36,377 bases of DNA from contig CAYIQG010000002.1 of NCBI GenBank assembly GCA_964365535.1, positions 1 through 36,377 of the forward strand. The letters run 5' to 3'. The stretch is from an uncultured Candidatus Saccharibacteria bacterium (lineage in GTDB: Bacteria > Patescibacteriota > Minisyncoccia > Phycocordibacterales > PALSA-1337). The notes under the pieces were generated by a model, which was not told where the DNA came from, made no database searches, and worked only from the letters and a program-made list of their open reading frames with translations. Both the position numbers and the translations under genes were made by a program. Below are positions 1 to 36,377 of this stretch, one piece after another (position 1 is the stretch's first letter; the number at the start of each line of letters is the position of its first letter).

Positions 1-57
1 CTTGGAAAGCGTGTGTGGAGCAATCCACCGAGGGTTCGAATCCCTCACCCTCCGCCA
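1..57 (+). tRNA. tRNA-Ser(GGA), 3' partial (window opens in the anticodon stem-loop)
   Basis: Anticodon loop uuGGAaa (2-8). Long variable arm GTGGA/TCCAC (15-28), typical of type II tRNAs. T-arm GAGGG-TTCGAAT-CCCTC (30-46). Acceptor 3' strand plus encoded CCA (47-57). Confidence 0.8.
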
Positions 58-107
58 GTGATCTGTACCCCATAAAGTGGACACACTTATGAAACTGATC
101 TTTATGC

Positions 108-135
108 TTGACTTTCATCATTGATTTGATAGTAT
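108..135 (+). promoter_or_regulatory. Putative sigma70-type promoter TTGACT-N16-TAGTAT
   Basis: TTGACT at 108-113, a 16-nt spacer, TAGTAT at 130-135. It would start a transcript near 142, about 80 nt upstream of the NYN gene. Confidence 0.4.
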
Positions 136-148
136 ATCAGTATACCTT

Positions 149-198
149 CTGTCGCTTCGGTGGCAGAACGCGAAACCGCAATCTTGTATTGCGGTTTC
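149..198 (+). promoter_or_regulatory. Two stem-loops in the putative 5' leader of the NYN gene
   Basis: CTGTCGC-UUCG-GTGGCAG (149-166) has a UUCG tetraloop and two G.U pairs valid only on the + strand. A perfect 11-bp stem GAAACCGCAAT/ATTGCGGTTTC follows (172-198). No U-tract follows, so it is not a classic terminator. Confidence 0.4.
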
Positions 199-223
199 TG
201 CATTATAAGGATATTCTATTATA

Positions 224-940
224 ATGAAATTATATATTTATATTGACGGATTTAATCTATATTATGGTTGCCTTAAAGGTACCCCACACAAATGGCTTGA
301 TGTATTCAAACTGTGCAAGTACCTTTTTCCGCATGACGAGATTGTAAAGATTAAATATTTTACGGCACCTATAAGAAATCGGGAAAACGATATCGACAGT
401 GAACGCCCAAATAGACAACAGATTTATTTTCGTGCCCTGAGAACTATTAAAAATCTAGAAATCATTGAAGGAATGTTTTTGTCACATAATGTGAGTATGA
501 AACTAGCAACTGGGAGAGGATTTGCAACTGTGATTAAAAGTGAAGAAAAAGGAACTGATGTGAATATCGCAACTCATCTAATTCATGACGCGCACAATAA
601 GAAATTTGAGAAAGCAGTTGTAATATCAAATGATTCTGATCTGGTAACTCCTATTCGTATTGTGACTAAAGAGATCACCAGTCTTGTGACTGTGATCAGT
701 CCATTCAAAAGAAATAATATAGAATTGATGGAGGCAGCAACAAATATTAAAAAGATAAGGCGCGGAGTTCTCGGTGTTAGCCAATTTCCTTATAGACTGA
801 ATGATGCTATAGGAGAATTTTTTATACCTGAAAAGTGGATTCCAAAAGACCAATTAAAAGTGAAGGCAATTCTCTTCGACTTTATGGGTGTTTTGTTATT
901 TCCTCGGAAAGATTATAGGTCAGACAAAATATGTGTTTAA
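224..940 (+). CDS. NYN (PIN-like, LabA/DUF88-type) domain protein with a HAD-like C-terminal tail
   Basis: N-terminus LYIYIDGFNLYYG, then GTDVNIA and VVISNDSDL acidic motifs typical of NYN nucleases. The last ~25 aa (KAILFDFMGVLLF) resemble HAD hydrolase motif I. Confidence 0.75.
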   Translation: MKLYIYIDGFNLYYGCLKGTPHKWLDVFKLCKYLFPHDEIVKIKYFTAPIRNRENDIDSERPNRQQIYFRALRTIKNLEIIEGMFLSHNVSMKLATGRGFATVIKSEEKGTDVNIATHLIHDAHNKKFEKAVVISNDSDLVTPIRIVTKEITSLVTVISPFKRNNIELMEAATNIKKIRRGVLGVSQFPYRLNDAIGEFFIPEKWIPKDQLKVKAILFDFMGVLLFPRKDYRSDKICV

Positions 941-1049
941 ATAATTCGGTTATCCTAAAATACATAGTTAACTAAAAAATGTTAAAATAGCGGAATGCAT
1001 CTCAATAGCTTTCGAAGAAGCTTTGAAAGTCGTCAAATAATATTATAAA

Positions 1050-2336
1050 ATGCCTTTTGAATATCTATTTTCAAATATCGTGAATTATATAGAAATCGGA
1101 GCCACGCATGGCGGCTATGTGTTTCTTTTCTTAATATCAATAATCGAAGCTGTTCCGCTTATTGGCGCGACCGTGCCGGGACATACCGCGGTTATTATTT
1201 CCGGGTTTCTGGCGAGGATTGGCATATTCAATATCTGGATTGTAATAATTCTCGCGTCTCTTGGAGCCATTATCGGAGATATGATCGGTTTCCATTTGGG
1301 TAAAAAGTACGGCATGTCTCTTATAGATAGATTCAAATCAAGATTCTTCATAAGCGAGAAACATATCGAGAAGACACGAAGTCTTATAAATAAGCATACC
1401 GGCAAAGCTCTTATTATCGGCAGGTTCAATCCGCTTACGCGTCCACTTATGCCTTTTATCGTCGGGACAAGCCATGTGAGAACGGGAACTTTTTGGATAT
1501 ATAATATTATCGGAGGAATATTGTGGGCGACATCGTCGGTAATGATCGGATACATTTTCGGCTCGGGATATCGCGCGGCCGCGCAATATGCCGGTAAAGG
1601 CATTGTCGTGGCTATTTTGGCGACACTACTGATAATATGGGGATACAGATTTGTCAATATGCGTTTTCATATATTTAGGCGATATGAATTATTTGCTTTG
1701 ATACTGAACATTCTTTCATTTTGGGCATTGGCAAAAACAATGGAAGACGCGTGGGCGGTTCAATCATTCATGGCGCAATTTGATATTTGGGTGAATCAAT
1801 TCATGGCAAGTTTGACTATTAATATTATGCCAATTGAGGGTACGATTGCGGGTTTTGTAAGCGCGATTGGTGGTACGAAAGCGGTTATTGCCGCCGGCAC
1901 TCTCATTAGCGTCATATTTATTTTAAGAAAGAGGTGGAGATCCGCGGTCATAATGATATTATCTATTGGTTCTACGGGATTCATAATAGAGCTTATGAAG
2001 ACATTCTTCATGCGCGCCAGACCTGAAAATGCTCTTCAAATCTTGAATGACTATAGTTTTCCCAGCGGGCATGCGGCTCTGGCGGCGGCGTTTTTCATTG
2101 TTATCGCCTATCTCTTCACGCCGAAGATTCATTCTTGGGTCAAGAGGGAATTGTTTATAGTTATTTGCGTATTAGTCATTATATTGATTGGCGTAAGTCG
2201 AATTGTCTTGAATGTGCACTGGGTCTCCGATGTTATCGCCGGCTGGTCGCTGGGCATATTCTGCGCTACGGCGACAATACTTCTTGTTCGTTATGTTGGC
2301 GCGTTAGTCACGCGGAAGGGATTAAAAGAAATTTAA
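1050..2336 (+). CDS. DedA-family membrane protein fused to a PAP2 (type 2 phosphatidic acid/undecaprenyl-diphosphate phosphatase) domain
   Basis: The N-terminal half resembles DedA/SNARE-associated proteins (PGHTAVIISGFLA, GRFNPLTRP). The C-terminal half carries all three PAP2 motifs: KTFFMRARP (Kx6RP), PSGH and SRIVLNVHWVSD (SRx5Hx3D). Confidence 0.8.
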   Translation: MPFEYLFSNIVNYIEIGATHGGYVFLFLISIIEAVPLIGATVPGHTAVIISGFLARIGIFNIWIVIILASLGAIIGDMIGFHLGKKYGMSLIDRFKSRFFISEKHIEKTRSLINKHTGKALIIGRFNPLTRPLMPFIVGTSHVRTGTFWIYNIIGGILWATSSVMIGYIFGSGYRAAAQYAGKGIVVAILATLLIIWGYRFVNMRFHIFRRYELFALILNILSFWALAKTMEDAWAVQSFMAQFDIWVNQFMASLTINIMPIEGTIAGFVSAIGGTKAVIAAGTLISVIFILRKRWRSAVIMILSIGSTGFIIELMKTFFMRARPENALQILNDYSFPSGHAALAAAFFIVIAYLFTPKIHSWVKRELFIVICVLVIILIGVSRIVLNVHWVSDVIAGWSLGIFCATATILLVRYVGALVTRKGLKEI

Positions 2337-2348
2337 TTTATTATATTT

Positions 2349-3041
2349 ATGCGTAAATTAGTTCTGATCAGGCATGGCGAGAGTATATATAACAAAGAGA
2401 AGATTTTTTGCGGTTGGACTGATGTTGAGCTGACGGAAAATGGCATTGAAGAGGCTCACCACGCGGGACAATTATTGAAGAAAGAGGGGTATTCGTTTGA
2501 TATAGCGTTCGCTTCTGTCTTGAAAAGAGCCATTGATACTCTGAGTATCATTCTTGAAGAAATGAATGAGGAGAATATACCGATTGAATATTCATGGAGA
2601 TTGAATGAAAGGCATTATGGAGCTTTGCAAGGTTTGAAGCATGAACAAATGGCGAATGAATACGGAGCCGAGCAGGTGAGGTTGTGGCGCAGGAGTTACA
2701 AAGTGAAGCCACCGCTTCTGAAACTCGATGATTCGCGATATCCCGGAAATGATGTGAAGTACAAAGATTTGGACAAGAATGCTCTACCGCGCGGGGAATC
2801 ATTGGAAGACACGGTAAAGAGAGTATTGCCTTATTGGGATGGGGAAATCGCGCCGAAAATTCTTGAAGGAAAAAGTGTTATAGTTTCCGCGAGCGGCAAT
2901 AGTCTGCGCGCCCTCATTAAACATATTGATGGAATGGATGATGATGAGATAGTTCGTTTGGAAATAAAAATGGGCGTGCCGCTAGTATATGAGCTTGAAG
3001 ATGATGGTTTGAAACCGATACGACATTATTATTTAGGGTAG
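2349..3041 (+). CDS. gpmA: 2,3-bisphosphoglycerate-dependent phosphoglycerate mutase
   Basis: LIRHGESIYN catalytic His motif, RHYGALQG, 230 aa, typical dPGM length. Confidence 0.9.
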   Translation: MRKLVLIRHGESIYNKEKIFCGWTDVELTENGIEEAHHAGQLLKKEGYSFDIAFASVLKRAIDTLSIILEEMNEENIPIEYSWRLNERHYGALQGLKHEQMANEYGAEQVRLWRRSYKVKPPLLKLDDSRYPGNDVKYKDLDKNALPRGESLEDTVKRVLPYWDGEIAPKILEGKSVIVSASGNSLRALIKHIDGMDDDEIVRLEIKMGVPLVYELEDDGLKPIRHYYLG

Positions 3042-3064
3042 TTATTTGTTATTTCTGCTTCGTT

Positions 3065-3092
3065 TGTCATTCCCGCGAAAGCGGGAATGACA
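3065..3092. repeat. Palindromic REP-like element, copy 1 (TGTC-ATTCCCGC-GAAA-GCGGGAAT-GACA)
   Basis: 12-bp perfect stem with a GAAA loop, 24 nt after the gpmA stop. The core ATTCCCGCGAAAGCGGGAAT recurs at 20672-20691 and 27612-27631. Confidence 0.85.
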
Positions 3093-3260
3093 TTTGTGTC
3101 GTAATATTTGAACAAATTACATCATAGCTGGCGAGTTAGTGAATAAGCCATTATTTCAGAATTGTTTTTGACTACAAGTCAATTTTATTGAATCAAATGG
3201 TAAGTAGTTGACGGAGGAGTATAATAGTCCGAGCGAGAGTTAATCAACTCGCCTAATAAT

Positions 3261-3332
3261 ATGGCAGAACCAGTCAAGAAGCCGGTTCCTCCGGTACCGC
3301 CACAGCCGACAACACCGCCTGCAGAGGCGTAG
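3261..3332 (+). CDS. Speculative 23-aa proline-rich micro-ORF (MAEPVKKPVPPVPPQPTTPPAEA)
   Basis: ATG-to-TAG frame in an otherwise empty 330-bp spacer, GC-rich compared with its surroundings. A + strand terminator hairpin follows 15 nt later. No homology support. Confidence 0.15.
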   Translation: MAEPVKKPVPPVPPQPTTPPAEA

Positions 3333-3346
3333 TTTTCGGTAGAAGG

Positions 3347-3371
3347 AAGCCCCATACGGGGTTTTCTTTTT
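3347..3371 (+). terminator. Intrinsic terminator (AAGCCCC-ATAC-GGGGTTT + TCTTTTT)
   Basis: Short G/C-rich stem followed by a T-run on the + strand only. It abuts the eno stop codon, but the polarity fits a + strand transcript. Confidence 0.5.
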
Positions 3372-3373
3372 AC

Positions 3374-4678
<1,305 letters not shown>

Positions 4679-4726
4679 TTATTAAATGAATGTATAGTGA
4701 TTTCATTATATGCTATTCTTCTAATT

Positions 4727-5542
4727 ATGAAAACTAATAAAACTTCATGGGGCAATGTGGCCGAATGGTATGATGACTTGCTTTCGCAATCGTCGGATTC
4801 ATATCAAGAGAAAGTAATCTTGCCGAATTTACTTCGTATTATTGAGCCTAAGGGGGGTATGACGGTTGTTGACATCGCTTGTGGCCAAGGATATTTCTCC
4901 AGAGTTATTCAAGAAAAAGGCGCTAAAGTTATCGGTTGTGATATTTCGAAAGAATTGATTGATTTGGCAAAAGCTCATTCTCCAAAGGAAATTGAATATC
5001 ACACCGCGTCCGCGGATAATCTATCATTTATAAAAGACGCGACCGCCGATGTGGTCGTAATAATCCTTTCTATCCAAAATATTGAGAATATTGACGGTGT
5101 CTTCATTGAATGCACTCGAATCCTTAAATCAGACGGACGATTGGTTCTGGTTTTAAATCATCCGGCTTTTCGCATACCGAAAAGGTCGAGTTGGGAATGG
5201 GCTATTCAGCCAATTAGTTCATCAATAACTGGTGCGCCGAAGATTGGTTTACCGAAAGAGATCAATTTCCGTAGAATTGACGGCTATATGTCGGAAAGCC
5301 GCATTGAAATTGACATGACTCCTGGGGAGACAGACATTAAAAAGAAAAAAATAACAATTTCATTTCATAGATCGCTCCAAACATATTTCAAGTCCATGAA
5401 TAAATCCGGATTTGCCATAACTCACCTCGAGGAATGGATTTCCCATAAAAAAAGTGAGAAAGGAAAGCGGGCGCAGGAGGAAGATAGGATGAGGAAAGAA
5501 ATACCGATATTTTTGTGTTTGGAGGGGAGGAATATGCCATGA
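4727..5542 (+). CDS. Class I SAM-dependent methyltransferase
   Basis: Motif I VVDIACGQGYFS, and a methyltransferase-type-11-like fold (LKSDGRLVLV). I prefer the ATG at 4727 over the GTG at 4697 given in the ORF track. Confidence 0.8.
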   Translation: MKTNKTSWGNVAEWYDDLLSQSSDSYQEKVILPNLLRIIEPKGGMTVVDIACGQGYFSRVIQEKGAKVIGCDISKELIDLAKAHSPKEIEYHTASADNLSFIKDATADVVVIILSIQNIENIDGVFIECTRILKSDGRLVLVLNHPAFRIPKRSSWEWAIQPISSSITGAPKIGLPKEINFRRIDGYMSESRIEIDMTPGETDIKKKKITISFHRSLQTYFKSMNKSGFAITHLEEWISHKKSEKGKRAQEEDRMRKEIPIFLCLEGRNMP

Positions 5543-5632
5543 GTGCCTAACTTTCGCGAAAATGCCAAAAAGCATAATTGCGATTGCGAGTAGTGCGCCT
5601 AAAATATAGGCAAATAATATATTTGTATCCAT
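5360..5632 (-). CDS. Small hydrophobic peptide 2, with an ORF that runs on antisense into the methyltransferase 3' end
   Basis: The first 30 aa (MDTNILFAYILGALLAIAIMLFGIFAKVRH) form one TM helix. They align without gaps to the upstream 33-aa peptide at about 10 identical positions. The ATG lies 2 nt after that peptide's stop. The true C-terminus is uncertain. Confidence 0.3.
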   Translation of the reverse strand: MDTNILFAYILGALLAIAIMLFGIFAKVRHSWHIPPLQTQKYRYFFPHPIFLLRPLSFLTFFMGNPFLEVSYGKSGFIHGLEICLERSMK

Positions 5633-5634
5633 AA

Positions 5635-5736
5635 TTATTTATCACCCTGCCGTATCTTTGCGATCAATCCAACTACTCCAAAACCGATAACAACAATACC
5701 AGCTAGAATATATACTTCTATTAAGTTTAATTGCAT
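5635..5736 (-). CDS. Small hydrophobic peptide 1 (33 aa, MQLNLIEVYILAGIVVIGFGVVGLIAKIRQGDK)
   Basis: Below the ORF-track size cutoff. Single TM helix with a basic tail. A good promoter sits directly upstream with its -10 element 6 nt from the ATG. Confidence 0.4.
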   Translation of the reverse strand: MQLNLIEVYILAGIVVIGFGVVGLIAKIRQGDK

Positions 5737-5742
5737 AACTAC

Positions 5743-5770
5743 ATTCTAGGCAAAATTTGATTGAAGTCAA
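5743..5770 (-). promoter_or_regulatory. Promoter TTGACT-N16-TAGAAT, -10 element 6 nt from the ATG at 5736
   Basis: Minus-strand reading: TTGACT (5770-5765), 16-nt spacer, TAGAAT (5748-5743), GTAGTT, ATG. Confidence 0.5.
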
Positions 5771-5791
5771 TATTTACTGGTCAAAACATTC

Positions 5792-6430
5792 ATGATAATA
5801 TTACCTATCGTGATCCAACCCGGACAAAAGCATCATCTCGGAGACAAAGCGCTTTTCTTCATGCTCCTCCAGAATATTAGCCCGGCAATATTTTTACTTT
5901 TTGTTGTCTTCATAATCGCCATCGCATGGGACACATTGAGCCAAGGGCTCGCAAATACCGGGGATGTTTTAGGGCAATTTCCATTTCTGGCAGGTTCCAG
6001 CATTGCCTCTCTAATGCCTTCTTTTATTTTGATAATAATATTCCTCGCAATAATTCTCGGCTGTATCGGCGCTCTCATCGCTCTATTAAAGTACCGTTTT
6101 TTTACTTTTACCATCGAAGAGTTCGATTTGCGGTTAAAAAAAGGTATTTTTAATATTGAAGAGATCACCATACCGTATCGCCAAATGCAAAATGTCGATG
6201 TTGTTCGAAACATTTTATATCGAATATTCGGTATTAGTAAATTGGTAATAATGTCCGCCGGACATGACGAAGACCCGACGGACGAAGCGACGACCAGCAC
6301 GGTTTTCAACCCAATTGCTCGCGATCTGGCAGAGGAAATACGGACTTTATTGGAAAGGCGTATTGGTATTCAGATTATTGAACATATTGAGAAAGCAGAT
6401 AAAGAAGAACAAGTTAATTCGTATCTTTGA
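5792..6430 (+). CDS. Membrane protein with a bacterial PH domain (bPH_2/YdbS-YdbT-like)
   Basis: Two N-terminal TM helices, then ITIPYRQMQNVDVVRNILYRIFGISKLVIMSAG, which resembles the bPH_2 (DUF304) signature. Confidence 0.6.
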   Translation: MIILPIVIQPGQKHHLGDKALFFMLLQNISPAIFLLFVVFIIAIAWDTLSQGLANTGDVLGQFPFLAGSSIASLMPSFILIIIFLAIILGCIGALIALLKYRFFTFTIEEFDLRLKKGIFNIEEITIPYRQMQNVDVVRNILYRIFGISKLVIMSAGHDEDPTDEATTSTVFNPIARDLAEEIRTLLERRIGIQIIEHIEKADKEEQVNSYL

Positions 6431-7592
6431 TTGTTAAGGTTGGATATAGGGCTAATAAAGAGATGACGCCAATCACAATAAACATATACTGATTCGTCGT
6501 GAATAAAAGTCCAATCATAGTTATAGCAGGCGCGATGAAATAGGAAACTGGACGAGTAATGCGGAAAATCCCGAGGGCCGCCGAATCACGCGAAGAAACC
6601 GTCTTGAAGAAATATGTTTCCATCATCACTTCAGCGGTAGCCGCGCCGACCCTTGTCACAAACAAAACCAGAGCCCAAAGGGCGATATTAGGCACTTTAA
6701 TGAAAGCCAGAACTATAGTGGCAAGACCCATCAAGGCAAAACCCATAGCCATCATTTCTTTTTCACCGTATTTCTTGTCCGCTAGTTTGCCGAGAGGATA
6801 TTGAATAAGGGGGAATGGCAAAAGCATGATTGTGAGGATAATGCCGATACTTTCCCAACCAAAACCCATAGTTTTATTCAGATAAATAGGGCTATAAACG
6901 GTCATCCAAGCGTAGAAAACTTGAAGTATCGTATTCGCGGTGAATAATCTCACCCAATTTTTGTTATGGCCGATATGTTTGACAAGTTGCCATGGCGAGA
7001 GATGCATATAATTCGGGTCTTTGAATTTAGGGAAATTACGGTATATGAGATATAGAAGCGGGAAAAGCATTGCCAATGCGGCTATATAAGTATTTCGAAA
7101 ATTATTCGTATTACCGATAAGCATAGTGCCTATTAGAGGGGCAATTATCCATGAAGCATTGAGCGTGGCCGTGTACATTCCGCGGACTGTGCCAACATGA
7201 GCGCTGTCGGTATAAACTTCCAGGAAAATATCCAATGTAAGTCCAATCAATGATATAATGGCGCTTTGTAGAATAAACAATATCGCGATAGTTGTACTAG
7301 ATGTAGCGGTAATTAGTCCATAAAATATGGCGATTTGCGCCATTACCAAAAACATCGCTATTCTATAATTGCCCCAGCGCCTTATGAATGACGGCGCGAA
7401 CAGGAAAGCGAAAATCGAAACCGCCGCTCCGGCCATGTAGATGTATCCAAGGAGAGTTTCATCGGCGAATAGGCTTAGGAAACTGGAATTCGAATACATC
7501 GGCAAAACCAAATGCATTGTATAGATAAAGCCAATAATCGCGATAGTATATATAGTATGGCTTTTCGGCAAAGATCTTGGTTCTGTGTTCAT
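6414..7592 (-). CDS. MFS transporter
   Basis: 392 aa with about 12 predicted TM segments and an MFS-like loop (GKLADKKYGEK). Its 3' end overlaps the convergent gene by 17 nt. Confidence 0.75.
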   Translation of the reverse strand: MNTEPRSLPKSHTIYTIAIIGFIYTMHLVLPMYSNSSFLSLFADETLLGYIYMAGAAVSIFAFLFAPSFIRRWGNYRIAMFLVMAQIAIFYGLITATSSTTIAILFILQSAIISLIGLTLDIFLEVYTDSAHVGTVRGMYTATLNASWIIAPLIGTMLIGNTNNFRNTYIAALAMLFPLLYLIYRNFPKFKDPNYMHLSPWQLVKHIGHNKNWVRLFTANTILQVFYAWMTVYSPIYLNKTMGFGWESIGIILTIMLLPFPLIQYPLGKLADKKYGEKEMMAMGFALMGLATIVLAFIKVPNIALWALVLFVTRVGAATAEVMMETYFFKTVSSRDSAALGIFRITRPVSYFIAPAITMIGLLFTTNQYMFIVIGVISLLALYPTLTIKDTN

Positions 7593-7613
7593 GATATTTA
7601 ATTATATGTTCAA

Positions 7614-7637
7614 TTATTATAGCAGATGCTATAATAA
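7614..7637. promoter_or_regulatory. Palindromic pair of divergent extended -10 promoters (TGCTATAAT on both strands)
   Basis: TTATTATAGCA-GA-TGCTATAATAA. TGCTATAAT on the + strand (7627-7635) faces frr. TGCTATAAT on the - strand (7624-7616) faces the MFS gene. Confidence 0.45.
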
Positions 7638-7664
7638 TCCCATACTAATAACCAATATTTCTCT

Positions 7665-8216
7665 ATGTCATACGATTTTTCCACATTCAAGAAACAGTTA
7701 GCACAAATAGAAGAATGGCAGAAGAAGGAGTTTCAGCAGATGCGCACCGGTCAAGCCTCGCCGGCAATTCTCGATGGCGTGCGCGTGGAATCCTTCGGCG
7801 CGCAAATGTCAATCCGAGAAATAGCCAGTGTGACAATAGAGGGGGCGAGAACCATAAGGATATCTCCTTGGGACAAAGGCCAAGTAAAAGAAATAGAAAA
7901 AGCGATTTCTTTGGCGAATCTGGGAGTATCAATTGTTGTTGATGAACAAGGTTTGCGCGTCAATTTTCCGGAATTAACTTCCGAAAGGCGCGAGCTCATA
8001 GTGAAGCTCGCCAAGGAAAAGCTTGAGGAGGCGCGCAGGCAGATTCGCCAGCATCGCGATACCGTGATAAAGGATTTACAAGTAAAAGAGAAAGCGGGTG
8101 GTATGGGTAAAGACGAGATTTTCAGATTGAAGAATGAGACGCAGAAAATAGTTGATGAACTGAATAAAAAGCTGGAGGAAGTTTATTCCAAGAAAGAAAA
8201 GGAAATACTTAGTTAG
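7665..8216 (+). CDS. frr: Ribosome recycling factor
   Basis: 183 aa, RTGQASPAILDGVRVE and ISPWD motifs typical of RRF. Confidence 0.95.
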   Translation: MSYDFSTFKKQLAQIEEWQKKEFQQMRTGQASPAILDGVRVESFGAQMSIREIASVTIEGARTIRISPWDKGQVKEIEKAISLANLGVSIVVDEQGLRVNFPELTSERRELIVKLAKEKLEEARRQIRQHRDTVIKDLQVKEKAGGMGKDEIFRLKNETQKIVDELNKKLEEVYSKKEKEILS

Positions 8217-8240
8217 TAGAAGTTAAACAAAATAATAATT

Positions 8241-9335
8241 GTGGCTACCGTAATAATATTTCTCATAGTTCTCGCCGTACTCATATTCGTCCATGAATTG
8301 GGGCATTTTCTCGCCGCTAAGTTATTTGGTATCCGCGTGGACGCTTTTGCCGTCGGTTTTGGACCGAAAATTATTTCATGGAAAAGAGGAGAGACGGTCT
8401 ATTCGCTACGGCTTATTCCATTTGGCGGCTATGTGAAAATATTCGGCGAGAATCCGGATACGGCATCTATTTCCGGCCCAGATTCGAAAAGGAGTATTGC
8501 GAATAAACCGAGATGGCAACAGGCGATAGTTCTGGTGGCTGGAATTACCTTCAATTTTATTTTCGCCTGGCTATTGTATATTACAATCTTCACGGCTGGA
8601 GTTACGGCAACTACGGATGGTTTTGAACAATACGCGAATCAGTTTACCAATTCAAGAATAATGATAACGCAAATTTTGCCGGGTTCGCCGGCAGATAAGG
8701 CAGATATTAGAGTTGGGGATATTATCTCGTCCATTGGCAATGTTAATGGGAATGACACGGTTGAAAACATACAACAATTTATAAATTCAAAAGGCGGCAA
8801 TACGATCGGAATGCGACTTATAAGGAATAATGAATCGAAGAATATTGATGTGATTCCAGTTCAGGGTATCGTTGAAAATAAATACGCCATAGGCATAGCC
8901 ATGCAAAATGTCGCAGATTTAAAATTACCATTTTTTACCGCGATTTATGAAGGATTGCATTATACAATCATAATGATAAAAGACACGGCTGTGGGTCTTT
9001 TTAGTTTCTTCTCGAATATTTTCCAAGGCACGGCTAACTTCGCCGATGTTGCCGGACCAATCGGTATCGCGGGTATTATCGGTAATGCCGCCGAGCTCGG
9101 TTTCACCTATCTTATGATGATTACCGCGATAATCTCAATTAATCTTGGCATAATAAATCTGATTCCATTCCCGGCGCTTGATGGCGGCCGTATTCTTTTT
9201 GTTGCTATTGAAGGTATCATTCGTCGCCGTATTCCGGAGAAGTTTTTCAATATCGTGAATACGGTTGGATTCACGCTTCTCATGGCGCTTATGGTACTTG
9301 TAACTTATAAGGATATTGTTAAACTATTCAAATGA
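8241..9335 (+). CDS. rseP: RIP metalloprotease RseP (site-2 protease, M50)
   Basis: HELGHF zinc motif at the N-terminus, a PDZ-like middle (GSPADKADIRVGDII), and the NLIPFPALDGG motif. GTG start. Confidence 0.9.
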   Translation: MATVIIFLIVLAVLIFVHELGHFLAAKLFGIRVDAFAVGFGPKIISWKRGETVYSLRLIPFGGYVKIFGENPDTASISGPDSKRSIANKPRWQQAIVLVAGITFNFIFAWLLYITIFTAGVTATTDGFEQYANQFTNSRIMITQILPGSPADKADIRVGDIISSIGNVNGNDTVENIQQFINSKGGNTIGMRLIRNNESKNIDVIPVQGIVENKYAIGIAMQNVADLKLPFFTAIYEGLHYTIIMIKDTAVGLFSFFSNIFQGTANFADVAGPIGIAGIIGNAAELGFTYLMMITAIISINLGIINLIPFPALDGGRILFVAIEGIIRRRIPEKFFNIVNTVGFTLLMALMVLVTYKDIVKLFK

Positions 9336-10573
9336 AGCAATCCGAACTGTTCACAAAAACTCGCCGAGAAGCGCCCAAGGACGAGGTGGCGAAGAACGCC
9401 CAGTTACTTATTCGCGCCGGATTTATTCATAAAGAAATGGCGGGAGTTTATTCATATTTACCCCTAGGGCTTCGGGTTATGAACAAGATAGTTGGAATAA
9501 TCAGAGAGGAAATGAACGCGATCGGCGGTCAAGAAGTTCATTTGACGGCTTTGCAGGACAAGAAACTTTGGGAGGCGACTGGCCGATGGGATGATAATGT
9601 TCTCGATATTTGGTTCAAGACAAAATTCAAGAATGACACGGAAGTAGGACTTGGTATTACTCATGAAGAACCGTTAACGGCTTTGATGAAAGCTCATATT
9701 CATTCGTACAAGGACTTGCCAGTTGCCGTCTACCAATTTCAGACAAAGTTTAGAAATGAAACACGGGCAAAGTCTGGCATTATGCGAGGACGCGAGTTTC
9801 TGATGAAAGATTTGTATTCTTTTAATGTAGACGCGAAAGCACATGAAATTTTCTATGAAAAAGCCAAACAGGCGTATGTCAATATTTTCAATCGTTTAGG
9901 GATTGGTGATAGAACTTATATTACTTTTGCCAGTGGCGGCTCATTCTCAAAATATTCTCATGAATTCCAGACCCTGACGGATGCCGGCGAAGATACTATC
10001 TTCGTTCATGAAGGTAAGAAAATAGCGATTAACAAAGAAGTCTTGAATGATGAAGTGCTCAAGGATTTAGATGTGAAAAGGTCCGACCTTATCGAGAAAA
10101 AAGCTGTTGAAGTGGGCAATATTTTCAATCTGGGCACGAAGTTTTCTGATGCGCTTGGTTTAAATTATAAGGATGAAAAAGGGGAAACAAAATCAGTCTA
10201 TATGGGTTGTTATGGTATTGGTCCGGGGCGAGTCATGGGCACTATCGCCGAGATTTATTCTGATGAGAAAGGTCTCGTTTGGCCGGAATCCGTGGCGCCG
10301 TTTTCTGTTCATTTGATTGCTTTGTTTGGTAAAGATGGAAAAGTAAAAATAGCGGCGGATGCTCTATATGAAAAACTTTCCAAGAAGGGAATAGAAGTCC
10401 TCTATGATGACCGTGATATGAGCGCCGGAGAAAAATTCTCCGACGCGGATTTGCTGGGCATTCCAAAGAGGTATGTGATAAGCGAAAAAACTCTCGCTAG
10501 TGATTCTGTGGAGGTGAAGGATAGGAAGACGGGGGAGGTGGGGAGAACGACTAAAGATGATATACTTGCGTAA
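9332..10573 (+). CDS. proS: Prolyl-tRNA synthetase, short bacterial-type without the INS editing domain
   Basis: N-terminus QLLIRAGFIHKEMAGVYSYLPLG, motif 2 FRNETRAKSGIMRGREFLMKD, motif 3 GCYGIGPGRV. Only about 130 aa lie between motifs 2 and 3, and the protein is 413 aa in total. Confidence 0.88.
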   Translation: MKQSELFTKTRREAPKDEVAKNAQLLIRAGFIHKEMAGVYSYLPLGLRVMNKIVGIIREEMNAIGGQEVHLTALQDKKLWEATGRWDDNVLDIWFKTKFKNDTEVGLGITHEEPLTALMKAHIHSYKDLPVAVYQFQTKFRNETRAKSGIMRGREFLMKDLYSFNVDAKAHEIFYEKAKQAYVNIFNRLGIGDRTYITFASGGSFSKYSHEFQTLTDAGEDTIFVHEGKKIAINKEVLNDEVLKDLDVKRSDLIEKKAVEVGNIFNLGTKFSDALGLNYKDEKGETKSVYMGCYGIGPGRVMGTIAEIYSDEKGLVWPESVAPFSVHLIALFGKDGKVKIAADALYEKLSKKGIEVLYDDRDMSAGEKFSDADLLGIPKRYVISEKTLASDSVEVKDRKTGEVGRTTKDDILA

Positions 10574-11208
10574 TGTTACCGAAAAAAGAAACTCAGAATA
10601 AACCATTAGTCTCAAACTCAGTCTATGTCTTTATAGACGCGTCAAATCTCTGGCAAGCTCAAAAATCGAAGGGACGTTTTCTTGATTATGAGAAGACAAT
10701 AGAATACATCAAGAATATCTATTCTGGAACTTCTGTAAAAGTCTACTATTACACTGCCTATCCAGCAACTGGTACGAGGACATATAGTCTTGATGGTAAG
10801 CATAAATTCTATACATTTCTGAAGAAAGGCCTAAAATTTGAAGTCAGGAAGAAAAAATTAAAAAGAATAAGTGTAATTGATGAGCATGGAGAAGCTATTC
10901 AAGAAAAGGGAAATATGGATGTGGAAATGACAATAGATGCGGTATATTTTGCGAAGAAGTACGATACAGCAGTTCTATTTTCAGGAGATTCAGATTTCTT
11001 AGCTCTTGTAAATTATCTGAAGAAAGGAGGAAAAAAGATTTACATATTCTCATCGAAAAATAATATTTCACAGGAGTTACGAACTGGCGCGGATGGTTAT
11101 ACTGATGTGCTCACAATTAAATCTGATATTATATGGGGCAGAGAATTGAAACGACGGGAAGAAATAAATAATAACGAAAGCAGCCCTCCGCGAGGAGGAC
11201 TGCTCTAG
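10573..11208 (+). CDS. NYN domain (LabA-like) protein
   Basis: VYVFIDASNLW, GNMDVEMTIDA and LFSGDSDF match the NYN/LabA acidic motifs. Its ATG overlaps the proS stop (TAATG). Confidence 0.8.
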   Translation: MLPKKETQNKPLVSNSVYVFIDASNLWQAQKSKGRFLDYEKTIEYIKNIYSGTSVKVYYYTAYPATGTRTYSLDGKHKFYTFLKKGLKFEVRKKKLKRISVIDEHGEAIQEKGNMDVEMTIDAVYFAKKYDTAVLFSGDSDFLALVNYLKKGGKKIYIFSSKNNISQELRTGADGYTDVLTIKSDIIWGRELKRREEINNNESSPPRGGLL

Positions 11209-11326
11209 GATGTAATACCCTATCAGTTATGGTTAACCGATAGACAGTGACTAGTATATATGGTTTCAATAATAAATCAAGGTATAGCTCTGGGGATAAC
11301 AAAGTAATACACAGGGACATATCATA

Positions 11327-11581
11327 TCAAAAATCTATCAAATTTTTCGTTTCCAAACCGAGCGCGTCCGCTATTTTGCGCAAATTCATCAAAGTAATAT
11401 TCTTCTCCGCGCGCTCAATCATGCCGATATAAGTCCTATGGAGTTTGGCTAACTCTCCGAGCTTTTCTTGTGATAATCCTCGCGCCACGCGTTCTTTTCT
11501 GATCTTTGCCCCGAGAAATATCAAGATTTTTTTGTCTAGAGTTTTTATGACTACAGTATGTAGTGTAGTCAAGTCTTGCAT
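11327..11581 (-). CDS. XRE-family HTH regulator resembling restriction-modification controller (C) proteins
   Basis: 84 aa. GLSQEKLGELAKLHRTYIGMIERAEKNITLMNLRKIADALG matches the C-protein pattern as I recall it from C.PvuII/C.Esp1396I (DRTYISGIERNSRNLTI...). An alternative TTG start 19 codons downstream is possible. Confidence 0.8.
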   Translation of the reverse strand: MQDLTTLHTVVIKTLDKKILIFLGAKIRKERVARGLSQEKLGELAKLHRTYIGMIERAEKNITLMNLRKIADALGLETKNLIDF

Positions 11582-11602
11582 TTGGTACTACAGACTATAG
11601 TT
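11549..11602. promoter_or_regulatory. Cluster of ACTACAG/CTGTAGT repeats and a C-box-like palindrome ACTATAGT around the HTH gene start
   Basis: GACTACAG (11549-56), TGTAGT (11559-64), TGTAGTC (11564-70), ACTACAG (11587-93) and GACTATAGTT (11593-11602). They lie between the minus-strand TATAAT (11611-11606) and the first codons of the gene. Confidence 0.35.
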
Positions 11603-11642
11603 AGCATTATATTTCTTGTGTTGAAATGTGCCTCGCGTGTCA

Positions 11643-11672
11643 TTGACAATGTATTCATATATCTGGTAGATT
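11643..11672 (+). promoter_or_regulatory. Promoter TTGACA-N18-(TGg)TAGATT for the large surface-protein operon
   Basis: TTGACA at 11643-48, and extended -10 TGGTAGATT at 11664-72. Confidence 0.5.
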
Positions 11673-11750
11673 TTACGTCAATTGAAATATTATTATTTAC
11701 CATGGGTCATTTTTAGATTTTGTCAAGTAATTATCAGCTATTTATCAATT

Positions 11751-14700
11751 ATGTCAATAAAACATAACAAAACACTTCTCAAATCATTTGTAGGAACGGT
11801 CGTAGTAATTCTGGGTGTTATGAGTGTTGCAAGTGCAAATATGAATGATAGTATCATGACAACCTCAACTAAACCCTATATGACTCCTCAAGCGCAAACT
11901 ACGCCACTTACTCAATTTCAAACTACGGAATTTACGGAAACGGCCACAACCACAATAACTACTCCGTTTAAGCTAACCAATGAAAGTGGCAATGATGCTG
12001 GCACAGAAATCAACACTACAGAGACAAATTCAAATATTTCACTAGCTGGAATGTTATATGCTGGACCAGCTCAAAGTCGTTCTATTGTATTTCCACGAGC
12101 GAATTATGTTGGTCAACATGTTTATCATCAACTATTCGAGACTGTAAACGATTTTACTGCTTTAGGCGGAACAATAGCGATTGATACAGTGAATGTCTTG
12201 GCTGGCATTTCATCAATTGCTTTCACTGGAACGATTGGAACTTCAAGATATATTGATATTGCAGGGTTAGATCTTGACTTAGAAGGAACGCAAGGAATGT
12301 TAAGAGTTTATATTCCAGCTGGAAACGGTACGACTGCTTATTCGACTATAAGTAAGATTTGGATAAGACTCATCAATAATAATGGAACATCATATCTTTA
12401 TAATCTATGGAGTCCTGCGAATACAGCAGAAGCAGGTTGGTACGAATTACCCTTTCTTCCTGACGCAGATTATAGAAGTATACCAGCACAGTATATACCA
12501 AAAATAACCAATATTACTGAAATTAGAATAGGCTATGATGTTTCTAGTGCCAGTAATGTTCCGGTGGTCAATTTTGATGAATTACTATTTTTCGAATCCA
12601 GAAATAAGAAACCACTTTTACTTCTGTATGCTGATGGCACTTATAGAAGACAAAATGATTTAGCTAATTATTATCGAAGTCTGAATCTTGCTAGCACTAC
12701 TGTTTCAGGAAAACCGACATTTGTTTTTGCTACTTCTCCTGGTCACACGGACTCATCTATAGGAATGACTTTTATGACACTTGGTCAATTACAAGAACAA
12801 ATCAAGGCTGGCAATCAAAATGCTATTTATGCTGATATTGGATATCCTACTCAATGGGTTGGTTATAGTACAACGCAGAAAACAAATAATGTCGCAACTA
12901 TACAAGATTGGTGGCAATCAAATGGATTTCCTACTCCTAAATCACTTTCAATTTCAGGTGTAAATGGCGTGCTTTCAAGCGATAATCTTGCTTTCTGGGG
13001 AAGATATATCAATCTAGTATTAGGAGGAAATTCGTATGCTGGTGAACGATGGGTTAATACTTTATATAATCCTAGTTATAATCGGATTACTCAATTTACA
13101 GATGTAAATGGAATGATGCAATCAACCGCTGAATTTGACCCGACTTCAGGAATCGTAAAAATTAGCGGAAGCGGAGACGCATATTGGTCCGTAATGTATC
13201 CTGTAAAGTTTACATCAACAGGGACTTTGCCTACCAGCGTTCCCCAGATTACCTCCAGCACGATTTATTGGTTCAGGAATATTGATCAGATGTGGGGTCG
13301 CATTTATCCCACGGCGACTGACGCAATGAATAAAACCAATCAAATTACCTTTTCTAATATTGGAACTGGTTCGCATTATATTGTCACAAAAAAACAAAAT
13401 AATGATGAAGATTTTGGTATAAAAGTCGTCTCTTGGTTGAAAGCAAAAGGTGTATGGGTTCAAGCTATGCACATAAATAGCGATGATGAATTAGTTGTTG
13501 GAAAGTTTGAGGCAGATGTATTCGCTAATATGGCAAATGCTGGAGAAATACAATTTGCTAATACTGATGAATATATCTCTGGAGCTGGAGTCATTGAAGA
13601 TACAACTTCTTGCGGTACGGGATTGGATTGTACTGAAACGAGCAATGGCATAATGATTGCTGGAGATAGTGCACAAGCAGATGGTTTAACTAAAGGATTA
13701 GCGACATTCAATTCAACTAATTTTTCTGATAATGGAAGTGGCGTGATAAATACGGTACAAAATATTGATCAGTCATCTAATCTAGTTTTAGGTGGATTGA
13801 GTCTCCGTGCAATTTCTCCACCAAGTTCGGCACCAAAAGCAACAACGATGTCAAATATTGCTCAAAATCACAGTTTTGAACTTGCCAGTTCTGCCAATTG
13901 GGGACAGACTTTTGCTTCATGGTATAATCAAGCCGGTAATGGAACGATTACAGATGAGACATCTTTTGTCCATTTCGGTAGTCATGCGGCAAAATTAACG
14001 ACTAACACTGGAGCATCTGATATTTATTTTAAGACTGTTATTGAACCGGGGACAACTTATTACTGGTCATTCTACACTAGAGGAGATGGAACATATCAGG
14101 GTAGATACAAAATCTATGACCAAACAAATGGTGCCGATATTGTTAGTACGACAAATACTGGTGTTACGGAAACATCTTATACTAGAGTCTCGGGTTCATT
14201 TGTCGCTTCTGTCGGAAGCAGAGTAATATATTTCATATTTTATTCTCCTTCTGGAACTTCTGGTCCTCGAGTAGCTTATTTTGACGATGTGTATATCGGG
14301 ACACATCCATCAGGAAATATTGCCGATGGCACATATTATTATACTGTAACTGCGTTAAATGGTTCAAACGAATCGGCTACGAGCACGGAAAGTCCTGCGA
14401 TTACTTTATCGAATATAGGAGGTAATGGTATGATTCTTCTTTCGTGGGCAACAACAACTGGGGCAACATCATACAAAGTTTATCGCACGACAACATCACA
14501 ATCCTATGGGGCCACATCATATTTAGGTAATCCTTCAACTACATATTATGAAGATAGTTCAGTTTCTCCTACAGCGGGAATGCCACCGTTGACGCCAACA
14601 GATTTTATTTCGCTTAGCGGAACCGCCACAAGTACATTCGGGAATGGTATAAATTTATCTGCTGGATGTTTTGCGATAAATAATGTTTGTATAAGCGGTG

Positions 14701-15374
14701 GCAGTGGTAGTAATCTCGTCGTAAATCTCGGAGTAACCGGAATAAGCGCGGTGCAAACATTTGCCTCTGCGGATAATACTTTTGAAAACGGTTGGAAATG
14801 GGTTTTTGATGTTACTGTTCCGACAAATAAAACTGCTTTGAAAATGAAATTCGCCGACTGGACGAAAGGTTCGGATGTTATTCCAGCCGAAGGTAATATT
14901 CGTATTTATTCGGCGCAATCTTCAAATGCCTATGATTCTCTCCATGCGATCACTATAAATACTGCCGGTACATACAGTGATGAAATGGATCTCAATCCTA
15001 ATATTGATCTCGATGCGATTTCAAAATCAGGCAGACAAATCCAAATAATTGTTGAAGCGCGTGTTCCAGAAAGCTCTGCCGGCGGATCTTATTCTACGAG
15101 TTATGGAATAAAATCTATTCCTGACACTATTGTGCCAGTCATAACATGGGTAGATCCGGCACCAATTTCAGGAGGAACTGCTCTCTCAAGTACCCAATTA
15201 AATGCGATAGCGTCTGTTGATGGAACATTTTCCTACACTCCAGCTAAGGGGACAATTCTACCAGTAGGCTCAAACGAACTTTCAGTTGGATTTACTCCTG
15301 CGGATAGCATAAATTACTCTTCTGTTAGTAAGAAAGTTACAATTGATGTTATTCTCAACATCTATGGATGGTGA
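11751..15374 (+). CDS. Large secreted multidomain surface protein (Thr-rich linker, CBM4_9-like module, Fn3, C-terminal Ig-like repeat)
   Basis: Signal peptide KSFVGTVVVILGVMSVASA after the ATG at 11751 (the track start 11682 is a TTG). CBM4_9-like NHSFE...W...YYWSFYTRGDG...AYFDDVYI. Fn3-like DGTYYYTVTALNG...YKVYRTT. C-terminal ITWVDPAPISGGTALSSTQLNA...FTPADSINY repeat. Confidence 0.75.
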   Translation: MSIKHNKTLLKSFVGTVVVILGVMSVASANMNDSIMTTSTKPYMTPQAQTTPLTQFQTTEFTETATTTITTPFKLTNESGNDAGTEINTTETNSNISLAGMLYAGPAQSRSIVFPRANYVGQHVYHQLFETVNDFTALGGTIAIDTVNVLAGISSIAFTGTIGTSRYIDIAGLDLDLEGTQGMLRVYIPAGNGTTAYSTISKIWIRLINNNGTSYLYNLWSPANTAEAGWYELPFLPDADYRSIPAQYIPKITNITEIRIGYDVSSASNVPVVNFDELLFFESRNKKPLLLLYADGTYRRQNDLANYYRSLNLASTTVSGKPTFVFATSPGHTDSSIGMTFMTLGQLQEQIKAGNQNAIYADIGYPTQWVGYSTTQKTNNVATIQDWWQSNGFPTPKSLSISGVNGVLSSDNLAFWGRYINLVLGGNSYAGERWVNTLYNPSYNRITQFTDVNGMMQSTAEFDPTSGIVKISGSGDAYWSVMYPVKFTSTGTLPTSVPQITSSTIYWFRNIDQMWGRIYPTATDAMNKTNQITFSNIGTGSHYIVTKKQNNDEDFGIKVVSWLKAKGVWVQAMHINSDDELVVGKFEADVFANMANAGEIQFANTDEYISGAGVIEDTTSCGTGLDCTETSNGIMIAGDSAQADGLTKGLATFNSTNFSDNGSGVINTVQNIDQSSNLVLGGLSLRAISPPSSAPKATTMSNIAQNHSFELASSANWGQTFASWYNQAGNGTITDETSFVHFGSHAAKLTTNTGASDIYFKTVIEPGTTYYWSFYTRGDGTYQGRYKIYDQTNGADIVSTTNTGVTETSYTRVSGSFVASVGSRVIYFIFYSPSGTSGPRVAYFDDVYIGTHPSGNIADGTYYYTVTALNGSNESATSTESPAITLSNIGGNGMILLSWATTTGATSYKVYRTTTSQSYGATSYLGNPSTTYYEDSSVSPTAGMPPLTPTDFISLSGTATSTFGNGINLSAGCFAINNVCISGGSGSNLVVNLGVTGISAVQTFASADNTFENGWKWVFDVTVPTNKTALKMKFADWTKGSDVIPAEGNIRIYSAQSSNAYDSLHAITINTAGTYSDEMDLNPNIDLDAISKSGRQIQIIVEARVPESSAGGSYSTSYGIKSIPDTIVPVITWVDPAPISGGTALSSTQLNAIASVDGTFSYTPAKGTILPVGSNELSVGFTPADSINYSSVSKKVTIDVILNIYGW

Positions 15375-15399
15375 ATAAATAATATATTTTAATTATTCC

Positions 15400-16044
15400 A
15401 TGACAAGAATTACATTAAAAACATCAATACTACTTTCATTATTTATAAGTATTAATATTACATATGCCTCTGAAGTCACCGGCACCCTAACTACTGGCAT
15501 TAGCGCCAGTGTTGGTACGGCTATGAACGGGGTAGTTATCAGTATTCCTATCGCAAATCCATCTACTGGAGTCTATATCTCAGCGCAAAGCGTAACTTTG
15601 AGTGCGGAAGGGTCATCTAATATTCATTACACAACTGATGGAGCAACACCGACATGTACAACCGGAAATATTTATTCAAGCCCCATTTTGGTTAATTCGT
15701 CATTGGTAATTGAAGCTATCTCGTGCTATCCGAGTAACAGAACTTCAACAGTAGTATCATATTTGTACGGAATAAATATCCCGACAAGTTCTTCATTTTT
15801 AAGTTCGAGTAGTGGTGGAAGCGGCGAAAGCTCAAGTAGTGGTAGTGGAGGAGGTAGCGGTAATACCATTCAAATCATAGGTAAAGTTGATACCAGTAAC
15901 GATGGCAAAGTTAATATTCTTGATTTTGTTACTCTAATGGCAAATTGGAATAGGACCGGTTCGAACAATATTGCTGATTTTAATAGCGATGGCAAAGTAG
16001 ATATATTAGATTTTGTACTGTTAATGGCGAATTGGACGAAATAA
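15400..16044 (+). CDS. Secreted protein with a chitobiase/Fn3-associated-type domain and a C-terminal dockerin (two Ca-binding repeats)
   Basis: Signal peptide ending ITYASE. NIHYTTDGATPTCTTGNIYSSPILV. Ser/Gly linker. Duplicated DTSNDGKVNILDFVTLMANW / DFNSDGKVDILDFVLLMANW (15889-16035). Confidence 0.75.
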   Translation: MTRITLKTSILLSLFISINITYASEVTGTLTTGISASVGTAMNGVVISIPIANPSTGVYISAQSVTLSAEGSSNIHYTTDGATPTCTTGNIYSSPILVNSSLVIEAISCYPSNRTSTVVSYLYGINIPTSSSFLSSSSGGSGESSSSGSGGGSGNTIQIIGKVDTSNDGKVNILDFVTLMANWNRTGSNNIADFNSDGKVDILDFVLLMANWTK

Positions 16045-16049
16045 ATAAT

Positions 16050-16793
16050 ATGAAAAATAACACCCAAAAATTAGTGATAGCAAGTATTACCGCTATTATT
16101 GGCGCATTAATGTTCGTTGCGCCGGTCTTGGCCGCGACGACGGCAACGCTTTCACCCGCTACAGTAAATGTAACAGCGGGAAGGCAGTTCAGCATAGCTG
16201 TATCGGTCAATCCGCAGGGAACCGCTAATTATGCCGAAAAAATAGAGATTAATTATCCAGCCAGCATATTGGAAGTAAAGTCATTTACTCTTGGAAATAA
16301 CTGGATGGCCCTAACGCAACCCGGCTATGATTCTACCGATAATATTAATGGCATATTGATCAGAACAGCTGGATATCCCGCGGGACTTTCAAGTGCTACT
16401 GCATTTGGAACTGTAACTTTCTACGCCAAAAAATCAGGAAATGGAACAATTAAAATAGGGAGTAACTCTCTTGCATTTCAAGCAAGCGCGCAAAGCACTG
16501 TAATCGGAAATGCCATAGTATTCACTGTAACCGCGCCAGTGGTAGCTCCTAAACCATCAACAATTGTAGAAAACACACCGGTTACTTTAGAGACAGAACA
16601 GGCAGTAGTAGAAGAATCAGCCCTATCAACAGAGCCGACAAATCAAGTTGAACCAATATCTCAAGTTGCCGCGGTCAGTACCGCAGTACCACAGGGAAAT
16701 GGAAACACATGGATTTGGATTCTGGTCGTAATTACAATTCTCGCAATCATAGGTTGGGGAATATATGTATCACGTAAGAATAGAGAGAACTAA
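16050..16793 (+). CDS. Cohesin-domain protein with N-terminal signal peptide and C-terminal TM anchor
   Basis: ATLSPATVNVTAGRQFSIAVSVNP...AEKIEINYPASILEV...GTVTFYAKKSGNGTIKIG resembles cohesin modules. Pro/Thr/Glu-rich stalk, then WIWILVVITILAIIGWGIYVSRKNR. I prefer the ATG at 16050 over the TTG at 16032. Confidence 0.6.
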   Translation: MKNNTQKLVIASITAIIGALMFVAPVLAATTATLSPATVNVTAGRQFSIAVSVNPQGTANYAEKIEINYPASILEVKSFTLGNNWMALTQPGYDSTDNINGILIRTAGYPAGLSSATAFGTVTFYAKKSGNGTIKIGSNSLAFQASAQSTVIGNAIVFTVTAPVVAPKPSTIVENTPVTLETEQAVVEESALSTEPTNQVEPISQVAAVSTAVPQGNGNTWIWILVVITILAIIGWGIYVSRKNREN

Positions 16794-16803
16794 ACAAAAG
16801 AGA

Positions 16804-16844
16804 AGAAAAACTCGAGAATATATTGTCTCGAGTTTTTCTTTTTG
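16804..16844 (+). terminator. Strong intrinsic terminator closing the surface-protein operon
   Basis: 13-bp perfect stem AGAAAAACTCGAG/CTCGAGTTTTTCT with a 10-nt loop, then TTTTG. Confidence 0.8.
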
Positions 16845-16869
16845 TATTTGCTGAAAATTATGGTAAGGT
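16842..16869 (+). promoter_or_regulatory. mreB promoter TTGTAT-N16-(TGg)TAAGGT, -10 element 6 nt from the ATG
   Basis: TGGTAAGGT at 16861-16869, then ACAGCT, then ATG at 16876. Confidence 0.4.
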
Positions 16870-16875
16870 ACAGCT

Positions 16876-17946
16876 ATGCTTACCTTCAAGGAAAGAAAAG
16901 ACAATATTCTCGGGCGTTTTTCTAATGATATCGGCATAGACCTTGGCACCGCGAACACGCTGGTTTATGTGCGTGGCAAGGGTATTGTCGTGAATGAGCC
17001 GTCGGTCGTGGCGGTCAATCAGAAAACCGGACAGGTTGTCGCCGTCGGCAAAACCGCGAAAGATATGCTGGGGAGAACGCCGGCGCATATCGTCGCCGTG
17101 CGTCCGCTCGTGGATGGAGTAATCTCCGACTTCGAAGTGACGGAGGAAATGCTTTCATATTTTATGAGGCGCGCCGGCGAATTTATGCCGAAAAAGTTTT
17201 TGGGGCCGAGAGTGGTGGTGGGCGTGCCGTCGGGCGTGACGAATGTGGAAGTTAGAGCCGTGCGCGACGCCACGAAGAACGCGGGCGCGCGCGAAGTCTA
17301 TATTATCGAACAGCCGATGGCCGGCGCCATTGGAATCCGTTTGCCGGTGCATGACCCGGTGGGTAGTATGATTATAGATATCGGCGGCGGCACGACTGAT
17401 ATTGCCGTTATTTCCCTTGGCGGCATTGTCCGTTCCAAGAATCTGAAAATCGCTGGCGATAAGCTCGACAATGATATAATTTCCTATATCCGCAATGAAT
17501 TCAAGATTCTGATCGGGGAGACAACCGCCGAGCAAGTGAAAATGGAAGTCGGTTTGGTTATCGCCGGCGAACCGGTGGAGACCACCATTCGAGGCCGAGA
17601 CCTCATCACCGGCTTGCCGCGCGAAGTTGTCATCACTGATTCCGATATTCGCGAAGCGATGGAGCAATCTATAAATTCAATCATAGAATCAACGAAAGAA
17701 GTATTGGAGATGACGCCGCCGGAAATACTTTCCGATATTATGAAACGGGGAATACATTTGGTCGGCGGCGGAGCTCTCATTCAAGGGCTCGATCAACTAC
17801 TTCGTGAAATGATAAAAATCCCCATAACTATTGCCGATGACCCTCTGTCAGCCGTTGCGCGCGGTGCTGGAATTATTTTGGAAGATTTGGATAAATTTCG
17901 AATTGTTCTCATAGAAAGCGAAGATGATATACCTTCAGCAAAATAA
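16876..17946 (+). CDS. mreB: Rod shape-determining protein MreB
   Basis: DIGIDLGTANTLVY, an actin-like ATPase pattern throughout, GGGALIQGLD. Confidence 0.97.
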   Translation: MLTFKERKDNILGRFSNDIGIDLGTANTLVYVRGKGIVVNEPSVVAVNQKTGQVVAVGKTAKDMLGRTPAHIVAVRPLVDGVISDFEVTEEMLSYFMRRAGEFMPKKFLGPRVVVGVPSGVTNVEVRAVRDATKNAGAREVYIIEQPMAGAIGIRLPVHDPVGSMIIDIGGGTTDIAVISLGGIVRSKNLKIAGDKLDNDIISYIRNEFKILIGETTAEQVKMEVGLVIAGEPVETTIRGRDLITGLPREVVITDSDIREAMEQSINSIIESTKEVLEMTPPEILSDIMKRGIHLVGGGALIQGLDQLLREMIKIPITIADDPLSAVARGAGIILEDLDKFRIVLIESEDDIPSAK

Positions 17947-18721
17947 TCACGCGAAGAGAAACAGAAAGCGGATAATAGCGGGCATATTCGCCTTTCTGGT
18001 CGCAATCGTTATTCTGATTCAAATATTCTTTTCTCACTTTTTCCCTGCTTTGATAACGAGTGTCGCGCGCCCATTTTGGCGCGCTGAATTTTCCGTGGCA
18101 AGCGGTTCACTTGAATCCCCGCAATCATTATTAGCTGAGAATGAAAGTCTGAAACTTCAACTCGAGGAAGCGAATATTCGTTTACAGGCAATTGGCGCGA
18201 TAGAATTGGAAAATTTGGAGCTCAAATCATTTTTTGGCAAGAATATAAGCGCCACATCGACGATAAAAAACAAAAGAATATTAGCTCCGGTTTTGATGCG
18301 GCCTGGCGCGGGACCTTATGATGAATTAATAATAGATGGGGGGAAGAATCTTGGCTTTACTATCGGTAACAAGGCATATGCCCCGGGCGATGTGTTAATC
18401 GGCGCGATATCGGATGTTCTTCCGGAGACTTCCAAAGTCTCTCTGTTTTCTTCTTCCGGAAATATCTTAAATGTGCTTATCGGTCCATCGAACGCCCCCG
18501 CGACAGCTGTTGGCCGTGGCGGCGGACAATATACCGCGCAATTGCCTCGCGCCGTGAAAATTTCCGCCGGCGATTTTGTTATCGTGCCATCAATCGACGA
18601 TAAGCCTTTCGGCATAGTTTCCGCGGTCGAGAGCGACTCCGCGCAATCATTCGAGATAATATTATTCGCTCCGCCCGTGAATATTTACCAGCTAAGGTGG
18701 GTTCTGGTAGAGCATATATGA
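17924..18721 (+). CDS. mreC: Rod shape-determining protein MreC
   Basis: N-terminal TM segment, a coiled-coil (LLAENESLKLQLEEANIRL), then a beta-rich domain. Position directly after mreB. Confidence 0.8.
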   Translation: MIYLQQNNHAKRNRKRIIAGIFAFLVAIVILIQIFFSHFFPALITSVARPFWRAEFSVASGSLESPQSLLAENESLKLQLEEANIRLQAIGAIELENLELKSFFGKNISATSTIKNKRILAPVLMRPGAGPYDELIIDGGKNLGFTIGNKAYAPGDVLIGAISDVLPETSKVSLFSSSGNILNVLIGPSNAPATAVGRGGGQYTAQLPRAVKISAGDFVIVPSIDDKPFGIVSAVESDSAQSFEIILFAPPVNIYQLRWVLVEHI

Positions 18722-18972
18722 AATTACGAATAATAACTGACCTAATAATATTCATAGCGATAATTCACGGCTGGTGGTTTGTCGCCTTACCGATTGCCGC
18801 CGCTGGTTGCTGGTTTTTCCCGTATTATATTGAGATAATAATCGGTGGTTTTGTTTATGACGCGTTATTCGGGATGATTCCCGGGACAGGTTTCACGGCT
18901 TATTTGGGGATAATAATATCTATTATCATATTCGCGGGCATAGCGACAATAAAACAAAACATAAGAAGATGA
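18718..18972 (+). CDS. Small polytopic membrane protein in the MreD position
   Basis: 84 aa with about 3 TM helices. Its ATG overlaps the mreC stop (ATGA). Assigned by synteny only (mreB-mreC-X-PBP2). Confidence 0.5.
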   Translation: MKLRIITDLIIFIAIIHGWWFVALPIAAAGCWFFPYYIEIIIGGFVYDALFGMIPGTGFTAYLGIIISIIIFAGIATIKQNIRR

Positions 18973-20669
18973 ATAAAAAATACGCCGAGATAGACCCGGA
19001 TGAAATACTTTTGGATTCCAGCAATATACCCAAATATGATTCATATCAGTTTGAAGGCCGATTGGAGAAACCGATTTCTAAGATGGCGCTAGTCGCGACG
19101 GGTGCTTTCTTCGCCCTAATAGCGGTTGTTTTCGCTATCCGCGCGTGGAACATTCAAATAACTAATGGTGAAGCATACAAAAATAGAAGCGAGAGAAACT
19201 TGCTTCGGCCCGCGCCTATATTCGCGGGAAGAGGAGTTATTTTCGATAGAAACGGCGTAGAACTCGCTTGGAATGCCCCAGCGGAAATATCAACAAACGC
19301 ATCGGCTGCGGCTTCTGCGAACATAGGGGATATTGTGGCGCGCCGAATGTACGCGACGACAACAGGTATGGCTCATGTGCTCGGTTATGTGCGGTATCCC
19401 ACGAAGGATAATAACGGTTTCTATTATCGCGAGGACTTCGAAGGAGTTGATGGGGCGGAAAAATATTTTAATGAAAATCTGCGTGGCGCGAATGGTTCGC
19501 GATTGGTTGAGGTTGACGCGAAAGGAAATATTTTTTCGGAGAATATCGCGCGTTCGCCGGAGCAGGGCGGGAACATCACGCTTTCCATAGATAGCCGCGC
19601 GCAGTCGGCGCTTTACGATAATATAAAAGATGTGGCTGACAGCGTTGGCTTTGCCGGAGGCGCCGGGGTTATCATGGATATTTCTACCGGAGAAATTATA
19701 GCCATAACCAGCTATCCGGAATATAGTCCTCAAATTATATCCGATAGGGCCGATTCATCGGCAATAAAGAAAATGCTAAATGATTCGAATTTACCATTCT
19801 TGGATAGGGCGATTGACGGGCTCTATACCCCCGGTTCAATCGTGAAGCCGTATATAGCTCTGGGTGTTTTGAATGAAAATATCATAGACCCGTCTGCTAT
19901 CATTGTGACTAACGGTTCCATATCTTTGCCGAATCCATATGATTCGGCGAAATCTACCGTCTTCAGGGATTGGAAAAATAACGGTTCTCTTGATTTGCGC
20001 CGCGCTATCGCGATGTCTTCCGACGCGTATTTCTATATTGTTGGCGGCGGTTACAAAGACCAGAAAGGTTTGGGTATCGCCAAGATTGACCAGTATTTGA
20101 GGATGTTTGGATTTGGAACCGCTATTCCGGCTTCTTTCGTGTCTGGCAAAAGCGGGACTATTCCCACGCCGGAATGGAAGAAATCAACTTTTAATGAAGA
20201 GTGGTATGTTGGAAACACATATCATACCGCCATAGGACAATACGGATTCCAGGTTACGCTTGTGCAAATAGTTCGCGCCATGGCGGCTATCGCGAATAAC
20301 GGCGTCATGCTTGTTCCGACTATATTGAAAGACTCCGTTTTGCCTATAGATCGCGTTATCGATATAATTCCCGAAAAGGATTATCAAATAGTTCGCGAGG
20401 GTATGCGTCTCGGCGTTACGGAAGGAACGAGTAAGGCTCTAAATGTTCCATATGTCACGGTAGCGGGGAAGTCCGGTACGGCTGAACTTGGGGTGAGTAA
20501 AGAGAAAGTAAATTCATGGATGACCGGTTTCTTCCCTTATGAGAACCCGCGATATGCTTTTGCCGTGATGTTGGAAAAAGGCTCAGTTCGCAATATGATC
20601 GGCGCGGCGAGGGTAATGAGAAAGCAACTTGATTGGATGAATGTTAATACGCCCGAGTATTTCAAGTAG
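18969..20669 (+). CDS. mrdA: Penicillin-binding protein 2 (class B transpeptidase)
   Basis: N-terminal anchor. SxxK as GSIVKP, SxD/N as SSDAYF, KSGTA (KTG-type box). Follows the mreBCD genes. Confidence 0.9.
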   Translation: MNKKYAEIDPDEILLDSSNIPKYDSYQFEGRLEKPISKMALVATGAFFALIAVVFAIRAWNIQITNGEAYKNRSERNLLRPAPIFAGRGVIFDRNGVELAWNAPAEISTNASAAASANIGDIVARRMYATTTGMAHVLGYVRYPTKDNNGFYYREDFEGVDGAEKYFNENLRGANGSRLVEVDAKGNIFSENIARSPEQGGNITLSIDSRAQSALYDNIKDVADSVGFAGGAGVIMDISTGEIIAITSYPEYSPQIISDRADSSAIKKMLNDSNLPFLDRAIDGLYTPGSIVKPYIALGVLNENIIDPSAIIVTNGSISLPNPYDSAKSTVFRDWKNNGSLDLRRAIAMSSDAYFYIVGGGYKDQKGLGIAKIDQYLRMFGFGTAIPASFVSGKSGTIPTPEWKKSTFNEEWYVGNTYHTAIGQYGFQVTLVQIVRAMAAIANNGVMLVPTILKDSVLPIDRVIDIIPEKDYQIVREGMRLGVTEGTSKALNVPYVTVAGKSGTAELGVSKEKVNSWMTGFFPYENPRYAFAVMLEKGSVRNMIGAARVMRKQLDWMNVNTPEYFK

Positions 20670-20694
20670 TCATTCCCGCGAAAGCGGGAATCTA
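20669..20694. repeat. Palindromic REP-like element, copy 2 (GTCATTCCCGCGAAAGCGGGAATCTA)
   Basis: Identical over 26 nt to copy 3. Its first base is the last base of the PBP2 TAG stop. Confidence 0.85.
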
Positions 20695-20723
20695 TTGAAT
20701 ATTGCGCTTTTCCTTGCTATTAT
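20695..20723 (+). promoter_or_regulatory. greA promoter TTGAAT-N17-(TGc)TATTAT
   Basis: TTGAAT at 20695-20700 and TGCTATTAT at 20715-20723. This places the TSS near 20730 and supports the ATG at 20759 rather than the TTG at 20702. Confidence 0.5.
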
Positions 20724-20758
20724 GTAAATCTAATAAAAAGATAATCACAAATACCACA

Positions 20759-21226
20759 ATGTCCAATGAAACCCAATATCTTACCAAAGAGAAGTTAGCG
20801 GAACTAAAAAAAGAACTGGAATATTTGAAATCTGAAAAAAGGAAAGAAGTCGCTGAACATCTCGAGTATTCAAAGAAGTTGGGTGACTTGTCCGAAAATG
20901 CCGAATATCATCAGGCGCGCGAAGACCAGGCGGAAGTTGAGGATCGCATTGGCCGCCTCGAAACGCTTCTCCAGAACGCGATAATAATAGATGCGCCTAC
21001 TGGGGATATAATTACCGTCGGCACAACTCTGCGAATAGAGAGAAACGGCGATAATAAGTCATATCTTTACACGATTGTCGGTTCTGAAGAGGCGGATATG
21101 TCCCATGGTAAAATCTCAAATCTTTCCCCGCTTGGTTCCGCTCTTATCGGTCGCAAAAAAGGAGAATCTATCGAAGTGCCGACCCCGAAAGGCGTGATGA
21201 AGTACACGATTATGATGATAAAATAA
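20759..21226 (+). CDS. greA: Transcription elongation factor GreA
   Basis: LTKEKLAELKKELEYL, GDLSENAEYHQAREDQ, 155 aa from the ATG at 20759. Confidence 0.93.
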   Translation: MSNETQYLTKEKLAELKKELEYLKSEKRKEVAEHLEYSKKLGDLSENAEYHQAREDQAEVEDRIGRLETLLQNAIIIDAPTGDIITVGTTLRIERNGDNKSYLYTIVGSEEADMSHGKISNLSPLGSALIGRKKGESIEVPTPKGVMKYTIMMIK

Positions 21227-21227
21227 T

Positions 21228-22685
21228 ATGTCCTCGCTTTTAGAATTAAAACAAACCCGTCTTGGCAAATTGGAGCTTTTGAAAAAAGCCGGTATGGATG
21301 CTTATCCAGTTTCGGTTCCAAGAGATTTCTGTTTATCGGAAGCGCGCGCTAAATTCACCGAATTTGAAAAAAGTGGCAAGACAGTTTCACTTTCAGGAAG
21401 AATCATGGCGATTCGCGGGCAAGGCGCTATTCTTTTCTTAGTTCTTGACGATGGTACCGCCACATTTCAGGCGGTTATCAAAAAGGATACTTTGAAACCT
21501 GAATTATTCAAACTCCTTAATCAGACTATTGATATTGGAGATATTATAAGCGTGACTGGCGCGTTCTTTTCGACGAACAAGGGAGAACAAAGCATCCTCG
21601 TATCTTCATGGACAATGGCGGCAAAGTCGCTTTTGCCATTACCGGAAAAATGGCATGGCTTGGCTGATCTTGATGAGAAATTCCGCAAACGATATCTCGA
21701 TTTTATCATGGAGCCGGAAACTAGAGCTCTTTTCTTCAGAAAAGCTAAATTTTGGCGGCTGGCTCGAGCTTTTATGGAAAAGGAAGGGTTTCTGGAAGTT
21801 GAAACGCCCACCCTCGAGACAACCACCGGCGGAGCGGAGGCAAATCCATTCAAAACTCATCATAATGATTATGATATGGATGTATATTTGCGTATCTCTA
21901 TTGGCGAATTATGGCAAAAGCGCCTGATGGCGGCTGGATTCAACAAAACTTTCGAAATTGGCAGGGCTTATAGAAATGAAGGCTCAAGCCCGGAGCATGT
22001 TCAAGAATTCACGAATCTTGAATATTATTGGGCATACGCGAACTATGAAGACGGCATGAATTTCACCGTTAGACTTTATCGGTATTTGGCGCAGGAAGTT
22101 TTTGGAACGACGAAATTCACTTACAAAGATTATAGTTTTGATTTGGCAGATGAATGGAAAAAGATTGACTATACGGAAGAGATAAAGAAGCAAACGGGAA
22201 TTGATATTATTGAAGTTAAAGATACGGATATCAAGAAAGAGTTGGATAATTTGAAGATTTCTTATGAAGGAACAAATCGCGAAAGACTTGTTGATACTCT
22301 GTGGAAATATTGCAGGAAAAATATTACCGGTCCAGCATTCGTGGTAAATCATCCAGTACTTGTTGCGCCACTGGCAAAGAGCGTTCCCGGCAATTCTTCT
22401 ATTGTGCAAATGTTCCAACCGATTATCGCCGGAAGCGAGATTGGCCGTGGTTATTCGGAGCTGAATGACCCGATAGACCAGCGCAAGCGTTTCGAAGAAC
22501 AACAAAAATTGATTGATAAAGGTGATAAAGAGGCTATGATGCCTGATATGGAATTCGTGGAAATGCTCGAACACGGCATGCCGCCGACATGCGGTTTCGG
22601 CTTCGGCGAACGCTTGTTTTCTATTCTTGCCGGTAAGCCTTTGCGCGAGACGCAACTGTTTCCGCTCATGAGGCCGAAGAAATAA
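21228..22685 (+). CDS. lysS: Lysyl-tRNA synthetase, class II
   Basis: OB-fold N-terminus, RKRYLDF, FLEVETP, FEIGRAYRNEG, and the GFGFGERL C-terminal motif. Confidence 0.95.
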   Translation: MSSLLELKQTRLGKLELLKKAGMDAYPVSVPRDFCLSEARAKFTEFEKSGKTVSLSGRIMAIRGQGAILFLVLDDGTATFQAVIKKDTLKPELFKLLNQTIDIGDIISVTGAFFSTNKGEQSILVSSWTMAAKSLLPLPEKWHGLADLDEKFRKRYLDFIMEPETRALFFRKAKFWRLARAFMEKEGFLEVETPTLETTTGGAEANPFKTHHNDYDMDVYLRISIGELWQKRLMAAGFNKTFEIGRAYRNEGSSPEHVQEFTNLEYYWAYANYEDGMNFTVRLYRYLAQEVFGTTKFTYKDYSFDLADEWKKIDYTEEIKKQTGIDIIEVKDTDIKKELDNLKISYEGTNRERLVDTLWKYCRKNITGPAFVVNHPVLVAPLAKSVPGNSSIVQMFQPIIAGSEIGRGYSELNDPIDQRKRFEEQQKLIDKGDKEAMMPDMEFVEMLEHGMPPTCGFGFGERLFSILAGKPLRETQLFPLMRPKK

Positions 22686-22697
22686 TCTTTTATTTTG

Positions 22698-22726
22698 TTG
22701 ACTTCGCGGACTAACTTTGTGAGAAT
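22698..22726 (+). promoter_or_regulatory. Promoter TTGACT-N17-(TGt)GAGAAT abutting the next CDS
   Basis: TTGACT at 22698-22703 and TGTGAGAAT at 22718-22726. GTG codons follow at 22727 and 22733, the latter 6 nt after the -10 element. Confidence 0.5.
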
Positions 22727-23485
22727 GTGACGGTGGAACATCTTTCAAAACAACAAATAGTCTTACTCACATTGCTCGTTTCCTTTGTCACGGCTCTCGC
22801 GACCGGAATTTTCACCGTCTCGCTCATGAATCAGGCGCCGGAAAGCGTCGGGCAAACGATCGGCCGTGTCATTGAGAGAACTATCGAAGCGGCAGTGCCA
22901 CAGAGCGCGTCGGTTTCGGATATTTTCACATTCGAAGACCGTATAGCGAATGCCGTGGAGAAAGTCGCTTCAAGCACGGTTCAGATAAAAAGTAAAGATG
23001 ACGACGCCATTGTCGGCATGGGACTTATTGTTTCGAGAGAAGGCGTTATCGTCACGGACAAATCGGCGGTCGCGCGAGCGCGCGGATATTTCGCGGTATT
23101 TCGTGATGGCAAACAAGTTCCCGTGGCTATCATACAATCGCAGATAGATGGCGACATTGTTTTCTTGGCGCCATTTCCTCCGGATATTTTCCTAAACCGG
23201 CTGATAACGCCGATTACTTTCGCGGTATTACCGAAGTTGGGACAAACAATTTTGTCGCTTTCTGGCACATCAACCCAAATTCTTGGCCAAGGGATAGTCA
23301 CCGAAACTTCAGCGACGATTATTCAGACTTCGATTCCGCGGTCAAAAGTAATGATTGGAGGGCCTATTTTCACCGTGAATGGGGAAGTAATTGGAATCAA
23401 CCTATTATCGATAAATTCCGGAAATGAGATAAACTCTTATTCCATAAACGCGCTCAAAGATGTGATTCCGGTTATTAGGAAATAG
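22727..23485 (+). CDS. Membrane-anchored trypsin-like (S1C/HtrA-like) protease homolog lacking catalytic His and Ser
   Basis: N-terminal TM helix. VEKVASSTVQI, GLIVSREGVIVTDKSAV (K where His is expected), DGDIVFL (Asp kept), VMIGGPIFTVNGEVIGIN (I where the GNSGGP Ser is expected). The start may be the GTG at 22733. Confidence 0.65.
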   Translation: MTVEHLSKQQIVLLTLLVSFVTALATGIFTVSLMNQAPESVGQTIGRVIERTIEAAVPQSASVSDIFTFEDRIANAVEKVASSTVQIKSKDDDAIVGMGLIVSREGVIVTDKSAVARARGYFAVFRDGKQVPVAIIQSQIDGDIVFLAPFPPDIFLNRLITPITFAVLPKLGQTILSLSGTSTQILGQGIVTETSATIIQTSIPRSKVMIGGPIFTVNGEVIGINLLSINSGNEINSYSINALKDVIPVIRK

Positions 23486-23488
23486 TTT

Positions 23489-23654
23489 CACCCAAACGGC
23501 GAGTATATTCATTTTCTGAAGCCTGCGAGACTCATGTCGTTAAATTGCAAGAAATATTGGCTCCTAACGGTGGAGCCAATATTTCTAAGCAATTTATACT
23601 CCATTCAGACAAAATTCTCGGCTTCAGAAAATGAATATACTCGCCGTTTGGGTG
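23489..23654. repeat. 166-nt long palindrome (35-bp perfect outer arms, about 24-bp inner hairpin)
   Basis: CACCCAAACGGCGAGTATATTCATTTTCTGAAGCC (23489-23523) is the exact reverse complement of 23620-23654. Inner arms are 23541-23564 / 23572-23596, with a 15-bp perfect core AGAAATATTGGCTCC. Confidence 0.9.
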
Positions 23655-23664
23655 GGGAATTCAT

Positions 23665-23731
23665 CCTTTTTTGAGACTTTTTTTATCCTTTTTTCATTGT
23701 TTTTTTATCGAAATTTCATACTTTTTTGAAC
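23665..23731 (+). repeat. Helically phased T-tract array (degenerate 11-bp tandem repeat)
   Basis: T6-T7 runs start at 23667, 23678, 23689, 23700 and 23722. Only a weak TTT at 23714-23716 marks the phase-predicted 23711 position. All spacings are multiples of 11 bp. Confidence 0.8.
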
Positions 23732-23760
23732 ATTTCTTCATAACTCATTTCGTATGATAT

Positions 23761-24039
23761 ATGTATTATCAGTTTAATCCATATATTTCTATGCCCTTAG
23801 AACAAAAAGATTTGGAACTCATTGAGCATTTGCTTTACAAGAATAGCGATGAAATCGGCATCGCCATCGGTCGAAGTTTCGAGCGTCTAGAGGAACGAAT
23901 GGACTGCATAGAGTCTCGGACTTACGCGCGGTTGGCGGAATTAGAGGAAAAGATTGAAGATGTTAGACAAAGCGTGACCGATATATTAGAGGCGATGCGT
24001 GAGGATATTCGTGAGATGGGTAAAGTCGAGCTGGAATAA
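23761..24039 (+). CDS. Hypothetical small coiled-coil protein
   Basis: 92-aa ORF, charged heptad-like sequence (LEERMDCIESRTYARLAELEEKIEDVRQSV). I recognise no motif. An alternative start lies at the ATG at 23791. Confidence 0.45.
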   Translation: MYYQFNPYISMPLEQKDLELIEHLLYKNSDEIGIAIGRSFERLEERMDCIESRTYARLAELEEKIEDVRQSVTDILEAMREDIREMGKVELE

Positions 24040-24045
24040 AAGAAC

Positions 24046-25410
24046 TTATAAATGTTTGATTCCAAACCCGGCTTCGGTATCCATCACGGTAAATCCTCGA
24101 CTCTCGATTTCTTTTCGCAGAGCATCCGCCTTTTTCCATTCTTTATTTTTGCGTGCTTCCTTTCTCGCTTCCGCCAAAGCTGTAACTTCAGCCGGGATTT
24201 TCTCTTCCTCAATATTTCTGACCGCGTCCAAATTCAAGCCGAAAATCCGGTCGAAATCTAGAATAGTGGCGCGCTTATCGGCATCCGAATATTTATCATC
24301 TTTGAGTAAATCCCACGAAAGGGCAACAGCTTTTGGTAAGTCCAAATCATCGTTGATATAAGCCAGAAAACGCTCATTATAGGCAGGAATAATGGCTCCA
24401 TCCTCCGGATACCCGCTGAGCGTGGAAATAAGCCGTATCAGGGCATTTTGGGCGGCTCTGACGGCAGAATAGGTGAAGTCTATAGGCGAACGGTATTGAG
24501 CTGTTAATAGCCAATAGCGGTAAGATAAGGGAGAGATAGTTTCGTTCTCGAAATTCTCCAATTTGATAATATTACCCTTGGATTTCGACATCTTATCTTC
24601 ACTCATAGTCATAAATGCTCCATGCATCCAATAATCCACGAATTTCTTGCCAGTCGCGCTTTCCGATTGGGCTATTTCATTTGTATGATGGGGGAATATG
24701 AGATCCGCCCCACCTGTATGAATATCAATAGTCGGACCCAGCTCTTTCATCGCCATAGCCGAACATTCTATATGCCAGCCCGGCCTACCTTCTCCGAAAG
24801 GTGCTTTCCAATAATTTTCGCCGTCATTTTCCGATTTGAATTTCCACAAAGCAAAATCTCTAGTGTTATTCTTATCATATTCATCATTTACGATACGTTC
24901 TTTGCTAAAACTTCCTTCCTTTGTAAGGTCTATGCCTGCCAATTTTCCGTAATTTTTGACCTTCTCAATCGACATATATATTCCATCATCTGCCTTATAT
25001 GCCGAACCATTTTTTAATAATATTTCTACGAGGTCAATCATCTCTTGAATATTATCCGTAGCTCTCAACAGTTTATGGGGTAATAGAATATTAAGTGATT
25101 TCAAGCCATCGATAAATAATTTCTCATACTTTTCTGTAATTTCTTTCAGTGGAACACCTTCATCACTACTTCTCTTTATAGTCTTATCATCAACATCCGT
25201 TATATTCATGATTTGAGTAACGGAATAATCGTTATATTCGAATACGCGACGCAAAAGGTCATTCATTACGAATGTGCGATAATTGCCGATATGTGGCGTA
25301 TCATAAACTGTCGGTCCGCAACTATACATCGAAACCGCGCCTTCTTTTAGAGGTTTGAATATCTCTATTTTCTTTGAAAGGGTATTGTAAAGTTTAATTT
25401 CCATATTCAT
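24046..25410 (-). CDS. cysS: Cysteinyl-tRNA synthetase
   Basis: MYSCGPTVYDTPHIGNYRT (HIGH), KMSKSKGN (KMSKS), and the GWHIECSAM zinc site. The ATG at 25410 forms an ATGA overlap with the corA-like stop. ATGs at 25404 and 25416 are alternatives. The 507-aa track ORF over-extends. Confidence 0.92.
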   Translation of the reverse strand: MNMEIKLYNTLSKKIEIFKPLKEGAVSMYSCGPTVYDTPHIGNYRTFVMNDLLRRVFEYNDYSVTQIMNITDVDDKTIKRSSDEGVPLKEITEKYEKLFIDGLKSLNILLPHKLLRATDNIQEMIDLVEILLKNGSAYKADDGIYMSIEKVKNYGKLAGIDLTKEGSFSKERIVNDEYDKNNTRDFALWKFKSENDGENYWKAPFGEGRPGWHIECSAMAMKELGPTIDIHTGGADLIFPHHTNEIAQSESATGKKFVDYWMHGAFMTMSEDKMSKSKGNIIKLENFENETISPLSYRYWLLTAQYRSPIDFTYSAVRAAQNALIRLISTLSGYPEDGAIIPAYNERFLAYINDDLDLPKAVALSWDLLKDDKYSDADKRATILDFDRIFGLNLDAVRNIEEEKIPAEVTALAEARKEARKNKEWKKADALRKEIESRGFTVMDTEAGFGIKHL

Positions 25411-26330
25411 ATCCATCTTTTCTTCTTGAACCACCACCACATTAGAGATGAGCAAGCTATCATTATAAGAAGGACGATATTCCATCCTTGCGAAATATTT
25501 ATAATCGGTACGGATAAAGCTGGAATCGTGAAAAGGGCGGCGATGAATGATAAAGGATAGAAGATACAAGCAATCAAGGTCAAAGTCTTGATGATTTCAT
25601 TTTGCTTCGTGCTCAAAAGTGAATCGTTCGTTTCGCGCAAATCAGCTAATAATTCCCGGCAATTGCCGACCAATTCATGGACATGATTGAACTCATCGCG
25701 CATATCGCGCGCGTATGGCAGAAATTCCTTACCTAGAGGATTATTATCGGATGAATCAATCAGATTGTCCCAAATATCACGGTGAATACGAGATGTTTGC
25801 CTGAAATCGATAAGTTCGCGACTGACATTCGACAAAACTCTAACCATATTCCTTTCATCGCCGTTGAATATGCTTGTTTCGGCCGTGAGAAGCGCGTCTT
25901 TGATATTTTCCAAATCTTCATTCATGCCGGCATACAGTCTCTTCACCATATAGTAGAACATATGCCCGGCATGCTCAATCTGCTCATCTTTTCCTAGAAT
26001 GGAATTGGCTTCAAATATTTTGGCAAAATATTCAATCTGTTCGATGGTATCGAAACGCGAAGTTATGAGAAAGGTTTTACCGATAACAAAATCAATCTCT
26101 CTATCAACGACGGTGTAATTATTTCCTTGTTTAACTCTTACCGGTAGGGTCAAAACTACAAGAATATAATCCGCGTAAAAATCAATCTTCGCCAAAGCGG
26201 AAGAGCTTTTCAATTCCTCGCCGACTAATGGGTGCAAGCCATATCTGCGTACCAACCCCGTGATTTCATTGTCGTTGGGGGATTCGAGGTCTATCCAAGC
26301 GATACCGCGATATGAATGGGTTGTTGTCAT
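25407..26330 (-). CDS. CorA-family divalent cation transporter homolog lacking the GMN signature
   Basis: CorA-like length and C-terminal two-TM architecture (IFYPLSFIAALFTIPALSVP...WWWFKKKRWI). TIP stands where YGMN is expected. Confidence 0.75.
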   Translation of the reverse strand: MTTTHSYRGIAWIDLESPNDNEITGLVRRYGLHPLVGEELKSSSALAKIDFYADYILVVLTLPVRVKQGNNYTVVDREIDFVIGKTFLITSRFDTIEQIEYFAKIFEANSILGKDEQIEHAGHMFYYMVKRLYAGMNEDLENIKDALLTAETSIFNGDERNMVRVLSNVSRELIDFRQTSRIHRDIWDNLIDSSDNNPLGKEFLPYARDMRDEFNHVHELVGNCRELLADLRETNDSLLSTKQNEIIKTLTLIACIFYPLSFIAALFTIPALSVPIINISQGWNIVLLIMIACSSLMWWWFKKKRWI

Positions 26331-26336
26331 GGAAAC

Positions 26337-26345
26337 ATTATAGCA
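26337..26345 (-). promoter_or_regulatory. Extended -10 TGCTATAAT, 6 nt upstream of the corA-like ATG
   Basis: Minus-strand reading: TGCTATAAT-GTTTCC-ATG(26330). Confidence 0.5.
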
Positions 26346-26387
26346 AAAACTTGGTAAAAAAAGCGAGATATGTAATAATAGTTGTTA

Positions 26388-27605
26388 ATGAATTCACAAA
26401 TCAAAAGCACTTATTATCTAATCGGCGTTATTATTGTTGTTATCGCGTTTATGGCCGGACTTTCCATAGGGGAGGGGAGATCTCCTGCATCGCTGGCGAG
26501 CGCCAAACTAACAGACCTAAAAGAGGTGAGTTCCGACCAATTTTCTCCTTTTTGGAAGGCATGGCAAGTCTTGAATGATAAATCTGTTTTCGCGGCTAGT
26601 ACGACTGCTCAAGAAAAAATTTATGGCGCGATAAGCGGCTTAGCTTCTTCGTACAAAGACCCTTATACGGTATTTTTCCCGCCTGTTGAGTCAAAAATGT
26701 TCCAAGACGATATTTCCGGTGATTTCGAAGGAGTTGGCATGGAAATCGGGATAAAAAATAAACAACTTCAAGTTGTATCACCCGTCAAAGACAGTCCCGC
26801 GTATAAAGCCGGCGTCAAATCGGGAGATTTTATCTTGAAAATAGGGGATAAGGATACAGTCGATATGCCCACAGACCAGGCCGTGAAGCTTATTCGAGGA
26901 CCGAAAGGCAGTGTTGTGAAGATTACTTTCTTCACTCCCGGCGGCGCGAACGCGAAACCCGTGGAAAAATCCATTACGCGCGATATAATAAATATTCCAA
27001 CAATAGAAATGAGTGAAAAGCCCGGCGATATATATCTTATTCGTCTTTTTAGCTTTACCGCGACTTCACCGGATTTATTCCGTAATGCTCTTCGTCAATT
27101 CGTCTTATCCGGCGATCGTAAATTAATTCTTGATTTACGAGGCAATCCCGGTGGCTATCTAGATGCCGCTTGGGATATGGCTTCATGGTTCTTGCCGTCT
27201 GGCGCCGTCGTTGTTACGGAAGATTTCGGCAAAAATGGCTCTCCAAAAATCTATTACAGTAAAGGATACGATATTTTCACCAAGAATTTGAAAATGCTAA
27301 TACTTGTCGATAACGGTTCCGCTTCAGCTTCGGAAATTCTAGCCGGAGCATTGAAAGAGAATGGTGTCGCGAAACTTGTCGGCATGAAAACATTTGGTAA
27401 AGGTTCAGTACAAGAATTGGTACAGCTTACTTCGGATACTTCCTTGAAAGTAACTATCGCCAGATGGCTCACCCCGAAAGGCACGAATTTGTCCGAAAAT
27501 GGCATTGTTCCCGATTATCCGGTAGAGTTGACGGATAAGAACACGGCAAATGGCAAAGACCCGATAATGGAGAAAGCGATGGAGTTATTATCAGTACAAC
27601 AGTGA
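26388..27605 (+). CDS. ctpA: Carboxy-terminal processing protease (S41)
   Basis: N-terminal anchor, PDZ (GVKSGDFILKIGD), LDLRGNPGGYL, SASASEILAGALK. ATG at 26388 (the track TTG is at 26382). Confidence 0.9.
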   Translation: MNSQIKSTYYLIGVIIVVIAFMAGLSIGEGRSPASLASAKLTDLKEVSSDQFSPFWKAWQVLNDKSVFAASTTAQEKIYGAISGLASSYKDPYTVFFPPVESKMFQDDISGDFEGVGMEIGIKNKQLQVVSPVKDSPAYKAGVKSGDFILKIGDKDTVDMPTDQAVKLIRGPKGSVVKITFFTPGGANAKPVEKSITRDIINIPTIEMSEKPGDIYLIRLFSFTATSPDLFRNALRQFVLSGDRKLILDLRGNPGGYLDAAWDMASWFLPSGAVVVTEDFGKNGSPKIYYSKGYDIFTKNLKMLILVDNGSASASEILAGALKENGVAKLVGMKTFGKGSVQELVQLTSDTSLKVTIARWLTPKGTNLSENGIVPDYPVELTDKNTANGKDPIMEKAMELLSVQQ

Positions 27606-27608
27606 TAT

Positions 27609-27634
27609 GTCATTCCCGCGAAAGCGGGAATCTA
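27609..27634. repeat. Palindromic REP-like element, copy 3 (GTCATTCCCGCGAAAGCGGGAATCTA)
   Basis: Starts 4 nt after the ctpA stop. Identical over 26 nt to copy 2. Confidence 0.85.
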
Positions 27635-27653
27635 GGGTATTACAAACAAAAAC

Positions 27654-28100
27654 ATGAAAATCATTTTACTCAAAGATGTCGCGAAACTAGGCAGGAAGTT
27701 CGATGTCAAAGATGTTAGTTCCGGTCATGCTACCAATCTGCTGATTCCTAATGGTTTGGCAATTCCCGCCACAAAGGACGCGTTGAAGCGTTTTGAACTG
27801 GAAAGAGCCAAGGCTGAAGGGGAGAGGAAAGTTCAAGATGAACTTCTTATGAATAATATTAAGAGTCTTGATGGTATCACTTTGAATATTTCTGGTAAAG
27901 CGAATGAAAAAGGTCATCTATTTGCAGGAGTTCACAAGGAAGGAATTGCCAAGGAATTGGATGCACAATTACATCTTTCTGTTGACCCAGCATCTATTAT
28001 ATTAGAACATCCCATTAAAGAAGTTGGCGAACATACTATTGAAGTGAAAGTAGAAGGGAGGTCGGCGAAGTTTAAAGTCGTCATCACAGCGATTAAATAG
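27654..28100 (+). CDS. rplI: 50S ribosomal protein L9
   Basis: MKIILLKDVAKLGRKFDVKDVSSGHATNLLIP is a classic L9 N-terminus. 148 aa. Confidence 0.93.
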   Translation: MKIILLKDVAKLGRKFDVKDVSSGHATNLLIPNGLAIPATKDALKRFELERAKAEGERKVQDELLMNNIKSLDGITLNISGKANEKGHLFAGVHKEGIAKELDAQLHLSVDPASIILEHPIKEVGEHTIEVKVEGRSAKFKVVITAIK

Positions 28101-28131
28101 AATAGTTTTTCAGAAGATTACAGACACTAAC

Positions 28132-28158
28132 AAAAAGAGGGAAGTTACTCCTCTTTTT
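28132..28158. terminator. Bidirectional terminator-like hairpin between convergent rplI and rpmA
   Basis: AAAAAGAGG...CCTCTTTTT has an A-run before and a T-run after. The stem is short. Confidence 0.45.
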
Positions 28159-28159
28159 A

Positions 28160-28432
28160 TTATAACACATGTGCTATTTTTTTTCGTAAAATATCATTAT
28201 TGAAACCGGTCTTTCTTTTTGTTCCGAATTTGACGATGCCATTTCTAAGAGCAAAAAGGGTATAGTCTTTGCCCATTCCGACATTCTGGCCTGGCAAAAC
28301 CTCCGTGCCGCGCTGGCGAACAATGATATTACCGGTCAAAATACGCTGGCCATGATTAATCTTCACCCCCAAATATTTGGGATTTGAATCGCGACCATTT
28401 TTCGTTGAGCCTGCCGCTTTCTTATGTGCCAT
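28160..28432 (-). CDS. rpmA: 50S ribosomal protein L27
   Basis: [24 protein letters not shown]...IIVRQRGT. Confidence 0.97.
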
Positions 28433-28517
28433 ATAGTTAAATTAAAATGTAAAAATAAAAAAGTAAAAAGGGGAACATAAAATAGCTTAACATAGAGCAC
28501 TTTTTAATGCAATAGCT

Positions 28518-28577
28518 AAAATATGGCTCAGAATAAGGGTTTTTTACACCTACAATATGGCTCTGTAGAGCCATATT
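28518..28577. promoter_or_regulatory. Three copies of the half-site AATATGGCTC, two of them forming a perfect 10-bp palindrome
   Basis: AAAATATGGCTC (28518-29). AATATGGCTC-TGTA-GAGCCATATT (28554-77). A related palindrome occurs at 35329-35358. Confidence 0.4.
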
Positions 28578-28592
28578 ACGCCCATGGGAGTG

Positions 28593-28621
28593 TTGACTTA
28601 TCTTGACAGGGATGCTAGACT
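28593..28621 (+). promoter_or_regulatory. Promoter TTGACT-N17-TAGACT
   Basis: TTGACT at 28593-98 and TAGACT at 28616-21. The first ATG downstream of the predicted TSS is at 28632. Confidence 0.45.
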
Positions 28622-28631
28622 GGTCATACAA

Positions 28632-29150
28632 ATGAGCCAAAGTGAGCACCATGCTTACCAAGCTCGTTTTTTAATTATGATTGAATTTACAACTGGCGTC
28701 GCGTTCCTCATGTCGTCTCTATATGGTGCCGGACAAGCTGATAGCCATGTTGCGAATATCGCGGCTGTGGCACAGTCCGGAAGATCAGAACAGGCGATCA
28801 CGAGTCAAGTTATCGGTGTTCGTCCCTTGAAAAACGAGAAAGATATCGAAGCATATATGCGCAAGCAGTACGCAAACGAGCCAATACTCGTCAATATCGC
28901 TTGGTGCGAGTCTAGATTCCATCAATTCAACGGAGATGGTACTGTTGTTCGCGGTGAGAAAAACAAAGCTGATATTGGCATCATGCAGATCAATGAAAAA
29001 TATCACTCTGATGCGGCTGACAAGCTGAATCTAGACATATACACGGCGGAAGGTAATATTATCTTTGCAAAATATCTCTATGGTAAGTACGGCACTAAGC
29101 CATGGTCAGCTTCGTCAAAATGTTGGTCGCAAGAGTTGGCGAAGAAGTAA
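28632..29150 (+). CDS. Secreted or anchored lytic-transglycosylase-like (SLT/Rpf-type lysozyme fold) protein
   Basis: IAWCESRFHQF...ADIGIMQINEKYH...AEGNIIFAKYLY resembles the catalytic Glu-Ser and GxMQI motifs. A hydrophobic N-terminal segment is present. The start is ambiguous (28584, 28632 or 28677). Confidence 0.65.
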   Translation: MSQSEHHAYQARFLIMIEFTTGVAFLMSSLYGAGQADSHVANIAAVAQSGRSEQAITSQVIGVRPLKNEKDIEAYMRKQYANEPILVNIAWCESRFHQFNGDGTVVRGEKNKADIGIMQINEKYHSDAADKLNLDIYTAEGNIIFAKYLYGKYGTKPWSASSKCWSQELAKK

Positions 29151-29195
29151 AGAAGCGGTTGGTTGCAAGAAAATTATAAGTGTCTAATAACAGGG

Positions 29196-29218
29196 GACCC
29201 CGTAAAACGGGGTCTTTT
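29196..29218 (+). terminator. Intrinsic terminator GACCCCG-TAAAA-CGGGGTC-TTTT
   Basis: 7-bp G/C-rich stem followed by a T-run, 45 nt after the stop codon. Confidence 0.75.
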
Positions 29219-29335
29219 GTTTATTATAAGTCCTGATATTTTCAACACTCTTTGTTTGATATACCATGTCGCACAATATATCTTTTTGCATTAAGACCCC
29301 CCCTATGCATTTATTACGAATATATTTTACGCTTA

Positions 29336-29575
29336 TTATTTCGGCAGTAACTTCACGATAAGGTCGTAGACATAAGTTATAGGTACTTTGAGATAGGTAT
29401 TCCAGACATTCAGAGCTAATTCTTTTGCGAATGCCAAATTATCTTGAACTACCGGTGAATTGACGATATTACGCAGATTGAACCCGAAGTAACCAAGGAC
29501 GATGAGTAAAGCGACAATGGTGAGTATTGTCGTGATTACCCCTCCCCTGTTAAAAATCGTTTTCTTGAATGTCAT
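29336..29575 (-). CDS. Hypothetical small membrane protein
   Basis: 79 aa, one TM helix (GGVITTILTIVALLIVLGYFGF). It has its own promoter. Confidence 0.5.
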   Translation of the reverse strand: MTFKKTIFNRGGVITTILTIVALLIVLGYFGFNLRNIVNSPVVQDNLAFAKELALNVWNTYLKVPITYVYDLIVKLLPK

Positions 29576-29581
29576 ATTTCA

Positions 29582-29610
29582 ATTATAACTTACGCTAGAA
29601 TGTTCTACAA
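29582..29610 (-). promoter_or_regulatory. Promoter TTGTAG-N17-TATAAT, -10 element 6 nt from the ATG at 29575
   Basis: Minus-strand reading: TTGTAG (29610-05), 17-nt spacer, TATAAT (29587-82), TGAAAT, ATG. Confidence 0.5.
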
Positions 29611-30903
29611 ATACGATAGGGGGTTAAGATATGCCTTGAAATCCGCGACGGGGATAATCGCGCCAGTGCAATGAGATGATTGTGATAAAGCCAATTTTCT
29701 TATTTCGACGCCTTGTGTGGCATAAACTCCATAATGCAAATGTGGGCCGGTGGTATAACCAGTATTACCGCTATAGCCGATTATTTGCCCAGTCGTCACA
29801 CTTTGACCGATTGATACGGATTGAAGAGATAAATGCGCGTATAGGGTTGATAGGCCGTTTTGATGTTTTACCATGATCCATTTGCCGTATGAATAGCATC
29901 CGGGAATAGCATCCGTGTTACTCATGCCAACAACGGTTCCAGAAAGAGATACTTTTATCGGCGTGCCGATAGATGCTCTAAGGTCGATACCGTTATGTCC
30001 TTTACCTCCATATATTTGAGCATTGGCGGTTGCGAATGGCGTGTTACCGAAATATTGGGTGATAAATACCTTATCTAATGGCCAAGATAGAACACCTGAG
30101 CCGGTACGAGGAAGCTTTGATGTGTCAATAGAAAGCTTTAACTGCGATTCATATTCCAGCACTTCCCTCTCGAAAGCGTCTTTTTGGGCTTTTTTATCAG
30201 CGAGAATTTGTTTGTACTTTATTTCGCTTTGTTTTGTATCTTTCAATAACTGATTCTTTTCACCTTGAGTGTTCAACACCACCTGCCTCTGGTCTTTCAA
30301 TTGATTATTGAGTTTAACGAGATCGGCTTTGGCTTTTTCCGTGGCGGTTTTGTTTGTTTCAAGGTTTGCTTTGGTCTGACGCAAATCATTGATGCGATTG
30401 ATAAGATTGCCTTGGACTTTTCCGAGCTCATCTAGAGCATTCCACGCGGTGGAAATCGAATTGCTTGATAATAATATTTCCGGAATTGATTGCTCGTTCG
30501 TTTGTTCCATCAATACCAATGAATATGAGATTATTCTATTGTCATCTACTATCGTTTCTTCTTTTCCTTGAATTTGTTTGCCTAATTCTTGAATCTCCAG
30601 ATTCTTATTAGCTATTCTATTTTCTGTAACTTGGATATCCGCTTGCAATTTCTTCTGCGTAAGGTCCAAAGTCTTTATAGTCGCGGATAATGAATTAGCT
30701 TGAATTCCAAGGTCATTGATTTGCGTCTGAAATCCCGCTATTTCTTTTTCCAATGCTTGAATATCGGTATTGCGCGCGTTAATCTTTGCTTGAATGTCAG
30801 AGGTTGTATCAGCATATGAAATAGCCGATATTACAATGATAGCAATAATCCAAATGGCCAATTGAATCTGCTTGCATTTTAGCGTTTGTTTAATAGGACG
30901 CAT
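29605..30903 (-). CDS. M23 family peptidoglycan metalloendopeptidase with a long N-terminal coiled coil (EnvC-like architecture)
   Basis: Signal/anchor, about 250 aa of heptad-rich sequence, then HNGIDL and GYSGNTGYTTGPHLHYGVY (LytM/M23 motifs). Confidence 0.88.
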   Translation of the reverse strand: MRPIKQTLKCKQIQLAIWIIAIIVISAISYADTTSDIQAKINARNTDIQALEKEIAGFQTQINDLGIQANSLSATIKTLDLTQKKLQADIQVTENRIANKNLEIQELGKQIQGKEETIVDDNRIISYSLVLMEQTNEQSIPEILLSSNSISTAWNALDELGKVQGNLINRINDLRQTKANLETNKTATEKAKADLVKLNNQLKDQRQVVLNTQGEKNQLLKDTKQSEIKYKQILADKKAQKDAFEREVLEYESQLKLSIDTSKLPRTGSGVLSWPLDKVFITQYFGNTPFATANAQIYGGKGHNGIDLRASIGTPIKVSLSGTVVGMSNTDAIPGCYSYGKWIMVKHQNGLSTLYAHLSLQSVSIGQSVTTGQIIGYSGNTGYTTGPHLHYGVYATQGVEIRKLALSQSSHCTGAIIPVADFKAYLNPLSYL

Positions 30904-32231
30904 GCTTTTTCTATACGCGTTAGAGATTCCGCCTTTTCAAGAATAAACGCCGAAGTAAACGGGTCCGGAGATTTTTCTTGACCTGTTAGCGCCACTCGAA
31001 GCGGCCAGAGAACATCACCCCTTCCCTTCTCTTCGGCATATTTCCATAGAGTGTCTTTTATTGTGTCCGCGGTGAATTGATCGTCCGGAATAGTTTCCAA
31101 GAGTTCGCGCGATTTCAACAAATATGTTCTGGTTAAAACCGTGTCTGGTTGATTCTTCCATAACAAAAGCTTCGAATCATAAGCCGGCAATTCCTTGACA
31201 AAGAATAGTTCATTGCCTTTTTCAAATACTTGAGTTAAGTCAGACAATTTATGGGTTTTGTCGCGAAGTATTGATAACATTCGCTTGAATGTATCGCTTT
31301 TACTTCCTAACCATTTGGGCAAAAAAGGAGATGCTTTCTCAATAAAATCAGTATCGCTCAATTTCAGCAAATATTGGCGGTTGAACCAGAGGAGTTTCTC
31401 GGGATTAAAGATTGCTCCGGCTTTTTGAATTTTTTCCAGACTAAACTTCTCTATCATTTCATCCATGCTGATTATTTCCTGGTCACCTCCGGGATTCCAT
31501 CCCAGTAAAGCCAAGAAATTCAGTAAAGCATCGGGTAAATAACCGTTCTTTTGGTAATACTCGACTGAGACTATTTCGCCGTGTTTCCTCTTCGACATTT
31601 TTTCCCTATTCTCGGTAAGTATTAAGGGAATATGGCCATATGCAGGTCTCTCGACTTCACCTATCGCTTCCCAAATCATAATCTGGCGCGGAGTATTAGA
31701 TAAATGCTCCTCACCTCTTATAATATGGGTAATTCCGGAGATTATGTCATCAACAACATTAGAAAAGTGGAAAATCGGCTCATCTAAGCTTTTTGCTATG
31801 ATAAAATCGCCCAGTTCCGCCGTATTAAACTTAACCTCGCCCTTAATAAGGTCGGCAATGATAATATCCTTATTTTCATTTCTGAATCTGATAACCTCGC
31901 TCCTCTGCCCGGCTTCTTTAATTTCTTCTTTGGAGACATAGGCTTTGCCGGATGAAATCAATTTCTCAAGATATTTTCGGTGAATGGGGAAATTATCCGA
32001 TTGTTTACGCACGCTATCGAATTTTAATCCCAACCAATCAAATGCCTGGATAATACCTTCGATATATTCATCTTTATTTCTCTCTTGGTCGGTGTCTTCA
32101 ATTCTAAGTAAAATCTTTCCCGCGTTTTGTTTGGCAAAAACATAATTGAACAAAGCCGTTCTTACTCCCCCGACATGGAGATAACCGGTCGGCGAGGGCG
32201 CGAATCTGGTAATAACTTTGTTACTCATCAT
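30879..32231 (-). CDS. gltX: Glutamyl-tRNA synthetase
   Basis: RFAPSPTGYLHVGGVRTAL (HIGH-type) and KMSKRK. ATGs lie at 32231 and 32228 (the track TTG is at 32255). The 3' end overlaps the M23 gene start by 25 nt. Confidence 0.93.
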   Translation of the reverse strand: MMSNKVITRFAPSPTGYLHVGGVRTALFNYVFAKQNAGKILLRIEDTDQERNKDEYIEGIIQAFDWLGLKFDSVRKQSDNFPIHRKYLEKLISSGKAYVSKEEIKEAGQRSEVIRFRNENKDIIIADLIKGEVKFNTAELGDFIIAKSLDEPIFHFSNVVDDIISGITHIIRGEEHLSNTPRQIMIWEAIGEVERPAYGHIPLILTENREKMSKRKHGEIVSVEYYQKNGYLPDALLNFLALLGWNPGGDQEIISMDEMIEKFSLEKIQKAGAIFNPEKLLWFNRQYLLKLSDTDFIEKASPFLPKWLGSKSDTFKRMLSILRDKTHKLSDLTQVFEKGNELFFVKELPAYDSKLLLWKNQPDTVLTRTYLLKSRELLETIPDDQFTADTIKDTLWKYAEEKGRGDVLWPLRVALTGQEKSPDPFTSAFILEKAESLTRIEKACVLLNKR

Positions 32232-32234
32232 TTG

Positions 32235-32243
32235 ATTATACCA
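32235..32243 (-). promoter_or_regulatory. Extended -10 TGGTATAAT directly upstream of gltX
   Basis: Minus-strand reading: TGGTATAAT-CAA-ATG-ATG. The spacing is 3 nt to the first ATG and 6 nt to the second. Confidence 0.45.
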
Positions 32244-32246
32244 AAA

Positions 32247-32383
32247 CGGAAACAATTCCGCTTACTTCGCCGACCACTTCCCTCCGAGACGAATCGCCCC
32301 GCGCCGCTAAGTCTCGTCGGGAAGTGTCGGTTTCGTTGCGGAATTGTTTCCGACGAAGAAAGCCGGCGATTGAACCGGCTTTC
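32247..32383 (-). other. GC-rich nested hairpin (15-bp outer stem) plus a second 9-bp hairpin between the hypothetical gene and gltX
   Basis: CGGAAACAATTCCGC (32247-61) pairs with GCGGAATTGTTTCCG (32338-52). An inner imperfect stem pairs 32271-90 with 32311-30. A separate hairpin GAAAGCCGG/CCGGCTTTC lies at 32358-83. The local GC content is clearly above that of the flanks. Confidence 0.6.
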
Positions 32384-32411
32384 CCATTCAAGTAAAAAAT
32401 ACTTGAAACAA

Positions 32412-32909
32412 TTAACCCTTTATCTCGGCATTCGCCGTGGCGCTGGCACGGAAGGGACGCATTATGACATTACCATTCGCGTCTTTTAGAGGTGAATCTT
32501 TCGTAATATCGAATTCACCGTCGCCATCATCGGAATACATGACGGCGTAATAGGCTCCGCCATCTATCGTCGGCTGATTCAAAGTTACTTTGACTGGATT
32601 TGTGCCGACTATGACATTGGCAGAACCAATAACCACGCCCGGCTGACCCGCATTGTCTTTTTGGATAGCGACCCAGCCGGTATTCGCGGCTTGAACCGAT
32701 GAAATGTAAACAACATTACCCGGGAATTGATTTGACATAATAATGTTATTTGCTGTCTGCGTCGCAGGAGTAGTTGTTTCCTCGCCTGTTACCGGTGCTT
32801 CGGCTTTCTTATTGCCAAAGACGAAAATACCGATAATAATAAGGACAATAATGACTATAACAGTGACTATCCACTGCCAAGTCTTCACGCCGCTTTGTTC
32901 TGGTTGCAT
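32412..32909 (-). CDS. Hypothetical membrane-anchored extracytoplasmic protein (beta-rich domain)
   Basis: N-terminal TM helix WQWIVTVIVIIVLIIIGIFVF, a Thr-rich linker, then a roughly 100-aa beta-rich domain (GWVAIQKDNAGQPGVVIG...YYAVMYSDDGDGEFD). I cannot assign a function. Confidence 0.6.
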   Translation of the reverse strand: MQPEQSGVKTWQWIVTVIVIIVLIIIGIFVFGNKKAEAPVTGEETTTPATQTANNIIMSNQFPGNVVYISSVQAANTGWVAIQKDNAGQPGVVIGSANVIVGTNPVKVTLNQPTIDGGAYYAVMYSDDGDGEFDITKDSPLKDANGNVIMRPFRASATANAEIKG

Positions 32910-32999
32910 AGTATTAATAATAATTAATGTTTATAATTCGACTTATTTGGTTTTGATATTATAGCATACTATTTACTTGTCAAATGCGTATATTAAAAC

Positions 33000-34133
33000 C
33001 TATTTTTCGTGTTGGAGCGCGATATCCAAAATAGCATTAGCGATAATATCGGCGCTATCCGTTCTTGAAAACGCCCTTGCTCTCTCCTTCATAGTTTGAG
33101 TAATTGTCACGGAGTCATATATATGATTTATTTCTTCCATTAGAATATGCGCGCTCAAGTTGTTTTCCTCGATAATCGCCGCCGCGCCGGTTTTCGAATA
33201 CGCGTAAGCGTTCATGACCTGGTCGTGACTTATAGAGCTTGGCAAAGGAATAATGATTGATGGCACTCCCCAACCGGCGATTTCGAATATCGTTGAACCG
33301 GCCCGAGAGACTATGACATTGGCGACCCCGGCGGACATTCGCAAGGCAAGCTCATTCAAATAATCGAATGGATGATAGCGACTAGCATTGGGATGTCCTT
33401 TCAAACTAATGGAAATTGTCTGTTTTATATCTTCGATATTCGCTTTTCCGGTTTGGTGAATTACTTGGTATTTATTCAAAAGCTCCGGTAACGCCTCCAG
33501 AATAGCGTTATTGATGAGCGCCGCGCCTTGTGAACCGCCAAGAATCAGAATAACCGGAGTATTTTGTTCCAATCGCAGAAACTCTCGCGCGCCATTCGAT
33601 AATGGCTGCGCTATTTCTTTCCGGATAGGATTTCCCGTGTAGGCGATTTTATTTTTATCTGTGTTGAAATACCGCGCGGCGTCAGGATATGATAATGCTA
33701 TTTTACGCGCGAATTTTCCGGCCCAGGAATTGACTCTCCCGGGCTTACTATCGGATTCATGGATAATCACGGGGATTTTCAAAAGTCTCGCGGCTAATAA
33801 TGGCGGAAAACTTCCATATCCGCCTTTGCTAAAAACAACATCCGGATACAGAGAATACATTTTAAACAATGCCGTAACGCAGCCATAAATAGTCTTGAAC
33901 AAGTCGGTGATATTCAATAGAGAAAAATACCGGCGCAACTTTCCCGCTGGAACGAATACGAATTCGATATCATTATCGAAAAGCGCGCGGGAATTGTATT
34001 TCGACGGCGCCATAAAATAATAAAGCGGCGGCAATATCTTCCTTTCTCTGGCCTTTTCTTGAATAGCTTGCGCGACGGCGATTATCGGATAAAAGTGGCC
34101 CCCAGTCTCGCCGCCCGTGAATAAGATTTTCAT
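33000..34133 (-). CDS. murG: Undecaprenyldiphospho-muramoylpentapeptide beta-N-acetylglucosaminyltransferase
   Basis: KILFTGGETGGHFYP N-terminal G-loop, GGSQGA, SRAGSTIFE. Sits next to a SEDS gene. Confidence 0.92.
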   Translation of the reverse strand: MKILFTGGETGGHFYPIIAVAQAIQEKARERKILPPLYYFMAPSKYNSRALFDNDIEFVFVPAGKLRRYFSLLNITDLFKTIYGCVTALFKMYSLYPDVVFSKGGYGSFPPLLAARLLKIPVIIHESDSKPGRVNSWAGKFARKIALSYPDAARYFNTDKNKIAYTGNPIRKEIAQPLSNGAREFLRLEQNTPVILILGGSQGAALINNAILEALPELLNKYQVIHQTGKANIEDIKQTISISLKGHPNASRYHPFDYLNELALRMSAGVANVIVSRAGSTIFEIAGWGVPSIIIPLPSSISHDQVMNAYAYSKTGAAAIIEENNLSAHILMEEINHIYDSVTITQTMKERARAFSRTDSADIIANAILDIALQHEK

Positions 34134-34150
34134 ATTACATATAATAACAC

Positions 34151-35251
34151 TTATTTCGCGTATTTAGAAATATTCGCGACTATTCCGGCGGCCGCGAGCG
34201 TAATAATAAGAGCGGTTCCGCCATGAGATACGAATAATAGCGGTACGCCAAAGAGCGGAACAAGACCCAGCATGGCCGCCATATTCAAGAATGATTCCGT
34301 GATAATAAGAATCGCGATGCCTATCGCCACGAAGCCTCCGAATGAATCCGGTGAACGAGCGCCGATCCTGAAGGAACTTATCACTAAAATTAAATAGAGA
34401 ATAATCAAGGCAACACTGCCGACAAATCCGAATTCTTCGGCTGATACGGCGAAAATGGAATCATCGGTTGGTTGCGGTAAATAGCCGAACTTTTGCACGC
34501 CTTGTCCGAAACCGCGGCCGGTCAGTTGTCCAGACCCGATTGCTATCAATGATTGATTTATTTGATATCCCGCCCCTTGCGCGTCACTCCCGCCGTTAAT
34601 AAAGGTCATAATGCGTTCTTTGGCATATGGCCGCAGGATTACAACGCCGATAACTACGGTACACAATAATACTCCGACAAATAGTATGTGTTTTATGGGC
34701 ATTCCCGCTATAAAAAACATAATTAAACCGGTAAAAGCAATGATAACCAAAGTACTGGTATTAGATTGAGATAAAAGAAGAACACTCAAAATAGCTATTA
34801 GTATCACATAAGGTATGAAACCAGACTTAATGTTCCTTATTCTATCCTTAACATGATGTATCCATGCCGCCGCGTATATTATAAAAGCGATTTTCAGGAA
34901 TTCGGACGGTTGGAAGCTTAGAAAACCGACGCTGATCCAACGCGACGCGCCGCCATAAAAAAGTGAAATCTGGGGAATAAATAATAAAAGATTTAGCCCG
35001 ATCGCGAATAGGAAAATAAAGAAAGCGGTTTTGCGTAAGTAAGTATATTTGACTTTCGATAAGCCGAAAAATATTATAAGCCCGATAATCAAACTGGCGC
35101 TTTGTTTTAGCGCGACCGTCCCGAAATTTGCTCCATTTTGAGCCAATAATCCCAAAGAAGCCGACAAGAATATTACAAAACCGCATGTTGTTAACATGAT
35201 TACCGATACTAGAAATAGACGATTGATTTTACCTTTACCGGAGATGCCCAT
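34151..35251 (-). CDS. ftsW: SEDS-family peptidoglycan glycosyltransferase (FtsW/RodA)
   Basis: About 10 TM segments, QPSEFLK, DDSIFA, SHGGTAL motifs. Called ftsW only because it lies directly upstream of murG. Confidence 0.85.
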   Translation of the reverse strand: MGISGKGKINRLFLVSVIMLTTCGFVIFLSASLGLLAQNGANFGTVALKQSASLIIGLIIFFGLSKVKYTYLRKTAFFIFLFAIGLNLLLFIPQISLFYGGASRWISVGFLSFQPSEFLKIAFIIYAAAWIHHVKDRIRNIKSGFIPYVILIAILSVLLLSQSNTSTLVIIAFTGLIMFFIAGMPIKHILFVGVLLCTVVIGVVILRPYAKERIMTFINGGSDAQGAGYQINQSLIAIGSGQLTGRGFGQGVQKFGYLPQPTDDSIFAVSAEEFGFVGSVALIILYLILVISSFRIGARSPDSFGGFVAIGIAILIITESFLNMAAMLGLVPLFGVPLLFVSHGGTALIITLAAAGIVANISKYAK

Positions 35252-35257
35252 TTTGCT

Positions 35258-35266
35258 ATTGTAACA
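35258..35266 (-). promoter_or_regulatory. Extended -10 TGTTACAAT, 6 nt upstream of the ftsW ATG
   Basis: Minus-strand reading: TGTTACAAT-AGCAAA-ATG(35251). Confidence 0.5.
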
Positions 35267-35328
35267 TTAATTATCTCGTTTTCCCTATTGATTCTTTTCC
35301 GAATCCAAAGAAATAGAAAGTGACTATT

Positions 35329-35358
35329 GAATATATGGCTTAATAGAGCCACATATTC
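35329..35358. promoter_or_regulatory. Palindrome GAATATATGGCT-TAATAG-AGCCACATATTC, related to the 28554-28577 motif
   Basis: 12-bp arms with one mismatch. It shares the ATATGGCT/AGCCA(C)ATAT core and sits 31 nt upstream of the -35 element of the putative ncRNA promoter. Confidence 0.4.
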
Positions 35359-35388
35359 ACAGTAGTCATCAACAAAGTGTAAAAATGC

Positions 35389-35416
35389 TTGACAAAATAT
35401 GTGGGTATGCTATGCT
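35389..35416 (+). promoter_or_regulatory. Near-consensus promoter TTGACA-N16-(TGc)TATGCT
   Basis: TTGACA at 35389-94 and TGCTATGCT at 35408-16. No ORF of 60 aa or more follows on either strand for about 520 nt. Confidence 0.6.
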
Positions 35417-35422
35417 ATCGGC

Positions 35423-35905
35423 AGATAAGGACATTGATACGGTGGTCCACTGGCATGCGTTCCACTTTGGTTTTCTGTCATAGAAATCAAAGTGGAGCGC
35501 GTGCCTAGGTGATTTTTGTGGGATCCCATCTTGGCGCTAGCGACCTTAGAGGCAAAATCTGATACGCCTCAAGAGTCTGGTTGAGACAGAAACAAAGTCT
35601 TGACCTAAGAAGTGAGTTTTAAAACTTCTTCGAACTTTTCTGGCGTTGGGATGCAACTGGCGCTGGAGTTTACGAAGATGTTCACTTCTTGAAAGACCAT
35701 AAAACTGCTGTAGATTATTTGGAGAGCAGATCTCAATAATCTCAAGCAGAGGTCTGCAATACCTCTGTGTCAGCAGAAATTTGGATCCTCCACCAAAAAA
35801 GGGCTATCGGGTAAGACCATTATAGCCAAGGAACCCGCTATCCTATGAACATTGCGGACTGGGCGCGCGCCGACTTACTGAGTCGACCCGCGCCCTTTTT
35901 CTTTT
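35423..35905 (+). ncRNA. Candidate ~480-nt structured non-coding RNA of unknown class
   Basis: Bounded by the promoter above and an intrinsic terminator (GGGCGCG...CGCGCCC + TTTTTCTTTT, 35861-35905). 18-bp helix 35452-69/35488-505 with two U.G pairs. 9-bp helix 35579-87/35597-605 with two wobbles. Three-way junction at 35705-35776. The wobble pairs would be A.C mismatches on the other strand. Confidence 0.55.
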
Positions 35906-35940
35906 CATAGAAATAATTAGTCAATAGAAGACTAATGAGA

Positions 35941-36377
35941 CTAATAAATAACTCCTATGGCTCTTTTTACCTCTACCAATTTCTTGTTCGCCTTTTCATT
36001 CGTTTTCACCGCGCTCTCTTTCAATATTTCAATTACTCGTTTTTCATCTTTTGCCAACTCCACGCGCCGTTCTCGAAGAGGTTCAATAAATGCGTTAATG
36101 TCTTCAATTAACGCCTCCTTCAAGATTTTATACTTACCGATATTTTTCTCATAAAATAGTTTCAATTCTTTTCCATCTTTAAAAAGTCTGTGAATATTAA
36201 AAACATTTTCTGGAATACCGGCACCGGAATCCGTAACAATACTCATTACCGCCTTCGCAATTTCCTCGCGACTAGCAAATAATGGAATTGTATTGTCATA
36301 ACTTTTCGACATTTTACGACCATCAATTCCCGGAACAGTCGCAACACCTTCTATAATCAAGGGTTCAGGTAGTTTAA
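35941..36377 (-). CDS. trpS: Tryptophanyl-tRNA synthetase, C-terminal part (gene runs off the window)
   Basis: LPEPLIIEG...IDGRKMSKSYDNTIPLF (KMSKS) and a C-terminal anticodon-binding helix bundle. The frame stays open to position 36377. Confidence 0.85.
   Translation of the reverse strand, partial: KLPEPLIIEGVATVPGIDGRKMSKSYDNTIPLFASREEIAKAVMSIVTDSGAGIPENVFNIHRLFKDGKELKLFYEKNIGKYKILKEALIEDINAFIEPLRERRVELAKDEKRVIEILKESAVKTNEKANKKLVEVKRAIGVIY

Follow-up and report, generated by a model that had tools for sequence, protein, structure and literature searches.

A candidate three-gene cohesin–dockerin cassette for cell-surface display at a variable proS–mreB junction

Between proS and mreB, the window (the whole stretch of 36,377 nucleotides analyzed here) carries an accessory block whose core we interpret, with moderate confidence, as a three-gene cohesin–dockerin cassette that displays a variable adhesin on the cell surface and has been inserted at a proS/mreB hotspot. 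In our model, the product of the last gene would be a type I membrane protein with a single cohesin held extracellularly by a flexible, ~55-residue stalk. The middle gene would encode a small secreted adaptor, whose two-loop, calcium-binding C-terminal dockerin could plug into the anchor cohesin. The giant product of the first gene, which is dockerin-free and predicted to be secreted, would be recruited via a module that we call domX, most likely to the CHB_HEX_C_1 β-sandwich of the adaptor. Its long, orphan and strain-variable remainder would then form the displayed working surface, probably as an adhesin that binds a host cell or polysaccharide. The three genes would share one promoter and one terminator, and a divergent, controller-like regulator would act at a conserved operator next to its own start codon. 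The features of the block are as follows.

10573–11208, plus strand: NYN (LabA-like) nuclease-domain gene (Pfam NYN, E 1.8e-25; PADLOC NYN, E 6.5e-12)
11177–11206, no strand assigned: GC-rich hairpin of 13 pairs (7 GC) at the NYN 3′ end, between the convergent NYN and HTH genes
11327–11581, minus strand: Xre/HTH_3 regulator, 84 aa, divergent from the giant gene (Pfam HTH_3, E 1.8e-13)
11550–11601, no strand assigned: two copies of ACTACAnnnTrTAGT (11550–11564 and 11587–11601) straddling the HTH start codon
11588–11606, no strand assigned: operator-like element CTACAGACTATAGTTAGCA, 19 nt, 7–25 nt upstream of the HTH start codon
11643–11672, plus strand: promoter-like site TTGACA-18-TAGATT with TG, 79 nt upstream of the giant ATG (a consensus match only, 10 of 12 positions)
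11751–15374, plus strand: giant protein, predicted secreted, 1207 aa, Thr/Ser/Gly-rich, with a signal-like N-terminal segment (residues 1–29)
14727–15128, plus strand: domX, ~134 aa (giant residues 993–1126), a conserved module, mostly β-strand by sequence prediction
15129–15371, plus strand: C-terminal Ig-like repeat domain (giant residues 1127–1207), with a weak Pfam Ig_CFAP65_4th/HYDIN-like match (E 8e-4)
15400–16044, plus strand: adaptor protein, 214 aa, with signal-like N-terminus, CHB_HEX_C_1/Fn3_assoc β-sandwich, Ser/Gly linker and C-terminal dockerin
16050–16793, plus strand: anchor protein, 247 aa, with N-terminal signal/TM helix, one cohesin domain, stalk, C-terminal TM helix and basic tail
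16800–16843, plus strand: intrinsic terminator ending the block, 18-bp stem with T-rich tail

All four genes of the original prediction (regulator, giant protein, dockerin and cohesin) are present as open reading frames, and the structural genes are separated by the expected gaps of 25 nt (15375–15399) and 5 nt (16045–16049). The giant gene starts at TTG 11682 in the list of open reading frames; ATG 11751, the start in public gene calls, yields the 1207-residue product with its signal-like N-terminus. For the cohesin gene, public calls and homologues make ATG 16050 the most likely start, over TTG 16032. The left boundary, by contrast, had to be redrawn. The proS–NYN pair had been taken as the core flank, but the NYN gene, whose ATG overlaps the proS stop codon (TAATG), has no homologue at the proS–mreB junction in 80 related loci. 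It is part of the inserted DNA, which does not imply a separate functional tie to the cassette, and the accessory edge moves to the proS stop codon (10573). The true block, as inserted DNA at a variable hotspot, probably extends from about 10574 to 16860. On the right, a strong terminator was correctly anticipated: its RNA has a folding energy of −23.7 kcal/mol (z = −6.7), a value that no sequence in a set of 200 shuffles attained. A consensus scan of the 32 nt separating this terminator from the mreB ATG gave no mreB promoter. The hairpin between the NYN and HTH genes may terminate transcription from either side.

Judged from sequence, the short gaps, one terminator and one upstream promoter-like site fit a single operon, and the three structural genes would then be read as one transcript. 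The only RNA evidence consists of two short metatranscriptome contigs, one within the giant gene (14424–14576) and one within the cohesin gene (16396–16608); both have a depth of 2, could be DNA carry-over and are a hint of expression only.

The gene order frr–M50–proS–mreB–mreC–mreD–pbp2–greA–aspS is conserved in relatives. Of 61 related species, 48 have proS and mreB as immediate neighbors (median gap 96 bp), among them L011, the closest relative in which the junction can be read; in the window, the gap is 6305 bp and includes the NYN gene. This synteny comparison bears out the accessory status proposed for the block. In further species, the same position is occupied by unrelated cargo, which includes secreted proteins, a DNA methylase, a membrane protein, an ORF that looks dehydrogenase-like by eye only, and toxin–antitoxin genes around the cassette of locus L015. 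Composition sets the block apart in part. Its GC content is 0.382 versus 0.421 for the remaining window, and tetranucleotide distance reaches its maximum at 11001–16000 (z = 2.7). The expected AT-richness holds for the giant, dockerin and cohesin genes (GC3 of 0.25, 0.29 and 0.34, respectively, with 0.316 for the NYN gene and 0.39–0.55 for most neighboring genes) but not for the HTH gene, whose GC3 of 0.46 is not deviant. With the same site empty in relatives and an atypical composition, the block has the marks of a genomic island. Those of a mobile element (integrase or transposase, attachment site, flanking repeats) were not found in it, and a renewed search at or in the block for tRNAs, Rfam matches, flanking direct repeats and integrases or recombinases gave none, the same outcome as in the original prediction for integrase, repeats and tRNA. 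Loci L006 and L008 are the only ones with recombinases or a transposase close to the cassette.

By sequence comparison, the block is not a one-off: it belongs to a large and conserved family of Paceibacterota (CPR) cassettes, which comprises at least 197 protein clusters and 323 confirmed metagenomic stretches. A dockerin-ending ORF directly precedes the cohesin–TM gene in 70 of the 71 loci with upstream sequence, mostly at a distance of 4–5 nt, and a large secreted-protein ORF lies upstream of the dockerin gene in 39 of the 41 loci with enough sequence. Some loci encode large proteins (817 and 1745 aa) that carry the dockerin themselves. Cassettes are found between proS and mreB, upstream of proS, between ftsW and murG and upstream of ftsW; other neighbors include restriction–modification and other defense-type genes, a transposase, recombinases, rpoD and ychF, among others. 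About 9 of ~30 long loci place the cassette beside the cell-wall/cell-shape clusters proS–mreB and ftsW–murG. Cassette GC lies below that of the flanks in some genomes and above it in others (for example, 0.463 versus 0.336 at L139). Cohesin identity does not track core-gene identity (ProS 77% and cohesin 36% for L015; 71% and 59% for L044), and for L004 the cassette is 56–60% and the core genes are 50–62% identical to those of the window. Our literature search gave no description of this cassette in Paceibacterota; the recurrence of the same three-gene layout at different genome sites across the group is, as far as we found, previously undescribed. The organism from which the window derives is an ultra-small groundwater bacterium.

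The anchor protein itself has no Pfam match, so the cohesin label required evidence from homologues and from structure, both of which uphold it. PF00963 is matched by 23 of 44 anchor homologues. The AlphaFold model of the window protein (mean pLDDT 81.3, and >90 across most of residues 30–161) conforms to the cohesin fold, a nine-stranded, jelly-roll β-sandwich, and its top ~30 Foldseek matches in the PDB are cohesins of types I, II and III, the best being 6kgc_A (E 9e-9, target TM-score 0.70). The cohesin spans approximately residues 30–161 and is followed by a disordered stalk of ~55 residues and a TM helix at ~217–240. In the adaptor, the β-sandwich occupies residues 54–120 (CHB_HEX_C_1, Pfam E 1.2e-11). 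The dockerin assignment also stands: approximately residues 158–214 match Pfam Dockerin_1 (E 2.7e-6, above the gathering score) and contain two calcium-binding loops, DTSNDGKVNILD and DFNSDGKVDILD, 29 residues apart. A direct repeat in the DNA (15888–15949 and 15975–16036) is the duplicated dockerin segment, in keeping with the two copies of an EF-hand-like calcium loop followed by a helix that characterize dockerins. All three structural proteins begin with a basic N-terminus and then a hydrophobic segment, signal-like features from which the export proposed for them is again predicted. The dockerin and cohesin of the window may bind each other specifically and in a calcium-dependent manner; at the level of genes, the pair is adjacent in 70 of 71 loci.

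Residues 30–992 of the giant protein have no detectable relative, retrieving only the protein itself among 5.8 billion clusters, and no protein-family or PDB match. A profile search at E values up to 10 recognized no adhesin, enzyme or carbohydrate-binding domain in the giant protein, no dockerin is present and a single-sequence AlphaFold model is unusable (pLDDT 31.7). The C-terminal Ig-like stretch is matched by 8812 library proteins, mostly as tandem repeats. The adjoining domX shares 54–70% identity with the N-terminal domains that first-gene products carry in L004, L006 and L008. In 12 further loci it forms the mature N-terminus or the extreme C-terminus, and in other cassettes it always lies at one end of the large protein; it shows no similarity to Pfam families, PDB structures or the cohesin profile. 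Large proteins of the cassettes divide into a domX class, to which the window protein belongs, and a domY class, and both end modules are unannotated. Proteins with domX accompany CHB_HEX_C_1 adaptors at 11 of 13 loci and those with domY accompany other adaptors at 21 of 22 (Fisher p = 2e-6, uncorrected for phylogeny), a co-variation that may simply reflect shared ancestry. We only infer that the giant protein joins the cohesin–dockerin pair.

A divergent promoter region and a dedicated regulator had also been proposed. The 169-nt divergent intergenic region does contain the promoter-like TTGACA-18-TAGATT site, and the regulator is present and divergent, with homologues of 52–56% identity placed equally in L004 and L015. 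It accompanies a minority of cassettes only (the window, L004/L091, L094 and L015), however, and its absence from most others counts against our model. Its best profile match is to controller (C) proteins of restriction–modification systems (PADLOC Control_protein PDLC03665; E 4.3e-21, 73 bits, full length), a model that overlaps general Xre/HTH_3 proteins and has no curated cut-off. Across the window, L004 and L015, 18 of the 19 positions of the operator-like element are invariant (with G or T at the other), in the midst of intergenic DNA that has otherwise diverged. L004 and L015, but not the window, have a second, palindromic copy (GCTAAyTATAGTTAGC) 3′ of the promoter-like site. ACTACAnnnTrTAGT gives 4 matches versus 0.10 expected, and none of 100 shuffles reaches 4. 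The regulator could act through these sites.

Several alternatives deserve consideration. The cassette could be an old, vertically inherited part of the envelope that was moved among a few positions by rearrangement rather than acquired horizontally, its odd composition stemming from a Thr/Ser/Gly/Asn bias and weak codon selection. This history would suit the very wide spread of the family, the absence of mobility genes from the window's block and the placement of roughly a third of long loci beside cell-wall or cell-shape clusters, and, for L004, the equal divergence of cassette and core genes from those of the window would also be expected if the cassette had descended vertically and been relocated. 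We nevertheless consider it unlikely: the junction is empty in most relatives, including L011, cohesin identity does not follow core identity monotonically, and cassette GC3 deviates both upward and downward among genomes, which a fixed gene-class bias would not explain.

It is also doubtful, in our estimate decidedly so, that the cohesin–dockerin pair displays the small adaptor only, with the giant protein acting independently and domX and domY serving as wall or S-layer modules in the manner of SLH or CWB2. Wall-anchoring domains, such as those of SLH and CWB2 proteins, are typically conserved end modules on surface proteins that otherwise vary, and the terminal position of domX resembles this pattern. 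Cassettes often adjoin peptidoglycan genes, and loci in which the large protein itself bears the dockerin need no third partner. These points have to be set against the retention of the three-gene order in nearly all loci, the co-variation of end-module type with adaptor type and the lack of resemblance between domX and any known wall-binding family. A minimal cellulosome-like degradative complex, in which the giant protein would be a surface-held, polysaccharide-active enzyme digesting host or environmental glycans, strikes us as very improbable. Cohesin–dockerin pairs are best known from cellulosomes, and the CHB_HEX_C_1 and Fn3_assoc domains of the adaptor are common in glycosidases. An essential dockerin protein of Saccharibacteria, for which its authors speculate about host-glycan targeting (PMC10633639), can be counted on the same side. 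Nonetheless, the giant protein has neither a catalytic or carbohydrate-binding domain at E up to 10 nor a PDB match, and the three structural proteins together contain one cohesin, one dockerin and no glycoside hydrolase or CBM domain. The multi-cohesin scaffoldin, dockerin-bearing glycoside hydrolases and cellulose-binding module of a cellulosome were not found. We continue to favor a surface-display cassette.

The putative regulator resembles C.PvuII and C.Esp1396I in being a small HTH_3 protein of ~80 aa with palindromic sites directly upstream of its own start codon, an arrangement that leaves little or no leader and is also seen in the PvuII system (PMC2175313). In contrast to C proteins, it is divergent from its putative target genes rather than co-transcribed with them, and the block has no methylase, endonuclease or other restriction–modification genes. 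Moreover, the conserved element of the window and its relatives (CTACAkACTATAGTTAGCA/GCTAAyTATAGTTAGC) does not match the published C-box (GACT-N3-AGTC-N4-GACT-N3-AGTC).

The proposed capture of an adaptor's dockerin by a cell-bound cohesin, so that the adaptor carries functional subunits, parallels the anchoring scaffoldins of cellulosomes (SdbA, OlpB and OlpA of C. thermocellum; ScaE of R. flavefaciens), and the type I cohesins of OlpA and OlpC (3ul4 and 4dh2) are among the structural matches of the window anchor. The window anchor, however, uses a transmembrane helix rather than SLH domains or a sortase, has one cohesin with no multi-cohesin scaffoldin or detectable enzymes, and its adaptor–cargo link would use domX and CHB_HEX_C_1 rather than a second cohesin–dockerin type. 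Likenesses are also found in non-cellulosomal cohesin and dockerin modules, which occur singly in bacteria and archaea without cellulose degradation (Peer et al. 2009, PMC3035643; ANME archaea, PMC9012536). The window likewise has single modules and a dockerin with two calcium-binding loops, its cohesin fold resembles the Archaeoglobus fulgidus cohesin (PDB 2xdh; target TM-score 0.70), and a role in surface assembly or cell–cell contact has been proposed there too. Cassettes of the window type differ in that the genes for the pair consistently lie side by side, the window cohesin has a C-terminal transmembrane helix as its anchor, and a third, large protein with an unannotated terminal module is encoded upstream. 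Finally, giant surface proteins with adhesin-like domains have been described in CPR and Omnitrophota, where some dockerins are proposed to be adhesins (PMC10066038; bioRxiv 10.1101/2023.11.21.568195). Like these, the window protein is large, poorly annotated, predicted to be secreted and from the realm of ultra-small, host-dependent bacteria. By contrast, it is of modest size (1207 aa), its dockerin resides on a separate small adaptor, and it is encoded in a defined, putative operon together with a cognate cohesin.

Three genes of the block between proS and mreB recur elsewhere as a cassette of fixed order. We used the window's domains to scan the surroundings of three homologues and of 80 metagenomic loci, the latter retrieved with the cohesin alignment. 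An ORF ending in a dockerin lies directly 5' of the gene for a transmembrane (TM) cohesin in 70 of the 71 loci where >200 nt of upstream sequence is available, usually at a spacing of 4-5 nt, and a large ORF (200 to >2000 aa) directly precedes the dockerin gene in 39 of the 41 loci with room for one. The dockerin proteins are usually 190-240 aa long (range 153 to 1745 aa). One reading, which we offer tentatively and consider possible but rather doubtful, is that these genes form an exchangeable three-part surface display in Paceibacterota. A TM cohesin would serve as anchor, a dockerin protein as adaptor, and a large variable protein would dock via a terminal module (domX or domY) matched to the N-terminal domain of the adaptor, in a second docking code that does not rely on cohesin; genomes would exchange whole cassettes, changing the targets to which host-dependent cells adhere. 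The original prediction of a regulated, accessory surface-attachment block is in part supported by these results, and extended; the function inferred for the cassette is plausible.

Principal features of the cassette and its counterparts
Giant gene, likeliest start ATG 11751: first structural gene; 1207-aa protein with a signal-like N-terminus, MSIKHNKTLLKSFVGTVVVILGVMSVASA; public gene calls and homologues agree
Cohesin gene, likeliest start ATG 16050: anchor protein of 247 aa; public gene calls and homologues agree
domX, giant-protein residues 993-1126 (~134 residues): shares 54-70% identity with the N-terminal domain of large proteins in L004, L006 and L008, loci of other genomes or metagenomes
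domY, C-terminal, ~170 aa: present in 22 loci, including L015; obtained by clustering the termini of all upstream proteins
L015, 12021-12491 and 17348-17749: accessory genes flanking its block, a DUF4258/DUF2283 pair and a PemK-like toxin

All ORFs named in the original prediction are present in the window, and its cohesin and dockerin labels are borne out. The window's cohesin protein has no Pfam match even at E = 10; it has at least 197 homologous clusters, and 23 of 44 aligned homologues match PF00963. When the AlphaFold model built from the homologue alignment (mean pLDDT 81.3; >90 across the β-sandwich) was compared with the PDB by Foldseek, type I, II and III cohesins made up the best ~30 matches, among them the non-cellulosomal one of Archaeoglobus. 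The cohesin fold, a disordered stretch (residues 177-216) and a strongly hydrophobic C-terminal helix (residues 218-246) together make this protein a membrane-anchored cohesin on a stalk. Pfam assigns Dockerin_1 with CHB_HEX_C_1/Fn3_assoc, as well as HTH_3 and NYN, within the block, and ProS and MreB on its flanks. A phage or defence origin of the structural proteins was rejected, as none of the three has a PHROG or PADLOC match; the only such matches in the block, both to generic families, are those of the NYN and HTH proteins.

The large proteins of the cassettes share with the window's giant protein a C-terminal Ig-like repeat and domX. The repeat is hugely common, and its 8812 library matches swamped a HMMER search with the whole giant protein, leaving it uninformative on residues 30-992. 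That segment returned only its own protein in a word-index search and has neither a family nor a PDB match. CBM4_9-like, Fn3-like and deacetylase-like stretches noted by eye were dropped after Pfam searches to E 10 and PDB searches came back empty, and the single-sequence AlphaFold model of the giant protein (mean pLDDT 31.7) is unusable. In each of 12 loci domX occupies a protein end, directly following the signal peptide in some and closing the C-terminus in others. It resembles neither a Pfam family nor a PDB sequence nor the cohesin profile, and the idea that it is a divergent cohesin was rejected at a profile-profile probability of 0.1%; domY likewise lacks a Pfam match. The modules co-vary with the adaptor: 11 of 13 domX cases have a CHB_HEX_C_1 adaptor, and 21 of 22 domY cases a non-CHB adaptor (Fisher p = 2e-6, uncorrected for shared ancestry), which is suggestive of a matched pair of terminal module and adaptor. 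Within the giant gene, strain-variant contigs cluster at 14120-14953 (a 241-nt stretch in sequencing run X4, for instance, has 15 differences). There, 15 of 26 changed codons are non-synonymous, a hint that selection on the C-terminal half of the protein, domX included, is relaxed or diversifying.

The divergent HTH gene is present, as predicted, although its dedication to the cassette is narrower than the claim implied: homologues of the regulator accompany only the cassettes of the window, L004/L091, L094 and L015. Also as proposed, the divergent region (169 nt) has a promoter-like site, TTGACA-18-TAGATT. An element, CTACAkACTATAGTTAGCA, lies 7-25 nt 5' of the regulator start codon and is invariant at 18 of 19 positions among the window, L004 and L015, where the surrounding DNA has otherwise diverged. 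In L004 and L015 a second, palindromic copy, GCTAAyTATAGTTAGC, follows the promoter-like site and precedes the large gene; no second copy occurs in the window within 3 mismatches. We infer that the regulator would autoregulate and control the divergent operon. Its best profile match, over the full length, is the controller-protein family of restriction-modification systems (E 4.3e-21), from which it differs in that the element departs from the published C-box (PMC2175313) and that no restriction-modification genes lie at the window block.

We also surveyed the proS-mreB junction by mapping the window's proteins onto 80 loci, each holding a ProS homologue from a different species. The gene order frr-M50-proS-mreB-mreC-mreD-pbp2-greA-aspS is widely kept, and proS and mreB lie ≤300 bp apart in 48 of the 61 species with both genes on one contig (median 96 bp). 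In the closest relative with a readable junction, L011 (ProS 82%, MreB 93% identical), the gap is 123 bp; in the window it is 6305 bp. More than 1 kb of cargo occupies the junction in 8 species and is unrelated to the window block in 7 of them, comprising secreted 245-aa proteins, a large membrane protein, a DNA methylase with a partner ORF, and a dehydrogenase-like ORF (by eye only). The sole species with an analogous block, L015, encodes a divergent HTH protein (52% identical), a 945-aa Ig-rich surface protein, a 210-aa dockerin protein and a 251-aa cohesin-TM protein (36% identical to the window's). The block is therefore not in identical context in all relatives, and the empty junction of most species together with the varied cargo of others marks the junction as a hotspot and the block as accessory by position. 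The predicted placement of accessory DNA between core genes stands, except that NYN is not its core left edge: no relative surveyed has an NYN counterpart at the junction, so NYN belongs to the inserted DNA.

Several further observations concern this region. At 10571-10575 (TAATG) the stop codon of proS and the start codon of NYN overlap, so the apparently acquired NYN is now translationally coupled to a core aminoacyl-tRNA synthetase gene. The ~245-aa secreted cargo proteins contain Cys and lack Pfam matches; besides L015, the junction inserts in question include those of L039 (~11340-12280), L016, L017 and L030, with the DNA methylase and its partner ORF among the cargo. In the closest relative by ProS (L010, 89%), proS is followed by a valyl-tRNA synthetase-like gene (3429-4841; by eye from the translation) and not by mreB, so local synteny is broken even among close relatives.

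The intergenic gaps of 25 and 5 nt and the strong terminator are as originally described, the latter at 16800-16843 with an 18-bp stem (-23.7 kcal/mol, z = -6.7 against shuffles). A scan found no mreB promoter, and no Rfam family was found at the block. Over 25 nt, the left arm of the terminator (16804-16828) shows 80% complementarity to codons 8-16 of mreB (16899-16923), and the terminator's loop and right arm are thus similar to the 5' coding sequence of mreB; this likeness could be chance or an alternative pairing that influences mreB expression. Just 5' of the mreB ATG, contig depth doubles over ~40 nt (16854-16895, run X1). The motif TTATGGTAAGGT is also found upstream of mreB in L011; related genomes in the sample may have a short conserved leader or ribosome-binding element in common here.

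The block differs from its surroundings in composition. It is more AT-rich, as predicted (GC 0.382 versus 0.421), GC3 is 0.25-0.34 in the three structural genes and 0.32 in NYN against 0.39-0.55 in most neighbours, and tetranucleotide deviation reaches the window maximum at 11001-16000. Cassette GC3 is below that of the flanks in the window, L004, L015, L008, L138 and L155 and above it in L094, L139 and L159; because the deviation runs both ways, a fixed gene-class bias does not explain it. Position also varies. Cassettes lie between proS and mreB (window, L015), just upstream of these genes (L044, L096), between ftsW and murG (L004/L091), upstream of ftsW-murG (L129, L148, L155), or beside restriction-modification and further defence-type genes, rpoD, ychF, a Mu Gam-like gene and others. 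The identity of cohesins to the window's copy is decoupled from that of core genes: ProS and cohesin are 77% and 36% identical in L015, 71% and 59% in L044, and 55% and 51% in L096. Together, this decoupling, the varied sites and the two-way GC3 deviation point to exchange or relocation of cassettes. The L004 values (MurG 62%, cohesin 60%) also fit vertical descent with relocation. Transposase and recombinase genes lie near the L006 and L008 cassettes; at the window's cassette we found no mobility gene or marking repeat and, as the original prediction stated, neither a tRNA nor a flanking direct repeat (the repeat search gave short chance matches only).

The L006 (3337-7141) and L008 (1349-7119) cassettes lie directly downstream of defence-type loci, with transposase, resolvase or integrase genes near. 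These loci are an OLD-family ATPase with a UvrD-type helicase, which adjoins the L006 cassette and resembles the known Gabija pair, and a type III-like restriction-modification system with Mrr. About 9 of ~30 long loci (L004, L091, L129, L139, L148, L154/L155, L044, L096, L015) have cassettes beside or inside cell-wall or cell-shape clusters (ftsW-murG, proS-mreB), a frequency far above random placement in a ~1 Mb genome. The locations may have a common ancestry, or the cassette may be functionally linked to growth of the envelope.

Depth over the block equals that of its flanks in DNA runs of the same study, so the block is not an assembly chimera. A Logan contig of run X1 apparently joining 10545 to 16832 was rejected as a block-less allele, being absent in X2-X5 and having a loose end at 16832 that is not proS-like; it probably derives from a related low-abundance organism. 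Short assembled RNA contigs over 14424-14576 and 16396-16608, from one metatranscriptome only, are a weak sign of expression. Matches to the window come from Hainich groundwater metagenome contigs (0.1 and 0.2 µm filter fractions) encoding an identical giant protein, and the nearest relatives in a species-level genome collection are Paceibacterota, Taylorbacteria or Patescibacteria MAGs (ProS 63-89% identical), which places the source in the Parcubacteria/Paceibacterota group of CPR bacteria.

Attachment to other cells is the presumed lifestyle of CPR bacteria; the attaching molecules are mostly unknown, and most members are unculturable. A conserved, compact operon of membrane cohesin, dockerin adaptor and fast-evolving giant protein offers three small modules for E. 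coli expression and binding tests, and the cassette is a candidate for what sets host or substrate specificity, one that could be tracked in metagenomes. If domX and domY are docking modules, they would add new protein-protein connectors to the cohesin-dockerin toolkit. More broadly, the proS-mreB junction, with its varied accessory genes, is a practical marker site for gene flux in reduced genomes. In the searchable literature, whose coverage is incomplete, we found neither a fixed three-gene cassette with a TM cohesin nor the domX and domY terminal modules, nor an account of the distribution and positional variability of such cassettes in Paceibacterota. The cohesin-dockerin principle itself is known, including non-cellulosomal cases (PMC3035643, PMC9012536), and dockerin-bearing proteins have been noted in Saccharibacteria (PMC10633639) and Omnitrophota (PMC10066038).

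Follow-up and report, generated by a model that had tools for sequence, protein, structure and literature searches.

The spacer between ftsW and trpS probably holds an independent gene for a stable, structured non-coding RNA, which would represent an undescribed, lineage-restricted family having a conserved frame and a fast-turnover or exchangeable body. The spacer lies in the window, that is, the whole stretch of 36,377 nt of DNA that was analysed. The unit runs from promoter to terminator on the + strand, folds with a z-score of -8.0 and has no Rfam or ARAGORN match, and to this extent the unrecognised structured RNA gene proposed in an earlier note on this DNA stands; the proposal is supported in part, as the body of the RNA is without detectable homologues and most relatives have no such spacer. 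The promoter, the first hairpin and the terminator architecture recur in two sister lineages. One type of the body (B) bears the mark of purifying selection, and the type present in the window (A) belongs to a mosaic replacement. Transcription, stability and molecular function of the RNA are predicted from the sequence.

The gene ftsW occupies 34151-35251 (- strand) and the stop codon of trpS is at 35941 (- strand), leaving a spacer of 689 bp (35252-35940) whose longest ORF has 47 aa. A spacer of about 690 bp with no ORF of at least 60 aa had been described as very long; no other spacer in the window is as long, but gaps of ~450-500 bp free of ORFs occur at four other places. The RNA unit is on the + strand, divergent from ftsW and convergent with trpS, and trpS lacks a - strand terminator of its own. 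Window genes are ordinary housekeeping genes, and the neighbours in the carriers of the RNA unit encode DnaJ, TrpS, FtsW and MurG, with a Fic/RhuM gene two genes from the unit. A tblastn search of the spacer for relics of scpA and scpB, the genes found at this site in relatives, gave nothing meaningful. Three types of the RNA gene are distinguished, A in the window, B1 in locus L062 and B2 in locus L003. No ORF is conserved in the RNA: the 118-aa ORF of L003 is missing from L062, and a 17-aa ORF within the first hairpin (H1) has lost its AUG in L062. Complementarity of the RNA body to the rest of the window is limited to matches of 11-13 nt, which is the chance level. The features of the locus are as follows.

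35328..35359, no strand assigned: inverted repeat of 13 bp, TGAATATATGGCT / AGCCACATATTCA, lying between the two diverging promoters, of ftsW and of the RNA; from the repeat search.
35389..35416, + strand: sigma-70-type promoter with extended -10 (TTGACA, 16-nt spacer, TG-n-TATGCT), 10/12 matches plus TG.
35421..35451, + strand: predicted RNA 5' leader, the transcription start being placed ~5-7 nt past the -10 hexamer; 79% identical between L062 and L003.
35452-74 / 35483-505, + strand: H1 hairpin, 23 bp with 4 G.U, mean pair probability 0.91; the best-conserved element of the family.
35533..35545, + strand: motif GGCGCUAGCGACC, the last segment common with the B type, where the variable tract has its left edge (nhmmer end at 35545).
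35542-53 / 35566-77, + strand: helix, pair probability at least 0.96.
35546..35887, + strand: A-type body, a run of high-probability helices with a less certain 3' domain.
35579-87 / 35597-605, + strand: helix, pair probability 1.00.
35606-15 / 35682-91, + strand: helix, pair probability 0.96, enclosing two inner helices.
35627-32 / 35673-78 and 35638-49 / 35657-68, + strand: inner helices of 35606-91 (partition function, at least 0.9).
35705-49, + strand: helix, CUGCU 35705-09 / 35745-49 in the minimum-energy fold; partition-function probability at least 0.9.
35764-77, + strand: helix, among the high-probability helices of the A body.
35861..35905, + strand: intrinsic terminator, GGGCGCGCGCCGACU / AGUCGACCCGCGCCC then UUUUUCUUUU, pair probability ~1.0.
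35941..36377, - strand: 3' part of trpS, in the same divergent mosaic tract as the A body; ~82% nucleotide identity to L062 as against 94-98.7% in the flanks.

Both promoter hexamers and the TG are identical across the window, L062, L068 and L003. The site is as the earlier note described it (35389-35416), but it is not strictly the best promoter in the window, since a site with 11/12 matches is found at 11757 (- strand). A perfect -35 combined with TG occurs at just one other window site, 11643 (+ strand). The 13-bp inverted repeat upstream is a possible operator by its sequence and position; its half-site has a third copy, AATATGTGG, at 35397-35405 within the promoter spacer, and the repeat is conserved in part only in L003. 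The predicted leader hairpin is lost in L003. A long-range pairing between leader and body was considered and dropped, because in L003 its apparent partner is one side of a local hairpin, which shows covariation between B1 and B2.

The terminator has GC-rich arms (35861-35875 / 35881-35895) followed on the + strand by TTTTTCTTTT, whereas the - strand side of the hairpin reads AGTCCGCAAT and has no T-run, in agreement with the earlier description of a GC-rich intrinsic terminator whose T-run is on the + strand only. All three types (A, B1, and B2) have a terminator hairpin followed by a U-run. Between L062 and L003 the terminator has 48% identity, yet it has retained its U-run and its hairpin, the latter with 4 double-sided changes. 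These signals suggest discrete RNA ends and expression of the unit.

As RNA, 35420-35905 folds with -189.5 kcal/mol (z = -8.0; 100 dinucleotide shuffles), and its reverse complement with -166.8 kcal/mol (z = -5.8). The corresponding z-scores are -9.46 for the RNA strand and -4.69 for the opposite strand in L062, and -5.95 and -2.3 in L003, the opposite-strand folds being weaker by 23-42 kcal/mol. G.U pairs account for 21 of the 157 pairs in the minimum-energy fold of the window RNA and for 6 of the 12 in helix 35638-49 / 35657-68, which argues that the helices act at the RNA level and are not DNA palindromes. The case for a + strand RNA that had been made from U.G and G.U pairs is upheld by these counts and by the strand difference in z-score. 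Low fold energy alone is weak evidence here, because other strongly folding spacers are plain DNA palindromes; the extreme fold scores elsewhere in the genome belong to palindromic MITE-like insertions at 23489-23654 and 32256-32355. A MITE-like palindrome was rejected as the identity of the unit: the RNA helices need G.U pairs, and the arms of H1, an uninterrupted duplex with no internal loop, are 86% Watson-Crick complementary as compared with 100% in the palindromes 23489-23654. The RNA locus occurs once in the window and is also single-copy in the 520 kb of related loci, and the repeat search found no tandem repeats in the RNA.

The helices listed in the earlier note are predicted in the window, but the region 35546-35887, which holds nearly all of them, has no homologue even in the sister lineages. 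Their limits differ in part. The 18-bp helix 35452-69/35488-505 is real and longer than claimed (23 bp, 35452-74/35483-505), the 9-bp helix 35579-87/35597-605 is predicted exactly as given, with a pair probability of 1.00, and the helix placed at 35545-53/35566-73 extends over 35542-53/35566-77 with a probability of at least 0.96. The pairing CTGCTG/CAGCAG, thought to close 35705-76, is found as an alternative (35771-76), whereas in the minimum-energy fold CUGCU pairs with 35745-49. Perfect palindromes of 10 nt are present in A (UGGGAUCCCA) and in B (GAGUGCACUC); they are candidate dimerisation sites, and ~0.4 of these per sequence are expected by chance.

Rfam 15 at gathering score gives no match in the whole window, including OLE, GOLLD, ROOL, HEARO, and raiA, and in 16 related loci it gives 2 tRNAs and one DUF3800-V RNA, none of them at the RNA locus. 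A cmscan against Rfam at E<=10, which shows matches down to roughly 12 bits, found no RNase P, tmRNA, SRP, 6S, T-box or riboswitch in window 35200-36000, L062 3400-4010 and L003 3180-3820. The matches at this level in the three spacers are chance miRNA-type ones on H1 and weak sRNA ones on the terminator, and nothing else; the Rfam scan proposed in the earlier note has thus returned no family match, even at E<=10. ARAGORN finds no tRNA and no tmRNA in the window. The absence of an RNase P P4 motif, a tmRNA end or tag, and an SRP motif, first noted by reading the letters, agrees with the negative Rfam (E<=10) and ARAGORN results.

Several known classes were considered and rejected. RNase P RNA (RF00010/RF00011) has no covariance-model match at E<=10 in the three spacers. 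RNase P RNAs of CPR bacteria can fall under Rfam thresholds, those of 10 of the 35 complete CPR genomes being detectable only below them (Lui et al., 2021; PMC8172020), and the P4 strands were therefore checked by hand. By eye, no CR-I or CR-V strands that could form P4 are present, and no strand pair of CR-I (GGAAAGUCC) and CR-V (ACAGAA..CCGGCUUA) is common to A and B. The P4 look-alikes of the B type, AAAAUCC and AAGGUUU, lie in local paired, co-varying hairpins, and that with AAGGUUU has 8-12 bp and is kept in both B1 and B2. For tmRNA, ARAGORN is empty and Rfam has no match at E<=10 in the three spacers. SRP RNA and 6S RNA have no match at E<=10 either, and H1 is an uninterrupted 23-bp duplex. 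A T-box does not fit, the unit being downstream of trpS on the opposite strand and having no RF00230 match. OLE, GOLLD, ROOL, HEARO and raiA, without gathering-score matches in the window, are also without matches at E<=10 in the three spacers. Retron, omega RNA, bridge RNA and other protein-partnered RNAs were dismissed, as no gene for a reverse transcriptase, IscB/TnpB, IS110 recombinase or toxin adjoins the unit; a Pfam scan of window ORFs of at least 100 aa shows no partner domains, and ORFs of 1230 aa and 253 aa have no Pfam match.

Relatives with FtsW 61-85% identical have the order trpS-scpA-scpB-ftsW, tightly packed on one strand, and in those at 82-85% (L064, L065, and L069) scpB is directly upstream of ftsW. 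Among the relatives examined, the A, B1 and B2 lineages are the only ones in which the RNA unit, in opposite orientation, stands in place of scpA-scpB. Orthologous ftsW-trpS spacers had been expected in relatives, but most of these carry scpA and scpB there instead. Carriers of the A type are the window lineage with its parent scaffold L070, as well as L071 and L066. The B1 type is carried by L062, L063, L067 and L068, with FtsW 98% identical to that of the window, and the B2 type by L003 and L060, with FtsW 89% identical; L060 is the same as L003 at the locus. All carriers are Hainich groundwater assemblies, or a third-party MAG with the same spacer as one of them, and form a narrow group of Hainich-aquifer Paceibacterota (Paceibacterota/Parcubacteria, Patescibacteria).

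Searches for additional carriers gave the same picture. No further homologue was found by nhmmer with the A, B1 and B2 RNAs against 69 loci, and a covariance model of the 5' module, run against 520 kb of related Paceibacterota, finds just its own source sequences. A 19-mer of H1 matches, in one metagenome collection, the true locus of L060 and, by chance, one eukaryote-like contig. Viral contigs, searched with three patterns, and phage and plasmid sequences, searched by blastn, gave no match. Following FtsW and TrpS homologues to their contigs yielded only the strain variants of B1 (L063, L067, L068) and the further A assemblies (L066, L070, L071). More distant carriers may exist beyond the collections scanned.

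The RNAs of B1 and B2 (~366 and 416 nt, respectively) are homologous (nhmmer E ~1e-47). The window RNA aligns to the B type in two places, from the promoter through H1 to GGCGCUAGCGACC (<=35545) and from the 3' arm of the terminator onward (>=35888), and A and B have in common only the 5' 125 nt and the terminator. The A body between these segments (~340 nt, 35546-35887) is unalignable to B, and no homologue of it was found beyond the A assemblies; when the entire window was searched with the covariance model of the B core and filters were switched off, the RNA locus gave no match. GCUAGCG, CAUAAAACUG and the start of the terminator form short collinear islands in A and B, in a number close to the chance expectation, which leaves homology of the two bodies unproven.

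The difference between A and B is confined to a divergent mosaic tract, which is bounded at roughly 35546-36330. On one side, window 30057-35508 is 97.3-98.7% identical to L062; on the other, the Fic-DnaJ-trpS 5' side is ~94-97% identical, with ~97% in the 5' 600 nt of trpS. The 3' half of trpS has ~75-82% identity to L062, and the C-terminus of the window TrpS has 77% identity with that of the closest sisters and 70-74% with those of other genera. A bounded divergent stretch that also covers the 3' half of trpS points to imported DNA, and, given these values for the C-terminus, the simplest history is import by homologous recombination. The 3' part of trpS and the RNA body were thus most likely acquired together in this way, from a deeper-branching carrier of the locus. 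Assembly error does not explain the A allele, which is present in three independent assemblies (L066, L070, and L071) at 21-43x coverage; in L066 (21x) it is contiguous with H1 and a complete trpS, and two long scaffolds have ~40x. Contig breaks and a 100-N gap occur at the tract edges, as they should where variants occurring together form a bubble in the assembly graph.

Selection on the B type can be read from the comparison of L062 with L003. Identity at 4-fold degenerate sites is 61% in ftsW and 54% in trpS, while it is 93% in H1 (35452-35505, + strand), 90% in a 73-nt core after GCUAGCG, and 70% in the middle helices, which have large indels. This B core is a compact, conserved two-hairpin element. 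In H1, 22 of the 24 pairs are invariant and the remaining 2 change on one side to U.G, so that pairing is preserved on the + strand only. The consensus structure of B (3 sequences from 2 lineages) has 10 base pairs changed on both sides yet paired, as compared with 3.3 +/- 1.5 in shuffled controls and 2-3 when the partner is slid by 1-3 columns. Covariation rests here on effectively two B sequences, and the three distinct lineages (A, B1, and B2) come apparently from one aquifer. The evidence for purifying selection on the B-type RNA, coming from few sequences, is supportive rather than conclusive.

A gene of this kind would produce an RNA of ~480 nt in the window and of ~365-415 nt in the sister lineages, read from the strong extended -10 promoter and ended by the strong intrinsic terminator just short of the convergent trpS. 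It may have arisen, or inserted, at the site where relatives carry scpA-scpB. The fixed parts would be the 5' module (leader, H1 of 23-25 bp, and GCUAGCG motif) and the terminator, with a quickly changing body between them. The A body, together with the adjoining 3' half of trpS, would have been acquired from a more distant carrier of this locus through homologous recombination, and A and B would be divergent or idiomorphic alleles. The RNA could act in trans as a folded RNA or RNP, for example as a protein-binding scaffold, and H1 and the terminator hairpin could protect its two ends. Absence of the B core from A is the hardest fact for the RNA-gene reading: either A works otherwise, or the body is less important than the conservation of B suggests. 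A more specific form of the reading, which is rather doubtful, is an idiomorphic RNA gene, in which a fixed frame for expression and stability receives alternative, unrelated, individually constrained bodies, swapped by recombination among co-occurring Patescibacteria.

Other explanations have to be weighed against this gene. The most serious is a cis-acting device, either convergent transcription that insulates ftsW-murG from trpS read-through, or a sensor leader with a conditional terminator giving antisense RNA into trpS. It would account for the lack of a - strand terminator in trpS and the convergent orientation, for the position of the unit exactly where scpAB is lost between trpS and ftsW, and for the conserved two-hairpin B core of aptamer-like size. 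It is nevertheless unlikely: the terminator is very strong (at least 13 GC-rich pairs and a U-run), no antiterminator pairing with its 5' arm was found, there is no match to a known riboswitch or T-box, and insulation alone needs no core and H1 conserved at 90-93%. Non-functional, fast-evolving spacer DNA folding by chance, such as debris of an insertion or palindromic element after scpAB loss, is also improbable. The body replaced between near-identical genomes, the MITE-like palindromes with extreme fold scores in the same genome (23489-23654 and 32256-32355) and the very narrow distribution are in its favour. Against it, conservation of H1 and the B core far exceeds that of neutral sites, there are more compensatory changes than in the controls, stability is strand-specific and G.U-dependent, and promoter and terminator are retained in all three types with no detectable scpA/scpB relic.

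The hypervariable body between conserved ends, the tract that looks imported by recombination and the Fic/RhuM gene two genes off would also suit an RNA of a mobile or defence system (retron msr-msd, omega or bridge RNA, type III antitoxin) whose body varies under conflict-driven selection; this is very improbable, as no reverse transcriptase, IscB/TnpB, IS110 recombinase, toxin or integrase adjoins the locus in any carrier, tandem repeats are lacking, and phage, plasmid and viral collections have no match. There is hardly any room for the view that the - strand is the functional one, as a long structured 5' UTR of the ftsW-murG operon. The spacer is directly upstream of ftsW on that strand, which also beats shuffles (z = -5.8), but its folds are 23-42 kcal/mol weaker with poorer z in all three lineages, the single-sided changes in H1 that give U.G on the + strand would give A.C on the - strand, and promoter and U-run are both on the + strand. 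Equally remote is a diverged housekeeping RNA (RNase P RNA, tmRNA, SRP RNA or 6S RNA) missed by Rfam models, although rnpB or ssrA genes typically have such a size and such strong promoters and terminators, and sub-threshold RNase P RNAs occur in 10/35 complete CPR genomes (PMC8172020). None of these RNAs is matched at E<=10 in the window, L062 or L003, ARAGORN finds no tmRNA, the P4-like AAGGUUU of B is within a local maintained hairpin, and the locus is missing in most relatives. A core would be expected between alleles with flanks 94-98.7% identical, whereas A and B have the 5' 125 nt and the terminator alone in common; the lack of a common internal core is incompatible with an essential housekeeping RNA.

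The gene for a structured RNA favoured here has several implications. Where 560-690 bp of spacer are devoted to an RNA with a strong promoter, a high degree of folding and selected elements, this spacer probably matters to the cell, and the RNA would add an undescribed family in a not-yet-cultured group. For a structured RNA, it is unusual that the whole body is replaced between populations with flanks 94-98.7% identical; should selection maintain the replacement, it would serve as a natural experiment showing what a large RNA needs and what it can do without. Should the gene be idiomorphic, it would present an RNA-level polymorphism under diversifying or frequency-dependent selection, for example in interactions with host, phage or sibling cells. 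The narrow distribution, in one clade and apparently one aquifer, limits the impact for now.

Among known systems, intergenic sRNA loci may keep their ends while the body is replaced between strains. The present locus is alike in having a conserved promoter and terminator, a swapped middle and recombination breakpoints inside the gene; the window RNA exceeds typical base-pairing sRNAs by far in length and structure, and in the B class an internal core is under strong constraint. In antisense RNAs controlled by a riboswitch, such as AspocR with the B12 riboswitch of Listeria, a structured leader is combined with a terminator aimed convergently into the neighbour gene. The window unit is similar in layout, but it has no known aptamer, no antiterminator was found in it, and its terminator does not reach into the coding region of trpS. 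Bacterial RNase P RNA, including the CPR forms (PMC8172020), is alike in size, in the housekeeping-style promoter and terminator, in the Patescibacteria host and in falling below Rfam gathering thresholds; the window RNA differs in having no RF00010/RF00011 match at E<=10, no conserved P4 strands, no core common to A and B, and a locus that most relatives lack. OLE, GOLLD, ROOL, the raiA motif and HEARO resemble it as non-coding, stand-alone genes of several hundred nt with many helices and their own promoter and terminator. These RNAs are widespread, whereas the window RNA is found in one clade and one aquifer and matches no model, and it has a body that even sister populations have not conserved. 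The RNA would thus found a new family among the orphan structured non-coding RNAs of bacteria, a kind already known.

The parent scaffold of the window (L070, Hain_H43_01um_R2_309) is 50.6 kb long, at a coverage of 43x. Its trpS is interrupted at L070 2836-2935, just past the right end of the window, by a 100-N gap, and a duplicated overlap of 55 nt flanks this gap. L071, another carrier of the window's RNA body, has the same gap structure in trpS. The gap in the two loci reflects a bubble that the assembly left unresolved where the variable tract (the RNA body with the adjoining 3' half of trpS) has its edge, and this bubble is why trpS, called as 123 aa, looks truncated. In the carriers of the RNA locus, the second gene upstream of trpS encodes a Fic/RhuM domain.

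Close to the RNA promoter, a AATATGTGG-like half-site is present in three copies, two forming an inverted repeat and one lying within the promoter itself. These half-sites, only partially conserved in L003 (a sister lineage with a different RNA body), may be an operator common to the divergent RNA and ftsW promoters.

Features of the window and related loci
35328-35359, 13-bp inverted repeat from two AATATGTGG-like half-sites, upstream of the RNA promoter
35397-35405, third AATATGTGG-like half-site, inside the promoter spacer
L062 508-1530 and L070 295-1317, Fic/RhuM-domain gene
23660-23741, further stretch belonging with the 166-nt hairpin at 23489-23654
~3262-3333, proline-rich 23-aa ORF MAEPVKKPVPPVPPQPTTPPAEA, within the 3200-3375 unit

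At E<=0.001, Pfam gave no match to the 1230-aa ORF at 11682-15374. The gene after this ORF encodes a protein of 214 aa, probably a surface or secreted one, in which CHB_HEX_C_1, Fn3_assoc, and dockerin domains were recognised.

Several spacers hold palindromic or strongly folded DNA. Between gltX and the DUF7282 gene, an insertion of ~100 nt (32256-32355), not found in L062 and L003, has inverted repeats of 15 nt at its two ends, CGGAAACAATTCCGC and GCGGAATTGTTTCCG, and resembles a mobile element of the small palindromic kind. A 166-nt hairpin at 23489-23654, with outer arms of 35 nt and inner arms of 15 nt, both 100% complementary, is a perfect palindrome at the DNA level, and is either MITE-like or a bidirectional terminator; five T-rich repeats with 11-nt phasing come after it. 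The ORF-free gap around it (23486-23989) has fold z-scores of -11.5 and -15.0 for its two strands. The gap at 3042-3373 (fold z-score -6.1) encloses a small unit at 3200-3375, made up of a promoter-like site, the 23-aa ORF, and a terminator hairpin. The intergenic hairpin GTCATTCCCGCGAAAGCGGGAATGAC recurs in the window (3063-3088, 20669-20691, and 27608-27631) and outside it, in L003 (2164-2189), L060 (658-683), and the related locus L007 (3263-3287), and is a REP-like or terminator-like repeat common to related Paceibacterota.
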